Made by a program: the position numbers and the translations under genes | Notes under the pieces: generated by a model | Databases searched by the model: none | Told to the model about the DNA's origin: nothing | Seen by the model: the letters and a program-made list of their open reading frames with translations, nothing else | Assembly: GCA_005776475.1 (NCBI GenBank) | Contig: SXPB01000034.1 | Location: 3,380-67,379 of the forward strand | Source of the DNA: Planctomycetia bacterium | GTDB taxonomy: Bacteria > Planctomycetota > UBA1135 > UBA2386 | Direction: 5' to 3' | DNA length: 64,000 nucleotides | Shown: positions 1 through 64,000 of the stretch, piece after piece | How the letters are laid out: every line of letters starts with the position of its first letter | Numbering within the stretch: position 1 is the stretch's first letter

Positions 1-681
1 GACGGCGGCGAACGACCACCACCCCAGACGGGACAGTGGGGCGGCGAGTTGCGCTGCGGTCGTCGACAGCGGTTCGGCCTCCACGAAGCGCGCCGCGTCG
101 GCGGCGTTCGCGGCCAGGGTCTTGGCATCGAGCCGCGACGCGAACGCTGCCGCGAGTCCGATCGGCAACGCGGCGCGCAAGCGATCGAGTGCCCGTTCCA
201 TCTGCTTGCGCACGGTTGCCGCGGGACGCTCGAGGCGAGCCGAGATCTCGGCGCTGTCGAGCCCGGCTTCGAGGTGCAGCGACAACACGCTGCGATACGG
301 TTCGGGCAGACCGGCGATGCCGTTCGTGAGGGCCTGCCGCAGTTCGGAGTGCAGCGCGGCGTCGGCGGGATCCTCGACCGCCAGTACCGGTGCCGCTGGC
401 GCGCTGCGGCGTTCGGCGCGGCGCAGCATGCGGGCGTGGTTGGTGAGGATGCCGCACAACCAGCTCATCACGCGGTTGCCGGCATGAAACGTCTCGGCGC
501 GCGCGATGGCACTCAAGAACGTCGCCTGCACCAGGTCTTCGGCGTCGCTGGGGCGCGGCGCCAGGAACACGGCGAGGCGCAGCAGTTCGTCGGCGCGTCG
601 ATGGAACAACTCACCGAGCGCCTGGCAGTCGCGTTGGTCCTGGAACGCGGCGAACAGAGCTTCGTCGCTGCGGTGCGGCAT
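1..681 (-). CDS. ECF-type RNA polymerase sigma factor; its 3' end runs off the left edge of the window
   Basis: Absent from the ORF track because there is no stop inside the window. My reverse translation from the ATG at 681..679 gives MPHRSDEALFAAFQDQRDCQALGELFHRRADELLRLAVFL..DAEDLVQATFLSAIARAETF (region-2-like), then LPEPYRSVLSLHLEAGLDSAEISARLERPAATVRKQMERALDRLR (region-4 HTH-like). At least 55 more codons follow (..AAQLAAPLSRLGWWSFAAV), open to position 1. Confidence 0.8.
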   Translation of the reverse strand, partial: MPHRSDEALFAAFQDQRDCQALGELFHRRADELLRLAVFLAPRPSDAEDLVQATFLSAIARAETFHAGNRVMSWLCGILTNHARMLRRAERRSAPAAPVLAVEDPADAALHSELRQALTNGIAGLPEPYRSVLSLHLEAGLDSAEISARLERPAATVRKQMERALDRLRAALPIGLAAAFASRLDAKTLAANAADAARFVEAEPLSTTAAQLAAPLSRLGWWSFAAV

Positions 682-898
682 GGCGGGACAGGAAGGAGCG
701 AATGCACGCTAGCCGCTCCCGGCAGCGTGGCAAGGCCCACGGACAAGGGCTCCTGGAGCCGCTGGGGGGGCAGCCTCGCAGTGCTGCCAGCCAAGGCCGG
801 GGAATCTGCGCCGACGTGTCACGCTCGCATGCGTCTGCGCATAGGAACGGCACAATCGCACCGTTCCTCAGCGGCCCTGTCGTTCGTTTCGCCATCCC

Positions 899-2437
899 AT
901 GACCATCGTGCGCAACCTCGTCGTCGCGGCCCTCACCGCGTTCCCCGTCCTCGCCCAAGCCGGCAACGAAGTGATCTTCGTCGGCACCTCGACCAGCGGC
1001 TCGACGGACAACAGCGCGTTCGTCGGATCGGGCACCGGCAGCTTGCTGTGGATGGGGCCGAGCCCGAACACCAACAACGTCACCGACGCCGTGTGGGCGG
1101 ACACCGGCCGCACCGTCTACTGCGCGCAGTCGCTGGGCAACCAGGTTTCGCGGGCGGCATGGAACGGCAGCTCGCCGGCCTGGTCGACCTTCTACAGCGC
1201 GCCTGGGTCGTGTTACGGCCTAGGGCTCGATGCCGGTCGCAAGCGACTGTGGGTGCTGACCGGCGCCAGCGGTTCGCGCGAACTGCATTGCCTCGACGCC
1301 GACCTGCTGAGTCCGGGCTACGGCACCTTGCTGGCGCAGACCACGGTGCTCGGCACGGCGTCGCGGGAACGCTGGGGGCTGTCGCCATCGGGCAACCTCG
1401 CCGCCGTGCCGCACGTGTTCATCAACAGTGGCCTGTTCGAAGTGGTCGACACCGACCCGACCAGCCCGACCTTCCTGCAGGTCCTCGTGTCGACACCGGT
1501 GCCCGGGGCCTCGGCGGCGGGGTTTGCCTTCGTCAGCGACTGCCGCATTTCGATCGACGACGCCTATGCCTACGTGCTCTACGCCGGACTGGGCACCGGC
1601 GCCCTGGCCGTGTTCCAGTTCGCGACGCAGAGCTGGCTCGACTTCGGTGCCGCCTCTGGCCAGCAGGACATGGCGGTCGGAGTGACGGTGCCGAATGGCA
1701 TGGCCCTGGCGCTCGATCGCAGCTTCGCGTTGGTCGCCGGTGGTGGCAGCGTGACCGGCGTTGCGCGCATCGACTTCGACTACGCGACGCCGGCGAACTC
1801 GACGGTGACGATGTTCGGCAGCATCAGCGCGCCGAACTGCAACGGCATCTCGCTGTCGCCGGAGGGCACCCGCGCCTGCGTGACCTCGACGCCCGCTTCG
1901 GTGGCGCCGCCGGGAACACTGCACGTGTTCGACGCGACGACGGGCGTCGTGCTGCAGACGGTGGCGCTGGGGAACATGTGGAACATCTACACGACCGCCT
2001 GGCAGGAGGCGTCGCCGACGGCCACCTTCGTCCCGTTCGGCGCGGGCTGCAGTGGCGCCCTGGGTGTGCCCCAGCTCGCGGCGGCGGCCGGTTCGCGGCC
2101 GGCGCTCGGCACCAATTTCGTCGCCGAAGCGAGCAATCTGCCGTTCGGCATCGCCCTGCTGAACCTCGGTCTGTCGAGCACCCAGACAAGTGGCAGCGTG
2201 CCGCTGCCGCTCGATCTCGGCTTCCTCGGCATGCCCGGTTGCGCGCTGTTGGTCGACCCCATGATCAGCTACGCCTTGGTCGGTCCTGGCACGGTGGCGA
2301 CGTGGAATTGGTTCCTGCCGTCGTCGCCGACCCTGTTCGGCGCGGTGTTCTACGCCCAGGCTTTCGCCTTCGACCCGGCCGCGAACGCGTTCGGTTTCGC
2401 CGCCAGCAATGGCGCCGTCGGCACTCTCGGCTTCTGA
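899..2437 (+). CDS. Exported YVTN/YncE-like beta-propeller repeat protein carrying the shared C-terminal module
   Basis: 512-aa ORF with signal peptide MTIVRNLVVAALTAFPVLAQAG. Repeated blade-like segments (WGLSPSGNLAAV, VPNGMALALDRSFALVA, CNGISLSPEGTRACVTS). The C-terminal ~135 aa (nt 2027..2434: FGAGCSG..SVPLPLDL..GMPGCALLVD..FLPSSPTLFGAVFYAQAFAFDPAAN) resembles the C-termini of three other genes in this window. Confidence 0.7.
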   Translation: MTIVRNLVVAALTAFPVLAQAGNEVIFVGTSTSGSTDNSAFVGSGTGSLLWMGPSPNTNNVTDAVWADTGRTVYCAQSLGNQVSRAAWNGSSPAWSTFYSAPGSCYGLGLDAGRKRLWVLTGASGSRELHCLDADLLSPGYGTLLAQTTVLGTASRERWGLSPSGNLAAVPHVFINSGLFEVVDTDPTSPTFLQVLVSTPVPGASAAGFAFVSDCRISIDDAYAYVLYAGLGTGALAVFQFATQSWLDFGAASGQQDMAVGVTVPNGMALALDRSFALVAGGGSVTGVARIDFDYATPANSTVTMFGSISAPNCNGISLSPEGTRACVTSTPASVAPPGTLHVFDATTGVVLQTVALGNMWNIYTTAWQEASPTATFVPFGAGCSGALGVPQLAAAAGSRPALGTNFVAEASNLPFGIALLNLGLSSTQTSGSVPLPLDLGFLGMPGCALLVDPMISYALVGPGTVATWNWFLPSSPTLFGAVFYAQAFAFDPAANAFGFAASNGAVGTLGF

Positions 2438-2562
2438 AGTCGGACCCTGGCCGTGTGCCCCGGGCGGCGACATGGTTGCGGGAAGGGGGACCCGTCACTA
2501 CCCTTGCCCGGCGTCCCGTGCTCCCCCGGGGCCCAACCATTCCGCAAGGAGTCCGTTTCCAG

Positions 2563-2595
2563 ATGATGTTGTCGCAGAGGATTCATGTCCGGTAG
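2563..2595 (+). promoter_or_regulatory. Candidate 10-codon upstream mini-ORF (MMLSQRIHVR) overlapping the infC start
   Basis: AAGGAG at 2546..2551, then ATGATG at 2563..2568 and a TAG at 2593..2595. The infC ATG at 2585 lies inside this mini-ORF in another frame. Confidence 0.25.
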
Positions 2596-3130
2596 GCCTG
2601 ACTCGCGCCGTCCCCCGATGTCGCAGGATCGTGGCCCGCGCATCAACCACCACATCCGCATTCGCCAGGTCCGCGTCATCGACGAGGACAACAAGCAGCT
2701 CGGCATCATGGAGACAGCCGATGCCCTTGCCCTGGCATTGCACAAGCAGCTCGACCTCGTCGAGATCGCCCCGAACCAGCGGCCGCCCGTGTGCCGCATC
2801 ATGGACTTCGGGAAGTACAAGTACGAGGAGAAGAAGAAGGAGCAGGCCAGCCGCAGGAAGCAGCACCAGGTCCAGATCAAGGAACTGCGCGTGCGTCCCG
2901 GCACCGGCGATCACGACCTGCAGGTCAAGATCCGCCAGGCGCGCCAATTCTTCGCCGACGGCGACAAGGTGCTCGTCTGTTGTCTGTTCCGCGGTCGCCA
3001 GATCGCGCACAAGGACGTCGGCGAGCAGGTCATCCAGGAAGTGGTGAAGGAACTCGCCGACATCGCCAAGGTCGAGGCGGGCATTCGCGTCGAGGGCAAG
3101 CGCATGGTGCTGCTGCTCGGCAAGAAGTAG
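2585..3130 (+). CDS. infC: Translation initiation factor IF-3
   Basis: RINHHIRIRQVRVIDEDNKQLGIMETADALALA..DLVEIAPNQRPPVCRIMDFGKYKYEEKKK..KELRVRPGTGDHDLQVK is the typical IF-3 N- and C-domain pattern. GAGG lies 4-5 nt upstream of the ATG at 2585. An alternative in-frame ATG is at 2618. Confidence 0.92.
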   Translation: MSGRPDSRRPPMSQDRGPRINHHIRIRQVRVIDEDNKQLGIMETADALALALHKQLDLVEIAPNQRPPVCRIMDFGKYKYEEKKKEQASRRKQHQVQIKELRVRPGTGDHDLQVKIRQARQFFADGDKVLVCCLFRGRQIAHKDVGEQVIQEVVKELADIAKVEAGIRVEGKRMVLLLGKK

Positions 3131-3182
3131 CACCCGTGGTCCACGGCTTGCCCATCGTCACAGCCGAGCTGCTGTCGCCACG

Positions 3183-3809
3183 GTGACCGGCATGCCGTTG
3201 TCGTTGCGAGTACTGCTGGTGTTCGCAACGGCCTTCGTCTGTGGCGTCGCGTTGTGGGGTGACAACGCGGCCCACGCCGCCAGCACCGATGCCGAACGCG
3301 CCGCGGCCGCTGCGGCCGCATCGGCGATCGCCGCCGCGGCGGATCTGCCTGCCCTCGTCGAAGGGGATCTCGTGCGGGCGGTGCTGGCCATGGCGCCGGC
3401 GCAACGCGCGGACCTGGTCGTGGATGAGTTCGTCACCACGGCAGTGCTGTTCGCGCGCGCGGCGCCGCCGGCGGCGATCAGCCATGGTGGTGGGGTCGCG
3501 CTCGCGCAGCTCGACCAAGATCTGGCGAAGCTCGTGCAGCAGTCGTTCGCGCAGGCGGCGACGTACGCGGCTTCGCGCCGCAGTCGAGCCGACGAAGTGC
3601 CGCCGGAGTTGCCGGGCTCGGCGCTGTTCGCGATCGCCGGCGATCTGCACGGCAAGGGTGACTTCTACCTGCGTTGGCACACGGCGACGTTCGTGTGCGA
3701 ATGGGTGCGTCTGGGCGATGGTGCGGTGTTCGCGCGCTGGCGCGACTTCGTCGCCGATGCGGCGCAGCCGTGGTTGCGCGACGAATTGGGCGCCGGGCTG
3801 CGGCGCTGA
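3183..3809 (+). CDS. Hypothetical exported protein
   Basis: 208-aa ORF with an N-terminal hydrophobic signal-like segment (LSLRVLLVFATAFVCGVALWG). I recognise no family. Confidence 0.5.
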   Translation: MTGMPLSLRVLLVFATAFVCGVALWGDNAAHAASTDAERAAAAAAASAIAAAADLPALVEGDLVRAVLAMAPAQRADLVVDEFVTTAVLFARAAPPAAISHGGGVALAQLDQDLAKLVQQSFAQAATYAASRRSRADEVPPELPGSALFAIAGDLHGKGDFYLRWHTATFVCEWVRLGDGAVFARWRDFVADAAQPWLRDELGAGLRR

Positions 3810-3816
3810 TGCCGAG

Positions 3817-4431
3817 TCAGGCGTGCGCGACCAGCTGCCGCTGCACGAACTCGCGCGCCACCGCCATCGCGTGCGCGAAGTGGCCGGCCCGGGTGCAGCC
3901 GCTGGCTTTGCGTGGCACCAGCGAATGGTCGCCATCGGCGAACCACTCGACGGTGATCGTCGGCGCCAGCGGGTAGAGCGCGACTTCCGCGCGGCTGCCG
4001 AACTCGTCGCGGTCCCCTTGCAACACCAGCGTTGGCGTGCGCAGCGTCGCCAGGTGCTCGGTGCGCAACTGGGTCGGCTTTGCCGGCGGATGGAACGGAT
4101 AGCCGAACACGACGCAGGCCTTGGCGCCGAGTTCGTCGGCCAGCATGGTGGCAACGCGACCGCCCATCGACTTGCCGGCCAGCACGAACGGGCCGCGCAC
4201 GTGGTCGCGGACGACGGCGCGCAGCGTGTCCTGCAGCACCGGCATGCGGTCGGGTACCCGCCGGTTCTCGGTGCGGTACGGAAAGTCGAAGCGCACGACC
4301 CGCAGTCCGCCGGCGGCGAGTTCGCGGGCGACATCGGCGAGGAACGGATGCGTCATGCCGGCACCCGCACCGTGCGCCAGCACCACGGTGCCGGTTGCCG
4401 TGATGGGGCCGTCGTGCAGCACTGCGATCAT
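3817..4431 (-). CDS. Alpha/beta-fold hydrolase (KANL3/Tex30-like, dienelactone-hydrolase-like)
   Basis: This is the C-terminal 204 aa of track ORF 3817..5253: MIAVLHDGPITATGTVVLAHGAGAGMTHPF..FVLAGKSMGGRVA (nucleophile elbow GxSxG)..LVLQGDRDEFG..GDHSL. The ATG at 4431 overlaps the upstream stop as ATGA. Confidence 0.8.
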   Translation of the reverse strand: MIAVLHDGPITATGTVVLAHGAGAGMTHPFLADVARELAAGGLRVVRFDFPYRTENRRVPDRMPVLQDTLRAVVRDHVRGPFVLAGKSMGGRVATMLADELGAKACVVFGYPFHPPAKPTQLRTEHLATLRTPTLVLQGDRDEFGSRAEVALYPLAPTITVEWFADGDHSLVPRKASGCTRAGHFAHAMAVAREFVQRQLVAHA

Positions 4432-5099
4432 CGCGGCTTCAGCCGGCCCTGTTCGTCGACCGGACCGACGATGACGAGGGTTTCCGGCCAGAAGGTCACG
4501 CGCGGCTTCAGGATCAGCGAATCGGGGAACATCGCGCGCAGCTGCGCCGCCGTCAGCAGTTGCACGTCGGAGTAGTTGTTGCCGCTTTTGTAGCGCCGCT
4601 GGATGTGGTCGTAGCCCCAGAGCTTCGCCGCCTTCCACATCAGCCGCGGCGGCAGCCACGAGATGAACGGCATGCGCACGTGGAACTCGAACGGATACCA
4701 CCGGTTCGGCGTCGTCAGGAACCACGACTTGCCGACGCGGCGAACTTCGTCGGCCATGCGCCGCTGGTCCTTCAGGTCGCCGACGTGCTCGATCACCGCA
4801 TTGCTGTAGACGATGTCGAACTCGCGATCGCGGAACGGCATCTGCCGCGCGTCGGCGAGCACGGTGTGCACGCCGGGATAGGCCGCGGCGATCGCCTGCA
4901 GGTGGGCCGGCATGATGTTGGCGGCGGTGATCTTGCTGCGGTCGGGGAATCGCTCGAGCACCTGGCGGCTGTGCTGGTCGACTTCGCTGCCGATGTCGAG
5001 AATGCGCTCGTCGCCGCGCAGCGGCAGCCACTTCTGCAACAGATCCATCTTGATCCGCCGCGAGCGTTGCGAGAGCCGGTTGAAGAGACGTGTGATCAC
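4428..5099 (-). CDS. Class I SAM-dependent methyltransferase
   Basis: The 223-aa ORF has a short-methyltransferase layout (RILDIGSEVD..FDIVYSNAVIEHVGD). It is translationally coupled to the downstream hydrolase. Confidence 0.75.
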   Translation of the reverse strand: MITRLFNRLSQRSRRIKMDLLQKWLPLRGDERILDIGSEVDQHSRQVLERFPDRSKITAANIMPAHLQAIAAAYPGVHTVLADARQMPFRDREFDIVYSNAVIEHVGDLKDQRRMADEVRRVGKSWFLTTPNRWYPFEFHVRMPFISWLPPRLMWKAAKLWGYDHIQRRYKSGNNYSDVQLLTAAQLRAMFPDSLILKPRVTFWPETLVIVGPVDEQGRLKPR

Positions 5100-5113
5100 G
5101 GCGGTGGGGTTGG

Positions 5114-5533
5114 CTACTTTCGGCGCGGGCGGAACAGGAACGTGAAGGTGCCTTTGGCGACGAGGCGCCCGTCCTGCAGCACCTCACTCTCGCACACGGC
5201 CAGGGTGCGGCCAATGCGCAGTGGGATCGCGACCGCCCGCAGCGGGCCGCCATCGAGCGTGCCGGCGGCGAGGAACTGCATGCTGCAACCGGTTCCCGTG
5301 ATGGCCTGGGTGGGACCCAGGTCGGGCCACAACAGCCACACCGCGGCGGTATCGGCGAGCGCAGTCAGGATGCCGCCCTGCACCACACCTTCCTCCTGCA
5401 GCAGTTCGGGGCGCACCGGCAGTTCCAGTTCGACGCGCTGCGGCGAACGGTGCACCAGACGCAGGCCCAGCCAGCGGTTGCACGGCGTTGCAGCGAAGGT
5501 CGACGAGGGATCCACGGACGGCGACGCTAACAT
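5114..5533 (-). CDS. PaaI-family (hotdog-fold) thioesterase
   Basis: This is the C-terminal 139 aa of track ORF 5114..5941: NRWLGLRLVH..VELELPVRPELLQEEGVVQGGILTALADTAAV..VCESEVLQDGRLVAKGTFTF. The ATG is at 5533. Confidence 0.8.
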   Translation of the reverse strand: MLASPSVDPSSTFAATPCNRWLGLRLVHRSPQRVELELPVRPELLQEEGVVQGGILTALADTAAVWLLWPDLGPTQAITGTGCSMQFLAAGTLDGGPLRAVAIPLRIGRTLAVCESEVLQDGRLVAKGTFTFLFRPRRK

Positions 5534-5568
5534 CGCCGAACCGTCGTCGTCCAGCGTGCCCAGCGAGC

Positions 5569-6762
5569 GTGCGAGCCTTCCTGCGTGACCATCGCGATCG
5601 CCTCGGCGTCGCCCTGTGCCTGTTGCCACCGGCCGTTCTGGTCGTGGCGCCGCATCCGGTGACGGTGGCCCTGACCACCTGGTGGATCGGCAACACCGTC
5701 GCGCACCATGCGGTGCACCGGCGGTTGTTCGTGGAGAGTCGCTGGGAGGCGGCGTTCTCGATCGTCTGCTCGCTGTTGCTCGGCGTGCCGCAGGAACTGT
5801 GGCGCGTGAGCCATCGGGCGCACCATGCCGGCATCGCGGTGCGGTGGCGCACCTGCCGCGGCGGCTTGCTGGCCGCGCAAGTGGCGGCCCTGGTCGGGTT
5901 GGCCACGTTGTCGTGGCTGGGCTGCATGCCGCTCGGGCCATTGCAGTACGCCGCGGGACTGGGCCTTGGTCTCGTGCTCGCGTTCGTGCACGGACACTAC
6001 GAACATCGCGGCGGCGTCACCGACGTGCGGGCGCGCTGGTGGAACGTGTGGATGCTGAACGACGGTTTCCACGCGGCCCACCATCGGCACCCGTCGCGGC
6101 ATTGGCGCGAGTTGCCGGCAGTGCCGGTCACCGCCGTGCACACGAGTTGCTTGCCGCCGCCGTTGCGCTGGTTGTCGTGGTTCGCCTCGACGCGGTGGCT
6201 CGACGTCGCCGAACGAGTGCTGCTGCACTGCGCGTGGTTGCAGCGGCCGGTGCTGTCGGCGCACCGCCGGGCGCTGCGGCGCGTGCTTGCCGACGTACCT
6301 GCACCCGCACGGGTCCTGGTCGTCGGCGGCGGCTTGTTCCCGCGCTCGGCGATCTTGCTGCGCGAACTCTGGCCCGCCGCGAGAATCACGGTGCTCGATG
6401 CCAGCGTCGCGCATTTGCAGCGCAGTCGCCCGTGGTTGCCGGCGGGCGTCACCGTGCAGGCAGGTCGCTTCCCGGAATGCCAGGAACGTGGCCACGATCT
6501 CGTCGTGCTGCCGTTGGCGCTGCGCGGCGATCGCGCTGCGGCGGTGGCGGCAGCGCATGCCGCGGGAGCCCGCAACGTGGTGGTGCACGACTGGCTCTGG
6601 TGCAGTCCGCCGCATGCTCGCCGCGTCGCGCTCTGGTTGGCGAAGAGCGTGTGGTTGTCGCCGGCGCCGCTGCCGCGGGCCGTCCCGGCCGCGGCCCACA
6701 CCTGGTCCACGAGCGCCGCGCCGCAGACGGGTCTGCATGGTCCGCAGGGGAAGTCGGCGTGA
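5569..6762 (+). CDS. Membrane fatty-acid desaturase/hydroxylase-family domain fused to a C-terminal Rossmann-like (methyltransferase/NAS-like) domain
   Basis: Three His boxes in the canonical order: AHHAVH, SHRAHH, and FHAAHHRHPSRHWRELP. The C-terminal half contains ARVLVVGGGLFPRSAILLRELWPAARITVLDAS..HDLVVLPLAL. I placed the start at GTG 5569 to avoid a 5' overlap with the divergent thioesterase; the track start is ATG 5488. Confidence 0.7.
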   Translation: MRAFLRDHRDRLGVALCLLPPAVLVVAPHPVTVALTTWWIGNTVAHHAVHRRLFVESRWEAAFSIVCSLLLGVPQELWRVSHRAHHAGIAVRWRTCRGGLLAAQVAALVGLATLSWLGCMPLGPLQYAAGLGLGLVLAFVHGHYEHRGGVTDVRARWWNVWMLNDGFHAAHHRHPSRHWRELPAVPVTAVHTSCLPPPLRWLSWFASTRWLDVAERVLLHCAWLQRPVLSAHRRALRRVLADVPAPARVLVVGGGLFPRSAILLRELWPAARITVLDASVAHLQRSRPWLPAGVTVQAGRFPECQERGHDLVVLPLALRGDRAAAVAAAHAAGARNVVVHDWLWCSPPHARRVALWLAKSVWLSPAPLPRAVPAAAHTWSTSAAPQTGLHGPQGKSA

Positions 6763-7679
6763 ACGGCGGCTGGCCTGAGTTCGTGCGCGGGGTGCAGCCG
6801 GGAGGCGGGTTCGCGGTCCGCGTGATGGCGTGGGTCGGGCGCTGGCGGCGAGGTTGGCTGCGCCGATTCCGGCCGCGCTACGTGGCCGCGATGGCGGCGC
6901 TGCGCGACGGCGCCTGCCCTGGCTGTCCGCACGACGTGGTCGATGGGCGCGATGTGGTGTGGGTGCAGAACGTGTGCGGCATCCGCTTCCCGCCGCCGCA
7001 CCGGGTCTCGCCGTTCCGCGACCGGTTCGGCCTCGTGCGCCTGGGGCGACCGGAATTGCTGCTCGCGACGTGCGTCGGGGCCGTCGTCATCGCCACTGCG
7101 CTCGCGACCGTGCCGATGCTGGCGCTGTCCGGCGCGCTGCCGCCGCTGTTCGCCGCCTGGTTCTTTCGCGATCCGGAACGCTGCGCGCCGGCGTCGTCGC
7201 AGGCACTGCTCGCGCCTGCGGACGGCGTGCTCGACGACGTGCGGCGGGAAGCGTCCTGTCCGTTCTTCGCCGGGCCGGCGTGGCGACTTGGCATCTACCT
7301 CAGCGTGTTCGACGTGCACGTGCAGCGGGCGCCGATTGCCGGGCGCGTCGTCGCGGGCGACTACCGGCGCGGTCGCTGCGTGCCGACGAAGCGGCGTGGG
7401 CACACCGACGCCAACGAACAGGCGAACACGACCTTCGTCGACGACCACGGTACGCCGGTCACGGTGCGGCAACTGGCCGGCCCGTTCGCGAGCCGCATCG
7501 TCACCGTGGTGCGGGCCGGCGACGTCGTGCGGGCCGGCGATCGCTTCGGGCTCATCAAGTTCGGGTCGCGCTGCGAGCTGTTCGTGCCGGTCGATCGCGT
7601 GGCCGAGCTGCGCGTCGTGGTCGGCACTCGCGTGCGCGCGGGCGAGTCGGTGCTGGCCGAGTTCGTGCGGCAGCCGTGA
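6759..7679 (+). CDS. psd: Phosphatidylserine decarboxylase-related protein (short, archaeal-type Asd-like) with an N-terminal extension
   Basis: FFRDPER..LLAPADGVLDDV..GIYLSVFDVHVQRAPIAGRV..GDRFGLIKFGSRCELFVP (FGSR pro-enzyme cleavage-type motif). GTG 6759 overlaps the upstream TGA as GTGA. An alternative ATG is at 6825. Confidence 0.8.
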   Translation: MNGGWPEFVRGVQPGGGFAVRVMAWVGRWRRGWLRRFRPRYVAAMAALRDGACPGCPHDVVDGRDVVWVQNVCGIRFPPPHRVSPFRDRFGLVRLGRPELLLATCVGAVVIATALATVPMLALSGALPPLFAAWFFRDPERCAPASSQALLAPADGVLDDVRREASCPFFAGPAWRLGIYLSVFDVHVQRAPIAGRVVAGDYRRGRCVPTKRRGHTDANEQANTTFVDDHGTPVTVRQLAGPFASRIVTVVRAGDVVRAGDRFGLIKFGSRCELFVPVDRVAELRVVVGTRVRAGESVLAEFVRQP

Positions 7680-7680
7680 C

Positions 7681-8058
7681 TCAGTCCGTGGCCGGCGGGA
7701 ACGTGCCGATGCAGTGTTCGTGCACGACTTCGCCGCGCAGCAGATGGCGCTGCACGATCTGTTCGAGCACCGGCGGATCGCAGTCGCGGTACCACACGCC
7801 TTCGGGATAGACCACGGCGATCGGGCCGCCCGTGCACAGGCGCAGGCAGTTGGCCTTGGTGCGCTGCACGCCGCCGGCCTCGGACAGGCCGAGTTCCCGG
7901 AGTCGCGTCTTCAGGAAGTCCCAGGCGGCGAGGCCACGTTCCTTGTCGCAGCACTTCGGGTTCGTCTGGTCGGCGCACAAGAACAGGTGACGTCGAACCT
8001 GCGGCAGCCCGATCTTCGTGCACAGCGCCTGCTGCGCCGCGCGTTGTTCGTCGTTCAT
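7681..8058 (-). CDS. Thioredoxin-like [2Fe-2S] ferredoxin-family protein
   Basis: This is the C-terminal 125 aa of ORF 7681..8235: [37 protein letters not shown], a four-Cys pattern typical of this family. The ATG is at 8058. Confidence 0.7.
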
Positions 8059-8164
8059 GGCGTGAGGATGGCACGGCGGGCGGCAACGGGCCATTGTCTG
8101 GTCGTTAACAACCGCGCCTGCAGCGGCGTCTCTGGCAACGCGGCTCGCAAACCGAGGAACCACG

Positions 8165-8935
8165 ATGATGAAGACCCTGTTGTGCTTGCTCCCCCTGGCC
8201 ATGTTCGGCGTGCTGCCGAGCGACCAAACCGGCATCTATGCAACGATTGCCGATGTGGTGCTGTTGCCCGACGCGCAACAGCCGGTGAGCGTGGAGTTGC
8301 GCGGCGCCTTCGCGGTGGCCGAAGGCCACCACGGCAGCCACTATCGGGCCCCGGTGCGCGGCGTGCTGCGTGCGCAGCTCGGCAGTGACAAGGAGGCGAC
8401 GCTGGCCGAATGGCGTGACCTGCAGAAGCAGGCCGGCAAGGGCACCGTGGTGTCGTTCGGTTCGCGCTACGACATGCACCGCGAGGGCGCGCTGCCGTTC
8501 CGCGTTGCCACCGACGACAAGCCGGCTGGCGAACTGCCGCGGTGGGTGCTCGGCGGCGTGCACGTGCTGCAGGGCGTCGAGTACGGCCCGGCGCGCGAAC
8601 TGGCGCTGTTGCCGGTGTGCCTGCCGGTCGACCTCGGCAACGAACGGCGCACGAGCAAGTTTCCCAGCCGCCGGGTCGTGTTCCAGTGCACCAACGCGGT
8701 GGCGGCCGACGCGGACCTGAAGTACCTGTTCCGCGTGGTGACCAGCGACGGCGAGCAGCACGCGAGCGGCCTCGTCGCTCCGGGCAAGGGCATCACGTCG
8801 TGGACCACCTCGTTGGCGCTGCAGGTCGGCGAGAAGGTCACGTGGTCGGTGCACGTGGTGGGCGCCAAGGTCGACAAGGCGCCGATCGCCGAAGCGGTGT
8901 TCACGGTGCCGGCCGCCGCCGTCGAGGGGCGATGA
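8165..8935 (+). CDS. Hypothetical exported protein
   Basis: 256-aa ORF with signal peptide [19 protein letters not shown]. It is coupled to the next gene by an ATGA overlap. Confidence 0.55.
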
Positions 8936-10686
8936 GCGAAGGCGCCGCCACGCCCGCGCCGCCGCCTAGGTCCGCGGCGGCCTTTGGCGCGCTGTTGGCG
9001 AGCATGGTCGCCTACAAGCTGCTCGCGGCGTGTGTCGTGCCGGTGCCGCTCGCGATGCTGCCGTGGTTGCCGTGCGGCGACGTCGCGTTGGCGGCGGGGT
9101 TGGCGTGGCTGGTGGCCATCGCGCCGCGGGCGGCGCGTCGCTGGCTGGTGGGCATGGTCGTCGTTGGCGTCACCGGCTGGCACGCGCTGGCGATGCTGAG
9201 TGTGCAGGCGCTCGGCATGCCGTTCCTGCCGTCGATGCTCGCCGGCTGCGATGCCGCGATGCAGGACTCGGTGGCGCCATACCTCACGTGGGCGAACGGG
9301 GGCCGCGTTGCGTTCCTGCTGGCGATGGCGGCGATCGGTTGGCGGGTTGGCCGCGCGCGGACGTTGGCGCGGACGTGGTGGCTATTGGCGGCCGTGGCCG
9401 CGGCGTTGCTGGCGATGGTCGGGCCAGCCCCGGTGCACGCGTGCCACCGCAACCCGGTGCTGGCCTTCGGGCGCCAACTGTTGCCGCGCGCGCCCCTGCT
9501 CCCTCGCGTGAGCGGCGAACCGACCGTGCTCGCGAACGCGGCGGCGGCCCCGACGGATGCGCGCAGTGGGTGTGCGCAAGGTCGCAGCGTGGTGGTGGTG
9601 GTGCTCGAGTCGGCGGCGACTCGCTTCGTTGCGTCGGCGGCGGGCCAACCCAGCGCGATGCCCTTCCTGCGCCAGCTGGCAGCGACCGGACTCGACTGCC
9701 CGCAGGCCTATGCGGTGTATCCGGAGAGCATCGAGGGCCAGGTGCCGATCCTGTGCGGGTTGCCGCCGATGCCCGATGCCGATCCGAGCGACTATGCCGA
9801 ACACGGGCGGTCGGCGCTGCCGCAGCGACTGCGCCCGCACGGCTACCGCAGCGGCTTGTTCCACGCCGGCCGCTTCCGGTTCCTCGGCATGCAGCACGTG
9901 CTGGACCCGATGCAGTTCGATGAACTTGCCGACGCCGGCACGATCGGCGGCGAACGCGAATCGAGTTTCGGCATCGACGAAGAAGCGACCGTCGACGCCT
10001 TGCTGGCGTTCGTCGCCCGACAACCGGCGACCCAGCGCGTGCTGGCGTGCTGGTTGCCGATCGCCGGCCATCACCCGTACTCGAGTCCGCCCGGCGGCTC
10101 GTTCCCGTCGACGACCCAACTCGGCTGCTACCAGAACGCGCTGCAGTACGCCGACCGTTCCCTGGCCCGGCTGTGGACCGGGCTGTGTGCGTTGCGACCG
10201 CCGGAGCACTGGTTGCTGTGCATCGTCGGCGACCACGGCCAGGCCTTTGGCGAGCACGACGGCAACTTCGGCCACTCGTTCGAACTCTACGAAGAGAACC
10301 TGCGCGTGCCGCTCGTGTTCGTCGCGCCGGGAACCACGCTCGGTGGCGCCTGCATCGACACGCCGTGCACACACCTCGACGTCGTACCGACCCTGCTCGA
10401 CCTGCTCGGCCTGCCGGTCGACGCCTCGCTGCTGCGGCAGCGAACCGGCGGCAACCCCGTCGCAGTGCACGCGTTCACCGATTGGGGCGAGCTGCAGGTG
10501 ATGCGGCGCGAAGCCGATTGGAAGCTGATCCACGAACCGGCGATGGGCCGTGACCGCTTGTTCGATCTGGCGAGCGATCCGCAGGAAGCCCGTGACGTCG
10601 CGTTGCAGCATGCCGAACGGGTCGTGCGCATGCGCCAGCAGTCGCTCGCGTTCCTGTCGGCAACGCGCGGTTCGACGCGGCACTGA
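8932..10686 (+). CDS. Membrane-anchored sulfatase-superfamily protein (LTA-synthase / phosphoglycerol- or phosphoethanolamine-transferase-like)
   Basis: An N-terminal multi-TM region (~200 aa) is followed by VVVVVLESAATRF..GDHGQAFGEHDGNFGHSFELYEENLRVPLVF..HLDVVPTLLDLLGL. The ATG is at 8932, in frame within track ORF 8542..10686. Confidence 0.8.
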   Translation: MSEGAATPAPPPRSAAAFGALLASMVAYKLLAACVVPVPLAMLPWLPCGDVALAAGLAWLVAIAPRAARRWLVGMVVVGVTGWHALAMLSVQALGMPFLPSMLAGCDAAMQDSVAPYLTWANGGRVAFLLAMAAIGWRVGRARTLARTWWLLAAVAAALLAMVGPAPVHACHRNPVLAFGRQLLPRAPLLPRVSGEPTVLANAAAAPTDARSGCAQGRSVVVVVLESAATRFVASAAGQPSAMPFLRQLAATGLDCPQAYAVYPESIEGQVPILCGLPPMPDADPSDYAEHGRSALPQRLRPHGYRSGLFHAGRFRFLGMQHVLDPMQFDELADAGTIGGERESSFGIDEEATVDALLAFVARQPATQRVLACWLPIAGHHPYSSPPGGSFPSTTQLGCYQNALQYADRSLARLWTGLCALRPPEHWLLCIVGDHGQAFGEHDGNFGHSFELYEENLRVPLVFVAPGTTLGGACIDTPCTHLDVVPTLLDLLGLPVDASLLRQRTGGNPVAVHAFTDWGELQVMRREADWKLIHEPAMGRDRLFDLASDPQEARDVALQHAERVVRMRQQSLAFLSATRGSTRH

Positions 10687-10804
10687 GGCAATGGCGGCTG
10701 CGTCGGCCGGGGAACTGCGGCCGATCCTGGACCTGGCCAAGGGGCCGTCGGCATTGGACTGAGGCTTGCGGCGCGCGTGCGGATCCCGTTCTCTGTCGGC
10801 CCTG

Positions 10805-11707
10805 ATGCCGACTTCGCCGTTTCGTCATGTCCTGCCCGCGATCACGACTCCGTTCACTGCCGAAGGCGCCGTGGACCATGCCCGCCTGCAGCAGCATGCG
10901 CGCTGGCAGCTCGATGCCGGTTGCAGCGGCCTGATCCCGCTCGGTTCGCTCGGCGAAGGGGCGACGCTCGACTTCGACGAGAAGGTGGCGATCCTGCGCT
11001 CGCTGGTCGCCGTGGCCGGCAACAAGCCGGTGCTGCCGGGCATCGCGGCGCTGAGCACCCGCACCGCGGTGGCGCTGGCGCAGGCGGCGGCGGCGGCGGG
11101 TTGCCGCGGGCTGATGGTGTTGCCAGCGTACGTGCACAAAGGCGAACTGCGCGAAGCGCTGGCGCACGTGGGGGCCGTGCTCGCGGCGACTTCGTTGCCG
11201 TGCATGCTCTACAACAATCCGCCGGCCTACGGCACCGACTTCACGCCGCCGGCGATCGCTGCACTCGCTCGCCAGCACGGCAATCTGGTGGCGGTGAAGG
11301 AATCGAGCGGCGATGCGCGCCGCGTCACCGCGATCAAGGCCCTGTGCGGCGATCGGCTCGACGTGCTGGTCGGCATGGACGACATGGTGGTCGAAGGTGT
11401 CGCGGCCGGTGCGGTGGGCTGGGTCGCCGGTCTCGTCAACGCGTTCCCGCGCGAGTCGGTGGTGTTGTTCGAGCGCGCGCGCGACGGCCGGCACGCGGAC
11501 GCGGCAGCGCTGTATCGCTGGTTCCTGCCGTTGTTGCGGCTCGACACGGTGCCGGAGTTCGTGCAGTTGATCAAACTCGTGCAGCAGCAGGTGGGGCAAG
11601 GCGACGAACGCGTGCGGGCGCCGCGGCTGCCGGTGCACGGCGAGCTGCGGGCGCAGGCGTTGGCGGTCGTGGCGACGGCGCTGGCAGCGCGTCCGGAGTT
11701 GCGATGA
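10805..11707 (+). CDS. Dihydrodipicolinate-synthase-family lyase (DapA-like aldolase/dehydratase)
   Basis: PAITTPFTAEGAVD..IPLGSLGEGATL..CMLYNNPPAYG..LVAVKESSGD (Schiff-base Lys context). The start is taken at M14 of the track ORF. Confidence 0.85.
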   Translation: MPTSPFRHVLPAITTPFTAEGAVDHARLQQHARWQLDAGCSGLIPLGSLGEGATLDFDEKVAILRSLVAVAGNKPVLPGIAALSTRTAVALAQAAAAAGCRGLMVLPAYVHKGELREALAHVGAVLAATSLPCMLYNNPPAYGTDFTPPAIAALARQHGNLVAVKESSGDARRVTAIKALCGDRLDVLVGMDDMVVEGVAAGAVGWVAGLVNAFPRESVVLFERARDGRHADAAALYRWFLPLLRLDTVPEFVQLIKLVQQQVGQGDERVRAPRLPVHGELRAQALAVVATALAARPELR

Positions 11708-13284
11708 GTTCGCTGCGCGGCCATGGCTTCGTGGCGGGCACCGCCGAGATCGGGACCGGGGCGCGCTTCGCCGCGATCGATCCGGTGTCGGGCCAGGAAC
11801 TCGCCCCGGAGTACCGCGCGGCGAGCCACGACCAGATCGACCGCGCCGCGACAGCGGCGGGCGCCGCCAGTGCCACGTTCGCCGCGACGCCTCCTGCGTT
11901 GCGGGCCCAGTTGCTGCGGCGCATCGCGGCGGCGCTGCGGGCCGCCGAACCCGAACTCGTCGTGCGCATCGGCCAGGAGACGGCGTTGCCGGCGGGCCGG
12001 GTTGCGGTCGAGAACGGGCGCACCGTGCGGCAGCTGGAGATGTTCGCCGCGTTGGTGGAGGCCGGGGAATGGCTCGAAGCGCGCATCGACCGCGGCGACC
12101 CGGCTCGGCAGCCGCAGCCGAAACCCGACGTGCGCTCGATGCTCATGGCCATGGGGCCGGTGGCGGTGTGTGGCGCCAGCAACTTCCCGCTCGCGTATTC
12201 GGTTGCCGGTGGCGACACCGCGAGTGCGTTGGCGGCGGGCTGTCCGGTCGTGGTGAAGGCGCACCCGGCGCATCCGGGCACCAGCGAACTCACCGGCGCG
12301 ATCGTCGCTGCCGCCGTGCGCGAACTCGGCTTGCCGGCGGGCACGTTCTCGCTGCTGCACGGGCCGCAGCCGGAGACGGGCGCGCGCCTGGTGCAACACG
12401 CGGCGATCGCTGCGGTCGGCTTCACCGGTTCGCACCAGGGTGGGCGCGCGTTGTGCGACCTCGCCGCGGCGCGGCCGAACCCGATCCCGGTGTTCGCCGA
12501 GATGGGCTCGATGAACCCGGTGTTCGTGTTGCCCGGCGCCCTGGCGTCGCGCGGTACGGTGATCGCCGAACAGCTCGCGGCTTCGGCCTTGCTGGCGATG
12601 GGGCAGTTCTGCACCAGTCCCGGCATGGTGGCGTTTGTCGACGGTCCGGGCAGCGAAGCGTTCGCCGCGGTGCTGCAGCAGAAGCTGCAGGGTGCTGCTG
12701 CGGGCCCGGCGGTGCATCCGTCGATCCGCGCCCACTACGAACGTGCGCTCGCCGAAGTGCGCACCCTGCCGGTGACCAGCATGGCGAGCAGCCGTGCCAG
12801 CACCGCGGCGGCCGGAGTGTGTCCGACGTTGCTCGCCGCCTCCGCGGGCGTGGTGTTGCAGCATGCGCGCTTGCGCAGCGAGATCTACGGGCCGGCGGTG
12901 CTGGCCGTGCGCTGCCGCGACCTCGCCGAGATGATGGCGCTGGTGCATTCGCTGCAGGGGCATCTGACGGCGACCGTGCACGGCGAGGCCGACGACTTCG
13001 CGACGCATGCCGCACTGTGTGCGGCGTTGCGGCCGAAGGTCGGTCGCCTCGTTGCCAACGGTGTGCCCACGGGCGTCGAAGTCGGCGCCGCGATGGTGCA
13101 CGGCGGGCCGTGGCCGGCGGCCAGCGATGCGCGCTTCTCCGCCGTGGGCACGACCTCGATCCGTCGCTGGGTGCGGCCCGTGTGCTGGCAGGACTGGCCG
13201 GACGCCCTGCTGCCCGCGGAGCTGCGCGACGGCAATCCGATGCGCCTGCGCCGCATCGTCGATGGCGTGCCGGTCAGCGGATGA
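11704..13284 (+). CDS. NAD(P)-dependent aldehyde dehydrogenase, alpha-ketoglutaric-semialdehyde-dehydrogenase-like
   Basis: VCGASNFPLAYSVAGGDTASALAAGCPVVVKAHPAHP..GFTGSHQGG..FAEMGSMNPVFV..GQFCTSPG. ATGA overlap with the DapA-like gene. Confidence 0.85.
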   Translation: MSSLRGHGFVAGTAEIGTGARFAAIDPVSGQELAPEYRAASHDQIDRAATAAGAASATFAATPPALRAQLLRRIAAALRAAEPELVVRIGQETALPAGRVAVENGRTVRQLEMFAALVEAGEWLEARIDRGDPARQPQPKPDVRSMLMAMGPVAVCGASNFPLAYSVAGGDTASALAAGCPVVVKAHPAHPGTSELTGAIVAAAVRELGLPAGTFSLLHGPQPETGARLVQHAAIAAVGFTGSHQGGRALCDLAAARPNPIPVFAEMGSMNPVFVLPGALASRGTVIAEQLAASALLAMGQFCTSPGMVAFVDGPGSEAFAAVLQQKLQGAAAGPAVHPSIRAHYERALAEVRTLPVTSMASSRASTAAAGVCPTLLAASAGVVLQHARLRSEIYGPAVLAVRCRDLAEMMALVHSLQGHLTATVHGEADDFATHAALCAALRPKVGRLVANGVPTGVEVGAAMVHGGPWPAASDARFSAVGTTSIRRWVRPVCWQDWPDALLPAELRDGNPMRLRRIVDGVPVSG

Positions 13285-14968
13285 AGAACTCGTAGCCCGA
13301 ACTGGTGGCGATGCCGGCCGGCGCCAGGGGATCGAGGGCAAACAGCTCGAAGTAGAACGGCACCGTCGCCAGCGTCGGATCGTTCGGCAAGGCGATGCGC
13401 CAGGTCGCGTGGCCGGGCTGGCCCGGTGCGCCAAACAGCGGCAGCGGCACGTGCCCGCTGATGTTGAGATGCCACGGCAGTCCGGCGACCACGGCGCTCG
13501 GTTCGATCGACGTGAAGCCGTAGGCGAGCAGCGCGAAGCCCGCGCCGTCACCGGCGGCGACGCCGAGCTTGTAGTCGAGGTTGCCGGGGAACGTCGGCAC
13601 GCTGGTGACGAGGAACGGTTCGCTGGCGCCGGCCAGGGCGGGCCCGAACACGCGCGGCGGCGGTTGCACGGCGCTGCGCAGCGTCGGATGGTCGAACGGC
13701 GGCAGCGCCAGCGCGGCGCGCGGGTCGGTCAACGCCGTGCGCACGAAATCCTGCACCAACGCAACCTGGGCGAGCGAGACGCCGAGCTGGTTGAGCGGTT
13801 GCAAGAACGGATCGAGGTTCGACGTGTCGACGCCGTGGCCGACGAAGTAGACGTTCAGCGTCGAAGCCGGATTGGTCCATTGCGCCGGATCGCCGAGGGC
13901 CGGGCTCTGGCCGTTGTGGAACAGGCGCGGGCGCAACCCGGCGTTGCGCAGCGTCGGCGTCTTGAACGCCGCGTAGTCGTCGGGCGCCGTGGAGAAGGCA
14001 CCGCGGCCGATGTCTTCGGCACCGGGGCGCACGCCGAGGTTGTGGTAGAGGTCGTCGGCGAACAGTGGCGTCCAGTGGCACGCGATGCAGCGGCCCTCGT
14101 TCTGGAATGCGGCCCAGCCGAGCTGCTCGCTCGGCGTCAGCGCCGTCGACGCCCCCGACATGAAGCGATCCCACGGCGTCTGGTTCGGGTTCAGCGTGCG
14201 TTGGTAACTCGCCAGCGCCATGCCGATGTGCGCGGCACTGATCACCGGCGAGCCGAAGGCGGCCTGGAACAACTGCGCGTAGGTCGGGTTCTGCTGGATC
14301 GCTGCCTGCACGTCGCTCGGCAGGTTGGTCGCGAGCCGCAGCGGCACTGCGGCCTGCAGCTTCTGGCGCACGTCCTGCCAGGTGCGGCCTTCGTGGCCCA
14401 TCTCGACCGGATTGAGGATCGGCCCGATCGCCTGGTTCTCGAGCGCGGCACCGACCGGAATCAGCGGCTGCAGCGTTTCAGGATCGTCGAACGTGCCGCT
14501 GGCGCGCCCATCCCAGAACAATTCGCTGAAGTGGGCGGCGGCCAGCATCGACGGCGACGTGCGCCCGGTTGCCTGGCGCGACAGACCGAAGGCGCCCTTC
14601 GGTCGGAAGTCGCCGTTGTTGGCCTGGCGCACGATGCCGGCCGAACCGTGGATGTCGTCGGGGGTGCCGAACACGCCATCGGGGCCGGGGTGCTGGCCGC
14701 CCGCGAGGCGACCGTCACTGCCGCCGAACTCGGGCAGGTGGCACGTTCCACACGCGACGGAGTCGTCGCTGCTGAGCTGCTCTTCCCAGAACAGGATTTT
14801 GCCGAGCACGATCTTGGCCGGAGTCTGCGGATTCTGCGGCGGCACCCACGGCGCCTGCAGTTGGGCCAGTGCGAAGCTGGCGAAGCTGGAACAGGCGATG
14901 GCAAGGCGCAGGAGCATGAAGGCGAACGGCAAGCGGCTTCGGTGGGGCCGGCACAGCATACCTCGCAA
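13274..14968 (-). CDS. Di-haem cytochrome c peroxidase (CCP/MauG family) fused to the shared C-terminal module
   Basis: Two haem motifs (CGTCH and CIACH) plus FKTPTLRNAGLRPRLFHNG. Signal peptide MLLRLAIACSSFASFALAQ. The last 124 aa (nt 13277..13648) are the module (GFALLAYGFTS..HVPLPLFG..GHATWRIALPNDPTL..FYFELFALDP). The start may be M18. Confidence 0.85.
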   Translation of the reverse strand: MRGMLCRPHRSRLPFAFMLLRLAIACSSFASFALAQLQAPWVPPQNPQTPAKIVLGKILFWEEQLSSDDSVACGTCHLPEFGGSDGRLAGGQHPGPDGVFGTPDDIHGSAGIVRQANNGDFRPKGAFGLSRQATGRTSPSMLAAAHFSELFWDGRASGTFDDPETLQPLIPVGAALENQAIGPILNPVEMGHEGRTWQDVRQKLQAAVPLRLATNLPSDVQAAIQQNPTYAQLFQAAFGSPVISAAHIGMALASYQRTLNPNQTPWDRFMSGASTALTPSEQLGWAAFQNEGRCIACHWTPLFADDLYHNLGVRPGAEDIGRGAFSTAPDDYAAFKTPTLRNAGLRPRLFHNGQSPALGDPAQWTNPASTLNVYFVGHGVDTSNLDPFLQPLNQLGVSLAQVALVQDFVRTALTDPRAALALPPFDHPTLRSAVQPPPRVFGPALAGASEPFLVTSVPTFPGNLDYKLGVAAGDGAGFALLAYGFTSIEPSAVVAGLPWHLNISGHVPLPLFGAPGQPGHATWRIALPNDPTLATVPFYFELFALDPLAPAGIATSSGYEFFIR

Positions 14969-15022
14969 CTACCACGCGTCGATCGGACTGGAAGGGGCGG
15001 CGGTGCCTCGCCTGGCCACGCA

Positions 15023-16108
15023 CTACCCGCCGAACATCTGGGTCCAGGTCTGCTCGTGCCGACCCAGTCCCGTGCGGCCATGGTCGCCGAGCATGTTGCG
15101 GTGGTGGCCAGGGCTGTACCACCATGCGCGGATCGCGCCGGCACCTGCCCCCTGGCCGTTGGCGATGTTCTCGGCGCCGCCACTCGTGCCGAAGTTGGCG
15201 GCGCGGTCGCCGGGCGAGCGTTTGCCGGCAACCGGCGATTCGTGGGCGAAAAAACCGAGCGACACCATGTCGGTCGAGTGGTCGCGCGCCGCCGCCGACA
15301 GCTTCTCGTCGAGGCGCAGCAACGGCAGGCCGAGCAGGAAGCGGGTTCGCTGCAGGGCCGTGGTGCCGGCGAACTCCTCGGCGTCGATGACCGGGCGCAG
15401 CACTTCGTTGGCGGTGAGGGTGCTGCGGTCGCGTTCGGACAACGGCAGTGCCATCAGGGTCCACACCGTGGTCTCGTCGGTGATCGAATCGGGCGACGGC
15501 GGCAGCGGCGGCACCGGGTACTTCAGGAAGTGCTTCTCGGCGTCGGGATGCAGTTCGAGTCCGGACGTGCAATCCGCGTAGAGGCGATACAGCTTCTGCA
15601 GGTCCACGCGCTGGGCCAACACCGCCTGCTTCGCATCGACGAGCGCGCGCGTTTCGAGTTCGGCCTTGGTCGGCAACACCCACTGCTCGATCTGCGCCAC
15701 CAGCGGATCGAGTTCGGTTTCGATCTGGCCCTTGGTCAGGCCATCGCGGCGGCTGATCGCGAGCGCCTTGCTGCGCACGGCCGCCGCCGATTCGAGCCCT
15801 TTGCCGATGCGCGTCTTCACCACGGCGGTGACGTTCTTGCCGAGTTCGCGTTGCAGGTCGGCAGCGGCGCGATCGTGCTTCTTCTTGCGGGAAGCGAGCT
15901 GGTCACTCAGCGCGATGCTGGCTTGCAGGCGGATCGACAGCGGCTGCACCTGCAGCTTCGCCACCACGCCGGCGGCGTCGTCGAGATCGAGTCGCGTGGA
16001 CTTGAGCCGGGCGACGAGACCGGGGCCCGTGGGCTCGGCCCCGGCCTGGGACAACGCAGGAAGAGCGGCCAGCAACACGCTGGCGCACAGCGACAGGGCT
16101 CGACTCAC
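15023..16108 (-). CDS. Exported CAP/SCP-domain protein with a long coiled-coil-like N-terminal region
   Basis: The C-terminus reads DMVSLGFFAHESP..GGAENIANG..IRAWWYSPGHHRNML, a bacterial CAP-domain pattern. The GTG at 16108 (VSRALSLCASVLLAALPALSQAG signal) overlaps the upstream TGA as GTGA. Confidence 0.75.
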   Translation of the reverse strand: MSRALSLCASVLLAALPALSQAGAEPTGPGLVARLKSTRLDLDDAAGVVAKLQVQPLSIRLQASIALSDQLASRKKKHDRAAADLQRELGKNVTAVVKTRIGKGLESAAAVRSKALAISRRDGLTKGQIETELDPLVAQIEQWVLPTKAELETRALVDAKQAVLAQRVDLQKLYRLYADCTSGLELHPDAEKHFLKYPVPPLPPSPDSITDETTVWTLMALPLSERDRSTLTANEVLRPVIDAEEFAGTTALQRTRFLLGLPLLRLDEKLSAAARDHSTDMVSLGFFAHESPVAGKRSPGDRAANFGTSGGAENIANGQGAGAGAIRAWWYSPGHHRNMLGDHGRTGLGRHEQTWTQMFGG

Positions 16109-16926
16109 GGCTTCTTCGAGTTGGGTGCGGTCCAGTTCGGGTGCTTGTTCAACCAGCGCTGCCAGTCCTGGAAGCCCGTCTGCGAAACACCGGTCAGTCG
16201 CGTCAGCGTCGCAACCCACTTGCCCTCGACGGCGCGCAGCGTCTTGCGCGCGTTCTGCGGGTCGAGATTGACCGGGGCGCTCGGGTCGCTCGATTCCGCT
16301 TCGGTCGCCTTGCTGTGCAGGCTGCCCCAGGCGCGGATGATCGCTTTCACTACATCGCGCCGCGGTTTGATGTCGAGCGAGGTGAAGCTGCCGAGCGCTT
16401 CGCCGGCGGCGGCGCGCAGCTCGTCGACGTGGGACCGCGTCGTGGTCTCGACCAGGAAGTCGACCTGCTTGTCGTCCTCGGTGCGCCCCAAGGCCAGGAT
16501 CAGGTGCGCCTGCAAAGGAATCGCGTCCTTGATGCGGGCATCGGCGAGCGCCTTCGCGAGTTCCTTGCCGCCATCGGCGCCGAGCTTGGCGAGCGCGTCG
16601 CCGGCTTCGCGGTAGAGGATCTCCTTGTCGCCGGTGCGCACCTTGCCGGTCCGGAACACGTCGCCGAGCCCCTTGGCCAGCTTCTCCTTGTCCTTCGGGT
16701 TGCGGTTCTCGACGCCGATCAGCTTTTGCATCAGGCCGATCGCCTGGAAGTCGGCGACCATCTTCGGGTCGGCGACCAGCGACTTCAGTTCCTTCAGTTG
16801 GTCGGGCAGGGCCGGATCGACGGGCGGCACCGGGGCAGGCGTCTGGGCGGCAAGGCAGGCGGCGAGCACAGCCGCGGCCAGCAGTGGGCGCGCGGCGACG
16901 ACAGGAGACCTCGGCATGGGCGACAT
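16105..16926 (-). CDS. Exported HEAT-like alpha-helical repeat protein
   Basis: 273-aa ORF with signal peptide (PLLAAAVLAACLAAQ). Lys/Ala/Leu-rich helical repeats (EAGDALAKLGADGGKELAKALADARIKD..AAAGEALG). Confidence 0.6.
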   Translation of the reverse strand: MSPMPRSPVVAARPLLAAAVLAACLAAQTPAPVPPVDPALPDQLKELKSLVADPKMVADFQAIGLMQKLIGVENRNPKDKEKLAKGLGDVFRTGKVRTGDKEILYREAGDALAKLGADGGKELAKALADARIKDAIPLQAHLILALGRTEDDKQVDFLVETTTRSHVDELRAAAGEALGSFTSLDIKPRRDVVKAIIRAWGSLHSKATEAESSDPSAPVNLDPQNARKTLRAVEGKWVATLTRLTGVSQTGFQDWQRWLNKHPNWTAPNSKKP

Positions 16927-16958
16927 TCTAGCCAGAGGTCCTGGTTCGCGAGAGGCCG

Positions 16959-18002
16959 ATGAAGGAACGTCGGCGAGCCGGGCAGGATTGGACTCGGTCC
17001 GCCAGTTCCGCTACCACATTCGCCCCCGTGTCGCTCGTCCTCATCACCGGCGGAGCCGGCTTCATCGGCAGCCACCTCGCCACGCGCCTGGTCCAGGCCG
17101 GTCGAGCGGTCCGTGTACTCGACAACCTCGACCCGTTCTACGACGTGGCGTTGAAGCGCCGCAACGTCGTCGCGGTCGCCGGGGCCGCCAGCGTGGCGGG
17201 GGGGCGGTTCGAGTTCGTCGAAGGCGACATCCGCGATCGCGAGACGTGCCGGCGAGCGGTGGCGGGGGTGGACGTCGTCGTGCACCTCGCCGCGTTGGCG
17301 GGTGTGCGGCCGTCGATCGCCGAACCGTCGCGCTACATGGACGTCAACGTCACCGGCACCCAGACCCTGCTGTCGGCGATCGACAACCGCGCCACCGCGT
17401 TCGTGTTCGGCAGCAGTTCTTCGGTCTACGGCGGCAACACCAAGGTGCCGTTCGTCGAGGACGATCCGGTCGATCGGCCGGTGTCGCCGTACGCGGCGAG
17501 CAAGAAGGCCGGCGAGATCGTCTGCCACGCCTTCCACCATCTGCGCGGCAATCCGGTCACGTGCCTGCGGTTCTTCACCGTCTACGGCCCGCGCCAGCGC
17601 CCCGAGATGGCGATCCACCAGTTCGCCCGGCACATCACGAACGGCACGCCGTTGCCGTTCTTCGGCGATGGGGCGTCGCGGCGTGACTACACCTACGTCG
17701 ACGACATCGTGGCCGGCGTCGTGGCAGCGATGGAGCGCACCAGCGGCTACGCGATCTACAACCTGGGTGGGGCCGCCACCACGTCGCTGCAGGAGATGGT
17801 CACCGCACTCGAGCAGGTACTCGGCAAACGCGCGGTGCTGCAGCGGTTGCCCGACCAACCCGGCGACGTGCCGGTCACGTATGCTTGCGTGAAGAAGGCC
17901 GCACGCGAATTGGGCTACGCCAGCCCGACGCCGTTCGCGGTCGGCGTCGCCAGGTTCTGCGCCTGGTATTCCAGCGAGAAGAAGGCCGGGAGGATCCCGT
18001 GA
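16959..18002 (+). CDS. SDR-family NAD-dependent nucleotide-sugar epimerase (UDP-glucuronate-4-epimerase-like)
   Basis: VLITGGAGFIGSHL..DNLDPFYDVALKRRN..SSSSVYG..SPYAASKKAGE (YxxxK). A possible GTG start is at 17028. Confidence 0.85.
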   Translation: MKERRRAGQDWTRSASSATTFAPVSLVLITGGAGFIGSHLATRLVQAGRAVRVLDNLDPFYDVALKRRNVVAVAGAASVAGGRFEFVEGDIRDRETCRRAVAGVDVVVHLAALAGVRPSIAEPSRYMDVNVTGTQTLLSAIDNRATAFVFGSSSSVYGGNTKVPFVEDDPVDRPVSPYAASKKAGEIVCHAFHHLRGNPVTCLRFFTVYGPRQRPEMAIHQFARHITNGTPLPFFGDGASRRDYTYVDDIVAGVVAAMERTSGYAIYNLGGAATTSLQEMVTALEQVLGKRAVLQRLPDQPGDVPVTYACVKKAARELGYASPTPFAVGVARFCAWYSSEKKAGRIP

Positions 18003-18964
18003 GCGATCGAGTGCTGGTCACCGGTGGGGCCGGGTTCATCGGCTCGCACGTGTGCCACCTGCTGTGCCAGGGCGGTCGCGACGTCGTCGTGATCGACGAC
18101 TTCAGCACCGGGGCGCGCAGCAACCTGCAGGGGATGAAGGTCACCTTGGTGGAGGGTTCGGTCGCCGATCCGGCCGCCGTCGCGCGCGCGATGGACGGGG
18201 TCGCCAAGGTCGTGCACCTGGCGGCGTTGCCGTCGGTCGCGCGTTCCGTCGATCGGCCGCTCGACACGCACCACGTCTGCGCCACCGGCACGGCGGTCGT
18301 GCTCGCGGCGGCGCGCGACCGCAAGGCACGGGTCGTCTACGCCGGCAGCAGTTCGGCCTATGGCAACCAGGAGTCGTTGCACAAACACGAAGGCCTGCGC
18401 GAGGACCCGCTGTCGCCGTACGCCGCGTCGAAGCTCGCGGGCGAGCTGTACTGCCGTTCGTTCTCCCGCGTCTATGGCCTGCCTGTCGTGGTGACGCGGT
18501 TCTTCAACGTGTTCGGGCCACGCCAGCCGGCGAACAGCCAGTACTCGGGCGTCATCGCCGCCTTCAGCAAGGCACTGCTGGAAGGCAAGCCGGTGCGCAT
18601 CGACGGCGACGGCGGCCAGGCGCGCGATTTCACCTACGTCGAGGACCTGGTGGCCGGCGTCGTGCAGTGCCTCGACGCCACGACCGACGGCTGCGAGACG
18701 GTCAACCTCGCCTACGGCCAATCGACCACCGTACAGGACGTGTACGCAACCTTGTGCGCGCTGGCGCGCGAGCGTCTCGGCCTGAGAAGCATTCCCGATC
18801 CGATCCACGCCCCGCCGCGCACCGGCGACGTGCGTCATTCCCTGGCAGATACTTCGCGCGCGAAGACCCGATTCGGCTTCGCCCCGAAGATCGGTTTCGC
18901 CGAAGGACTGCGTCGCACCTTCGACTGGTACCGGCAACAATCCGGCAAGAGCAACTCCCCATGA
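17999..18964 (+). CDS. SDR-family NAD-dependent nucleotide-sugar epimerase/dehydratase
   Basis: VLVTGGAGFIGSH..SSSAYG..SPYAASKLAGE..RFFNVFGPRQ. GTGA overlap with the upstream gene. Confidence 0.85.
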   Translation: MSDRVLVTGGAGFIGSHVCHLLCQGGRDVVVIDDFSTGARSNLQGMKVTLVEGSVADPAAVARAMDGVAKVVHLAALPSVARSVDRPLDTHHVCATGTAVVLAAARDRKARVVYAGSSSAYGNQESLHKHEGLREDPLSPYAASKLAGELYCRSFSRVYGLPVVVTRFFNVFGPRQPANSQYSGVIAAFSKALLEGKPVRIDGDGGQARDFTYVEDLVAGVVQCLDATTDGCETVNLAYGQSTTVQDVYATLCALARERLGLRSIPDPIHAPPRTGDVRHSLADTSRAKTRFGFAPKIGFAEGLRRTFDWYRQQSGKSNSP

Positions 18965-19695
18965 AAGGCGTCGTACTCGCAGGCGGGCTCGGAAGCCGTC
19001 TCTATCCGCTGACGAAGATCACCAACAAGCACCTGTTGCCGGTCTTCAACAAGCCGATGATCTACTACCCGATCCAGTGCTTGGTGAACGCGGGCATCAC
19101 CGACATCTTGATCGTCACCGGCGGCAACTCGGCGGGGCACTTCCTGCAGTTGCTGCGCAACGGCGCCGACTTCGGCCTGAAGCGCATCAGCTACGCCTAC
19201 CAGGAAGGCGAAGGCGGCATCGCCGACGCGCTCAAGCTCGCCGAAGCCTTCGCCGAAGGCGAGTCGATCTGCGTCGTGCTCGGTGACAACATCATCGAAG
19301 GCAACATCAAGAAGGCCGTCGACGACTTCAAGCAGCAGGGCGGCGGCGCCAAGATCCTGCTGAAGGAAGTGCACGACCCCGAGCGCTTCGGCGTCGCCAC
19401 CGTCAAGGACGGCAAGGTGCAGAAGATCGTCGAGAAGCCGAAGTCGCCGGAGTCGAACCTCGCGGTGATCGGGATCTATCTCTACGACCCGTCGGTGTTC
19501 GACATCTGCCGGACGTTGAAGCCCAGTTCGCGCGGCGAGCGCGAGATCACCGACGTCAACAACGAGTTCTTGCGGCGCGGCAACCTCACCTGCGAGGTGT
19601 TGAAGGGCTGGTGGACCGACGCCGGCACGTTCGAGTCGCTCTACCGCAGCGCCACGTTGATCCGCGACAACGGCGCCAACCGGATGGACGTCTGA
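18961..19695 (+). CDS. rmlA: Glucose-1-phosphate thymidylyltransferase-like sugar nucleotidyltransferase (short form)
   Basis: MKGVVLAGGLGSRLYPLTKITNKHLLPV..GIADAL..VLGDNI. ATGA overlap with the upstream gene. Confidence 0.85.
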   Translation: MKGVVLAGGLGSRLYPLTKITNKHLLPVFNKPMIYYPIQCLVNAGITDILIVTGGNSAGHFLQLLRNGADFGLKRISYAYQEGEGGIADALKLAEAFAEGESICVVLGDNIIEGNIKKAVDDFKQQGGGAKILLKEVHDPERFGVATVKDGKVQKIVEKPKSPESNLAVIGIYLYDPSVFDICRTLKPSSRGEREITDVNNEFLRRGNLTCEVLKGWWTDAGTFESLYRSATLIRDNGANRMDV

Positions 19696-19709
19696 GTCCG
19701 GATTCGCGC

Positions 19710-20603
19710 ATGGCTCGCACGGAGTTCCTCGTCACCGGCGCCGGTGGCCAACTCGGCCGCGCCTTGCTCGCGGCCTGCGCTGCGCGCGGCCGCAGCGCGC
19801 TCGGTGTCGGCCAGGCGACGATGCCGCTGCACGATCGCGCCGCGATCCGGGCCGTGCTCGAACGCGAACGGCCGGCGGTGGTGTTGCACGGCGGGGCGAT
19901 GACCAACGTCGATGGTTGCGAAACCGATCCGCTCGCCGCCTACCGCGTCAACGGTCTCGGCACCGCGTGGGTCGCCGAAGCCGCCGCGGCCGTCGGTGCC
20001 AGCCTCGTCTACGTCAGCACCGACTTCGTGTTCGACGGCACGGCGTCGACGCCGTACCCGATCGACCACGCGCCAAAGCCCCTGTCGGTCTACGGCGCCA
20101 GCAAGCGGCTCGGCGAGGAAGCGGTGCTCGGCCACGGCCGCGCCGACTTCCACGTCGTGCGCACGAGCTGGGTGTTCGGCCCCGGCGGCAAGAACTTCCC
20201 GCGGGCGATCCTCGACCGCGCCCGGTCCGGGCAGCCGTTGAAGGTCGTCACCGACCAGATCGGGCGGCCGACCTACACGGTCGATCTCGCCGAAGCGCTG
20301 CTCGACCTCTGCGGGGCGAAGCCCGCGGGAGGCGTTTGGCACGCCGCCAACACCGGCCACTGTTCGTGGCATGGCTTTGCCCAGGCGGTGCTCGCGGCGG
20401 CCGGGCTCGGCGCCATCGAAATCGGCACCCAGACGGGGGCCGAATTGAAGCGGCCGGCCGCGCGGCCGGCGTGGTCGGTGCTCGACTCGAGCCGACTGGA
20501 CACGGCGTTGCGCCGCCCACTGCCGCATTACACCGACGCGATCCGCCGCTGGCTCGCCGCCGACCAGGCCGCCACGCCCGCTGGCGGCAACAAGACCTAC
20601 TGA
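19710..20603 (+). CDS. rmlD: dTDP-4-dehydrorhamnose reductase
   Basis: FLVTGAGGQLG..VLHGGAMTNVDGCETDP..VNGLGT..YVSTDFVFDG..SVYGASKRLGE..VRTSWVFG. Confidence 0.88.
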   Translation: MARTEFLVTGAGGQLGRALLAACAARGRSALGVGQATMPLHDRAAIRAVLERERPAVVLHGGAMTNVDGCETDPLAAYRVNGLGTAWVAEAAAAVGASLVYVSTDFVFDGTASTPYPIDHAPKPLSVYGASKRLGEEAVLGHGRADFHVVRTSWVFGPGGKNFPRAILDRARSGQPLKVVTDQIGRPTYTVDLAEALLDLCGAKPAGGVWHAANTGHCSWHGFAQAVLAAAGLGAIEIGTQTGAELKRPAARPAWSVLDSSRLDTALRRPLPHYTDAIRRWLAADQAATPAGGNKTY

Positions 20604-20618
20604 TACCTGGAGCAGAAC

Positions 20619-21629
20619 GTGAGCAAGATCCTCGTCACTGGTGGCGCCGGTTTCATCGGTTCCAACTTCGTCCGCATGCTGTTGCTCGGCAGTGAGCATC
20701 AGGTCGTCAACGTCGACGCGCTGACCTACGCCGGCAATCTCGAGAACCTGAAGGACGTCGAGAAGCACGCGCGCAACACGTTCGTGAAGGCCGACATCGC
20801 CGACGCGGTGGCGATGGACAAGGTGTTCGCCGACCACAAGCCGGAGCTCGTGGTGCACTTCGCCGCCGAGAGCCACGTCGATCGTTCGGTGCTCGACGCG
20901 ACGGCGTTCGTGCGCACCAATGTGATCGGTACGCAGGTGCTGCTCGACAAGAGCCGCATCTACAAGGTGGCGCGCTTCGTGCACGTCAGCACCGACGAGG
21001 TCTACGGTTCGCTCGGCCCGTGGGGCTACTTCACGGAAGAGACGCCGATCCAGTCGAACTCGCCGTATTCGTCGAGCAAGGCCGCCAGCGACCTGATGGT
21101 GCGCGCCGCGGTGCACACGCACCACATGGACTGCGTGATCACGCGCTGCTCGAACAACTACGGGCAGTTCCAATTCCCGGAGAAGCTGATCCCGTTGATG
21201 ATCGCCAACGCTCTCGAAGGCAAGAAGCTGCCGGTGTACGGCGATGGCAAGAACGTGCGCGACTGGATCCACGTGCAGGACCACTGCACCGGCATCAAGC
21301 GGGCGATGGAGAGCGGCAAGGCCGGCGAGGTCTACAACTTCGGCGGCGACGCGGAGCGCGAGAACATCTTCGTGGTGAAGGAGATCCTGCGCCTGCTCGG
21401 CAAGGGCGACGACCTGATCCACTACGTGAAGGACCGCCCCGGCCACGACCGTCGCTACGCGATGGACTCGAGCAAGGCGCGCGCGGTGCTCGGCTGGACC
21501 CCGGCGTACACCTTCGAATCGGGGCTGCGGCAGACGGTCGATTGGTACGTGCAGAACAAGGCGTGGTGGGAGCGCGTGCGCAGCGGCGCCTACCAGGCCT
21601 ACTACCAGCAGCAGTACGGCGCGCGCTAA
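20619..21629 (+). CDS. rmlB: dTDP-glucose 4,6-dehydratase
   Basis: MSKILVTGGAGFIGSNF..DALTYAGNLENL..HFAAESHVDRS..VSTDEVYG..SPYSSSKAASD..HDRRYAMD. Confidence 0.93.
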   Translation: MSKILVTGGAGFIGSNFVRMLLLGSEHQVVNVDALTYAGNLENLKDVEKHARNTFVKADIADAVAMDKVFADHKPELVVHFAAESHVDRSVLDATAFVRTNVIGTQVLLDKSRIYKVARFVHVSTDEVYGSLGPWGYFTEETPIQSNSPYSSSKAASDLMVRAAVHTHHMDCVITRCSNNYGQFQFPEKLIPLMIANALEGKKLPVYGDGKNVRDWIHVQDHCTGIKRAMESGKAGEVYNFGGDAERENIFVVKEILRLLGKGDDLIHYVKDRPGHDRRYAMDSSKARAVLGWTPAYTFESGLRQTVDWYVQNKAWWERVRSGAYQAYYQQQYGAR

Positions 21630-23002
21630 CGATCGGCGAGCGTCGCCACGGCGAACGCGACCACGGCAGCACCGAGCGCCAGTTCGCGTTCGTGCACCAT
21701 CGCCAGCGTGTCGACCGCGGTGTGGTGGTAGTCGAAGTACTTCTGGCCGTCGACCAGCAGCCCGAAGCACGGCACGCCGGCCGCGTGCAACGGAATCAGG
21801 TCGGCGCCGCATGAGCCGGCACCGGACAGGAACAGGCCCGCACCGAGTTCTTGCAGGGGTGCGAACGCGGTCTTGACCGCCGCCGCCTCGGCATCGCGCA
21901 GCGAGGTGGCGAACCCGGTCGGCGTGAAGCCGCCGCTGTCGGACTCGATCGCGGCCACATGCTGCGCCAGCCCGGCGGCGTGCAGTTCGCCGTACGCCTG
22001 GGCGCCACGCAGCCCGTTCTCTTCGTTGGCGAACAGCACTACGCGCACGGTGCGCCGCGGCCGGATGCCGCAGACCCGCAGCAACCGCACGGCTTCGAGC
22101 GCGTGCACGCAGCCAGCGCCGTCGTCGTGGGCGCCGGTGCCGAGATCCCAGGCGTCGAGGTGGCCACCGACCAGCACGACCTCACCGGGTCGTTCGCTGC
22201 CGACCAGTTCGCCGACCACGTTGGCGCTGGCGACGTCGGGCAGGGTGGTGCACCCGAGCACGAGCCGCACTCGCACCGGCCCCTGCTTCAGGGCGGCGGC
22301 GAGCGCTTCGGCGTCGGCGGTGGCGATCGCCGCTGCCGGCACCTGCGGCACCACGGCGTCGTACTGCATCGCACCGGTGTGCGGGTGGCCGTCGATCGAG
22401 GTCGTCATCGACCGCACCAGCGCGGCTGCGGCGCCGACCTTGCCCGCTTCGATGGCGCCGTTGCTGCGCTGCGGGACCGCTTCGCCGTAGGCCTGGCCCG
22501 TATTGCGCAGCGCGCGCGGCATCGGCCGGTTGAAGAACACGATCTTGCCCCTGGCCGCTTCGCCGAGCTGCTGCAGTTGTTCGAACGACCGCACCTCGAC
22601 CACTTCGGCCTCGACGCCGCCCGCCGGCGTGCCGATGCTGCCGCCGAGAGCGGTGACCCGCAGCGGCAAGGGCGACGGCGACAGCACCTCGGCGCGTTCT
22701 TCACCGCGCTGCCAGCACGGGACCAGGCACGGCTCGGCACGCACGTTCTCGAGCCCGATCTCGCGCATCGTCGACAGGGCCCACTGCACCGCGATCGCGT
22801 CGCCCGGCGAACCGGCGAGGCGCTTGGGTGCCGCGTCGGTGAGCGAGCGCAGCATGCTGATCGCATGGTTGTCGGCGAGGGCGCGGGCGACGAGGGCGCG
22901 GCAACGATCGCCAGCGGCCGGATCCTGGGGCGATTCGCCGGACGCGGGCGACGACTGGCACGCCGTGAACAGCAGGAGGGCAAACGTCGGGGAACGGTGC
23001 AC
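21626..23002 (-). CDS. M28-family metallopeptidase (lipoprotein-type signal)
   Basis: GGHLDAWDLGTGAHDDGAGCV and LFANEENGLRGA. The GTG at 23002 gives VHRSPTFALLLFTACQSS (lipobox-like). An alternative ATG at 23089 would overlap the thiE start. Confidence 0.8.
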   Translation of the reverse strand: MHRSPTFALLLFTACQSSPASGESPQDPAAGDRCRALVARALADNHAISMLRSLTDAAPKRLAGSPGDAIAVQWALSTMREIGLENVRAEPCLVPCWQRGEERAEVLSPSPLPLRVTALGGSIGTPAGGVEAEVVEVRSFEQLQQLGEAARGKIVFFNRPMPRALRNTGQAYGEAVPQRSNGAIEAGKVGAAAALVRSMTTSIDGHPHTGAMQYDAVVPQVPAAAIATADAEALAAALKQGPVRVRLVLGCTTLPDVASANVVGELVGSERPGEVVLVGGHLDAWDLGTGAHDDGAGCVHALEAVRLLRVCGIRPRRTVRVVLFANEENGLRGAQAYGELHAAGLAQHVAAIESDSGGFTPTGFATSLRDAEAAAVKTAFAPLQELGAGLFLSGAGSCGADLIPLHAAGVPCFGLLVDGQKYFDYHHTAVDTLAMVHERELALGAAVVAFAVATLADR

Positions 23003-23087
23003 ACGTGCAGCGAAGCGATGCCACGGTGCTGTGTCCACGACACAGCCGCCACTTGCGTCGAGGGCGCATACCGGGCCTGATGCTGGC

Positions 23088-23777
23088 ATGGCCGCGTCCG
23101 CGCGCTCGTTCCACCGGTCCCTGCTGCAGCTCGTGCTCGTCACCGACGGCCGGGGCGATCCGGCGCGGCTCGAGCGCATCGTCGACCAGGTGGTGGCGGC
23201 GGGCGTGCGCACGGTGCAACTGCGCGAACCCGAACTGCCGGCGCGGGTGCTGCTGCGCACCTGCGAACGCCTGCTGCCGATCCTGCAGCGCGTCGGCGGC
23301 CTCTTGCTGGTGAACGACCGCGTCGATGTCGCGGCCGCCGGCGCCGCGCACGGGGCGCAGATCGGCCATCGTTCGTTGCCGCCCGAACTGGCGCGCAAGG
23401 TGCTCGGACCGGATCCGGTGCTCGGCCTGTCGGCACACGATCGTGCCGAGCTCGACCTGGCGACCGCGGGTGGTTGCGACTTCGCGTTGTTGTCGCCGGT
23501 GTGGCCGACCCCGAGCAAGCCGGGCGCGCCGCACCTCGGTGCCGTGCGGGCGGCGCAGTTGACCGCGGCGGCGCGGTTGCCGGTGGTGTGGCTCGGGGGC
23601 GTCACCGTGGGCGTGCTCGGCGGTCTGGCTGCGTTGCCGCAGGTCGCGTGGCCGGCCGGTTTCGCGGTGCGCAGCGCGATCATGGGGGCGGACGACCCCG
23701 GGGTGGCCGCCGCCGAACTGCTCGCCGCGACGGCGGCGCTGCTCGGCGCCGCCGCGCCCCAGCCGACCCGACCGTGA
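23088..23777 (+). CDS. thiE: Thiamine-phosphate synthase
   Basis: LQLVLVTDG..GVRTVQLREPEL..LLVNDRVDVAAAGAAHGAQIG..LGLSAHD..DFALLSPVWPTPSKPG. Confidence 0.88.
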   Translation: MAASARSFHRSLLQLVLVTDGRGDPARLERIVDQVVAAGVRTVQLREPELPARVLLRTCERLLPILQRVGGLLLVNDRVDVAAAGAAHGAQIGHRSLPPELARKVLGPDPVLGLSAHDRAELDLATAGGCDFALLSPVWPTPSKPGAPHLGAVRAAQLTAAARLPVVWLGGVTVGVLGGLAALPQVAWPAGFAVRSAIMGADDPGVAAAELLAATAALLGAAAPQPTRP

Positions 23778-23804
23778 CGCTGGAACGGCAGCCAGCCGCC
23801 GCCG

Positions 23805-24242
23805 ATGCTGCGCCGCATGTCCGTCTTCGGCCTGCGCCATCGCCGTGGAATGCCGCCGCCGCCACGCGTCGTGCGCATCGTGCGCGCGACCCTGTTGGTG
23901 GCGATCGCCGTGACTGCGTTCCTGTTGGTGCAGCGCTTCCGCGTGTGGCAAGTGCCCGCCGGCATGGACACCGACCCGGCGTTGCCGGCGGGTGCGTATT
24001 GCCTGGTCGATCGCGCGGCCAAGGGTCTGCGTGTCGGCAGCAGCGTGTTCGTCGCGAGTCCACACGGCGAAGTGGTGTCGAAGGTGGCCACGCTGGACGG
24101 CGACGTGCTCACCGTGCGCAATCCCAATGCGCAGTCGCGCCTGCCCGACAGCGCCAGCTTCGGGGCGTTGCCGCGCAGTGCCGTGCTCGGCGTCGTGCTG
24201 TCGGTGTTCGCCAGCGCAACGGAGCCTGCCCGTGGCCGATGA
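23805..24242 (+). CDS. Small membrane-anchored protein with a degenerate signal-peptidase-I (S26)-like fold
   Basis: 145 aa. One TM segment (VRATLLVAIAVTAFLLV), then WQVPAGMDTDPALPAGAYCLVDR..GSSVFVASPHGEVVSKVATLDGDVLTV. The layout resembles IPSGSMxPTL..GDxVVF..IKRVxGxPGD, but no Ser-Met nucleophile motif is visible. Confidence 0.45.
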   Translation: MLRRMSVFGLRHRRGMPPPPRVVRIVRATLLVAIAVTAFLLVQRFRVWQVPAGMDTDPALPAGAYCLVDRAAKGLRVGSSVFVASPHGEVVSKVATLDGDVLTVRNPNAQSRLPDSASFGALPRSAVLGVVLSVFASATEPARGR

Positions 24243-25167
24243 ACGTGCCTTCACGAAGGGCCTCGGCCGCTTCTTCGGCAGCGCCCGCGGCGTGCGCATC
24301 GGCATCGGCGACGACGCCGCCGTGGTGCGCAATCCGGCGCGCGATTCGGTGTTGTGCTGCGATCCGGTGGTCGAAGGCGTGCACTTCACGCGGTCGACGC
24401 CGCTGCGCCAGGTCGGCAAGAAGGTCGTGAACCGCAATCTCGCCGACCTCGCGGCGATGGGGGCGATGCCGGATTGGTTGCTGGTGTCCATGGTGTTGCC
24501 GCCGTGGTGTGGGCATGCGGAGCGGCGCGAACTGCTGCACGGCATCCGCAGCGCCGCCCGCGCCGCGAAGGCCACCGTGGTCGGCGGCGACGTCGCCAGC
24601 ACGCGCGGTCCGCTGGTCGTCACGGTGACGGCGATCGGGCATCCCGTGGGGCGCGTGTTGGTGCGCGATGCGGCGCGCGTCGGCGACACGCTGCACGTGT
24701 CGGGGCCGCTCGGCGGTTCGTCGCTCGGCCACCATCTCTCGTTCCGGCCGCCGCTCACGATCGGGCGGTGGCTCGCCGCGCAGCCGACGGTGCACGCGGC
24801 GATGGATGTCAGCGATGGGTTCCTGCTCGACCTCGCGACGATGCTCGACGCGAGTGGTGGACTCGGGGCCGAGATCGATGCCACCGCGGTGCCGGTGTCG
24901 ACTGCTGCCCGCAAGCTCGCGCGCGGCGATCGCCGACAGGCCCTGCGCCACGCGCTCGGCGATGGCGAAGACCATGTGTTGTTGTGGACGCAGCAGGCGG
25001 GTCGCGCGCTCGCGGCGGGCGGGCCGTTGTCGTCCAGGGCCCGGGCACCCGTTGGCCGTGTCGTCGCGACTCCCGGCCTGTGGCTCGTGCACGACGGTCG
25101 CCGCGAACGTGTTCCTGCCCTAGGGTATCGCCATGAACTTGCCGATCGTCGTCGACCTGCCCGCTGA
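24232..25167 (+). CDS. thiL: Thiamine-monophosphate kinase
   Basis: GIGDDAAVV..VEGVHF..VVNRNLADLAAMGA..VVGGDV..MDVSDGFLLDL. GTG start at 24232, in frame within track ORF 23992..25167. Confidence 0.88.
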   Translation: MADERAFTKGLGRFFGSARGVRIGIGDDAAVVRNPARDSVLCCDPVVEGVHFTRSTPLRQVGKKVVNRNLADLAAMGAMPDWLLVSMVLPPWCGHAERRELLHGIRSAARAAKATVVGGDVASTRGPLVVTVTAIGHPVGRVLVRDAARVGDTLHVSGPLGGSSLGHHLSFRPPLTIGRWLAAQPTVHAAMDVSDGFLLDLATMLDASGGLGAEIDATAVPVSTAARKLARGDRRQALRHALGDGEDHVLLWTQQAGRALAAGGPLSSRARAPVGRVVATPGLWLVHDGRRERVPALGYRHELADRRRPAR

Positions 25168-25615
25168 TCCAACCGCCACCGAGCGGCTTGGGCGATGGCT
25201 CGGGGAACGGCTGCGGCCCGGCGACACCCTCGGGCTCGTCGGCGACCTGGGTGCCGGCAAGACGACGCTGGTGCGCGGCCTCGCGGTGGGCCTTCTGGTC
25301 GACGATCCGGACGCGGTCGCGAGCCCGACCTACCTGCTCGTGGTCGAGCATCCGGGGCCGGTGCGGCTGCTACACGCAGATGCCTATCTGCCCGGCAAGT
25401 TGCTCGGCTTCCTCGACGACGGCGGCCTCGAATACCTGTTCGACGCCACCGCGGTGGCCGTCGTGGAGTGGGCGCAGCGAATCGCCAACCACTTGCCGCA
25501 GCGGGTGTTGTGGGTCGAGATCGCGGTGGCACCGGGTGGTGGCCGACAGGTCGTGCTGCGGCCCGGCGACCCGGCCGACTTTCCTTGGCTGCGGGAATCG
25601 CCGAAGATCGGGTGA
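25133..25615 (+). CDS. tsaE: tRNA t6A37 threonylcarbamoyl-transfer ATPase TsaE
   Basis: GDTLGLVGDLGAGKTTLVRGL..ASPTYLLVVEH..LLHADAYL. Confidence 0.88.
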   Translation: MNLPIVVDLPADPTATERLGRWLGERLRPGDTLGLVGDLGAGKTTLVRGLAVGLLVDDPDAVASPTYLLVVEHPGPVRLLHADAYLPGKLLGFLDDGGLEYLFDATAVAVVEWAQRIANHLPQRVLWVEIAVAPGGGRQVVLRPGDPADFPWLRESPKIG

Positions 25616-25672
25616 ACCGATCGCCCCGAACTGTCGTTCCGCCGTCATTCCCGAATTCCCGCTCGTGGTCGC

Positions 25673-26356
25673 TTGAAGAAGCCTCAGCCACTCCCTGCTG
25701 TCGCCCCGGCCGATGCCGAAGTCGACCACCTGCTGCGCTACCGCGATGGCGACGCGAATGCGTTCCGGTTGCTGGTCGATGCCTACCGCGACCGCATGCT
25801 GCAGTTCTTCTACCGGCTGTGCTGGGATCGCGACCGCGCCGAGGACCTGGCGCAGGACCTGTTCCTCAAGCTGATGCTGGCGAGCCGGCGGTATCGCCCC
25901 GAAGGACGCCTGTCGACTTTCGTCTACCGCGTCGCCACCAACCTCTGGATCGATCACTACCGGCAGCAGCGGCCGCGGCCGCGCTTCCAATCGCTGGATG
26001 CCGTGGTGCTGCCGGGCGACGACGCGCCGAGCCCGATGGACTACGCCGGCCCGACCCCGACTCCGCAAGAACAGCTCAGGGAAGGCGAGGAGAAGGCGGC
26101 CATGCGGCGGGCGATCGAGCGGCTGACCGAACCGCATCGCCTGGTGTTCGAGTTGGCCGTCTACCAGGAACGACCGTACGCCGAGATCGGCGAGCTGCTG
26201 TCGATTCCGGTCGGCACCGTGAAGTCGCGCATGCACAACGCGGTCACCGCGTTGAAGCAGATGCTCGGCGCTGCGGGCATGGGATCGCCAGCTGTGGGCG
26301 AGGTTCGCGCCGCCTCGGTGGCGTCGCCGCGGCCGCGCGCCGGAGGTGTCGGATGA
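25673..26356 (+). CDS. ECF-type RNA polymerase sigma factor
   Basis: FRLLVDAYRDRMLQFFYRL..RAEDLAQDLFLKL (region 2)..FVYRVATNLWIDHYR..LTEPHRLVFELAVYQERPYAEIGELLSIPVGTVKSRMHNAV (region 4). Confidence 0.9.
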   Translation: MKKPQPLPAVAPADAEVDHLLRYRDGDANAFRLLVDAYRDRMLQFFYRLCWDRDRAEDLAQDLFLKLMLASRRYRPEGRLSTFVYRVATNLWIDHYRQQRPRPRFQSLDAVVLPGDDAPSPMDYAGPTPTPQEQLREGEEKAAMRRAIERLTEPHRLVFELAVYQERPYAEIGELLSIPVGTVKSRMHNAVTALKQMLGAAGMGSPAVGEVRAASVASPRPRAGGVG

Positions 26357-27837
26357 GCACTGCCGATACGCCACCGGAGGACACCGCGACGAGCGAAGTG
26401 GTGCCGGCCTTGGCACCCATCGACATGTTGCTCGGCGAAGGCAGTGACGCGGAACAACGCGAACTGCGTCACCAACTGCAGCAAGATCCGGCCGCGATGT
26501 TCGCGATGGCGGACGCGGTGGCGTTGGTCGAGCAGTGCCGTTCGCTGCGCATCGAGCCGTCACTGCGGTATGCCGGCAAGCTGGCTGATGTCGTGCATCG
26601 CGCGAGCCACCGGGCCGGCCGCCAACCGCGGCGGTGGCGCGAGCCGTTGCTCGGCTGGTTGGCGGCGACGGTGACGTTCGCCGTGCTGTGGCACCTGGAT
26701 CCGTTGGCGCGCACGGCCGGCTCCGACACGCCGGCGGTTACCGCCGGCGGCGCGAGCCATCCGCATTCCCCGCTGCAGGCTCCGGCCGCTTCGCCGAGCG
26801 ATTGGGAGAGCACCATCGATCGCATGCGGCAGCGGCTGGCGATGGAATCGACGCCGCATCTGCGCGAAGCCCTGGAACAAGGCCTGGCCGGGCCGGCCGA
26901 TCCGCTGGCCCACTGGCTCGACCCGCGCAATGCGCTGGTGCACTTGCAGCTCGAACACGAACGGCGCGGCGATGCCGCGGTGCGCCAGGCGGCGCTGGTC
27001 GACCAAGGCAGTCTCGCTGCGATCGACGATCGCGCGCAGGTGCTGGCCGATGCCGTCGCCGGACGCCTGCCGGGGGAACTTCGGACCGCCACGGTTGCCG
27101 ATGTCGCGACCGCGGTGCGGGCGTTGCTCGCCGCCGGTCCTGGCGACCTCGTGCGGCAGACGGCGCGGCAGCAGGGCACCGATTGGCTGGTCAAGTGCGT
27201 GCCGAGCCTGCGCGGCAGCGATCTCGTACTGGCGCTGTCGGCGTTGGCGGAAGCGAGTGCGGTGGGCGGTCAGCTGCACGACGTCGTCAGCGCCGAGGGT
27301 CGGCGCTTCCTGGATCAGGTGCTGCAGCCCGACGGCGAAACCTGGTCGCGGTGGTTGCCGGAGTTGTTGGGGCCGAACGTGTCGGCCGCGGTGCTGGCCG
27401 AAGGCAATCGCTTGTTGCTCCGGTTGCCTGGATTTGGCTGCGACAGCGCCAGGTGCCATCTGGTGCGCCAGCTGGTGCTCGGCCAGTTGCGGCAACGCCG
27501 GGCGCTCGGCGACAGCGGCCCCGAAGTGCTCGCGGCGATGGTCTATGGCAGTGGCGACCTGCTGACCGCGTCCGAACGGACCGAACTGGAAAGCCAGGCA
27601 CGGCGCTGGCAGGCCGTTCACCTCGTTCCCGACTTCGGCACGGTGCGCCAGCTGCTTTGGTCGGTGGCGCCCGGCGAAATCGGTTTCGCCCGGCTGCAGG
27701 GGGAGATGCGCCTGTTGTCAGTGGGCGCTTCGCCGACGGAACTGCAGCCCCTGGCGGCGTTCTGCATGTGCCTGGCGACCAACTACGCCGCGTTCCCTGC
27801 CCCTGGCAAGGCGGCGGGCAAGCCTCGTTCGGGCTGA
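26353..27837 (+). CDS. Putative anti-sigma factor (single-pass membrane protein with a ~400-aa extracytoplasmic domain of unknown family)
   Basis: ATGA-coupled to the sigma gene. It has an N-terminal ~70-aa cytoplasmic segment, one TM (LLGWLAATVTFAVLW), and a long Ala/Leu-rich C-terminal domain. I see no zf-HC2 Cys/His motif. Confidence 0.5.
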   Translation: MSTADTPPEDTATSEVVPALAPIDMLLGEGSDAEQRELRHQLQQDPAAMFAMADAVALVEQCRSLRIEPSLRYAGKLADVVHRASHRAGRQPRRWREPLLGWLAATVTFAVLWHLDPLARTAGSDTPAVTAGGASHPHSPLQAPAASPSDWESTIDRMRQRLAMESTPHLREALEQGLAGPADPLAHWLDPRNALVHLQLEHERRGDAAVRQAALVDQGSLAAIDDRAQVLADAVAGRLPGELRTATVADVATAVRALLAAGPGDLVRQTARQQGTDWLVKCVPSLRGSDLVLALSALAEASAVGGQLHDVVSAEGRRFLDQVLQPDGETWSRWLPELLGPNVSAAVLAEGNRLLLRLPGFGCDSARCHLVRQLVLGQLRQRRALGDSGPEVLAAMVYGSGDLLTASERTELESQARRWQAVHLVPDFGTVRQLLWSVAPGEIGFARLQGEMRLLSVGASPTELQPLAAFCMCLATNYAAFPAPGKAAGKPRSG

Positions 27838-27913
27838 ACGCCGCGGATCCAACGAGCCGCCGTCGGACTTTTTCGGTGGGCTTCCTCGGCTGGCGACGGT
27901 ACCAACTGTCCAC

Positions 27914-29521
27914 GTGCGCCGCCGTATGGACAGATCGTTCGTGCTCCGTTGTCTCGCCGTTTCGATCGCTGCTTCGTTGTCGATCGAGTTGTCGGCCCAG
28001 GATCCTGCCAACAAGCCGGCAGTTCCGACCCCGGCAGTTCCGACCCCGGCCGTGAAGCCGACGGCGGCGCCAACGCCCCGCGCCAATCCGGTCGATGCCG
28101 CGGCCGAGCAACAGGGCGCGCCGATCCGCGAACTGACTCTCGGTGACGCGTTGCGCAGCGGCCTGCGCCACAACGTCGGTCTGCGCGCGGGCGAGATCTC
28201 GCCGCAGCAAGCCCGGCTCGAGCTGCTGTTCGCCGAAGCCGGCTTCGAACCGGAGATGTACGGCAGCGCCGGCTACGCCGACCGGCAGTCGCCGACCCGC
28301 AACGCCTTCAGTCCGTCGATCGAAAGCACCACGATCGATGCCACGGTGGGTTGGCGGCAGCGCGTCGTCACCGGCGGCCTGTTCGACCTCGCCTTCCAAC
28401 CGACGCGCTTCGAGAGTTCGCAGTCCGGCGGCGCTTTCCCTGACAAGCAGTTCACCTCGGAGTGGACGGCGTCGTTCCGGCAGCCGCTGCTGCGTTCGGC
28501 GTGGTCCGACTACGGCCTCGCGTCGGTCAACACCGCGCGCTACCGGCTCAGCCAGGCCAACGCCGACTACGCGACGGCGGTGCAGGACACGCTGCTCGCG
28601 ATCGTCGTCGCCTACTGGAACCTCGCCTTCGAACGCGAAAACTTCGGCGTCGTCGGCACCGCGCTCGATGTCGCCGAAGAACAATTGCGCATCACCGACG
28701 AACGCATCCGCGTGCAGGCGTTGGCGCCGCTCGATCGCATCGCCGATGAAGCCGAAGTGGCCCGGCGCCGCGAAGAACTCATCGTCGCCGAGAACCTGAT
28801 CCGCGCCCGCGAGGACGAACTGCGGCGGTTGTTGTTCGACGGTGCCGACCGCACGCTGTGGCAGATCAACCTGCGGCCGACGTCGCCGATCCCTGTGCAG
28901 CTCTCGACGGATGGCCTTGCCTTCGAGCCGCTGGTCGAAGTGGCGCTGGCGACGCGGCCCGACCTCAAGAGCCAACGCAGCAGCATCGCCGCCGCCGAAG
29001 TGGCGCTGTTGCAGGCCGAGCGTGACCTGCTGCCGGGACTGGACCTCGTCACCGGCTACGCCAGCGACGGCGTGCGCGACCACTTCAATCTCGCCTTCAG
29101 CGATTCGATCGACCAGCAGTATCCGGACTGGTCGGTGCGGCTCGAGTTCGTGGTGCCGCTCGGCAACCACGCCGCCAAGGCGCGGGCGCAGCAGGCCCGG
29201 TTGGAGGTCGAACGGCAGCGGCGCGTGCTGCACGCCGCGACCCTCGACGTGTGCAAGGAAGTGCGCGACGCGGTCCGCACGCTCGGCAGCCTGGTGCAGA
29301 GCATGCAGGCCAGCGCCGAGTCGGTGCGGCTGGCGCAGACCAACCTGTCGACCGAGCAGGTCAAGTTGCGGGTCGGCGCCTCGACCGCGTTCGAGGTGCA
29401 GCGCCGCAACCAGGAACTGCAGGAGGCGAAGAGCCGGCACCTGCGCAATCAACTCGACTACCGGACCGGCCAGAGCCGATTGTTGCATGCCCAGGGCCTG
29501 CTGCAGGCCGATGTCGAGTGA
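27914..29521 (+). CDS. TolC-family outer-membrane channel protein
   Basis: 535 aa. Signal peptide, then two tandem halves with the typical OEP pattern (LTLGDALRSGLRHNVGL..; LVEVALATRPDLKSQRSSIAAAEVAL..LPGLDLVTGY..) and long coiled helices. Confidence 0.85.
   Translation: MRRRMDRSFVLRCLAVSIAASLSIELSAQDPANKPAVPTPAVPTPAVKPTAAPTPRANPVDAAAEQQGAPIRELTLGDALRSGLRHNVGLRAGEISPQQARLELLFAEAGFEPEMYGSAGYADRQSPTRNAFSPSIESTTIDATVGWRQRVVTGGLFDLAFQPTRFESSQSGGAFPDKQFTSEWTASFRQPLLRSAWSDYGLASVNTARYRLSQANADYATAVQDTLLAIVVAYWNLAFERENFGVVGTALDVAEEQLRITDERIRVQALAPLDRIADEAEVARRREELIVAENLIRAREDELRRLLFDGADRTLWQINLRPTSPIPVQLSTDGLAFEPLVEVALATRPDLKSQRSSIAAAEVALLQAERDLLPGLDLVTGYASDGVRDHFNLAFSDSIDQQYPDWSVRLEFVVPLGNHAAKARAQQARLEVERQRRVLHAATLDVCKEVRDAVRTLGSLVQSMQASAESVRLAQTNLSTEQVKLRVGASTAFEVQRRNQELQEAKSRHLRNQLDYRTGQSRLLHAQGLLQADVE
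28016..28050 (+). repeat. 15-bp tandem repeat (ccggcagttccgacc x2, plus a partial third copy) inside the TolC-family gene
   Basis: Read directly from the sequence. It encodes PAVPT-PAVPT-PAV in the post-signal linker. Confidence 0.9.
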
Positions 29522-29574
29522 GGCTTCCGCCCGCCCCTGGTGACGTGACGCCAGCACGGAGCTAGCTACCAGCC

Positions 29575-31296
29575 ATGTCGATGTCGTTCTTCCCTTCGCC
29601 GACGCGGTCGTCTCGCGTTTCCGCCCTGGTCCCGGTCGTGGTGGTTGCGGCCTTGTTGCCGGCCTTTGGGCGCGCCCAGGACGGGCCGCCGGCCACTGCG
29701 GTGGCCTCGCTGCAGGCCCCGCCGAACCCGTTCCGGCTCGACCCGTTCCGCACCGACTTCCCGGTGGGGCTGGAGTATCCGCCGCACCTCGGGGCCGAAT
29801 ACGACCGCACCCGCCGGCAGATCCTCGAACGACTCGCCCAGAACCTGCAGGGCAACGTGCGCAAGGAGGCCTGGCACCTCGCCACCGAGTTCTATTGGCG
29901 CGCGCCGGAGGAAGCGATCGAGCCGCTGGTGACCGCGATGGACAAGGCGTTCGGCGACCCGGCCCTGGTCGACGTGGTCAAGAACTGTGTCGAGGCGATG
30001 GGGCGCATGGCGCGGCCGGAGTTCGATGCCGCGTTGCGACGGGCGTTGCAGCACAAGAACCCCAACGTGCAGCAGGCCGCGTTCTCGGCCCTGGCGCGCT
30101 CCAGCAAGCCGGAGACCCTGCGCGAACTGGCGACGGCGTTCGAACACATGGATGGCCGCGGTCGCGGCGCCTGGCTGCGCGCGGTGCGCGAGCGCCTCGG
30201 CGACGACGGTGTGCCGTTGCTCGAACGGGTGATGGCGGCCAACTACCCGCCCGCGGTGCAGGAGCAGGTGCTGGCGCAAGCGCTGCAGCTGTCGCCCGCC
30301 AACGCGGCCAAGGTCTTGCGCAGTCGCTGGGCGACGGCTTCGGGCGAACTGAAGGCGGTCATCGCCGGCGTGCTGCATGCCTCGGGTGACACCCTGGGCA
30401 CGGCGTGGCTCAAGGATGCGTTGGGCAGCGAAGACATCGCCCAGCTCGGCGCGGCGATCAAGCACTGCGCGTTCGGCGACGTCGGCGTTCTGCGTGACGA
30501 CCTGCTGCGGGCCTCGACCCACCTGCGCACCGATGTGCGTTTCGAAGTCGCCAAGGTCTTGATCAAGCTGAAGGGCGACGATGTCGCCGACGTGTACGAA
30601 GTGCTGGCGTCGCCCGACGAACCGTGGGACACGCGCGCGATCGCGCTGCGCGAGCTGACGCGACGCGGTCGGCCGGCCATCGTGAGCACGCTGCTCGAAG
30701 AACTGCCGACGGCGAGCGGCACCCGCTTGCAGATGCTGGTCAACCAGCTGTCGGCGAGCGGCGACCCGCGGGCAGTGCCGCTGTTGGTCGAACGCTTCGA
30801 AAAGGCGCCGGAAGGCGAAGGCCGGCCGTTCCTGCAGGGGTTGGCGCAGAACCAGTCCGAAGCCGCCGCCAAGGCCCTGTTCGCAATCTTCCGCGGTCCG
30901 GAAAAACTGGTCGCCCGCGGGGGCACGGGCAACCTGACGACGCGCGGCTACCTGCCGACCCTGTTGCTCAACCTGCGCGGCGTCGAGCGCGTCCTGCTCG
31001 CCGAGTTCCTGGCGATGCCGCAGGAGGACTACCTGCGGCGCGCGGCGATGCTGCCGACGATCGTCGGCTACGCGGCCGATCGCGACGACAAGGAACTGCA
31101 GGCGCTGTGCACCGAACCGGTGCGCAAGATCCTGTTCGATCGCACGGAACTGCCGCAATTGCGCGTGCTGGCGCTCAACCTGATGGCGCGACGGTGGCTG
31201 ACGATCGAGGACGTGGTGCGGTTGAAGAACTCGCGGCACGAAGAGTCGCCCGGTCTGCGCGCCCTGTTTGCCGACTTCTTGAACGACGCGTTCTAG
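29575..31296 (+). CDS. Exported HEAT-repeat protein
   Basis: 573 aa with signal peptide (VSALVPVVVVAALLPAFGRAQ). Repeated HEAT-like units (ALRRALQHKNPNVQQAAFSALA.., SASGDPRAVPLLVERF..). Confidence 0.7.
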   Translation: MSMSFFPSPTRSSRVSALVPVVVVAALLPAFGRAQDGPPATAVASLQAPPNPFRLDPFRTDFPVGLEYPPHLGAEYDRTRRQILERLAQNLQGNVRKEAWHLATEFYWRAPEEAIEPLVTAMDKAFGDPALVDVVKNCVEAMGRMARPEFDAALRRALQHKNPNVQQAAFSALARSSKPETLRELATAFEHMDGRGRGAWLRAVRERLGDDGVPLLERVMAANYPPAVQEQVLAQALQLSPANAAKVLRSRWATASGELKAVIAGVLHASGDTLGTAWLKDALGSEDIAQLGAAIKHCAFGDVGVLRDDLLRASTHLRTDVRFEVAKVLIKLKGDDVADVYEVLASPDEPWDTRAIALRELTRRGRPAIVSTLLEELPTASGTRLQMLVNQLSASGDPRAVPLLVERFEKAPEGEGRPFLQGLAQNQSEAAAKALFAIFRGPEKLVARGGTGNLTTRGYLPTLLLNLRGVERVLLAEFLAMPQEDYLRRAAMLPTIVGYAADRDDKELQALCTEPVRKILFDRTELPQLRVLALNLMARRWLTIEDVVRLKNSRHEESPGLRALFADFLNDAF

Positions 31297-31342
31297 CCGG
31301 CGCGAACCGCTGCGGCCGCGGCGTGGCGCCCGCTGGTCCGGT

Positions 31343-31957
31343 TCAGAACAGGATCCAGCGTTCGTCCTGCGCCGCGCGGTAGGCCGACACCACGCCTGCA
31401 CCGGTGCCGGGCACCCGTTGCGCCGACCCTGGCCGCGGCCGGTGTTGCTGCAGGCCGTGGTAGTCGGCGGCGAGGTTGCGGGTGTAGGCGCGCGGTGCGT
31501 TCTCGGCGACGAACCACGCGCAGTGGCCTGGGCCCGAGTTCTCCAGCGGCCAGGCCAGCACTTCGAGTGCGGGGCGGGTGTCGGGGCCGGCCTTCGTGCG
31601 CGAATCCGGCGGCGACACCGCGAGCTGGAAGGCGTAGTGCTTGTTCTGGCCGAGGTAGAGCACTCCGGCGGGCAGCTCCGGCAGGGGTTCAAGGTCGCCG
31701 ACGAAGACCCCATCGGCGTTCAGCAGGGCCACCATGCGGCCGTGCATGTGCTCGATGTCGTCGGCATCGAGCGGCCACGACAGCGGCGTGGCGGCGGCGA
31801 GCAGCAGTTCGGCGATGCGGGCGGCGCGGCCTTCGATGCGCACGGTGCGTGTGGCGGCCAACCAAGGCAGCCACAGGGTCACCCCGATCATGGCGACGCC
31901 CAGGATCAGGTACCATGTCGACGGATTGCCGAAGCGAGAGCGCCGCCACTCGTGCAT
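31343..31957 (-). CDS. Hypothetical N-terminally membrane-anchored protein
   Basis: This is the C-terminal 204 aa of ORF 31343..32239. It starts MHEWRRSRFGNPSTWYLILGVAMIGVTLWLPWL (TM). No family recognised. Confidence 0.5.
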   Translation of the reverse strand: MHEWRRSRFGNPSTWYLILGVAMIGVTLWLPWLAATRTVRIEGRAARIAELLLAAATPLSWPLDADDIEHMHGRMVALLNADGVFVGDLEPLPELPAGVLYLGQNKHYAFQLAVSPPDSRTKAGPDTRPALEVLAWPLENSGPGHCAWFVAENAPRAYTRNLAADYHGLQQHRPRPGSAQRVPGTGAGVVSAYRAAQDERWILF

Positions 31958-31979
31958 CGCAGCAGTATCCTGCGTCGCG

Positions 31980-33335
31980 ATGCCACACGCCAGGATCGAG
32001 CTCGCCAGCCTGCCCGAGGTGGTGCGCCACATCGCCGCGCGCCTGCACGCGGCGGGCGGCTCCCTGTGGCTCTGCGGCGGCACGGTGCGCGACCTGTTGC
32101 TCGGTCGCACGCCGCGCGACTTCGACATCGCCACCGACGTGTTGCCGCAGGCGGTGGCGGCGCTCGGTCCCGAGGTCGATGCCCGCGATGCCCGCTTCGG
32201 TGTGTGCCGCTGGCCCGGCGAGCCCGAAGTGTCGATCACGACGCTGCGGCGCGAAGCCGGCTACCACGATCGTCGCCGGCCCGACCACGTCGAGTTCGTG
32301 CGCGACGTCGCCATCGATGCGCGGCGGCGGGATTTCACCGTGAATGCGCTGTACCTCGATCTCGCGACGGGCGCGGTCGTCGATCCCGTGCAGGGGCGCT
32401 GCGATCTCGAACAGCGTCGGCTGGCGACGATCGGCGACCCCGCGGTCCGGTTCGCCGAGGACCCGTTGCGCCTGCTGCGGCTCGTGCGGTTCGCGGCGCG
32501 GCTCGGGTTCACGATCGATCCCGCGACGGCGGCGGCGGCCACGGCGGCGGCTCCGGACCTCAGGAGCCTCGCGGTCGAACGCGTCTTCGACGAACTGACG
32601 CAGGCCTTCACCGGCGAGGGGCGGGCCGCAGCGTTGCGCACCTTCGTCGCCCTTGGCCAGGCTGCGGTGTTGTTGCCCGAAGTGGCGGCGATGGACGGCG
32701 TGCCGCAGTCGCCCGAGCACCACCCCGAAGGTTGCGTGCTGACCCACACCGCCCTCGTGCTGCAGCACGTGCCGGCCGGGGATCCGGTGTTGGCGTGGAG
32801 TGCCGTGCTGCACGACATCGGCAAGCCGCCGACTTTCGTGCGCGGGCCCGACCGCATCCGCTTCGATGGCCACGACGTGTTGTCGGCGCAGATGGCCGAT
32901 GCCCTGCTCGACCGCTGGCATGCGCCGAACAACCTGCGGCTGGCGGTGGTCGACGTGGTGCGCGACCACATCCGCTTCGCCAGCGTGCCGGGCATGCGGC
33001 CGCGCCGGCTCGAGCGCTGGCTGCGGTCGCCGGGCTTTGCGCAGCATCTCGCATTCCATCGTGCCGATTGCCTCGGCAGCCATGGCCGGCTCGACATCCA
33101 CGACTTCGCGGCGGCGGCGCTGGCTGCGTTGCCGCCGGCGCGGCCACGGCTGTGCAGCGGAGCCGACGTGCTGGCATTGGGCGTGCCGGCGGGGCCGGCG
33201 GTGGGGGAATTGCTGCAGGCACTCGAACTTCGCCTCGACGAAGCGCCGATGGCATTGGACCGGGACGCCGCCCTCGTCCTGTTGCGAGAACTGGTGCGGT
33301 CCTTCCATCAAGACCGCGGCCCCGAGGCCCGATAG
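31980..33335 (+). CDS. cca: Class II tRNA nucleotidyltransferase (CCA-adding enzyme / poly(A)-polymerase family) with an HD domain
   Basis: LWLCGGTVRDLLLGRTPRDFDIAT..RRDFTVNALYLDL..DPLRLLRLVRFAARLGF..HHPEG..LHDIGKP. Confidence 0.85.
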   Translation: MPHARIELASLPEVVRHIAARLHAAGGSLWLCGGTVRDLLLGRTPRDFDIATDVLPQAVAALGPEVDARDARFGVCRWPGEPEVSITTLRREAGYHDRRRPDHVEFVRDVAIDARRRDFTVNALYLDLATGAVVDPVQGRCDLEQRRLATIGDPAVRFAEDPLRLLRLVRFAARLGFTIDPATAAAATAAAPDLRSLAVERVFDELTQAFTGEGRAAALRTFVALGQAAVLLPEVAAMDGVPQSPEHHPEGCVLTHTALVLQHVPAGDPVLAWSAVLHDIGKPPTFVRGPDRIRFDGHDVLSAQMADALLDRWHAPNNLRLAVVDVVRDHIRFASVPGMRPRRLERWLRSPGFAQHLAFHRADCLGSHGRLDIHDFAAAALAALPPARPRLCSGADVLALGVPAGPAVGELLQALELRLDEAPMALDRDAALVLLRELVRSFHQDRGPEAR

Positions 33336-33376
33336 CCGGCGAGCCCGGTCGCACGGCCTGGGCCACGAGGAGACCC

Positions 33377-34267
33377 ATGACCGTCCGCAATTTCAGCGAC
33401 CAAGGCTTCGAGGACTTTCGCAAACAGCGCAAGCGCATGCTGGCGAAGCTCGGTCCGCAGGGGCCGGCTGCCGGCTACGAGAACCAGGCTCTGCGCGAGC
33501 TGGAACAGGTCGAAGCGCGCGAGGTTCGCGAGCAGCAGCTCACCCGCGAAGTGCACGACTTCTTCCAGGCCGCGACCAAGCAGGCTGCCTCCATCGTCGA
33601 TCGCGTGGCGCGCGACGTGCAGCAGGAGACCGGCGCCAAGGTCGAGCAGGAAATGGAGTCGTTCCTGATCGAGTCGTTGGCGCGCATGAACACGTTCGTG
33701 CTCAACGTGCTGCACCAGAAGCGTGGCCCGGTGGCGGAGACGCGCATGGAGCCGCACGTCGGCAACCTGGTCGGCCAGACCCTCGACGAGTTCCGCTGGG
33801 CCGGCACCGCCGATGTCGGCGACAAGCACATCGGCCAGGATCCGTTCGCGACGCCGGTCGACGACGTGACGCGCGAGTTCCGCCAGATCGTCGGCGCCGC
33901 CGCGTCGGCGGAAGAAGTCGCGGTGCCGATCGACCAGCACCTGGTGGCGACGGTGCAACAGCAGGCGGGTTCGGCGGTGGAGGAGTCGCTGCCGGAGGTC
34001 GCTCCGATGCCGCGCACGACGGCGGCTGCACCCGCGAAGGCGGCGCCGGCCGAAGCGATGCCGAAGTCGGCGATGACCACGGCGCCCGAGGCGCCAGCAC
34101 CGGCGGCAGCGTCGGCGACGCCCGCGGCGGCGACGACGGCCGCCAGCGAGGACCTGGAGCGTTTCAAGAACGCCCTGAAGGCACTCGTCCGGCAGGGCGT
34201 GATGAACAAGGACGAAGCGCGCGCGGCCTGGCAGGCCCGACTCGCTTCGCTCGGCCTGCAGGGCTGA
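33377..34267 (+). CDS. Hypothetical protein (charged helical N-terminal half, Ala/Pro-rich C-terminal half)
   Basis: 296 aa. AGGAG lies ~5 nt upstream of the ATG at 33377. The coding-looking segment is the tail of track ORF 31418..34267. No family recognised. Confidence 0.55.
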   Translation: MTVRNFSDQGFEDFRKQRKRMLAKLGPQGPAAGYENQALRELEQVEAREVREQQLTREVHDFFQAATKQAASIVDRVARDVQQETGAKVEQEMESFLIESLARMNTFVLNVLHQKRGPVAETRMEPHVGNLVGQTLDEFRWAGTADVGDKHIGQDPFATPVDDVTREFRQIVGAAASAEEVAVPIDQHLVATVQQQAGSAVEESLPEVAPMPRTTAAAPAKAAPAEAMPKSAMTTAPEAPAPAAASATPAAATTAASEDLERFKNALKALVRQGVMNKDEARAAWQARLASLGLQG

Positions 34268-34270
34268 GCC

Positions 34271-35128
34271 TCAGGTCAACGCGATCGCGCGCCCGATCCG
34301 GCGCGCCGGCCAGATGCACGCGATGATGCCGAGTGCGGCCCACGTGGCCCCGGCAGCCAGCGCCAGCAAGCCCGTGTAGAGCATCGTGCCGAGCAGCAGC
34401 CACATCATGGCGCCGCGGATCGCGCCGCGGTTCCAGTCGCGGATGCGCACCATGCGGCCGAGGAATGCGGCGAGCGGCAGCGCGGCGAGGGCCGGGGCGG
34501 GCCAGGGACCACCTTGCACCGTCCACAGGGCGATGCCCACCGCGAGCGGCGGCACGCACTGCGCCGTGCGCACGACCCACGCGCGCGCGCGCGGCAGGTC
34601 TTCGCAGATGCCGAGCACGGTCACCGCGACGATGTAGCCGCCGTAGGCGATCGCGGCGACGAGCACGTCGGTGCGCCGCGCCGGATCGATCGGGCCCGCG
34701 ATAGCCAGCCCGGTGGCGAGGTTGAGGCCACGCAGAACGCCCATGCCGAGCACGCTGAGCGCGAGCAGCCGCTTGCTGGCGAAGTCGTAGCCGAGCACCA
34801 GCGCGGCGATCACCGCGTGGTGGAGGCGGCATGGCGACACCAGCAGTCCGACGGCGAACAGCACGAGCCCGAGCGTCACCGCGAAGCGAACGGACAGGTC
34901 GCCACGCGGCAGTGGTCGTTCCGGGCGCTGGCGGGCATCGACGTCGCGGTCGGCGACGTCGTTCCACACCATGCCACCGGCGTAGAGGCAGACGCTCGCG
35001 AACGCCGCCCGCGCGACGTCGAGCTGCCAGGGCAACCCGGCGATGGCCACCGAAGCGACCACGTCGGCGGCGGGCGAGAACAAGGTGCCCACGCGCAGCA
35101 GGCGCAGGATCGGCAGCAAGGAACGCAC
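34271..35128 (-). CDS. UbiA-family prenyltransferase
   Basis: 285 aa, polytopic, with a WNDVADRDVDARQRPERPLP (NxxxDxxxD) motif. Confidence 0.8.
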   Translation of the reverse strand: MRSLLPILRLLRVGTLFSPAADVVASVAIAGLPWQLDVARAAFASVCLYAGGMVWNDVADRDVDARQRPERPLPRGDLSVRFAVTLGLVLFAVGLLVSPCRLHHAVIAALVLGYDFASKRLLALSVLGMGVLRGLNLATGLAIAGPIDPARRTDVLVAAIAYGGYIVAVTVLGICEDLPRARAWVVRTAQCVPPLAVGIALWTVQGGPWPAPALAALPLAAFLGRMVRIRDWNRGAIRGAMMWLLLGTMLYTGLLALAAGATWAALGIIACIWPARRIGRAIALT

Positions 35129-35154
35129 CCGCGGATTCGAGCCCGCGCGACCGC

Positions 35155-36996
35155 TTACAGCAACTGCAGGATGTCGTTGTAGGTGACGAACAACACCAGC
35201 ATCAGCACGAACACGAGGCCGACGACCTGGCTGTAGCCGAACACCCGCGAACTCACCGGCGACCCCTTCACCTTCTCGATCAGCAGGAACATCAGGTGGC
35301 CGCCGTCGAGCACCGGGATCGGCAGCAGGTTCACGAACGCGAGGTTGAGGCTCAGCATCGCCAGCAGGTAGAGGAACCAGCTGTAGCCGCGCTGCGCCGC
35401 CTGGTAGCTGACCTGGCTGATGCGGATGATGCCGCCCAGGTTCTTGGTGCCGACGTCGCCGGTCACCATGCGCTTCATGGTCACGTAGAGCTGCTTGATC
35501 ATGTCGACCGACAAGGCCGAACCGAGGGCCAGGGCGGCGCCGAACGACTCGGCGCGCACGGTTTCGGTGCGCAGGCCAAACGCCGGTTGCAGGCCCGAAT
35601 CGAATTGGGGCGGCTGCCGCGGCGCGATGACGAACTCGGCGCGTTCGCCGAGCTCGAGGTCGCCGGTCGCGAGGTCGAGGCGCAGGCTGGTGCCAGTGCG
35701 GGCGACGACGAGGGCCAGCGATTTGCCATCGCTGTCTTCGACCACCTGGCGCAGGTCGTCGAAGGTGCGCACCGGCTTGCCGTTCACGGAGACGATGCGA
35801 TCGCCGGACCGCATGCCGGCAGCGGCCGCCGCGTGGTCGGGCATCACGAAGAGCAGCAGGCTGTCGTCGGGCTTGCAGACGACGTTCTTGGCGAAGGCGA
35901 TGCGGTCCTCGCGCGTGGCCGGCTGTTCGAGGCGGACTTCGCGGCCAAAGCGCCGCACCAGCACGCGCAGCATCGGACCGGCGTTGCCGGCGCTCGCAAC
36001 GTCGAGGTTGCCGCTGGTGAACGGCACTTCGTCGATCGCCAGCACGAGGTCGCCGCGCGCGATGCCGAGCTTCTGCACGAACGGGACGTCGGGGCGCAGC
36101 CCGCGCACGACGCGCGGCAACAGCGTCACGCCGATGCGCGCCGGGGCTGGCTTCGTCGCCGGCGTCGGTTGCAGGCGCAGTTCGAGTTCCTTGTCGTCGC
36201 GGCGCACGCGCAGCAGGAAGTCGCCGCCGCCGGTCAGCGTCGCCAGCGTCGCATCGTCGATCGGGGCCGTCACCGGCCGGCCATCGACGGCGAGCAGCCG
36301 GTCGGCGTCGAGCACGCCCGCCTTCTGCGCCGCGCTGTCGGCCTTCACCTCCAGCACGGCCGGGGCGTCGGCGAACGCAGGTTCAACGCCGAGCTCGTAG
36401 CGGCCGTCGGTGCCGTTCCACTGCGGCAGCACGGTGACGGTGCGTTCGCTGCCGTCGCTGGCGCGCAGCCGCAACGGCGTCGGTCGGCCACCGGTCAGCG
36501 CCACTTCGACGACCAGGTTGTCGAACGAATAGAGCTCCTTGCCGCCGATCGCGACGATGCGTTCGCCCGGCGCCACGCCCGCTTCCCACGCCGCACTGCC
36601 GTCCTGCACGCGGCCGACGATCGGGGCCGTGAACTCGACGCCGGAGCGGAACGCGATGGGGAACGCCACCAGCGCGAACAGCAGGTTCATCAGCACGCCA
36701 CCGGACCAGAACAGCGCGCGCTGGCTGATCGACTTGGCCCACAACGATTCGCGCGCTGGGTAACGGCGATCGCTCGGATCGGCGCCAGCGACCAGCACGT
36801 AGCCACCGAACGGCACCAACGACAAGCGGAAGTCGGTGCCCTTGTAGACGAACCCGCACAAGCGCGTGCCAAAGCCGAGCGAGAACACTTCGACGCGCAC
36901 GCCGGCGAGGCGCGCGGCGAGGAAGTGGCCGGCTTCGTGCAGGAAGATCAGGAGGCCGATGCCGATCGCGGCCAGGAGGATGCTGCCGAATTCCAT
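35155..36996 (-). CDS. rseP: Site-2 (RIP) zinc metalloprotease RseP with an expanded PDZ region
   Basis: The start reads MEFGSILLAAIGIGLLIFLHEAGHFLAAR (HExxH). The C-terminus has NLLPIPVLDGGH. The 613-aa length implies more PDZ repeats than the two-PDZ E. coli type. Confidence 0.9.
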   Translation of the reverse strand: MEFGSILLAAIGIGLLIFLHEAGHFLAARLAGVRVEVFSLGFGTRLCGFVYKGTDFRLSLVPFGGYVLVAGADPSDRRYPARESLWAKSISQRALFWSGGVLMNLLFALVAFPIAFRSGVEFTAPIVGRVQDGSAAWEAGVAPGERIVAIGGKELYSFDNLVVEVALTGGRPTPLRLRASDGSERTVTVLPQWNGTDGRYELGVEPAFADAPAVLEVKADSAAQKAGVLDADRLLAVDGRPVTAPIDDATLATLTGGGDFLLRVRRDDKELELRLQPTPATKPAPARIGVTLLPRVVRGLRPDVPFVQKLGIARGDLVLAIDEVPFTSGNLDVASAGNAGPMLRVLVRRFGREVRLEQPATREDRIAFAKNVVCKPDDSLLLFVMPDHAAAAAGMRSGDRIVSVNGKPVRTFDDLRQVVEDSDGKSLALVVARTGTSLRLDLATGDLELGERAEFVIAPRQPPQFDSGLQPAFGLRTETVRAESFGAALALGSALSVDMIKQLYVTMKRMVTGDVGTKNLGGIIRISQVSYQAAQRGYSWFLYLLAMLSLNLAFVNLLPIPVLDGGHLMFLLIEKVKGSPVSSRVFGYSQVVGLVFVLMLVLFVTYNDILQLL

Positions 36997-38168
36997 CAGG
37001 ATTCTCGTGGGGTCACGACTGTCTGCTTCTGCAACAGCGAGGCGGCGAGGGACCGCGCTTCCGCATCGGCATCCAGCACGTCCTGCAAAGAGTGGATCGG
37101 CCGGATCGGTGCCGCCGCCAGCACTTCGGCCACGGTGGTCACGATGCGCGGGAACGGGATCTGGCCGGCGAGGAAGGCGGCGGTGGCGACTTCGTCGGCG
37201 GCGTTGAGGCGGGCGCCACTGTCGCCGCCGAGTTCGAGGCAGCGCCAGGCAAGCGCCAGGGCCGGATAGCGCGCCGGATCGAGCGGCTCGAACTCGAGCG
37301 ACTGCCAACGCAGCGGGTCGAACGGGGCGAACGCGAACGGCAGCCGTTCGGGATGGCCGAGGCAGTACAGGATCGGCACGCGCATGTCGGGCACGCCGCA
37401 CTGCGCCAGCATGGAGCCGTCGATGAACTCGACCATCGAATGCACGATGCTCTGCGGGTGCAGCACGACCTGGATGCGGTCGCCGCCGACGCCGAACAAC
37501 CAGTGCGCTTCGATCACCTCGAAGGCCTTGTTCATCATCGTCGCGCTGCCGATGGTGATGCGTTGGCCCATCGTCCAGGTCGGGTGGCGCAGCGCTTCCT
37601 GGAGGGTGATCGACGCGAACGTCGCCAGCGGGCGGGTGCGGAACGGGCCGCCGGAGCCGGTCAGCCACAATCGGCGCACGGCGCGGTCGGGTTCGCCGCG
37701 CAGGCACTGGTGGATCGCGCAGTGTTCGCTGTCGACCGGCAGGATCGCGGCACCGCTGCGCCGCGCCAACGGCATCAGGTACTCGCCGGCGATCACCAGC
37801 GATTCCTTGTTGGCGAGGGCGAGGCTCTTGCCGGCGCGCAGGGTCCATTCCGACGCGGCGAGGCCGGCGGCGCCGGTGATCGCGTTGAGCACGAGGTCGG
37901 GTGCGGTGAAGTCGAGGGCGGCGAGCAGGCCGTCGGCGCCGGTGAAGTGGCGGCAGTTGGCAGGCGGCGTGGTGGCGGTGGTGGTAGCACCGGTGAGGCA
38001 GGTTGCGCGCGGTGGGTGCACTACAGCAGCAGCGGCCAGGGGACCGGCGCCGGTGTGCGCACTCAGCAGTACGACCTCGAAGCGGTCCCGGTGCTCGGCC
38101 AGGATGCTCAACGCCTGGCTGCCCACGGAACCGGAGCAGCCGAGCACGGCGACACGTCGTCTCGACAC
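36996..38168 (-). CDS. dxr: 1-deoxy-D-xylulose-5-phosphate reductoisomerase
   Basis: RVAVLGCSGSVGSQAL..LANKESLV..VDSEHCAIHQCL..LTGSGGPF..HPTWTMGQRITIGSATMMNKAFEVIEAHWLF..HPQSIVHSMVEFIDGS. GTG start at 38168. Its stop shares 1 nt with the rseP ATG (TGATG). Confidence 0.92.
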   Translation of the reverse strand: MSRRRVAVLGCSGSVGSQALSILAEHRDRFEVVLLSAHTGAGPLAAAAVVHPPRATCLTGATTTATTPPANCRHFTGADGLLAALDFTAPDLVLNAITGAAGLAASEWTLRAGKSLALANKESLVIAGEYLMPLARRSGAAILPVDSEHCAIHQCLRGEPDRAVRRLWLTGSGGPFRTRPLATFASITLQEALRHPTWTMGQRITIGSATMMNKAFEVIEAHWLFGVGGDRIQVVLHPQSIVHSMVEFIDGSMLAQCGVPDMRVPILYCLGHPERLPFAFAPFDPLRWQSLEFEPLDPARYPALALAWRCLELGGDSGARLNAADEVATAAFLAGQIPFPRIVTTVAEVLAAAPIRPIHSLQDVLDADAEARSLAASLLQKQTVVTPRES

Positions 38169-38253
38169 ACCGCGATCATGCTGCCTGCGTGGTGTTCGAT
38201 GCAACCTCGGTGCGGTGGTTGCAGCACTGCCTGATGCGATCGATGATGCGTGC

Positions 38254-39189
38254 GTGCGGCAATATCCCCGTGGGCGCGTCGGCGTCGTGATCCTGCTGGT
38301 CGCGAGTTTCGCGCGGAGCCAGACCGAGACGGCGTTCCTCGAAGCGTGGCGACGGGTCGAGACTTCGGCGCCGACCCAGCGCGCCGCCGCCGCGCGCGAA
38401 GCCAGCGACTGCTTCCTGGCGATGCCGGGTGCCAGCGAGCGCGAACGCAACCTGCTCGCCGGCATTGAGGCCACGGCGATGGCCGAGCGTTGGTCCGTCG
38501 TGTTGGACCTCGTCGCCGACCTTCCCGCCGACGCGCCGCGTCCGCGCACCGTCGCCGCGGCACACCTGCGCGCCGTGCTCGAGCAGCAGGGCCTCGCTGC
38601 GTTCGTCGCGATGGCAAAGCAACAACTTCGCGTGTCACAGCCGGCCACGCACGACGTGCTGGTCGCCGTCGAGGCCAAGGTCGCCGGGCTCGCCGAGAAG
38701 GCCGTGCGCAGCGGCGACATCGCCAACGGCCGCTTCGTCTTCGAAGAACTGGCGGCGGTGCAGCCCACGGCGGCGTACCGACTGGCCAACCTGGGGCTGT
38801 GCCTGCGCCAGCTTGGCGACAGCGCCGGGGCGCTGCGCGCGTACGAACGCGCGCGTGCCGAAGCACCCGCCGATCTCGACATCGCCAACGACCACGGCCT
38901 CAGCCTGCGTGCATCCGGCCAACTGGTGGCAGCATTGCAGGCGTTCCAACGCAGCCAGGAACTCGACTTGCTGCGCGCTCCGGAGCAACGTGGGCGTGGG
39001 CCGGCGATCACGAACCTCGTGCACCTCGTCGCGGTCGAGGCCAAGGTGGCCGTCGCCGATCCGCTGCCGGCGGCCGCGGCGGCGCTGGCGGTGCGGCCGG
39101 ATGCGACGATGCTCAAGCGCCTCGTGCTCGACGTCGGCCTCGATCGGCTCGCGGCGTCACCGACCGCCCCGCAGAAGCCCGTTCGGTAG
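38254..39189 (+). CDS. Exported TPR-like repeat protein
   Basis: GTG at 38254 gives (V)RQYPRGRVGVVILLVASFARSQ, which is signal-like. It also has AYRLANLGLCLRQLGDSAGALRAYERARAEAP..NDHGLSLRASGQLVAALQAFQRS TPR-like units. The start is approximate. Confidence 0.55.
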   Translation: MRQYPRGRVGVVILLVASFARSQTETAFLEAWRRVETSAPTQRAAAAREASDCFLAMPGASERERNLLAGIEATAMAERWSVVLDLVADLPADAPRPRTVAAAHLRAVLEQQGLAAFVAMAKQQLRVSQPATHDVLVAVEAKVAGLAEKAVRSGDIANGRFVFEELAAVQPTAAYRLANLGLCLRQLGDSAGALRAYERARAEAPADLDIANDHGLSLRASGQLVAALQAFQRSQELDLLRAPEQRGRGPAITNLVHLVAVEAKVAVADPLPAAAAALAVRPDATMLKRLVLDVGLDRLAASPTAPQKPVR

Positions 39190-39296
39190 GCGTCTCCCGG
39201 GTGGTGGATGTCGCCTTCGTGCGCTACTTTGGGGCCGACCCCTGGTTGCCGGCCGCGGCCGCGTGCCGGCTCTCTTCCCGCTAGCGAGGAACCCTG

Positions 39297-40670
39297 ATGT
39301 CGTTCGTGGTGAGTCTGGCCCTGTGCTCCGTGTTGTTGCCCCAGAATCCGCCCGCGACCCAAGGCGACCCGGGGCAGAAGCCCCTGCTGTCGGCCGCCGA
39401 GCAAGCGAGTCTGCGCGACAAGTTGTCCAAATACCTGGCCGACGAAGCGGCCTATTACCGCGGCGGCAAGGACCGCGACAAGAACGCGCTACGCCTCGAG
39501 AAGAGCAAGGAGACGTGGACCGACGAGTGGAAGAAGCTCGAAGCCAAGGTGGTGAAGAACGGCGTGTTGCTCGGCTCGATGGCCGACCTGCGCCCGATCT
39601 TCGAGAACTGCTTCCAGATGAAGGCGCCGAAGAACTCGCCCGGCGAATTGCGCCGCGAGACGGTCAAAGACCCGGCTGCCGAGTTCGCCTACATCCTGCC
39701 GAAGTCCTACAAGTACACGACCCCAACGAGGTTGCTGTTGGTGCTGCCGGGCAGTGTCAGCGCCGACCAGCCGGGGCAGTGGGCGAAGCCTCAGGATTAC
39801 TTCGCGGCGACGTGGGACAGGTCGGCGACTGCGGCCGACACCATGTTCCACTTCCCGGTCGTGCCCGCGGGCCTCGAACTCGACCCGATCCCCGACTACA
39901 GCCGCGAAGGCGCGGATGCGGAAGAGCAGCGTCGCATCGAGGCGATATTCGTCAGCCTCGGCGAACTCATGCAGACCACCAACATCGACCGCAGCCGCGT
40001 CGTGCTCGATTGCGGGCGCGCGGCCTCGGGTTTCGGCTTGCGGCTGATGACGCTGTTCCCCGACCGTTGGGCGGGGGCGATCCTGCGCGCGCCGAGTGCG
40101 GTCGACGACATCCGCCTGGGCAGCCTGAACGGCATTCCGATCTTGCTGCTGCGCACCGCGGCGACGGCGGCGGCGGTTGACGCCTTGAAGAAGCGGCTCG
40201 AGGAGGTGTCGCCTGGCTTGATCACCGTGCTTGACGCAGCCGACGAGTACCCGCACAAGGCGGCGACGCTGGAGATCGAGAAGTGGCTGGCTGGCCGGCG
40301 CCGCAGCATGGTGCCGAAGAAGGTCGTGCTCGAGCCGAACCACGATCGCTTCAATCAGGCCTACTGGGTCGACATCGGCGTTGCCGATTCGCTGCAGACC
40401 GCTGCAGCGGACAAGAAGCCGCGCCTCGAAGTCATCGCCGAACGCGACGTGAACCGGATCACCGTGAAGGCGATCGGCGTCGAGAAGTTCACGCTGGTGC
40501 TCAACGACGACCTGGTCAACCTCGACAAGGAGTTCACCGTCGTCATCAACGACAAGGCGGTGACCGAGAAGCGCACGCGTTCGCTGCGCGAGCTGCGCGA
40601 ACAAGTGGCCAAACGCATGGACTGGGACTACCTGTTCCCGGCCAAGTTCACCTCCACCGTGCCGAAGTAA
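39297..40670 (+). CDS. Exported alpha/beta-hydrolase-like (esterase/peptidase-fold) protein
   Basis: 457 aa with a short signal-like N-terminus. The core LLLVLPGS..VVLDCGRAASGFGLRL..AGAILRAPS..ILLLRTA resembles esterase-fold proteins, but I see no clean GxSxG motif. Confidence 0.55.
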   Translation: MSFVVSLALCSVLLPQNPPATQGDPGQKPLLSAAEQASLRDKLSKYLADEAAYYRGGKDRDKNALRLEKSKETWTDEWKKLEAKVVKNGVLLGSMADLRPIFENCFQMKAPKNSPGELRRETVKDPAAEFAYILPKSYKYTTPTRLLLVLPGSVSADQPGQWAKPQDYFAATWDRSATAADTMFHFPVVPAGLELDPIPDYSREGADAEEQRRIEAIFVSLGELMQTTNIDRSRVVLDCGRAASGFGLRLMTLFPDRWAGAILRAPSAVDDIRLGSLNGIPILLLRTAATAAAVDALKKRLEEVSPGLITVLDAADEYPHKAATLEIEKWLAGRRRSMVPKKVVLEPNHDRFNQAYWVDIGVADSLQTAAADKKPRLEVIAERDVNRITVKAIGVEKFTLVLNDDLVNLDKEFTVVINDKAVTEKRTRSLRELREQVAKRMDWDYLFPAKFTSTVPK

Positions 40671-40676
40671 GGGCGC

Positions 40677-42674
40677 GTGGTGGTTCCGGCGAACGGCGCG
40701 CCCCGTGGCGACGGCGTGGTGCGCGCCGTCTTGGTTGCGTTCCTGGCGGGGTTTGGCTGCATGGCGGCCGAACTGACGGCAGTGCGCCTGCTGGCGCCGC
40801 ACTTTGGCGACAGCGCCTACGTCTGGACCAACGTCATCGGCGTGATCCTCGCGGCGTTGGCGCTCGGCGCGTTCTGCGGCGGGCGCTGGGCCAGTGCCGC
40901 GGGTCATGGGCGGGCGCTGCCGGTGGTGTTGGCGGGCGGCGGCGTCGGCATCGCGTTGGCGCCGTGGATCGCCCCGCTGATCGGCGGCTGGCTGGTGCCG
41001 GCGGGATTGCCGCTCGATGCGGCGATGCCGACGTTGGTGCGCGGTTCCTTCGTCGCCACCGCCTTGCTGTTCACGCCGGCGATGGTGTGCATCGGTGCGG
41101 TGTCACCGCTGCTGGTGGCGCAGACGGTGCGCGGCGGCCACGACGTCGGCCGTGCTTCGGGTGCGGTGGCGGCGGCCGGCACGCTGGGCAGCCTGGTCGG
41201 AACGTTCCTGGCGACCCATTGGCTGGTGCCGACGTTCGGTTGCCGGATTGCGATGGGCAGCGCCGGTGCCTTGTTGGTCGGCGCCGCGGTCGTTGCCGGT
41301 TGCGGGCGTGGCCGGGGCCGGGGCCGGATGGCGATGGGCGCCGCGGCGGCGGGGTTGCTGCTCGTGTTGCTGGTGCCGCGGGGACCGCTGCAGCCAGCGG
41401 CGGCCGGCGAGACGCTGCTGGCCGAGGTCGAGAGCAAGAGCCAGTTCCTGCAGGTGCTGCGCAGCGAAGCCGACGGTGTGGTGACGACGCGGCTTCGCAT
41501 CAACGAAGGCCTCGACTCGTTCCACTCGCTGGCGATCGCCGGCTCGTCGTTCACGGGCGGTGCCTACTACGACTGGCACGCGTTCGTGCCGTTCCTGCTC
41601 GGCGACACGGCGTTGCCTGCGTTCGCTGCCTTATCGATCGGTGACGCGGCAGGCACGTTGCGCACGGTCTACGCGGCGGTGCATCCCACGGCCACGGTCG
41701 ATGCCGTCGACGTCGACGGCGCGACGATGGCACTCGGCGATGCGCACTTCGCCGCCAGGAAGGCGCCCGGCGAACGGCATGTGCTCGACGGCCGCGTTTT
41801 CCTCCTCACCAGCCAGAAGCGGTGGCATTGCATCCACGTCGATGCCTACGCGCACCAGATCTACGTGCCCGCCCACCTGGCCAGCCGGCAGTTCTTCGCG
41901 GAAGCGAAGGAACGGCTGCACGACGGCGGCGTGATCGCTTGCAACGTCGGTGCGCTGCATCGCGATGACCCGGTGCTGCGCGCGATCGGGGGCACGATGG
42001 CCGAGGTGTTCGGCAACGCCTCGGTACTGCTGGTGCCGAACACGCGCAATGCGCTGCTGGTCGCCGTGCGCGGCGCGCCGATCGACCGGACGCGGTTGCA
42101 GCGGGCCAGCGAGCACGCGCTGGCTGCGTGGGTGAGCGCCGCCGACCGTGGCCACTGGCAACAACTCGCGGTTATGGCGGCGCGGCCGGACGCCTGGCTC
42201 GAGATTCCGGCGGCGACGCCGCTCGACGACGATCGCCCGGTGCTCGATGCGCTGCTGGCGAAGAGCTACATCGAACGCGACGACGATGGAAAGGTGGTGG
42301 TGGCGAAGGGCACTACCGCAGTCGCCGGCGCCGAAGGCGAAGCCTACGCCGCGGCCGTCGCCAACGACCCGATGGCGGTGTTGGGTTGCGTGGCGCGCAG
42401 CAGCGGCGACAGCGCCTACCTGCGCGAACTGGCGGGCGATGCGCGCTGGCGCTTGCGTTCGCTGCGCTGTGCGGCGGCCGAATACGACCTGGCGTTGCAA
42501 CGCGCCGACGACGACGGCCTGCGGGCGCGCGTGCAGGACAAGCGGGCGCGACTGCAGCAGCAGCTCGCCACCTACGACCTGGCCGACGCCAGCGCGTCGC
42601 GCAACGGTTGGCTGCAGGTGGCGCTGGCCGTGCTGCTGCTGCCGCTGGTGTGGCTGCTGCGCCGCTGGCCGTGA
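40677..42674 (+). CDS. Fused polytopic-membrane / spermidine-synthase-like (aminopropyltransferase-fold) protein with a C-terminal TPR-like tail and terminal TM
   Basis: FLAGFGCMAAELTAVRLLAPHFGDSAYVWTNVIGVILAALALGA is the typical N-terminus of membrane-bound spermidine-synthase-like proteins. It also has a central Rossmann part (ALSIGDAAGT..VDAVDVDG..HVDAY). 665 aa. Confidence 0.7.
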   Translation: MVVPANGAPRGDGVVRAVLVAFLAGFGCMAAELTAVRLLAPHFGDSAYVWTNVIGVILAALALGAFCGGRWASAAGHGRALPVVLAGGGVGIALAPWIAPLIGGWLVPAGLPLDAAMPTLVRGSFVATALLFTPAMVCIGAVSPLLVAQTVRGGHDVGRASGAVAAAGTLGSLVGTFLATHWLVPTFGCRIAMGSAGALLVGAAVVAGCGRGRGRGRMAMGAAAAGLLLVLLVPRGPLQPAAAGETLLAEVESKSQFLQVLRSEADGVVTTRLRINEGLDSFHSLAIAGSSFTGGAYYDWHAFVPFLLGDTALPAFAALSIGDAAGTLRTVYAAVHPTATVDAVDVDGATMALGDAHFAARKAPGERHVLDGRVFLLTSQKRWHCIHVDAYAHQIYVPAHLASRQFFAEAKERLHDGGVIACNVGALHRDDPVLRAIGGTMAEVFGNASVLLVPNTRNALLVAVRGAPIDRTRLQRASEHALAAWVSAADRGHWQQLAVMAARPDAWLEIPAATPLDDDRPVLDALLAKSYIERDDDGKVVVAKGTTAVAGAEGEAYAAAVANDPMAVLGCVARSSGDSAYLRELAGDARWRLRSLRCAAAEYDLALQRADDDGLRARVQDKRARLQQQLATYDLADASASRNGWLQVALAVLLLPLVWLLRRWP

Positions 42675-42679
42675 TCCGG

Positions 42680-42697
42680 CGCCCGCGGCAGCGGGCG
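42680..42697. terminator. GC-rich hairpin between convergent genes (7-bp stem cgcccgc/gcgggcg, GGCA loop)
   Basis: Read directly from the sequence. There is no U-tract, so a terminator role is uncertain. Confidence 0.3.
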
Positions 42698-42699
42698 GG

Positions 42700-44814
42700 T
42701 CACAGGATGTCGAGGATGCCGCTGCTTCCGTTGGTCAGCGTCTCGGTGCTGGCGCGGTAGTTCGTGTTGCTGGCGTAGATGCTGTTCCACGGCAGCGGGT
42801 CCTTGTCGCAGATGCGACCGAGGGCGACCGCGGCGAACGCGCGCGTCAGCGGCGTCAAGTTGGGATTGGCGAGCATGCGCTGCAGCGGCGCCAGGCTGCG
42901 GCGATCGCCGATCTGGCCCAGGGCGGCGGCCACGGCGGACAGGCGCACCAGGCTCGGGTCCGGGTTCTCGAGTTCCAGGCACAGCGTGTCGGCGACGGAC
43001 TGGTCGCCGAGCAGGCCGAGCGTGCGCACGCACTGCAGCATCAGGAACGGGCGGCGCTGGGCATCTTCCAGCAGCGCGCGGACTTCGCCGACCGCGAGCC
43101 GGTCGCGCAGCAGTCCGAGGCCCAAGGCCACGTAGCCGGCGATGTCGTCGCGTTGGCGGTTGTCGGCCAGGGTGCGCCGCAGGCTGTCGGCCGCCGTGTC
43201 GTCGCCGCTGAGCCCCATCGCGATGGCGAAGGCGCCGAGCGAACTCGGATTGCGCGCCGCTGCGAACGAACGTTGCAGCGCGGCGTTGAGCGCCGGGTCG
43301 GGTTCGACGCGCGTGCCGTCCTTCTCGCCCTGCTGCACCGAACGCGCGTGCAGCACGCCGAGCGCCATGGCAGTCCACGGTTGTTCGAAGGCGCGGTTGC
43401 CTTCGTCGAGCGCGCGCAGCAATTGCTTCTTCGCTTCGTCGCCGCCCTGCCGGGCGAGGCCAAGCAGCGCGAACGCGCGCGTCTGCTGGTCGCGGTGGCT
43501 GCGGTAGGCGTCGAGCAGGGTCTGGCCGACGATGGCGTCGGCATCGGTGTTGTCGTGCCACGGCGCCGCGAGGCCGCCGAGCGCCAGCGCGCACGACTGG
43601 GCGACGTAGAGGTTGCCGCCGCGGCCGTCGCCGCTGCGGGCGCCGGTCGTGTCGATGCCGGAGCGCAGGTCGGCGAGCAACAGGTCGCGCCACTGGGTGC
43701 GGGCGTCGGCGGCGGTCGCCGGCAGCAGCCGCGCGATCGCGGTCGGCACGTGCGCCTGCAGGATGCGTTCGCCGGGGCCGAGATCGCGCACGTAGTAGGC
43801 GTGCAACCGATCGAGGATGGAGGTGCGCAGCACCTTGGTCGCAGCGCTCGCATCGTCCGGCGGCAGTTGCGCCAGGGCCTCGATCACGGCGACCTTCAGG
43901 TCGCGGCCGTGCGACTCCGGATGGGCCAGGATTCCGCTGAGCTGGGTCACCGCCGACATCGTCAGCGCCGGGTTGGCGTTGCGGGCGAGCACCAGGCCCT
44001 GACCGAAGGCGGCGAATGCGCGCGTGCGCTCGTTCACCGCCGAGCCACCCGACAGCTTGCGGCCTTCGGCGTTGTCAGCGACCAGCGCCGACATCACCGA
44101 CAGGTGATCCGGGGTCGGTTGCCCGCAGATGCCGAAGGCGACGGCGGCGGTTTCGCGCAGTTCCTGGTCGCCGCTCTGCAGCCAAGGCAGGAACAGTGCG
44201 TGCAGCGACGCGTTCTTGGTGTCGCGCCCGATCTTCGCCAGGGCCACGAGGCAACTCGAAATGGTGTCGCGGTCGTGCGCGCTCTGCAGCGCCGCGGCGA
44301 GTGCTTCACTGGCAGCCGCAAGGTCGGCTTCGGTGGGGCGCTGCACCGGCATGCGAGCCGCGAGCGGACCACGCGCCAGCAACTGGTCGTCGGCGTTGCC
44401 GATGCGGCTCTCCTGGATCGCGTCGCGCAGGCGCAGCCACGGGTCCTTGCCGAACTCCCACCAGAACTCCCAGCGACCGAGGTCGTCGTCGAGCGGGGCG
44501 CCGCGGCCACGGTTGGCGCCGCGGCTGCCGATGGCGTTCGCGGTGCCGGCGCTCGCCGGGCCCGACGGCGTGCCGGGGGACGCACCGGTGGTGGCGCCAG
44601 TGCCCGAACCGCTGTTGTTCCCGTTCGGTGACGATCCACTGCCACTGCTGCCCGTGCCCGTGCTCGTGGTCGGCGGCACCACGTTGCCGGGGCCCCGGTA
44701 TTGGCCGCCGTGCGCCAACGCGGCTTCGCACAGGAGGATCGAGGCCAGCAGGCCGGCGGGAATTGCTGCGGAGAAGTGAGTTGCCATGACGTTGCGCTGC
44801 TTTGCAAAGGCCAT
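42700..44814 (-). CDS. Exported HEAT-repeat protein, paralog A of the HGGQYRGPG / FWWEF / GILDIL family
   Basis: 704 aa. The signal peptide ends ..LLCEAALA, followed by HGGQYRGPGNVVPP, a Gly/Ser/Thr/Pro linker, DDDLGRWEFWWEFGKDPWLRLRDA, HEAT-like repeats, and the C-terminus LPWNSIYASNTNYRASTETLTNGSSGILDIL. Confidence 0.8.
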   Translation of the reverse strand: MAFAKQRNVMATHFSAAIPAGLLASILLCEAALAHGGQYRGPGNVVPPTTSTGTGSSGSGSSPNGNNSGSGTGATTGASPGTPSGPASAGTANAIGSRGANRGRGAPLDDDLGRWEFWWEFGKDPWLRLRDAIQESRIGNADDQLLARGPLAARMPVQRPTEADLAAASEALAAALQSAHDRDTISSCLVALAKIGRDTKNASLHALFLPWLQSGDQELRETAAVAFGICGQPTPDHLSVMSALVADNAEGRKLSGGSAVNERTRAFAAFGQGLVLARNANPALTMSAVTQLSGILAHPESHGRDLKVAVIEALAQLPPDDASAATKVLRTSILDRLHAYYVRDLGPGERILQAHVPTAIARLLPATAADARTQWRDLLLADLRSGIDTTGARSGDGRGGNLYVAQSCALALGGLAAPWHDNTDADAIVGQTLLDAYRSHRDQQTRAFALLGLARQGGDEAKKQLLRALDEGNRAFEQPWTAMALGVLHARSVQQGEKDGTRVEPDPALNAALQRSFAAARNPSSLGAFAIAMGLSGDDTAADSLRRTLADNRQRDDIAGYVALGLGLLRDRLAVGEVRALLEDAQRRPFLMLQCVRTLGLLGDQSVADTLCLELENPDPSLVRLSAVAAALGQIGDRRSLAPLQRMLANPNLTPLTRAFAAVALGRICDKDPLPWNSIYASNTNYRASTETLTNGSSGILDIL

Positions 44815-44875
44815 GCCTGCGCCGCGACATGCAGCTCCAGCGAGCGAGCGCGCGAGTTGAGGCGAAGTCGTGCCC

Positions 44876-44923
44876 GGAAATGAATCGAGGGCTCGTCAGG
44901 CATTGCTGCCGGACGAGCCCTCG
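44876..44923 (-). terminator. Intrinsic-terminator-like hairpin downstream of paralog B
   Basis: Perfect 12-bp stem (44886..44897 cgagggctcgtc / 44912..44923 gacgagccctcg) with a 14-nt loop. On the mRNA strand it is followed by AUUCAUUUCC. Confidence 0.5.
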
Positions 44924-44971
44924 TGGGCAGGCAGGATGTCGGTCGCTCGCGCGGCCGTCACCCCACAAGGC

Positions 44972-47032
44972 TCACAGGATGTCGAGGATGCCCGTCGACC
45001 CGTTGGTCAGCGTTTCCACCGACGCGCGGTAGTTCGAGTTGGTGCCGAGCTTGCTGTTCCACGGCAGCGACTCCTTGTCGGCGACGCCACCGAGCGCCAC
45101 CGCGGCGAAGGCGCGCGACAGCTCCTGCAGCTGGCTGTCGAAGAGCAGCTTCTTCAGCGGCTCGATCGTGCGGCTGTCACCGATGAAGCCGAGCGCCGAA
45201 GCGATTGCCGACAGCTTGGCCAGGTTCGGCTCGCCATCGGTCATCAGCTTCTGCAGGTCGTCAGCAACCTGCTTGTCGCCGAGCTTGCCCATCGCGATGG
45301 CCGCCTGCTGCAGCAGTTCGGTGCGGCGCGTGGCCTGCTTCATGACTTCGCGGATGTCTTCCTTGCTGCTGGTGTCGTTCATCAGCGCGAGGCCGATGGC
45401 GAGGTAACCCGCCTGGTCTTCCTTGGCGACGTTGTCCTTCATCAGCTTGCGCATGATGTCGGCCGCGTCCTTCGCCTTGGTCAGGCCCAGCGCGATCGCG
45501 AGGGCGCTGGTCAGCGTCGGGGTGCGGCTTTCCTTCAGCGCGTTGGTCAGCGTTTCGGCGACGAACGAGACGTCGGCCGCCGCGTCCTTCTCCAGGCGGT
45601 AGAACGACAGCACGCCGAGCGACAGCGCGCACCAGGGCTTCTCCTGGTCCTTGCCGGCCTTGTCGAACTGCTTCAGGATGCGTTCTTCGTTGATCGGGCC
45701 GCCGATCATGCCGAGGCCCAGCATCGCAAAGTTCTTGGTCTGGATGTCCTTGTGGTTCTCCCACGCGGCGAGCAGCACGTCGCTGAAGACGGCGTCCGGG
45801 TTCTTCTTGTCGTCCTTGTCGGCGTGCGGCTTCGCCAGCATGCCCAGCGCCATCGCGCACGACTGCGACACGAAGATGCTGGAGCGCTTGATCTTGCCCT
45901 TCTCCTGCAGGTCGTCGGCGAACAGCTTCTTGAAGTGGTCGCTGCGCTCGTGGTCGCGGCCGATCAGCTTGGCGATCGAGGTCGGCACGTGCGCCTGGAT
46001 CAACTGCTCACCCGAGCCGAGTTCCTTGGCGTAGTACTCCTCGAGGACCTTCACGACGTCGCCGAGCAGGATCTTCTCGGCTTCGGTGCTGTTGCCGATC
46101 TTCAGGATGCTCATGCCCTGGATCGCGGCGACCTTGATGTCGCGCTCGCGCACGTTGTTGTCCGTGAGCAGCTGCTTCATCACTTCGAACGCCTGCTTCT
46201 TCAGCTCGAGGTTCGTGGTCTTGTGCGCGGTGAGGCCGAGGCCGAACGTCGCGAACGCGCGCGTGCGGTTGTCGACCGAGCCACCCGAAGCGGCGCGGCC
46301 GTCGTCCTTGTCCAGCGCGAGGCCGGCCAGCAGCTTCATTTCGGCTTCGCCGGCGATCGCCGCGATGCCGAGCGACAGGGCCGCCGTCTCGCGGATCTCC
46401 TGGTCGTTCTTCTTCAAGCGCGGCGAGAAGATGTCGATCAGCTTGAAGTCCGGGTGGTCCTTGCCGATCTTCGCCATCGCGATCATGCACGACGAGTTGA
46501 TGTCGCGCTGCTCGGTGGCGTCGATCGCCTTCTTCAGGGCGGGCAGGATGTTGCCGGTGATCTGCTCGTCGGTCGGCTTCAGCGAGTCCTTCGCCTCGTG
46601 GCGACGGGTCGAGCCGAGATAGAAGTCGTCGCTACCGGTCGCAGTGCCACCGGCGCCGACTGCATCCTTCAAGCGGATGAAGGGGTCCTTGTTGAACTCC
46701 CACCAGAAGTTCCACTTGGTCAGGTCGTCTTCGATCTGGATGCCGCGACCACCGGTGGTCGGGCCACGACCGCCGGCCGGGCCAGCGGGGCCGCCGGTGC
46801 TCGGGCCACCAGGACCGCCGGTTGCCGGACCCGAAGGAGCCGGCGCGCTCGGGCCCGCAGGGCCACCCGTCGTCGGGCCAGTCGGACCGCCAGTGCGGCC
46901 GCCGCCACCACCGGGCGCGGGCGGAACAACGTCACCGGGACCACGATACTGACCGCCGTGGGCGCGACCGGTTTCGGGCAGCAAGGCCACGAGACCGGCG
47001 CAGCAAAGGCCTGAGAGCACGAACTTCTTCAT
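44972..47032 (-). CDS. Exported HEAT-repeat protein, paralog B of the HGGQYRGPG / FWWEF / GILDIL family
   Basis: 686 aa from the ATG at 47032, with AGGAG 6 nt upstream. Signal MKKFVLSGLCCAGLVALLPETGRA, then HGGQYRGPGDVVPP, a Gly/Pro linker, EDDLTKWNFWWEFNKDPFIRLKDA, HEAT-like repeats, and the C-terminus LPWNSKLGTNSNYRASVETLTNGSTGILDIL. Confidence 0.85.
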   Translation of the reverse strand: MKKFVLSGLCCAGLVALLPETGRAHGGQYRGPGDVVPPAPGGGGGRTGGPTGPTTGGPAGPSAPAPSGPATGGPGGPSTGGPAGPAGGRGPTTGGRGIQIEDDLTKWNFWWEFNKDPFIRLKDAVGAGGTATGSDDFYLGSTRRHEAKDSLKPTDEQITGNILPALKKAIDATEQRDINSSCMIAMAKIGKDHPDFKLIDIFSPRLKKNDQEIRETAALSLGIAAIAGEAEMKLLAGLALDKDDGRAASGGSVDNRTRAFATFGLGLTAHKTTNLELKKQAFEVMKQLLTDNNVRERDIKVAAIQGMSILKIGNSTEAEKILLGDVVKVLEEYYAKELGSGEQLIQAHVPTSIAKLIGRDHERSDHFKKLFADDLQEKGKIKRSSIFVSQSCAMALGMLAKPHADKDDKKNPDAVFSDVLLAAWENHKDIQTKNFAMLGLGMIGGPINEERILKQFDKAGKDQEKPWCALSLGVLSFYRLEKDAAADVSFVAETLTNALKESRTPTLTSALAIALGLTKAKDAADIMRKLMKDNVAKEDQAGYLAIGLALMNDTSSKEDIREVMKQATRRTELLQQAAIAMGKLGDKQVADDLQKLMTDGEPNLAKLSAIASALGFIGDSRTIEPLKKLLFDSQLQELSRAFAAVALGGVADKESLPWNSKLGTNSNYRASVETLTNGSTGILDIL

Positions 47033-47101
47033 GAGCAGCTCCTGATAGGTTGCAAGCGCGCAGCACACAGAGAGGGAAGGCAACAGCCGGCGCGCCCGGG
47101 C

Positions 47102-47131
47102 AATGTAGCCATGAGGACCCTCTCCATGCAA
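47102..47131 (-). promoter_or_regulatory. Candidate sigma-70-like promoter for paralog B (-35 TTGCAT, 18-nt spacer, -10 TACATT)
   Basis: These AT-rich hexamers stand out in the GC-rich spacer ~70 nt upstream of the ATG at 47032. This is pattern-based only. Confidence 0.3.
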
Positions 47132-47185
47132 AAGTGGGGCCAACGTTCTGGAGGGGGTTTGGAGGTGAGTCCGGCCCGCCGTGTG

Positions 47186-48049
47186 TTACGCCAGCGGAAC
47201 GACAACGGGGTTGGGTAGCTCCGCCAGCCAGCGGCGCAGCTTGCGCCAGGCCAGGGGCGGCGCCACCAGGCTGGGCTGGTGCCGCACAGCGAAATCGCGC
47301 ACCGGGAACAGCGGCCGGCCGCGCCAGTCGGTGCAGCGGGCGCCGGCTTCGCTGGCGACGAGGCAAGGTGCCGCGAGATCCCACAGTCGACCGGGCGCCT
47401 GCACGTTGGCGTCGAGGCGGCCCGCGGCGACGTCGAGGATTTGCGCCACGGTGCTGCCGAGCAGGCGCACCCGCGCCCCACGTTCCTGCAGCCGCAGCAC
47501 GAACTCGAGATCGGCGGGCCGCGGCCGGCGGAACCACTGCACGCCGACGATGCCGCGGTCGTCGAGGGCGCCGGCATCGGCGCGCAGGCGCAGCCGCCGC
47601 CCTGACCGGAAGGCGCCGCCGCCGCGCACGGCTTCGTAGAGAACTCCCTCGGGCTCGCGATGGATGCAGGCGAGCACGGGCTGTCCGTGCCGCAGCAACG
47701 CGACCGCAACGCAGAAGCACGTGTGCCCGCGCGCATAGTTGCTGGTGCCGTCGACCGGATCGACGACGAACACCCACTCGCGCTCGAGCCCGCTCGGCGT
47801 CGACTCTTCGCCGAGAAAGCCCGCTTCCGGCAGCGCCCGCAGCAGGCCAATCCGCAGGCGACGTTCGGCTTCGAGGTCGATGCGGGTCACGTAGTCGCCG
47901 ACGCCCTTGTCGCGCACTTCGGTGGGGGCGAGGCGGGCCTGGGCCCGCACCACGTAACGCGCCACGTCCTGCACGAGCGCGCGGAACACCGGGCGCAGCC
48001 GACGCAGCACCGACGACGACGCAGGGCGGGACGTTGCCATGCGCGGCAT
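47186..48049 (-). CDS. Inositol-monophosphatase-family phosphatase
   Basis: FLGEES..VFVVDPVDGTSNYARG..WDLAAPCLVASEAGA. This is the C-terminal 287 aa of the 1126-aa track ORF. An alternative ATG is at 48040. Confidence 0.85.
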   Translation of the reverse strand: MPRMATSRPASSSVLRRLRPVFRALVQDVARYVVRAQARLAPTEVRDKGVGDYVTRIDLEAERRLRIGLLRALPEAGFLGEESTPSGLEREWVFVVDPVDGTSNYARGHTCFCVAVALLRHGQPVLACIHREPEGVLYEAVRGGGAFRSGRRLRLRADAGALDDRGIVGVQWFRRPRPADLEFVLRLQERGARVRLLGSTVAQILDVAAGRLDANVQAPGRLWDLAAPCLVASEAGARCTDWRGRPLFPVRDFAVRHQPSLVAPPLAWRKLRRWLAELPNPVVVPLA

Positions 48050-48137
48050 GCTGGGCGGTGGCCATGGCCGGTGCAACCGGCAACCGCGCTGGCAAAAGGG
48101 TCGTGCCGTGGTCGGGCGCCTGCTACAAACGCCGCCG

Positions 48138-49382
48138 ATGCGTTGTCGAGCCGCGATGCCGATGGGCCTGCCGTTGCTGCTGGGGCTGGCTGCGTTCGGC
48201 GGCTGCGCAGCGAACGGAGCGGCGCCAGGATTGGCGTTTGGCCGCACGGCGGATCCGACGCCGGTCGCCGCCCCGGCGGCGGCAGCGACGGCACCTTCGC
48301 CATCGGCGGGGGTGGGAAACCCCGAAGTGGGCGCCGTGGGAACCGTCGCCGCTACCGGCAACAAGACGGATTCCGCGGTGCCGGTGGTTGCCGCCGAAGC
48401 ACCCGTCGTCGCGGCCGCGGACGTTGCGCTCGCCCCCGCGAGCGAGGCCGGTGCGGACCCCGAACGCAGCCACGAACGGCGCCTGCGGCACGATCTGGCG
48501 CAGGCTGCCGATCCGGTGCCCGCGGCGATCGAACTGGTGGCGTGGTTGGCGAGCGAAGAACGCCATGCCGAAGCGCTCGCCGTGGTGGATCTCGCCACGG
48601 CTCGCCGCGCCACCGACGAACTGCGCGTGCTGCGCGCCGGCGTGCTGCGCGACCTCGGTCGTCGCCACGAGGCGGTCGCCGAGCTGCGCGCGCTGCGCCG
48701 CGACGTCAGCGCCGACCGCCTGAACCCGAGCCTGCTGTTCGAGCTGGCGGAGCTGGAGTGGCTCGAAGGCGACGGCCCCGCCGCGGCGGCGACGTTGCGC
48801 AGCCTCGCCGAAGTGCACGCCGGCGATGCGTTCGTCATCGCCAACGCCGACAACCGCAAGCGCCTCGCCACCGAGATCGCCGCCGGTGGGCGGCCGAGCC
48901 GCATGCGCGTGCGCGACGTGCTCGGCAACCTGCGCGGCGCTCCCGAAGCCCCGGATCGCCTGGCGGCGCTGGCGTATCTCGCGACGCCGGCGGTGCGCGA
49001 ACTGGACGGCGGCGGTGCCGCTCTCGCCCAGGCCGTTGCGATCGGCCTCGGCGACGACGCGGAAGTGGTGCGGGCCAAGGCCATGGAACTCGCCGATCCG
49101 GACCCGGACGTGCGCACCGAACTGGTGGTGGCCGCGTTCGCCGACCCATCGACGCTGGTGCGCCAGAAGGCGGTTGCGCGGTTGTTCGAATGGCAGCCCG
49201 TTGGCGCCGCGGCGTTGGCGCTGCAGCAACTCGAACGCGAGGACGACGTGGCCACGTTCTTCGTCCTCGGGTGCGCCCTCGCCAGGTGGACCGCCACCGA
49301 GCCACCCACGCGGGCGCAGGTGAGCGCGCCGGCCGGTCGCCAGGAACTCGTCCAGTCCCTTCGTCGCAGGATCCAATCGTGA
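48138..49382 (+). CDS. Lipoprotein with TPR/HEAT-like helical repeats
   Basis: MRCRAAMPMGLPLLLGLAAFGGCAANG (lipobox), an Ala/Pro/Val-rich linker, then helical repeats (..GDDAEVVRAKAMELADPDPDVRTELVVAAFADPSTLVRQKAVARL..). The start is approximate. Confidence 0.6.
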   Translation: MRCRAAMPMGLPLLLGLAAFGGCAANGAAPGLAFGRTADPTPVAAPAAAATAPSPSAGVGNPEVGAVGTVAATGNKTDSAVPVVAAEAPVVAAADVALAPASEAGADPERSHERRLRHDLAQAADPVPAAIELVAWLASEERHAEALAVVDLATARRATDELRVLRAGVLRDLGRRHEAVAELRALRRDVSADRLNPSLLFELAELEWLEGDGPAAAATLRSLAEVHAGDAFVIANADNRKRLATEIAAGGRPSRMRVRDVLGNLRGAPEAPDRLAALAYLATPAVRELDGGGAALAQAVAIGLGDDAEVVRAKAMELADPDPDVRTELVVAAFADPSTLVRQKAVARLFEWQPVGAAALALQQLEREDDVATFFVLGCALARWTATEPPTRAQVSAPAGRQELVQSLRRRIQS

Positions 49383-50572
49383 GTGTCTCTCGTCGTCCGC
49401 TGCGTCGGTGTCTGTTGTGGTTGCCGTGCCTCGTCGCGGCGTCGTCGTGTTCGGTCGCGGCCAACTTGTCGGCGCCCGTGATGCTGACCGAACTCGATCG
49501 CATCGTGCGCATCGATGTCGCGGGCGGCGTGCGGTCCCTGCGCTACCAGGAGAGCGCGGTGGTGTCGCGGTGGTGGATCCGCTCCTGGTGCCTGCAGCCG
49601 GTCCGGCCCGTGTTCGGCCTGCTGTTCGGCCGCGAGTCGCTGCTGAAGCTGGAGAATCCGAGCCCGCGCGGGCACGTGCGCGAGCTGCTGCGCGAGCTGC
49701 CGGACGAGACCGGAGGCGACCTGCTGCTGTGTGCGCAGACTGCCGTGCGGCAGGGTTGGATCGCCGAGCTCGAAGCCAACAGCGAATCGCGCCTCGTCGC
49801 CGTCGATGGCTTGTGCGCGATGGCGGCGCAACTCGACGTCGCGCTGTTCACCGAACCCGCGCGCATCGGGCGCACTGCCGATGGCGATCGCATGACGCAG
49901 GCCCGCGCCGGTTTCGCGGCCGGCGCGCCGGCCGTGCGCACAGCCGACTTCGGTTCGGCGGGCCTGCTGGCGTATGCCGAAGCGGTGCGCGCGATGGTCG
50001 CCGATCCCCTGGGCGATGGGGCCGCGCGGCTCATCGTGCTCGAAGAAGTGACGCAGGCGTTCGCGCAGGAGACGGAGCCCGAAGTGCGGGCCGTGGTCGG
50101 CACGGCGGTACAGGCGGCGTTGCGCCACGTGGTCGAAGGCGTGCTGCTGCGCCTCGTGCAAGGGCGGGCGCCCGAAGACGTCGATCTGCGTTTGTGCGCG
50201 ATGGAGCAGGTCCGCCGCTTCGGTGGCCCTGGTGCCGTGCCGTTGCTGTTGGCGGTGATGGCGGCGACGCCGGCCCAGATCGCGCGCGGCGAGAGTCGCT
50301 ACGACCCCGACCCGTTGGTGCAGCTGCGGTTGATCCAGTACTGCGGCCAGCTCGGCGGCGACCTGGCGACTTCGACGGTGACCCTGCCGGGTCGCGAAGG
50401 GCATCCGGTGCTGTCGCCGGCGCACTTCCTGGCGACAACGATCTTGAACGAGCAGGCCTACTACTCGAAGCTGCGGACGCCGGCACTGGTAGCGCTCACC
50501 TGGTCGCTGCAACGGCCTCGTCTCGATCCCGATCCGACCTGGGTTCGGGAATGGCTCGACGGCCACCGATAA
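49379..50572 (+). CDS. Lipoprotein with HEAT-like repeats
   Basis: GTGA-coupled to the upstream gene. VSVSRRPLRRCLLWLPCLVAASSCS is lipobox-like. The helical-repeat body includes ..RFGGPGAVPLLLAVM... Confidence 0.55.
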   Translation: MSVSRRPLRRCLLWLPCLVAASSCSVAANLSAPVMLTELDRIVRIDVAGGVRSLRYQESAVVSRWWIRSWCLQPVRPVFGLLFGRESLLKLENPSPRGHVRELLRELPDETGGDLLLCAQTAVRQGWIAELEANSESRLVAVDGLCAMAAQLDVALFTEPARIGRTADGDRMTQARAGFAAGAPAVRTADFGSAGLLAYAEAVRAMVADPLGDGAARLIVLEEVTQAFAQETEPEVRAVVGTAVQAALRHVVEGVLLRLVQGRAPEDVDLRLCAMEQVRRFGGPGAVPLLLAVMAATPAQIARGESRYDPDPLVQLRLIQYCGQLGGDLATSTVTLPGREGHPVLSPAHFLATTILNEQAYYSKLRTPALVALTWSLQRPRLDPDPTWVREWLDGHR

Positions 50573-50595
50573 GGGAATCCGAACGAACGCCCCGC

Positions 50596-51162
50596 ATGCG
50601 CGCCCACTACTGCGACGAGACGATCGACTACGACGGCAGCCAGTTGCGTGCGCACTGGGTGTTGTCTCGTTTCGGGCTCGCCGGCGACGCGATCGTCGGG
50701 TTTCGCGGCGCTTGCCGGGTAAGCAACGAAGAGATGGCCGACCTCGCCGACCTCGATGGCCCCGGGATCGCCGGCAACGACCTCGTGCACTTCGTGTGGG
50801 AGGCGTTCACGCACCCCGACCTGCTGCTGGCCACGCATCGCCAACGGCTGCTGGCGGCGCAGGCGCGTGAGGTGTTGGCCGAACTGGCGCCGCAGCCGCG
50901 CATCGACCGCATCGGCGACGACCTGTTCGTCGGCGGCGGCAAGCTGTCGATCTCGATCGCGACGGTGACGCCGGTGAGCAGCGTGCTGCATTTCGCCGTG
51001 AACGCGACGCAAGGTGGCGCCCCGGTGGCGACCGCGGCGCTGGCCGATCTCGGCGTCGAGCCGCGCACGTTCGCGCAGCGGCTGCTCGATCGCGTCACCG
51101 CCGAACAGGATTCGATCGCGCACGCCCGCGCCAAGGTTCGCGCCAAGGGGGAATGGCGATGA
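50596..51162 (+). CDS. DUF366-like protein (assignment from memory of the family pattern)
   Basis: MRAHYCDETIDYDGSQLRAHWVLSRFGLAGDAIVGFRGACRVSNEEMADLADL..LVHFVWEAF..HRQRLLAA matches my recollection of the DUF366 consensus (..yDGsqL..hw...fg..GD.iv.F.G.c.v....m.DleD..). 188 aa. Confidence 0.6.
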   Translation: MRAHYCDETIDYDGSQLRAHWVLSRFGLAGDAIVGFRGACRVSNEEMADLADLDGPGIAGNDLVHFVWEAFTHPDLLLATHRQRLLAAQAREVLAELAPQPRIDRIGDDLFVGGGKLSISIATVTPVSSVLHFAVNATQGGAPVATAALADLGVEPRTFAQRLLDRVTAEQDSIAHARAKVRAKGEWR

Positions 51163-52394
51163 ACAAGCACGTCGTCACGCTGATCAAGCTGCTGGTGGTG
51201 GCTTTGCTGATGTGGCTCGTGTTCCGCACGATCCCGTTCGAAGACCAGCTGGTGCGCAAGGCCGACCCGACCGCGAAGGAGACGATCGAAACGGTCGACA
51301 TCGTCGGTTCGTGGAAGCAGACCCCGTTGCGGTACCGCGTCGTCGGCGACGCCGTCGAGCGCGAGATCCGCCTCGGGCCGCAGCAGGACGGCAGCGTGAT
51401 CGCGATCCAGCCGGCGTTCCAGACCTACTGGCGCAACCTCGATCCGTGGCTGTTCGCGCTCGGCGCGGCCTGCTACTTCGTGACCGCGCTGATCGCCGGC
51501 GTGCGATGGTGGTGGCTGTTGCGCGTCACCGGCACCGACGTGTCGTTGTGGGAGGCGCTGCGCTTCACCTGGATCGGCATCTTCTTCAATACGGCGATGC
51601 CGGGCTCCACCGGCGGCGACGTCGTGAAGGCGCTCTACATCATGAAGCGCTGCCCAGGCCATCGCGTGCAGGTGATGGTCTCGGTGATCGTCGACCGCGT
51701 GCTCGGACTCGGCTCGTTGGCGCTGCTCGGCGCCATCGTGGTGTTGTTCGCGCTCGATCGCTTCGCCACCATCGCCATCGGCATCTGGGGCGTGATCCTC
51801 GGCGTCGGCTTGCTCGGCACCGTCGCCTTCAGCAAGCGGCTGCGGTCGTTGGTGCGGTTGAATGCGCTGCTGCAGCGGTTGCCGCCAAGACTCGGCCACG
51901 TGCTGCGCTTGATCGACCAGGCGGTGTTTGCGTACCGCAGCCACAAGTGGGTCATCGTCGGCAGCCTGCTCACCGGCGTCGGCAACCACATCGTGTCGGT
52001 GCTCGGCGTCTACCTGCTCGGCGAAGCGATCGGCGTCGGCCTGCCGCCACTCGAGTACTTCGTCCTCATTCCGATCATCAACATCGTCAGCGCCGTGCCG
52101 TTGATGCCGAATGGCTGGGGCATCGGCGAGTGGCTGTACGGCGGGTTGTTCGCCAAGTACGGCGCCGTGCACCTCGGCGGTGGCGCGATGGCCGAAGCGG
52201 CGATGTCAACGCGCGGTGTCGCGCTGTCGCTGCTCTACCGGATCCACCTGACCTGCTGGTCGTTGCTCGGCGGCGTGGTCGTGCTGCTGGAGAAGGACCG
52301 CGTCACCAAGGCCGACCTGGATCGCGAGGCCGCGCGCGAAGACGACGACGAAGACGACGACACTCCGGTGGACCCTCACGGCGGCCGCGGCTAA
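51153..52394 (+). CDS. UPF0104 / lysyl-phosphatidylglycerol-synthase-TM-region (flippase-like) membrane protein
   Basis: Polytopic, with FNTAMPGSTGGDVVKALYI, a family-typical motif, and an acidic C-terminal tail. The third codon (ATG at 51159) forms an ATGA overlap with the upstream stop and may be the true start. Confidence 0.75.
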   Translation: MAMNKHVVTLIKLLVVALLMWLVFRTIPFEDQLVRKADPTAKETIETVDIVGSWKQTPLRYRVVGDAVEREIRLGPQQDGSVIAIQPAFQTYWRNLDPWLFALGAACYFVTALIAGVRWWWLLRVTGTDVSLWEALRFTWIGIFFNTAMPGSTGGDVVKALYIMKRCPGHRVQVMVSVIVDRVLGLGSLALLGAIVVLFALDRFATIAIGIWGVILGVGLLGTVAFSKRLRSLVRLNALLQRLPPRLGHVLRLIDQAVFAYRSHKWVIVGSLLTGVGNHIVSVLGVYLLGEAIGVGLPPLEYFVLIPIINIVSAVPLMPNGWGIGEWLYGGLFAKYGAVHLGGGAMAEAAMSTRGVALSLLYRIHLTCWSLLGGVVVLLEKDRVTKADLDREAAREDDDEDDDTPVDPHGGRG

Positions 52395-52407
52395 CGTCCG
52401 CGCCCCT

Positions 52408-53310
52408 ATGTCGCTGCTCGTCGTCGGTTCCACTGCATTCGACACCATCGAGACTCCGCACGGCAACGCCGTCGACTGCCTCGGTGGGTCCTCCACCTAC
52501 TTCGCGATCGCGGCGCGGCTGTTCACCAAGGTGCAGCTGGTCAGCGTCGTCGGCAGCGATTTCCCCGACCAGCACAGGAAGCTGCTGACCGACCGTGGCG
52601 TCGACATCGCGGGCGTCGAGACCAAGTCCGGCAAGACGTTCCGCTGGCACGGCCGCTACGCGACCGACATGAACAGCCGGCAGACGCTGGACGTGCAGCT
52701 CAACACGTTCGGCGACTTCAAGCCGAAGGTGCCGGCCGCCTGGCGCAGCACGCCGTTCGTGTTCCTCGCCAACGGTGCGCCGGCGACGCAGGCGTCGGTG
52801 CTCGACCAGATGCAGGGCGTCAAGTTCTGCGTCGCCGACACGATGGACCTGTGGATCGAACACGAGAAGGCGGGCCTGCTCGACCTGTGCAAGCGCATCG
52901 ACGGGCTGGTCGTCAACGACAGCGAAGTGAAGATGCTGACCGGCAAGAGCAACCTGATCCAGGCCGGCCGCGAAGCGCTCAAGCTCGGCCCGCGCCTCGT
53001 CATCGTGAAGAAGGGCGAACACGGCTGCTTCCTGTTCAGCAACTTCTTCCACTACGCGCTGCCGGCCTATCCGACCGAGACCGTGCTCGATCCGACCGGG
53101 GCCGGCGACAGCTTCGCCGGTGGCTTCATGGGCTACCTCGCCAATTGCGAGCAGGTCAGCCTCGGCAACATGAAGCGCGCGGTGGCGTACGGCACCGTGA
53201 CCGCCAGCCTCACGGTGGAAGGCTTCGGCGTCGATCGCCTGGCGCGCGCCGACCGCGAGACGGTCGAGCGGCGCTACCAGGAGCTGCAGCAGTTCGTCGC
53301 CGGCTCCTGA
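52408..53310 (+). CDS. PfkB-family carbohydrate kinase
   Basis: MSLLVVGSTAFDTIETP..GGSSTYFA..DPTGAGDSFAGGF (PfkB signature 2). Confidence 0.88.
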   Translation: MSLLVVGSTAFDTIETPHGNAVDCLGGSSTYFAIAARLFTKVQLVSVVGSDFPDQHRKLLTDRGVDIAGVETKSGKTFRWHGRYATDMNSRQTLDVQLNTFGDFKPKVPAAWRSTPFVFLANGAPATQASVLDQMQGVKFCVADTMDLWIEHEKAGLLDLCKRIDGLVVNDSEVKMLTGKSNLIQAGREALKLGPRLVIVKKGEHGCFLFSNFFHYALPAYPTETVLDPTGAGDSFAGGFMGYLANCEQVSLGNMKRAVAYGTVTASLTVEGFGVDRLARADRETVERRYQELQQFVAGS

Positions 53311-53319
53311 GATCGCGAC

Positions 53320-53340
53320 GACGCGCGCTCGGCGCGCGTC
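53320..53340. terminator. Perfect 9-bp GC hairpin (gacgcgcgc-tcg-gcgcgcgtc) between convergent genes
   Basis: Read directly from the sequence. The 3' arm overlaps the stop codon of the minus-strand gene. There is no U-tract. Confidence 0.35.
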
Positions 53341-54922
53341 ACTGCAACTGCACGAGCATCGGCGAGGACAGCTGGAAGCCCGCCGGCACGAGGCCGATGC
53401 CCTGCACGGTCAGCGCGACCCCGGTGAGGCCGCCCGCATTGGGGTTGGGCACGGTCACTGTGCCGAAGCCGAAGCCGTCGGTGATCGCAAAGCCGAGCGA
53501 GTAGAGGCCGTTGAGCAGGAACGCGTCGTCCCAGCTGTCCGTGCTGAACGGCAGCGGCACGAACCCGGTGGGCACCGACAGCACCGCACCACCCGGCGTG
53601 GTCGGACCGAGCGACATGAACAAGAACGTCGCCATGCCAGCCTGGCCCGAGATGTCGATGTCCCAGTTCGCCTGCGCGGTGGCGAGGGGCAGGCTGCCGT
53701 GCCCATTCTGGTCGATCACCAGCGCTTGCTCGGCGATTGCATCGCACAGCGTGAAGCCCATCAGCGACGGCTGGAAGTTCGCGTAGTCGAAGTTGACGCC
53801 GAGCCAGCTGCCGTTGGCAGGCACGCCGGCCGTGAGGCTGCCGCACACGGTGCCGTTGATCACGGCGATGCTGCCTTGGGTGAGGCCGTTGCTGGCGGTC
53901 GAGAAGATCGAGCCCGCGTACGAGCCGGCGTCGCTGGTGAACAGCAGGTTCGGTTCGTTGACGTAGGTGTTGGTCGGGTCCGGATACATCGGCGTGAAGG
54001 TGCCGCCGTTCGGGTCGAAGGCGAGACCGGTGACCTTGCCGAACACGCCGGCGGCCACGATGGGCGTGCCGTCGCGGTTCATCGCCCCCGTGTTGACCAC
54101 CATCTGGCGCACGGTCAGGGTGCCGCCGGGGCCGGTCGCCGATTCGTTGATCAGCAGGCGCGCCGAGTTCGGCGCGAACGCGGCCACGTTGCCGCTGGCG
54201 TCGTAGGTGATGTTGGCCGCATCGATCTTGACGATGGCGCCGTCCTGCGCGTTGAAGGTGCCGCCGAAGTTGCCGTTGACCCAGTGGCTGCCGTCCGCCG
54301 GCGCGTAGTAGAGGTCACCGTTGTTGGCCTGCAGCAGCGCGCCCGCGCCGATCGTCGCGGCGCCAGCCTGCGCGCCGACGGCGACCGCGAGCTGCGTCTG
54401 CCGCATGAAGAACTCGACGTTGCCGTTCGGCAGCAGGCGCACGTAGTCGCCGGGCACCAGCACCTGCGGCACCGTGCCGTTCTGCGTCAGCACTTCGATC
54501 TGCAGCGTGCCCGGGCTCGCCGTGCCGGCCGCCGCCGCGTTGCGGCGCACGCTGAAGAACACCTTGTCCCACGTCACGGCCGCGCGATCGCTGGCCTTGA
54601 CGAAGACGCCGCCGACGTTGATCGCCTGGAAGTAGGTCTTCCAGCCGGCGAACTTGGTGTAGACGCCGTTGTTGTCGCCATCGCCGAGATAACACTGCAT
54701 CGCCGTCGTCGGCAGCAGCGTGCGGGCGGGGCTGCCCGGCGACGGCAGCACGTAGGAGAGGTCGAACTCCTCGAGCCGCGAGATCGCGCCGCCTGGCCGT
54801 TCGTTGACCGACGTCTGGCTGACGAACGGGAAGCGGCCGGTGAACAGGATGTTCTGCACCTGGGCAGGGGCTGCGGCGGCGGCCAACGAGGCGAGGAGGA
54901 GCAGGCGGATCGTGGGTGTCAT
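53339..54922 (-). CDS. Exported protein of unknown function carrying the shared C-terminal module
   Basis: 527 aa from the ATG at 54922. Signal MTPTIRLLLLASLAAAAAPAQ, then a Gly/Asn/Thr-rich, beta-rich body. The last ~122 aa (nt 53342..53707) are the module (MATFLFMSLGPT..GFVPLPFS..GFGTVTVPNPNAGGLTGVALTVQGI). Confidence 0.7.
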   Translation of the reverse strand: MTPTIRLLLLASLAAAAAPAQVQNILFTGRFPFVSQTSVNERPGGAISRLEEFDLSYVLPSPGSPARTLLPTTAMQCYLGDGDNNGVYTKFAGWKTYFQAINVGGVFVKASDRAAVTWDKVFFSVRRNAAAAGTASPGTLQIEVLTQNGTVPQVLVPGDYVRLLPNGNVEFFMRQTQLAVAVGAQAGAATIGAGALLQANNGDLYYAPADGSHWVNGNFGGTFNAQDGAIVKIDAANITYDASGNVAAFAPNSARLLINESATGPGGTLTVRQMVVNTGAMNRDGTPIVAAGVFGKVTGLAFDPNGGTFTPMYPDPTNTYVNEPNLLFTSDAGSYAGSIFSTASNGLTQGSIAVINGTVCGSLTAGVPANGSWLGVNFDYANFQPSLMGFTLCDAIAEQALVIDQNGHGSLPLATAQANWDIDISGQAGMATFLFMSLGPTTPGGAVLSVPTGFVPLPFSTDSWDDAFLLNGLYSLGFAITDGFGFGTVTVPNPNAGGLTGVALTVQGIGLVPAGFQLSSPMLVQLQ

Positions 54923-55082
54923 GCGTTGGGGGGCGTGGGGAAGGTGGTCACGATAGACGCTGCGCATTTGCCCGCCAGAGGCCAACAGGCGGGCGGCATC
55001 GCCGGCCTGGCGATTGCGGGCATCGCGGCCGGGGCCGCCCCCGTGACAAGCCGGGCGCCACGCTGCACACTGCCTCGCCTCC

Positions 55083-56762
55083 ATGCTTCGCCACTTCGCT
55101 TGTCTGGTGCTGACCGCGCTCGCCGCCGCCCAGAGTCCGTCGACCGACGTCGCCGTCGGCGTGTTTCCGTTCCTGGTCGGCAACATGGACCCGCGCATCA
55201 ACGAGATCGTCACCAACTGCCAGACCTATGGCATCGACACGCTCTACGTCAGCGCCTTCCGCGCCACCGGGCCATCGACCGGGGACTTGTGGGTGACCGA
55301 CAGTGCCGGCGACTGGAATCTCGCGTGGGGGCCGGTGCGTCCCGGCGGTGCGGGCATCCACCTGCAGAACCTGATCACCGCGTGCCACGCGGCGAACGTG
55401 CGCGTGGTCGCCGTGCTCAAGTGCTTCGCCGACACCGTGCAGCCGGACAACACGGCACACAAGCAGTACCTGCTGTCGGTGATCGACTACTTCGTCGACG
55501 CCTGGCAGAGCAACGGCCAGCCGGTCTACGACCTCGACGGCATCGCGCTCGACTACGTGCGCTACGTCGGCGGCACCAACGTCAACTCCGCCAACGTGAC
55601 GAACTTCGTCGCCGACGTTCGCCAGCGGATCGGCCCGCTGTCGCTGCACGCCTACCTGATCGCCAACCGCTATTCATTCGACGGGCCGACCTACAACGGC
55701 GTGTTCAACACCTACGCCTCGACGATGAGCCAGCTGCAGTCGCAGTTCGGCCAGCACTGGGAGCAGATGGCCCAGTACATCGACGTGATGATGCCGATGG
55801 CCTACACGGCGAACGGCTCGATCTACAACACCTACGCGCTGCACCAGGCCTACGTGCGCAAGTGCGCCGAATACGCGCGCACCGCCGTGGTGATCGCCGG
55901 CCACCCGACGCGCCGCGTGCAACCGACGATCAAGACCTACGTCGGCGAAGGCGAGACGACGACCGACCTGACCGTCGAGGCATCGATCACGGGCGCTTTG
56001 CTCGGCGGCGGCGACGGCTACCAGGCGTTCCGCTACCAGACCATGGTCGCCAATCCGTCGTGGTGGACCAAGATGGCGCAGTTCGCGGTGCCGGGCTGCA
56101 ACTGGCCGAAGCCCGCCTACACGGCGGTGTCGCCGCGGCTGACGACGACGTTCGACACCACCGCCACCAGCGACCTCGACCAGGCGGCGAACACGCTGCA
56201 GGTGCGGTTCGACTTCGACGGCGACGCCGTGTTCGACACGCCGTGGCAGGGCAACGCGACCACGGTCGACCTGGCGCGGCAGCCCGGCGTGTGGAAGACG
56301 ACGATGCAGGTGAAGGACACGCAGGGCCACGTCGCCACGGCGCGGCGGCGCTTCACGGCCGGTTCGACGACCACGCTGTTGCCGCCGTTCGTCAGCACCA
56401 CGACCGGGGGCCAGGTGCAGATCCACCTCGACGTCGGCCCCGCCGGTGCCGGCAACGTCTACCTCGCCATCGCCTCGATCAGCGGGATGTCGCCGGGCTT
56501 CGTCTGGCAGCCGGGCTTCGTGGTCCCGCTCAACATCGATGGCGTCACCACCGCGCTGGCCAGCGATCCGAACGGTGGCGTCCTGAGCAATGGCCTCGGC
56601 AACTTCGATGCGAACGGCCACGCGGTCGCCATCCTGACCATCCCGCCGGTGGTGCTGCAGTTCCTGACCGGCCTGCCGATCCACTGGAACTTCCTGAGCA
56701 CCACCCCGGGCGGCCAGCCGGCCTGCGTCGGCGACACCCGGCCGATGATCCTTTCGCAGTGA
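55083..56762 (+). CDS. Exported glycoside-hydrolase-like TIM-barrel protein with a PKD-like segment and the shared C-terminal module
   Basis: Signal MLRHFACLVLTALAAAQS. The N-terminal ~330 aa resemble GH-like (GHL10-type) barrels (YGIDTLYVSAF..LDGIALDYVRY..MPMAYT). FDFDGDAVFDTPWQG..KTTMQVKDTQGHVA is PKD-like. The last ~119 aa (nt 56403..56759) are the module (NVYLAIASISG..FVVPLNID..GHAVAILTIPPVVLQFLTGL). Confidence 0.6.
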   Translation: MLRHFACLVLTALAAAQSPSTDVAVGVFPFLVGNMDPRINEIVTNCQTYGIDTLYVSAFRATGPSTGDLWVTDSAGDWNLAWGPVRPGGAGIHLQNLITACHAANVRVVAVLKCFADTVQPDNTAHKQYLLSVIDYFVDAWQSNGQPVYDLDGIALDYVRYVGGTNVNSANVTNFVADVRQRIGPLSLHAYLIANRYSFDGPTYNGVFNTYASTMSQLQSQFGQHWEQMAQYIDVMMPMAYTANGSIYNTYALHQAYVRKCAEYARTAVVIAGHPTRRVQPTIKTYVGEGETTTDLTVEASITGALLGGGDGYQAFRYQTMVANPSWWTKMAQFAVPGCNWPKPAYTAVSPRLTTTFDTTATSDLDQAANTLQVRFDFDGDAVFDTPWQGNATTVDLARQPGVWKTTMQVKDTQGHVATARRRFTAGSTTTLLPPFVSTTTGGQVQIHLDVGPAGAGNVYLAIASISGMSPGFVWQPGFVVPLNIDGVTTALASDPNGGVLSNGLGNFDANGHAVAILTIPPVVLQFLTGLPIHWNFLSTTPGGQPACVGDTRPMILSQ

Positions 56763-56814
56763 CGACGGCGGACGGCTGATTCCCGGGACGCGGGTCGGTA
56801 TCGTCTTCGCCCCG

Positions 56815-58359
56815 ATGATCTCGCTGCAGAGCTACGTCCAAGGCCGTTGGGTCGCCGGCACCGGCGATCCCAAGACTCTCCACGATCCCGCCACCGAAGC
56901 CGTGCTCGGCGACGTTCGCCCCGGCGGCGTCGACTTCGCCGCGGCGCTGGCGCACGCGCACCAGGTCGGCGGTCCGGCCCTGCGCGCGCTGACGTTCCCG
57001 CAGCGCGGCGAATTGCTGAAGGCGCTGTCGGCGAAGATCCACGAGCACCGCGACGAACTGATCGAGATCGCCGGCCGCAACGGCGGCAATACGCGCGGCG
57101 ACGCGAAGTTCGACCTCGACGGCTGCACCGGCACGCTCGCCTTCTATGCGCACCTCGCCAGCACGCTGCCGGCGGCGCGGCATCTGGTCGATGGCGACGG
57201 CACGCAGCTCGGCCGCACGCCGCGCTTCTGGGGCCAGCACATCCTGACCTCGCGGCCAGGTGCTGCGGTGCACATCAACGCCTTCAACTTCCCGGCCTGG
57301 GGCATGGGCGAGAAGATGGCGTGCGCGCTGCTTGCCGGCGTGCCCGTGCTCGAGAAGGCCGGCACGCCGAGTGCGATGCTCGCGCATCGGCTGGCGCAGC
57401 TCGTCGTCGACAGCAAGATCCTGCCCGAAGGCGCCTTCCAGTTCTTCGCCGGTTCGATCAGCGGCATGCTCGATCTGCTGTCGGCGCAGGACACCGTCGC
57501 CTTCACCGGCAGCTCGGTGACCGGGGCATTGATCCGCGGCAACAAGAACCTGGTCGCGCGCAACGTGCGGGTGAACATCGAAGCCGACTCGATCAACTCG
57601 GCGATCCTCGGTGAAGATGTCGAGACCGGCGGCGACACGCTCGAGCAGTTCCTGGGCAACGTGACCATCGACATGACGCAGAAGGCGGGGCAGAAGTGCA
57701 CCGCCGTGCGCCGCATCCTGGTGCCCGCCGGCAAGGTCGCCGAAGTGGCCGAGTCGCTGGTCGAACGGCTGAAGGCCGTGCGCATGGGCAATCCGCTGGA
57801 CGGCGACGTGCGCATGGGCCCGGTCGCCTCCGCCGAGCAACTGCGCGATGTGCGGGCCGGCATCCAGAAGCTGCAGGCCGTCTGTGACACCGTGCTCGGT
57901 GGCCCGCAAGCGGTGGCCGACAAGGGCTACTTCGTGACGCCGACGCTGCTGAAGGCGCGTTCGGCCGACGCCGCGGTGCTGCACGAACTCGAGGTGTTCG
58001 GGCCGTGCGCTTCGATCATTCCCTACTCGGGGCGGGTCGAAGAGGCGATCGACCTGGCCAATCGCGGCGGTGGCGGCCTCGTCGCCAGTGTCTACAGCGA
58101 CGATCGGGCGTTCGTGGAAGCGCTGGTGGCCGGGATCGCGCCGTGGCATGGTCGCATCTGGCTCGGCAGCGAGAAGACGCACGGGCAGGCGCTGGGGCCG
58201 GGGGCCGTGCTTCCGGGCACGATCCATGGCGGTCCCGGGCGGGCCGGCGGCGGCGAAGAGCTTGGCGGACTGCGCGGGCTGATGCCCTACCTGCAGCGCA
58301 CTGCGGTCCAGGGCGATCGCGCGGTGGTGGACCGGGCCTTCGGTAAGGGCCAGGGCTGA
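56815..58359 (+). CDS. Aldehyde dehydrogenase of the PaaZ-N / BoxD (3,4-dehydroadipyl-CoA semialdehyde dehydrogenase) type
   Basis: MISLQSYVQGRWV..INAFNFPAWGM..AFTGS..NIEADSINSAIL..KAGQKCTAVRRILV..GPGRAGGGEELGG. 514 aa. Confidence 0.8.
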   Translation: MISLQSYVQGRWVAGTGDPKTLHDPATEAVLGDVRPGGVDFAAALAHAHQVGGPALRALTFPQRGELLKALSAKIHEHRDELIEIAGRNGGNTRGDAKFDLDGCTGTLAFYAHLASTLPAARHLVDGDGTQLGRTPRFWGQHILTSRPGAAVHINAFNFPAWGMGEKMACALLAGVPVLEKAGTPSAMLAHRLAQLVVDSKILPEGAFQFFAGSISGMLDLLSAQDTVAFTGSSVTGALIRGNKNLVARNVRVNIEADSINSAILGEDVETGGDTLEQFLGNVTIDMTQKAGQKCTAVRRILVPAGKVAEVAESLVERLKAVRMGNPLDGDVRMGPVASAEQLRDVRAGIQKLQAVCDTVLGGPQAVADKGYFVTPTLLKARSADAAVLHELEVFGPCASIIPYSGRVEEAIDLANRGGGGLVASVYSDDRAFVEALVAGIAPWHGRIWLGSEKTHGQALGPGAVLPGTIHGGPGRAGGGEELGGLRGLMPYLQRTAVQGDRAVVDRAFGKGQG

Positions 58360-58371
58360 CCGATTCGGCCG

Positions 58372-58393
58372 CACCGGATTGTGAGGTCCGGTG
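58372..58393 (+). terminator. Weak hairpin downstream of the aldehyde dehydrogenase (caccgga-ttgtgagg-tccggtg)
   Basis: 7-bp stem read directly from the sequence. No U-tract follows. Confidence 0.25.
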
Positions 58394-58795
58394 GAAAGTC
58401 GGCGAAATTCAGCAGTAGGTCGAGCCTGCGCCGGAGGTAGCGAGCGTAAGGGGCATACCAGAAACCTACGAGGCTTCATGCTCGCGACAGTCCTTTCGGT
58501 TTGGTGTGTCGGTTCCTTCCTTGTTGCGCCCGTCATCGGGCGCGCAATCCGTGCGACGCGGCAAGGTGAGGCTATGGCTCGGGCGAAGCAGCTCGAAGCG
58601 GCCTGATGCCAGGTTGGATTGGTCAGGTTGGTAGTGTGGGTCAGGGTTTGTCAGGCTCCCGCCTTCGCGGTTGAGCGCGACCGACAGCGGTCCCCAAGTT
58701 GGCTGGCGCGCACGCGCCGTTCCCGGCGGTAGAGCCGATTATCGTGGCCGTGGCATGGCGACTTCGAAGTGCGGATGGCTTGCCGTCCGCATGCC

Positions 58796-58829
58796 CTGGA
58801 GCGCTTCCACAACTGGAGCGCTTCCACAA
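58796..58829. repeat. Perfect 17-bp tandem duplication (ctggagcgcttccacaa x2)
   Basis: Read directly from the sequence. It lies in the ~600-bp non-coding stretch 3' of tRNA-Val. Confidence 0.9.
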
Positions 58830-58966
58830 GTTGCCGGATTGAGGCGCGCGGCGTTCGCCCGGCGTCAAACCGCTGCAGGCATCGCAGGCCGACCGGTCGT
58901 CACTCGGATTCTGCGTTCGCCCCGCGGGGCGAAGTGTCCAAGCCGTTTGGTCGACCGGCGGGAAAG

Positions 58967-59043
58967 TGGTGGGCGTTGCAGGAGTCGAACCTGCGACCCT
59001 CAGCTTGTCGAGCTGATGCTCTAGCCAACTGAGCTAAACGCCC
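58967..59043 (-). tRNA. tRNA-Val (anticodon GAC), with CCA encoded
   Basis: The reverse complement folds by hand into a cloverleaf: GGGCGTT-TA-GCTC-AGTTGGCTA-GAGC-A-TCAGC-TCGACAA-GCTGA-GGGTC-GCAGG-TTCGACT-CCTGC-AACGCCC-A-CCA. The anticodon loop reads U-C-GAC-A-A, so position 33 is C. Confidence 0.85.
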
Positions 59044-59250
59044 GGGTCGAGGGCGAGGATCATGCCCACGGCTTTTCGGGAAGCAAGCACAAACTCAGCG
59101 GCGCGCGACGCCTCGATGCCATCGCCGGCGGCCTGGTCTGAGACGCGCAACGCGCCAGCGCACCGCGCCTCGTTCCGGGACGACGCCGCAAGCAACCGTC
59201 GACAAGGGATCCCGCGCACCGCATCCGTTGGTATCGTCCTCACTTGTCCG

Positions 59251-59940
59251 ATGGATTCTCCGCCGCCATCGCCAGCACCTCGGCCGAGCACGCCGCCGCC
59301 GCAGTCGTCACTGCCGCTGCTCGTGCCCTTGGTTCGTCCGCCCCGCGGCGGTTGCACGCGCGTGCAACTCGGCAGCAGCGAACTCATCCTCGAAGCCGTG
59401 CGCGGCGGCCATTCGCTGTTGTGGACCAACGGCCGCACGGCGCGCCGCCACGCGCTCGGTCTCGCCGACTTCGGCCATCTCACGGTGCAGCTGCGCGCCC
59501 CCAAACTGCCGGTGCACGTGACGCCGCGCGAACTGATGACGCTCGCGCCCGGCGCGCGCCTCGCCGGCTACGTGTTCGTGAGTCTCGTGCCGACGCTGCA
59601 GTGGCACGACGGCAGCGGCCAGAGCCGCGTGTTGCTCGAAGTGCATCCCGAGGACCTCGCCGCCGAATGGGATGAAGAACATGGCCACGTGCTCGCCGCC
59701 GCGAGTCCGTGGTTGGTGCGTTTCCCGATGCGCAACGGCGAGCCGCGCGTCGTCGTGCCGGTCCGTTTGCACAACGACAGCCACGACGTGTGTTCGCCCG
59801 CGGCGCTGCCGCTGCTCCTCGACGATGCCGAACTGGCGACGTTGCGCGGCTGCATCGTCGCGCGTCCGCGCCGGCTGCGTTGGCGCGGCGAACGCTTCGC
59901 CAGCGACGGCGCGGCCGATGGCAACGCGGGGGCCGCATGA
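59251..59940 (+). CDS. Hypothetical protein with a Pro-rich N-terminus
   Basis: The start is taken at M64 (MDSPPPSPAPRPSTPPPQ..) of track ORF 59062..59940, because the ORF's 5' part abuts the tRNA. It is ATGA-coupled to the next gene. No family recognised. Confidence 0.5.
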   Translation: MDSPPPSPAPRPSTPPPQSSLPLLVPLVRPPRGGCTRVQLGSSELILEAVRGGHSLLWTNGRTARRHALGLADFGHLTVQLRAPKLPVHVTPRELMTLAPGARLAGYVFVSLVPTLQWHDGSGQSRVLLEVHPEDLAAEWDEEHGHVLAAASPWLVRFPMRNGEPRVVVPVRLHNDSHDVCSPAALPLLLDDAELATLRGCIVARPRRLRWRGERFASDGAADGNAGAA

Positions 59941-61247
59941 ACCGCGGCGTGCGCTGGTTGCTGTGCGTGCCGCTGCTGTTCGCCGCGTGCGACGCGCCGA
60001 CCGTCGATCCGGCCGAAGAGATCGCCGCCGAACTGCGCGCGCTGCGCCTGCATCTGGCGGCGCAAGCACGCCCGCAGGCGACGTCGCCGGACTCGACGTT
60101 GCCGACCGTGGATCCGAAGGAGCTGCTGCAGCCGCTGCGCGAACTGCTCGCCGGCATGCAGAAGAACCAGGACGAAATGGCGGCGCGGCAGTTGGCGCTG
60201 GCGCAGGAGATGCAGCGTTGGTCGCAGCTGCTGGTCACGGGCCTCGGCGAGAAGCACCAGGAAGAGTCGAAGGCCATGGCGGCGCGGCTCGCGCAGCTGG
60301 AACAGTCGCTGCAGCAGCAGGACACGCGGCATCGCGAAGTCGAAGCCCTGATGCAGGGCGCGCTCGAGAAGACCGCGGACCGGCTCGACGAGTTCCTGCG
60401 TCGCCTGCAAGGCGGCGGCGAGGCACCGGGGCCTGCCTCGGGCAGTGGCACGGCAGTGCCGAATGGCCCGCCGGATCCGCAGCCGACACCGACCCCGCCA
60501 GGCAATGGTGCCACGCCTGGCAACGGCGCCGCCGGCACGACCGGCGGCGAGGACGCTCCGTTCGCGGCGCGCGTGCGGCGCGGCAGTTCGCGGTGGTGGT
60601 GGCTCCTGGTCACCGCGGCCGGATGCAGCGTCGCCGCCTTCTTTCTGCGGCGCGTGTGGCGAGGCAATGTGGCGGGCGACCCGCGGCCGCTGCCGTCACA
60701 CGGTCCGCTGGCGACGGCGATGGGGGAGCAGACGGCCGAAGAGTTGTGGGCCACGGCCGCATTGCTCGGCGAAGCGGTCGATCGCTTGCGCAAGCAGCAA
60801 GGCGCGGCCGCGATCGTGGCGCCGTCGAAGGTACCCGACATGGCGTCGCCCGAGTCGATCGCCGACGAGCTCGATCTCGACGAGTTGTTCATGATCGAGG
60901 AGGAAGAGCCATCGGCGCCGACCGCCGACGTGGTGCCGCCGCAACCGAAGGTCAACGTGCGAACCACCGAGGACAAGGTTGCGGCAGCGCGCGCGCCGAC
61001 GGCGCCGGTGGCGGCGACCGGGCCCTTGCGACCTGGCCCCGACCGCGTGACGTTCCGCTTGCCGGCGACGGCGTCGCCAGAAGCCGTGCTCGCGGCGCTG
61101 CTGGCGCGCCCCTTCGTGCTGCGCAAGCCGGCCCCCTCGGTGCGCCTGGTCGACGGCATGCTGGCGGTCGAGTGTGCGCTGCTGCCCGGCGTGGCCGCGG
61201 GCGAACGGGGGCGGCTGCTGCAAGCGCTGCGCGAAGCCGGCCGCTGA
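59937..61247 (+). CDS. Hypothetical lipobox protein with a coiled-coil region, Pro/Gly linker, internal TM and acidic segment
   Basis: MNRGVRWLLCVPLLFAACDAP (lipobox-like). A heptad-like region (QLALAQEMQRWSQLL..LAQLEQSLQQQD..). An internal hydrophobic segment WWWLLVTAAGCSVAAFFL. Then DELDLDELFMIEEEEP. Confidence 0.55.
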   Translation: MNRGVRWLLCVPLLFAACDAPTVDPAEEIAAELRALRLHLAAQARPQATSPDSTLPTVDPKELLQPLRELLAGMQKNQDEMAARQLALAQEMQRWSQLLVTGLGEKHQEESKAMAARLAQLEQSLQQQDTRHREVEALMQGALEKTADRLDEFLRRLQGGGEAPGPASGSGTAVPNGPPDPQPTPTPPGNGATPGNGAAGTTGGEDAPFAARVRRGSSRWWWLLVTAAGCSVAAFFLRRVWRGNVAGDPRPLPSHGPLATAMGEQTAEELWATAALLGEAVDRLRKQQGAAAIVAPSKVPDMASPESIADELDLDELFMIEEEEPSAPTADVVPPQPKVNVRTTEDKVAAARAPTAPVAATGPLRPGPDRVTFRLPATASPEAVLAALLARPFVLRKPAPSVRLVDGMLAVECALLPGVAAGERGRLLQALREAGR

Positions 61248-61343
61248 TCGACCCCGGGCGGCGGGCAGCGAAGACTCGCCCAAGGCCCTGCCGGTCGCTA
61301 TCGTGCTCGCCCCTTCCCAACCCGCCACGAGAACGTCCGCCCC

Positions 61344-62450
61344 ATGATCATCGGTGTCCCCAAGGAGATCAAAGCCCAAGAAAACCGCGTTGGCGCCGTG
61401 CCGGCCATGGTCCTCGACCTGGTCGCTGCCGGCCACACGGTGCTGGTGCAGGAGACCGCGGGTCTCGGCGCTGGTGTGACCGACGAGGCCTACCGCAAGG
61501 TTGGCGCGACCATGGTCGCCACGGCCAGCGAGGTCTACGGCAAGGCCGAGATGATCGTGAAGGTGAAGGAGCCGCTGCCGGCCGAGTACCCGCTGATCAA
61601 GAAGGGCCAGCTGCTGTTCACCTACTTCCACTTCGCCGCGGCGCGCGAGCTGACCGACGCGATGCTGAAGTCGGGGGCCAACTGCTTTGCCTACGAGACG
61701 CTGATCCACAAAGGCTCGCTGCCGCTGCTGACGCCGATGAGCGACGTGGCCGGCCGCATGTCCGTGCAGGTCGGCGCCGTCTGCCTCGAGAAGCACTACG
61801 GCGGCCGCGGCATCCTGCTCGGCGGCGTGCCCGGCGTCGAACCGGCGACGGTGGTGATCCTCGGCGGCGGCGTCGTCGGCACCAATGCGGCGAAGATGGC
61901 CGCTGGCCTCGGCGCCGACGTGCGCCTGCTCGACATCGACCTCGATCGCCTGCGCTACCTGAGCGACGTGATGCCGGCGAACGTGACACTGCTGCACAGC
62001 TCGTCGATCGCGATCCGCGAGCAGATCGTGCACGCCGACCTCGTCATCGGCGCCGTGCTGGTGCAGGGCGCGCGCGCGCCGCGGCTGATCCGCCGCGAGG
62101 ACCTGAAGTCGATGAAGGAAGGCTCGGTCATCGTCGACGTCGCCGTTGACCAGGGCGGTTGCATCGAGACCTGCAAGCCGACCACGCACGCCGATCCGAC
62201 CTACGTCGTCGCCGGCGTCAGGCACGACTGCGTCGCCACCAGGCCGGGCGCGGTGCCGCGCACGTCGACGTTCGGCCTGACCAACGCCACCGGCCCGTGG
62301 GCTCGCAAGATCGCCGGCATGGGTGCCGCCAAGGCCGCCGCGGATCCGGTGCTCGGCACCGCCGCCAACGTGCTCGCCGGCCAGGTCACGCACCAGGGCG
62401 TCGCCGAAGCATTCAACCTGCCGTACCGCGCGCCGAGCAGCGTGCTGTGA
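61344..62450 (+). CDS. ald: Alanine dehydrogenase
   Basis: [77 protein letters not shown]. Confidence 0.9.
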
Positions 62451-63286
62451 TCGGAAGCGGCGGCGAGCCGGCAATCGGCCTCTGGCAGGCGTTCGTGCTC
62501 GGGCTCGTCGAAGGGATCACCGAGTTCCTGCCGGTCAGCAGCACCGGCCACCTGATCATCGCGCAGCGCTTGCTGGGCCTGCCGGGTGGCGAAGCGAACA
62601 ACGTGTTCGCGATCGGCATCCAGATGGGGGCGATCAGCGCGATCCTCGTGCTGTATTGGCGGCGGTTGCTGGCAGCCGCGCGCACGGCGCTGCACCCGGC
62701 CACCGGGGCGCCGAACCTGCTTTGGCAGATCGCGGTCGCGGCCCTGCCGGCGATCGCCCTCGGCCTGCTCGCCGAAGACTGGATCGATGCGCACTTGTTC
62801 ACCACGACGACCGTGGCGGTGACGATGGTGGCCGGCGGCGTGCTGTTGTTGGTCCTGGAACGTTGGCAACGGCGCGGCGCCGCGGGGACCGAGCTGGCGT
62901 CGATGTCCTACCGTACGGCGTTCGCGATCGGCATGTTCCAGTGCCTCGCGCTGGTGCCGGGCACCAGCCGTTCGGCCGCGACGATCGCCGGCGCGCTCCT
63001 CGTCGGCCTGTCGCGCACGGCCGCGGCCGAGTTCTCGTTCCTGGTCGGGTTGCCGATCCTCTACGGCGCGTCCTTCTACAAGCTGATGAAGCACCACGAC
63101 GCGTTGGCGGGCCCGAACCTGGCGCCGTTCCTGGTCGGCACCGCCGTGGCGTTCGGCAGCGCGCTGATGGTGGTGCGACCGTTCGTCGCGTTCTTGCGCG
63201 CGCACACGTTTGCGCCGTTCGCGATCTACCGGCTGCTGGCCGGGACGCTGTTGTTCGCGCTGCTCGCGGCCGGTTGGCTCGCGTGA
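62447..63286 (+). CDS. uppP: Undecaprenyl-diphosphate phosphatase
   Basis: GLVEGITEFLPVSSTGHLII..VPGTSRSAATIAGALLVG..AAEFSFLVGLP. The GTG at 62447 overlaps the ald TGA as GTGA. Confidence 0.88.
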   Translation: MIGSGGEPAIGLWQAFVLGLVEGITEFLPVSSTGHLIIAQRLLGLPGGEANNVFAIGIQMGAISAILVLYWRRLLAAARTALHPATGAPNLLWQIAVAALPAIALGLLAEDWIDAHLFTTTTVAVTMVAGGVLLLVLERWQRRGAAGTELASMSYRTAFAIGMFQCLALVPGTSRSAATIAGALLVGLSRTAAAEFSFLVGLPILYGASFYKLMKHHDALAGPNLAPFLVGTAVAFGSALMVVRPFVAFLRAHTFAPFAIYRLLAGTLLFALLAAGWLA

Positions 63287-63299
63287 GCGCGCGCGGCCC

Positions 63300-63575
63300 T
63301 CAGGCGCGCTTGTAGCCGAGCTGGCGGACGATCAGCAGGATCTCGCTCCAGCTCGGGAACGGGCGGCCGTTCTCCTTCTTGAAGCGATCGATCGCCGCAA
63401 TGAACTCGAGCGCTTCGCCATCGACCTCGGCGAGGCACGGCGACGAGCGGTCGGGTTCGTCGATGTCGGCGAGTGGATCGACCTTGCGCGCCACAGTCTT
63501 CTGCCGGGTCTTGCCCGCCGATCGAACGACGTGCTTTGGATGTGGCTTGGGCTTCTTTTTTACGGCGCTGACCAT
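63300..63575 (-). CDS. Small basic hypothetical protein (91 aa)
   Basis: Lys/Arg-rich N-terminus (KKKPKPHPKH) and a compact C-terminal segment (EALEFIAAIDRFKKENGRPFPSWSEILLIVRQLGYKR). It lies directly downstream of the mtnA fragment on the same strand. Confidence 0.5.
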   Translation of the reverse strand: MVSAVKKKPKPHPKHVVRSAGKTRQKTVARKVDPLADIDEPDRSSPCLAEVDGEALEFIAAIDRFKKENGRPFPSWSEILLIVRQLGYKRA

Positions 63576-63584
63576 GCCGCCGGC

Positions 63585-63917
63585 TCATCGACCGGCAGGG
63601 AACATGGCCTTGATCGAGGTTTCGAACGGGGCCTCGAGCACGCCTGCCTCGGTGATGATGCCGCGCAACAACTTCGCCGGCGTCACGTCGAAGGCCGGGT
63701 TGCGCGCCGGCACTCCCGCGGCCGCCACGCCGTGGCCCGCGAAGTGGGTGACTTCGATGCCATCGCGCTCTTCGATCGGGATCTGGTTGCCGGTGGCGAG
63801 CGTCAGGTCGAACGTCGACCGCGGCGCCGCGACGTAGAACGGCACCCGGTGCGCGAGGCACGCCAGGGCGAGGCCATAGGTGCCGACCTTGTTGGCGGTG
63901 TCGCCGTTGCCAACGAT
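63585..63917 (-). pseudogene. mtnA: 3' fragment (~110 codons) of S-methyl-5-thioribose-1-phosphate isomerase; the 5' two-thirds are missing at an abrupt composition junction
   Basis: [66 protein letters not shown] matches the C-terminal third of MtnA/eIF-2B-like isomerases. The track ORF's first 8 codons (MRPFLRRS) come from the unrelated AT-rich segment. Confidence 0.65.
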
Positions 63918-64000
63918 GGATCTTCTTAGAAATGGTCTCAAAGTTTAGGGGCTCGCAATCATGTAGAAGCAAACTATTTGTGATGACTTATTTTGCTGTA
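63918..64000. other. AT-rich segment of foreign composition at the window edge
   Basis: My hand count of 63921..64000 gives 29 G+C out of 80, against about 70% in the rest of the window. There is no coding continuity with mtnA. Confidence 0.8.

Follow-up and report, generated by a model that had tools for sequence, protein, structure and literature searches.

The 82-nt low-G+C right end of a Planctomycetia metagenome window, which truncates mtnA, is probably a contig-end assembly artefact

The 64,000-nt stretch of Planctomycetia bacterium DNA analysed here (the window) ends with 82 nucleotides, 63919-64000, that are probably a contig-end assembly artefact and not the edge of a genomic island. 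This reading is favoured because all the other assemblies of the population, and a related MAG as well, have the native mtnA locus intact, because the tail is an orphan without a mobile-element signature, because the foreign stretch is terminal in its source contig (it can continue for at most 1,087 nt beyond the window), because other NCBI contigs of the same population carry end tails of 53 and 85 nt while the ENA and Logan contigs do not, and because a patch of changes in the nearby ald gene (below) suggests poor local support in the source contig. The artefact could have arisen as follows: the 67,430-nt metagenome contig would have been extended at its end by DNA foreign to the genome, most likely taken from one read that was chimeric or lacked support in some other way, since the tail does not reach the length of a short read, and the gene caller would then have made a spurious 118-aa ORF from the join. 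As biology the junction is not a real feature, and the evidence does not support reading it as the boundary of an island or insertion.

The join is marked by an abrupt change in base composition. The window averages 69.8% G+C over positions 1-63918 and 68.9% in the mtnA fragment (63585-63918), and the tail has 36.6%, very much the switch from ~70% to ~36% that the first-pass annotation of this DNA had counted by hand. All other 82-nt segments of the window have a mean G+C fraction of 0.698 (sd 0.049, minimum 0.512), so that the tail lies ~6.8 sd under their mean, and the lowest value among the 82-nt segments in ~100 kb of the same genome is 47.6%. The gap between tail and host is 33 points. 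Ungapped alignments of the window to three near-identical contigs (L001, L002 and L003, Table 1) all stop at position 63918, which places the end of homology within one base of the ~63917 proposed earlier. At the next base, 63919, the window has g where the native sequence has c; read across the break, the window gives ..CAACGATG/GATCTTCT against native ..CAACGATG/CGGTCGGC, and native mtnA across the break is also given as ..CAACGATG/CGGTCGGCGCC (..CGATG/CGGTCGGCGCC). The join is abrupt and without bases common to both sides, and the tail opens with GATC (63919-63922), a Sau3AI/DpnII/MboI site. A dropout of coverage due to high G+C was considered as a cause of the break in mtnA and rejected: the local G+C of 70-80% is not exceptional for this genome.

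Table 1. Features at and near the right edge of the window, and the contigs that align to it up to the break
Feature or contig	Position or source record	Strand	Description
mtnA 3' fragment (S-methyl-5-thioribose-1-phosphate isomerase)	63585..63917	-	Codons 241-350 plus stop codon (63585-63587)
Spurious chimeric ORF, 118 aa	63585..63941	-	From the ORF list; TTG start and codons 1-8 (MRPFLRRS) supplied by the tail
Breakpoint	63918..63919		63918, last native base; 63919, first foreign base
Orphan low-G+C tail	63919..64000		82 nt, 36.6% G+C; begins GATCTTCTTAG
Error-like patch in ald	62212..62242	+	Five transversions within 31 nt, from A/T in the ENA contigs to C/G in the window
L001	ENA ERZ27257034, 79,382 nt		99.88% identical to the window up to 63918, ungapped
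L002	ENA ERZ27257035, 10,526 nt		99.83% identical to the window up to 63918, ungapped
L003	NCBI GCA_005801925.1, SXGS01708487.1, 1,942 nt		99.67% identical to the window up to 63918, ungapped

The break follows codon 240 of mtnA and leaves 110 residues (codons 241-350) in the window, all identical to residues 241-350 of the 350-aa MtnA of L001; the first-pass annotation had recognized these as the C-terminal ~110 residues of an MtnA-type isomerase, and this was correct. The native protein reads AIVGADR up to the break and then runs on across it. The minus-strand ORF that contains the fragment matches only profile positions 184-279 of 280 of the Pfam IF-2B family (PF01008, E 1.2e-29) and only positions 240-334 of 335 of TIGR00512, the latter with 134.2 bits against a cut-off of 279, and the 118-aa product therefore falls outside MtnA as delimited by a full-length profile match at the cut-off (the TIGR00512 equivalog or NF004326). 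The join does not restore the gene, as there is an in-frame stop 9 codons upstream of it. In short, the retained 110 residues are like MtnA (TIGR00512, IF-2B PF01008) in being identical to the C-terminal part of an equivalog-passing protein, and the window copy is unlike MtnA in having no residues 1-240 and in scoring below the family cut-offs. The mtnA copy as deposited is not a functional member of the family.

Was the join made when the window was prepared, or is it present in the deposited record? A homologue search with the 110 retained MtnA residues retrieved from a public protein collection an identical 118-aa product (P0001), MRPFLRRS followed by MtnA residues 241-350, which is recorded from a single NCBI contig of 67,430 nt. 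Because this protein carries the chimeric product, the join exists in the deposited record and was not made in window preparation. P0001 represents a 90% cluster that also includes the genuine 350-aa MtnA (P0121) of the ENA contig, and the close homologues are named methylthioribose-1-phosphate isomerase by their source records.

The native arrangement was read from the three contigs in Table 1, which were obtained by look-up of the neighbouring 91-aa ORF (63300-63575). Beyond the position that corresponds to 63918, L001 encodes a complete 350-aa MtnA that passes both TIGR00512 (383.7 bits against a cut-off of 279) and NF004326 (395.2 against 271), followed by purE and purC, and native mtnA runs ~360 nt further in L002 and L003. 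Thus the tail is not reproduced in these independent assemblies of the population, all three of which go on natively past 63918. The closest GTDB species representative, a Planctomycetota MAG (L004), has an intact mtnA whose product has 81% amino acid identity, and it keeps the gene order unk407-purC-purE-mtnA-orf91-uppP-ald. Most likely the organism's own mtnA is intact and is followed by purE and purC, as in all the other assemblies. The 91-aa minus-strand ORF used for the look-up lies between uppP and mtnA and belongs to no Pfam or NCBIfam family; its product is identical in four contigs, has 84% amino acid identity to its counterpart in L004, and has a basic N-terminus (KKKPKPHPK).

How much of the source contig lies beyond the right edge of the window can be bounded from its left edge as follows: The left edge cuts the gene for a 1006-aa sigma-70 fusion, of which window positions 1-681 encode the first 227 residues, and the complete 1006-aa protein (P0123) is recorded from the same 67,430-nt NCBI contig as P0001. 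The contig therefore extends to the left of the window by 2,343 nt or more, which leaves no more than 1,087 nt for its right side; the foreign stretch must then measure between 82 and 1,169 nt, and the contig ends after it. In run SRR8894379, two Logan contigs match the window with 100% identity, window-specific alleles included, and one of them stops 3,408 nt to the left of window base 1. Because this value is so near the 3,430 nt of the source contig that lie outside the window, we infer that the contig ends together with the window, which would be its last 64,000 nt, and that the tail has a length of exactly 82 nt. Searches for the left end of the contig in the next gene to the left, which encodes a peptidase M1, did not fix its position. 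Ten exact guesses at a cut peptidase product of 249-258 aa, as expected if the window is flush with the right end, were absent, an outcome that a single SNP or a left-end tail would also give, and the cluster tables do not record every cut product, as the peptidase cluster lacks the 246-aa Logan product of L074. In homologue searches with fragment queries the matches listed range only from about the query length to 1.75 times the query, and with a 260-aa N-terminal peptidase query the full-length 589-aa protein (P0125) was not among the matches listed. The first-pass annotation had suggested that the cargo of an island might lie just beyond the window; this is not borne out, since the contig stops within ~1.1 kb at most and probably has nothing beyond the window at all. 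The 1006-aa protein itself (window 1-681, minus strand, continuing to the left of the window; L073 2662-5682) has an N-terminal ECF-type sigma-70 part with regions 2 and 4 and a long C-terminal part with faint Ig-like and CarboxypepD_reg matches, an unusual architecture for a sigma factor.

The origin of the tail was sought in several collections. Neither the window nor the fetched loci (~1 Mb) contain a second copy of it. The search of the AT-rich stretch by BLAST that had been proposed earlier was run (blastn, word 11) and gave only chance-level matches (best E 2) against 72,556 plasmids and 50,697 phage records, the latter presumably including phiX and lambda, and no match against 20,395 E. 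coli records. A 30-mer from the tail has no exact match in the GTDB representative genomes, the JGI metagenomes or IMG/VR, and a second tail 28-mer has none in the JGI metagenomes or IMG/VR. When the four longest open frames of the tail were joined as one query, no protein with three shared 5-mers was found in a collection of 5.8 billion clusters, and a set of common adapters and primers does not match the tail. One frame is open across all 82 nt; by our estimate a fully open frame of this length and composition is expected by chance in about one of the six frames, more often than not, so the open frame is not evidence of coding.

Nor does the junction carry the marks of the better known kinds of element. 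On the 82 nt visible there is no transposase, no similarity to a known element and no further copy. A permissive Rfam search of 63500-64000 found two matches at chance level (E 1.5 and 9.2), neither of them in the tail, and no covariance model match at the element end of the kind that a group II intron or structured RNA element would give. Prophages and islands integrate at a tRNA or at the 3' end of a gene with an att repeat and an integrase; here the break is at codon 240/241 of 350, and no tRNA adjoins the junction, the only one in the window being a tRNA-Val at 58967-59043, ~4.9 kb away. An island would also not fit into the 1,087 nt of contig that can follow the window at most.

Two of the three contigs of this population in GCA_005801925.1 also end in unrelated DNA (L003 and L077), and the third (L081) ends clean. 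Positions 1-53 of L003 are a non-homologous 53-nt tail of 64% G+C at a contig end that lies inside mtnA; native homology begins at L001 9298, and the ENA contig L002 stops at L001 9295, 3 nt from this breakpoint. L003 also has three changes in 6 nt (T>G, T>G and A>G) at ~221-226. L077 (SXGS01206872.1) matches the window up to position 3421 and then has 85 unrelated nt of 62% G+C (L077 3838-3922, record positions 5390-5474, facing window 3422 onward). These translate to VPAVEKYLKPFLIGRPADRIDDLWQAMYN, which resembles MR_MLE_N, an N-terminal domain in the enolase superfamily, only weakly (E 0.0013, below the cut-off); the match suggests that part of an unrelated gene was joined on here. The ENA contig L078 stops at window position 3420, at the L077 breakpoint, where the reads may branch. 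By comparison, all seven ENA and Logan contigs aligned end to end (L002, L072, L074, L076, L078, L080 and L082) are without tails. A link between the tails of the window, L003 and L077 was rejected, as they have no mutual similarity. Three unrelated tails of 53, 82 and 85 nt at or near contig ends fit chimeric reads that extend contig tips and do not fit independent insertions. The pipeline that produced the other NCBI contigs presumably also produced the source contig.

Contig-end artefacts of this kind have precedents. Scaffold ends in assemblies can keep non-unique or unsupported sequence, and local assembly errors carry incorrect versions of genes on into databases (Chen et al. 2020, PMC7111523). 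The tail resembles the errors described there in its size (82 nt, below read length) and place (at or within ~1.1 kb of a contig end), in disagreeing with every other assembly of the population, and in that a wrong, truncated protein (P0001) has reached a public collection. It differs in two respects: those errors were defined by their lack of read support and the window tail is judged from assembled sequence, and the tail is not k or k-1 of the common assemblers in length, so that a chimeric read is a better match for it than the kept edge of a repeat. The first-pass annotation had left the choice between an inserted foreign element, a rearrangement and an assembly or chimeric join; the intact native loci, the orphan terminal tail and the similar NCBI end tails favour the last of these over the other two.

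What tells against an artefact is that an IS insertion, too, looks in a short-read assembly like an abrupt break at a contig end within a salvage gene that can be dispensed with. It is thus conceivable, if unlikely, that strain-specific low-G+C mobile DNA (an IS, a MITE, or the edge of an island or prophage) was inserted at mtnA codon 240/241, and that the assembler halted soon after entering an element that recurs or varies in the community. The break is a clean one in a gene of methionine salvage that is not essential, contigs often stop just inside repeats (PMC7111523), the window strain has its own alleles relative to the ENA contigs so that a private insertion is imaginable, and up to 1,087 nt of unseen contig could house a small element or even the rest of mtnA. 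The tail is indeed like an IS-disrupted gene at a short-read contig edge in its abrupt loss of homology within a coding sequence, the nearby contig end and the foreign composition. It is unlike one in that neither a transposase nor a second copy was found (the window and the ~1 Mb of fetched loci included), that only one junction is visible, and that a 33-point gap, 36.6% G+C in a 70% G+C genome, is extreme; the plasmid, phage, E. coli, GTDB, JGI, IMG/VR and protein searches likewise gave no similarity to the tail. A length of 82 nt also speaks against a stop at the edge of an inserted repeat: we know of no default k of MEGAHIT, metaSPAdes or IDBA-UD for which it would be k-1. Finally, insertion would need three separate events, in the window, L003 and L077, each no more than 85 nt from a contig end. 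That one uncultured, ~70% G+C Planctomycetota-like strain newly acquired a ~37% G+C element from a distant donor and so inactivated its mtnA seems to us improbable.

A technical join made after or outside read assembly, whether by concatenation or scaffolding of contigs without Ns or by residual adapter, vector or spike-in DNA, is very unlikely. The tail opens exactly with GATC, as would fit the end of a restriction-cut fragment, and the two sides meet abruptly, with no bases in common. At the break, however, GATC is missing from the native sequence, and two cut fragments were therefore not ligated there by their sticky ends; the restriction-ligation chimera that the leading GATC brings to mind is ruled out on this ground. 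A GATC would stand at this place by chance in ~0.3-0.4% of cases, which is not negligible over many windows, and neither the common adapters and primers nor the plasmid, phage and E. coli collections match the tail. That an internal rearrangement or deletion joined mtnA codon 241 to a distant native region is extremely improbable: a breakpoint relative to the native gene order is present, but no 82-nt stretch under 47.6% G+C occurs in ~100 kb of the genome, and the tail is absent from the window and from the fetched parts of the 79-kb ENA contig.

If the tail is an assembly artefact, as we think probable, it has little consequence for the biology of the organism, as the purC-purE-mtnA-orf91-uppP-ald locus is most likely ordinary and intact. 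The consequence is for data quality. A fake 118-aa protein stands in a public collection, where it represents a cluster that contains the true enzyme, and the chimeric contig end could be mistaken for a case of pseudogenisation or for the boundary of an island. More end tails and error patches occur in this NCBI-derived contig set, and contig ends should be trimmed or checked against reads before claims of gene loss or insertion are made from it.

The error-like patch in ald (61344-62450, plus strand) bears on the quality of the source contig near its right end. At the five changed positions the window has C, G, G, C and G, and the ENA contigs (L001/L070 and L002/L071) have A, T, T, A and T. 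All five changes (A>C or T>G) are non-synonymous, and together they alter the conserved motif YVVDGVxHYxVANMPGAVP (YVVDGVMHYCVANMPGAVP in the native protein) over a 19-residue stretch, in which the alanine dehydrogenase motif HYxVANMPG is destroyed; the D/H-Y-N-M pattern of the ENA allele is kept in three solved alanine dehydrogenases. A further A>C change at 61745 turns ald E134 into D and is also off consensus. Elsewhere the differences between the window and the ENA contigs are scattered, at about one per kb, and many are transitions. Miscalls between A and C and between G and T are the classic substitution errors of Illumina sequencing. The first base of the Logan contig L072 is at 62273 (62242 + 31), and this start fits a k=31 assembly in which the k-mers over that position are not solid or branch. 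The patch and the change at 61745 are thus probably read error built into the deposited contig, and they suggest that single poor reads entered its consensus.

Two minor features were noted in the same part of the analysis. The start of uppP overlaps the stop of ald by 4 nt (62447-62450, ATGA-type), as called in the ENA contig, and the longer 375-aa uppP ORF that begins at 62159 is probably an over-extension by the ORF finder. Farther to the left, an imperfect tandem repeat at 46776-46896 (period 24/48 nt, 2.5-5 copies, 66% matches) is contained in a minus-strand ORF of 723 aa at 44972-47143.
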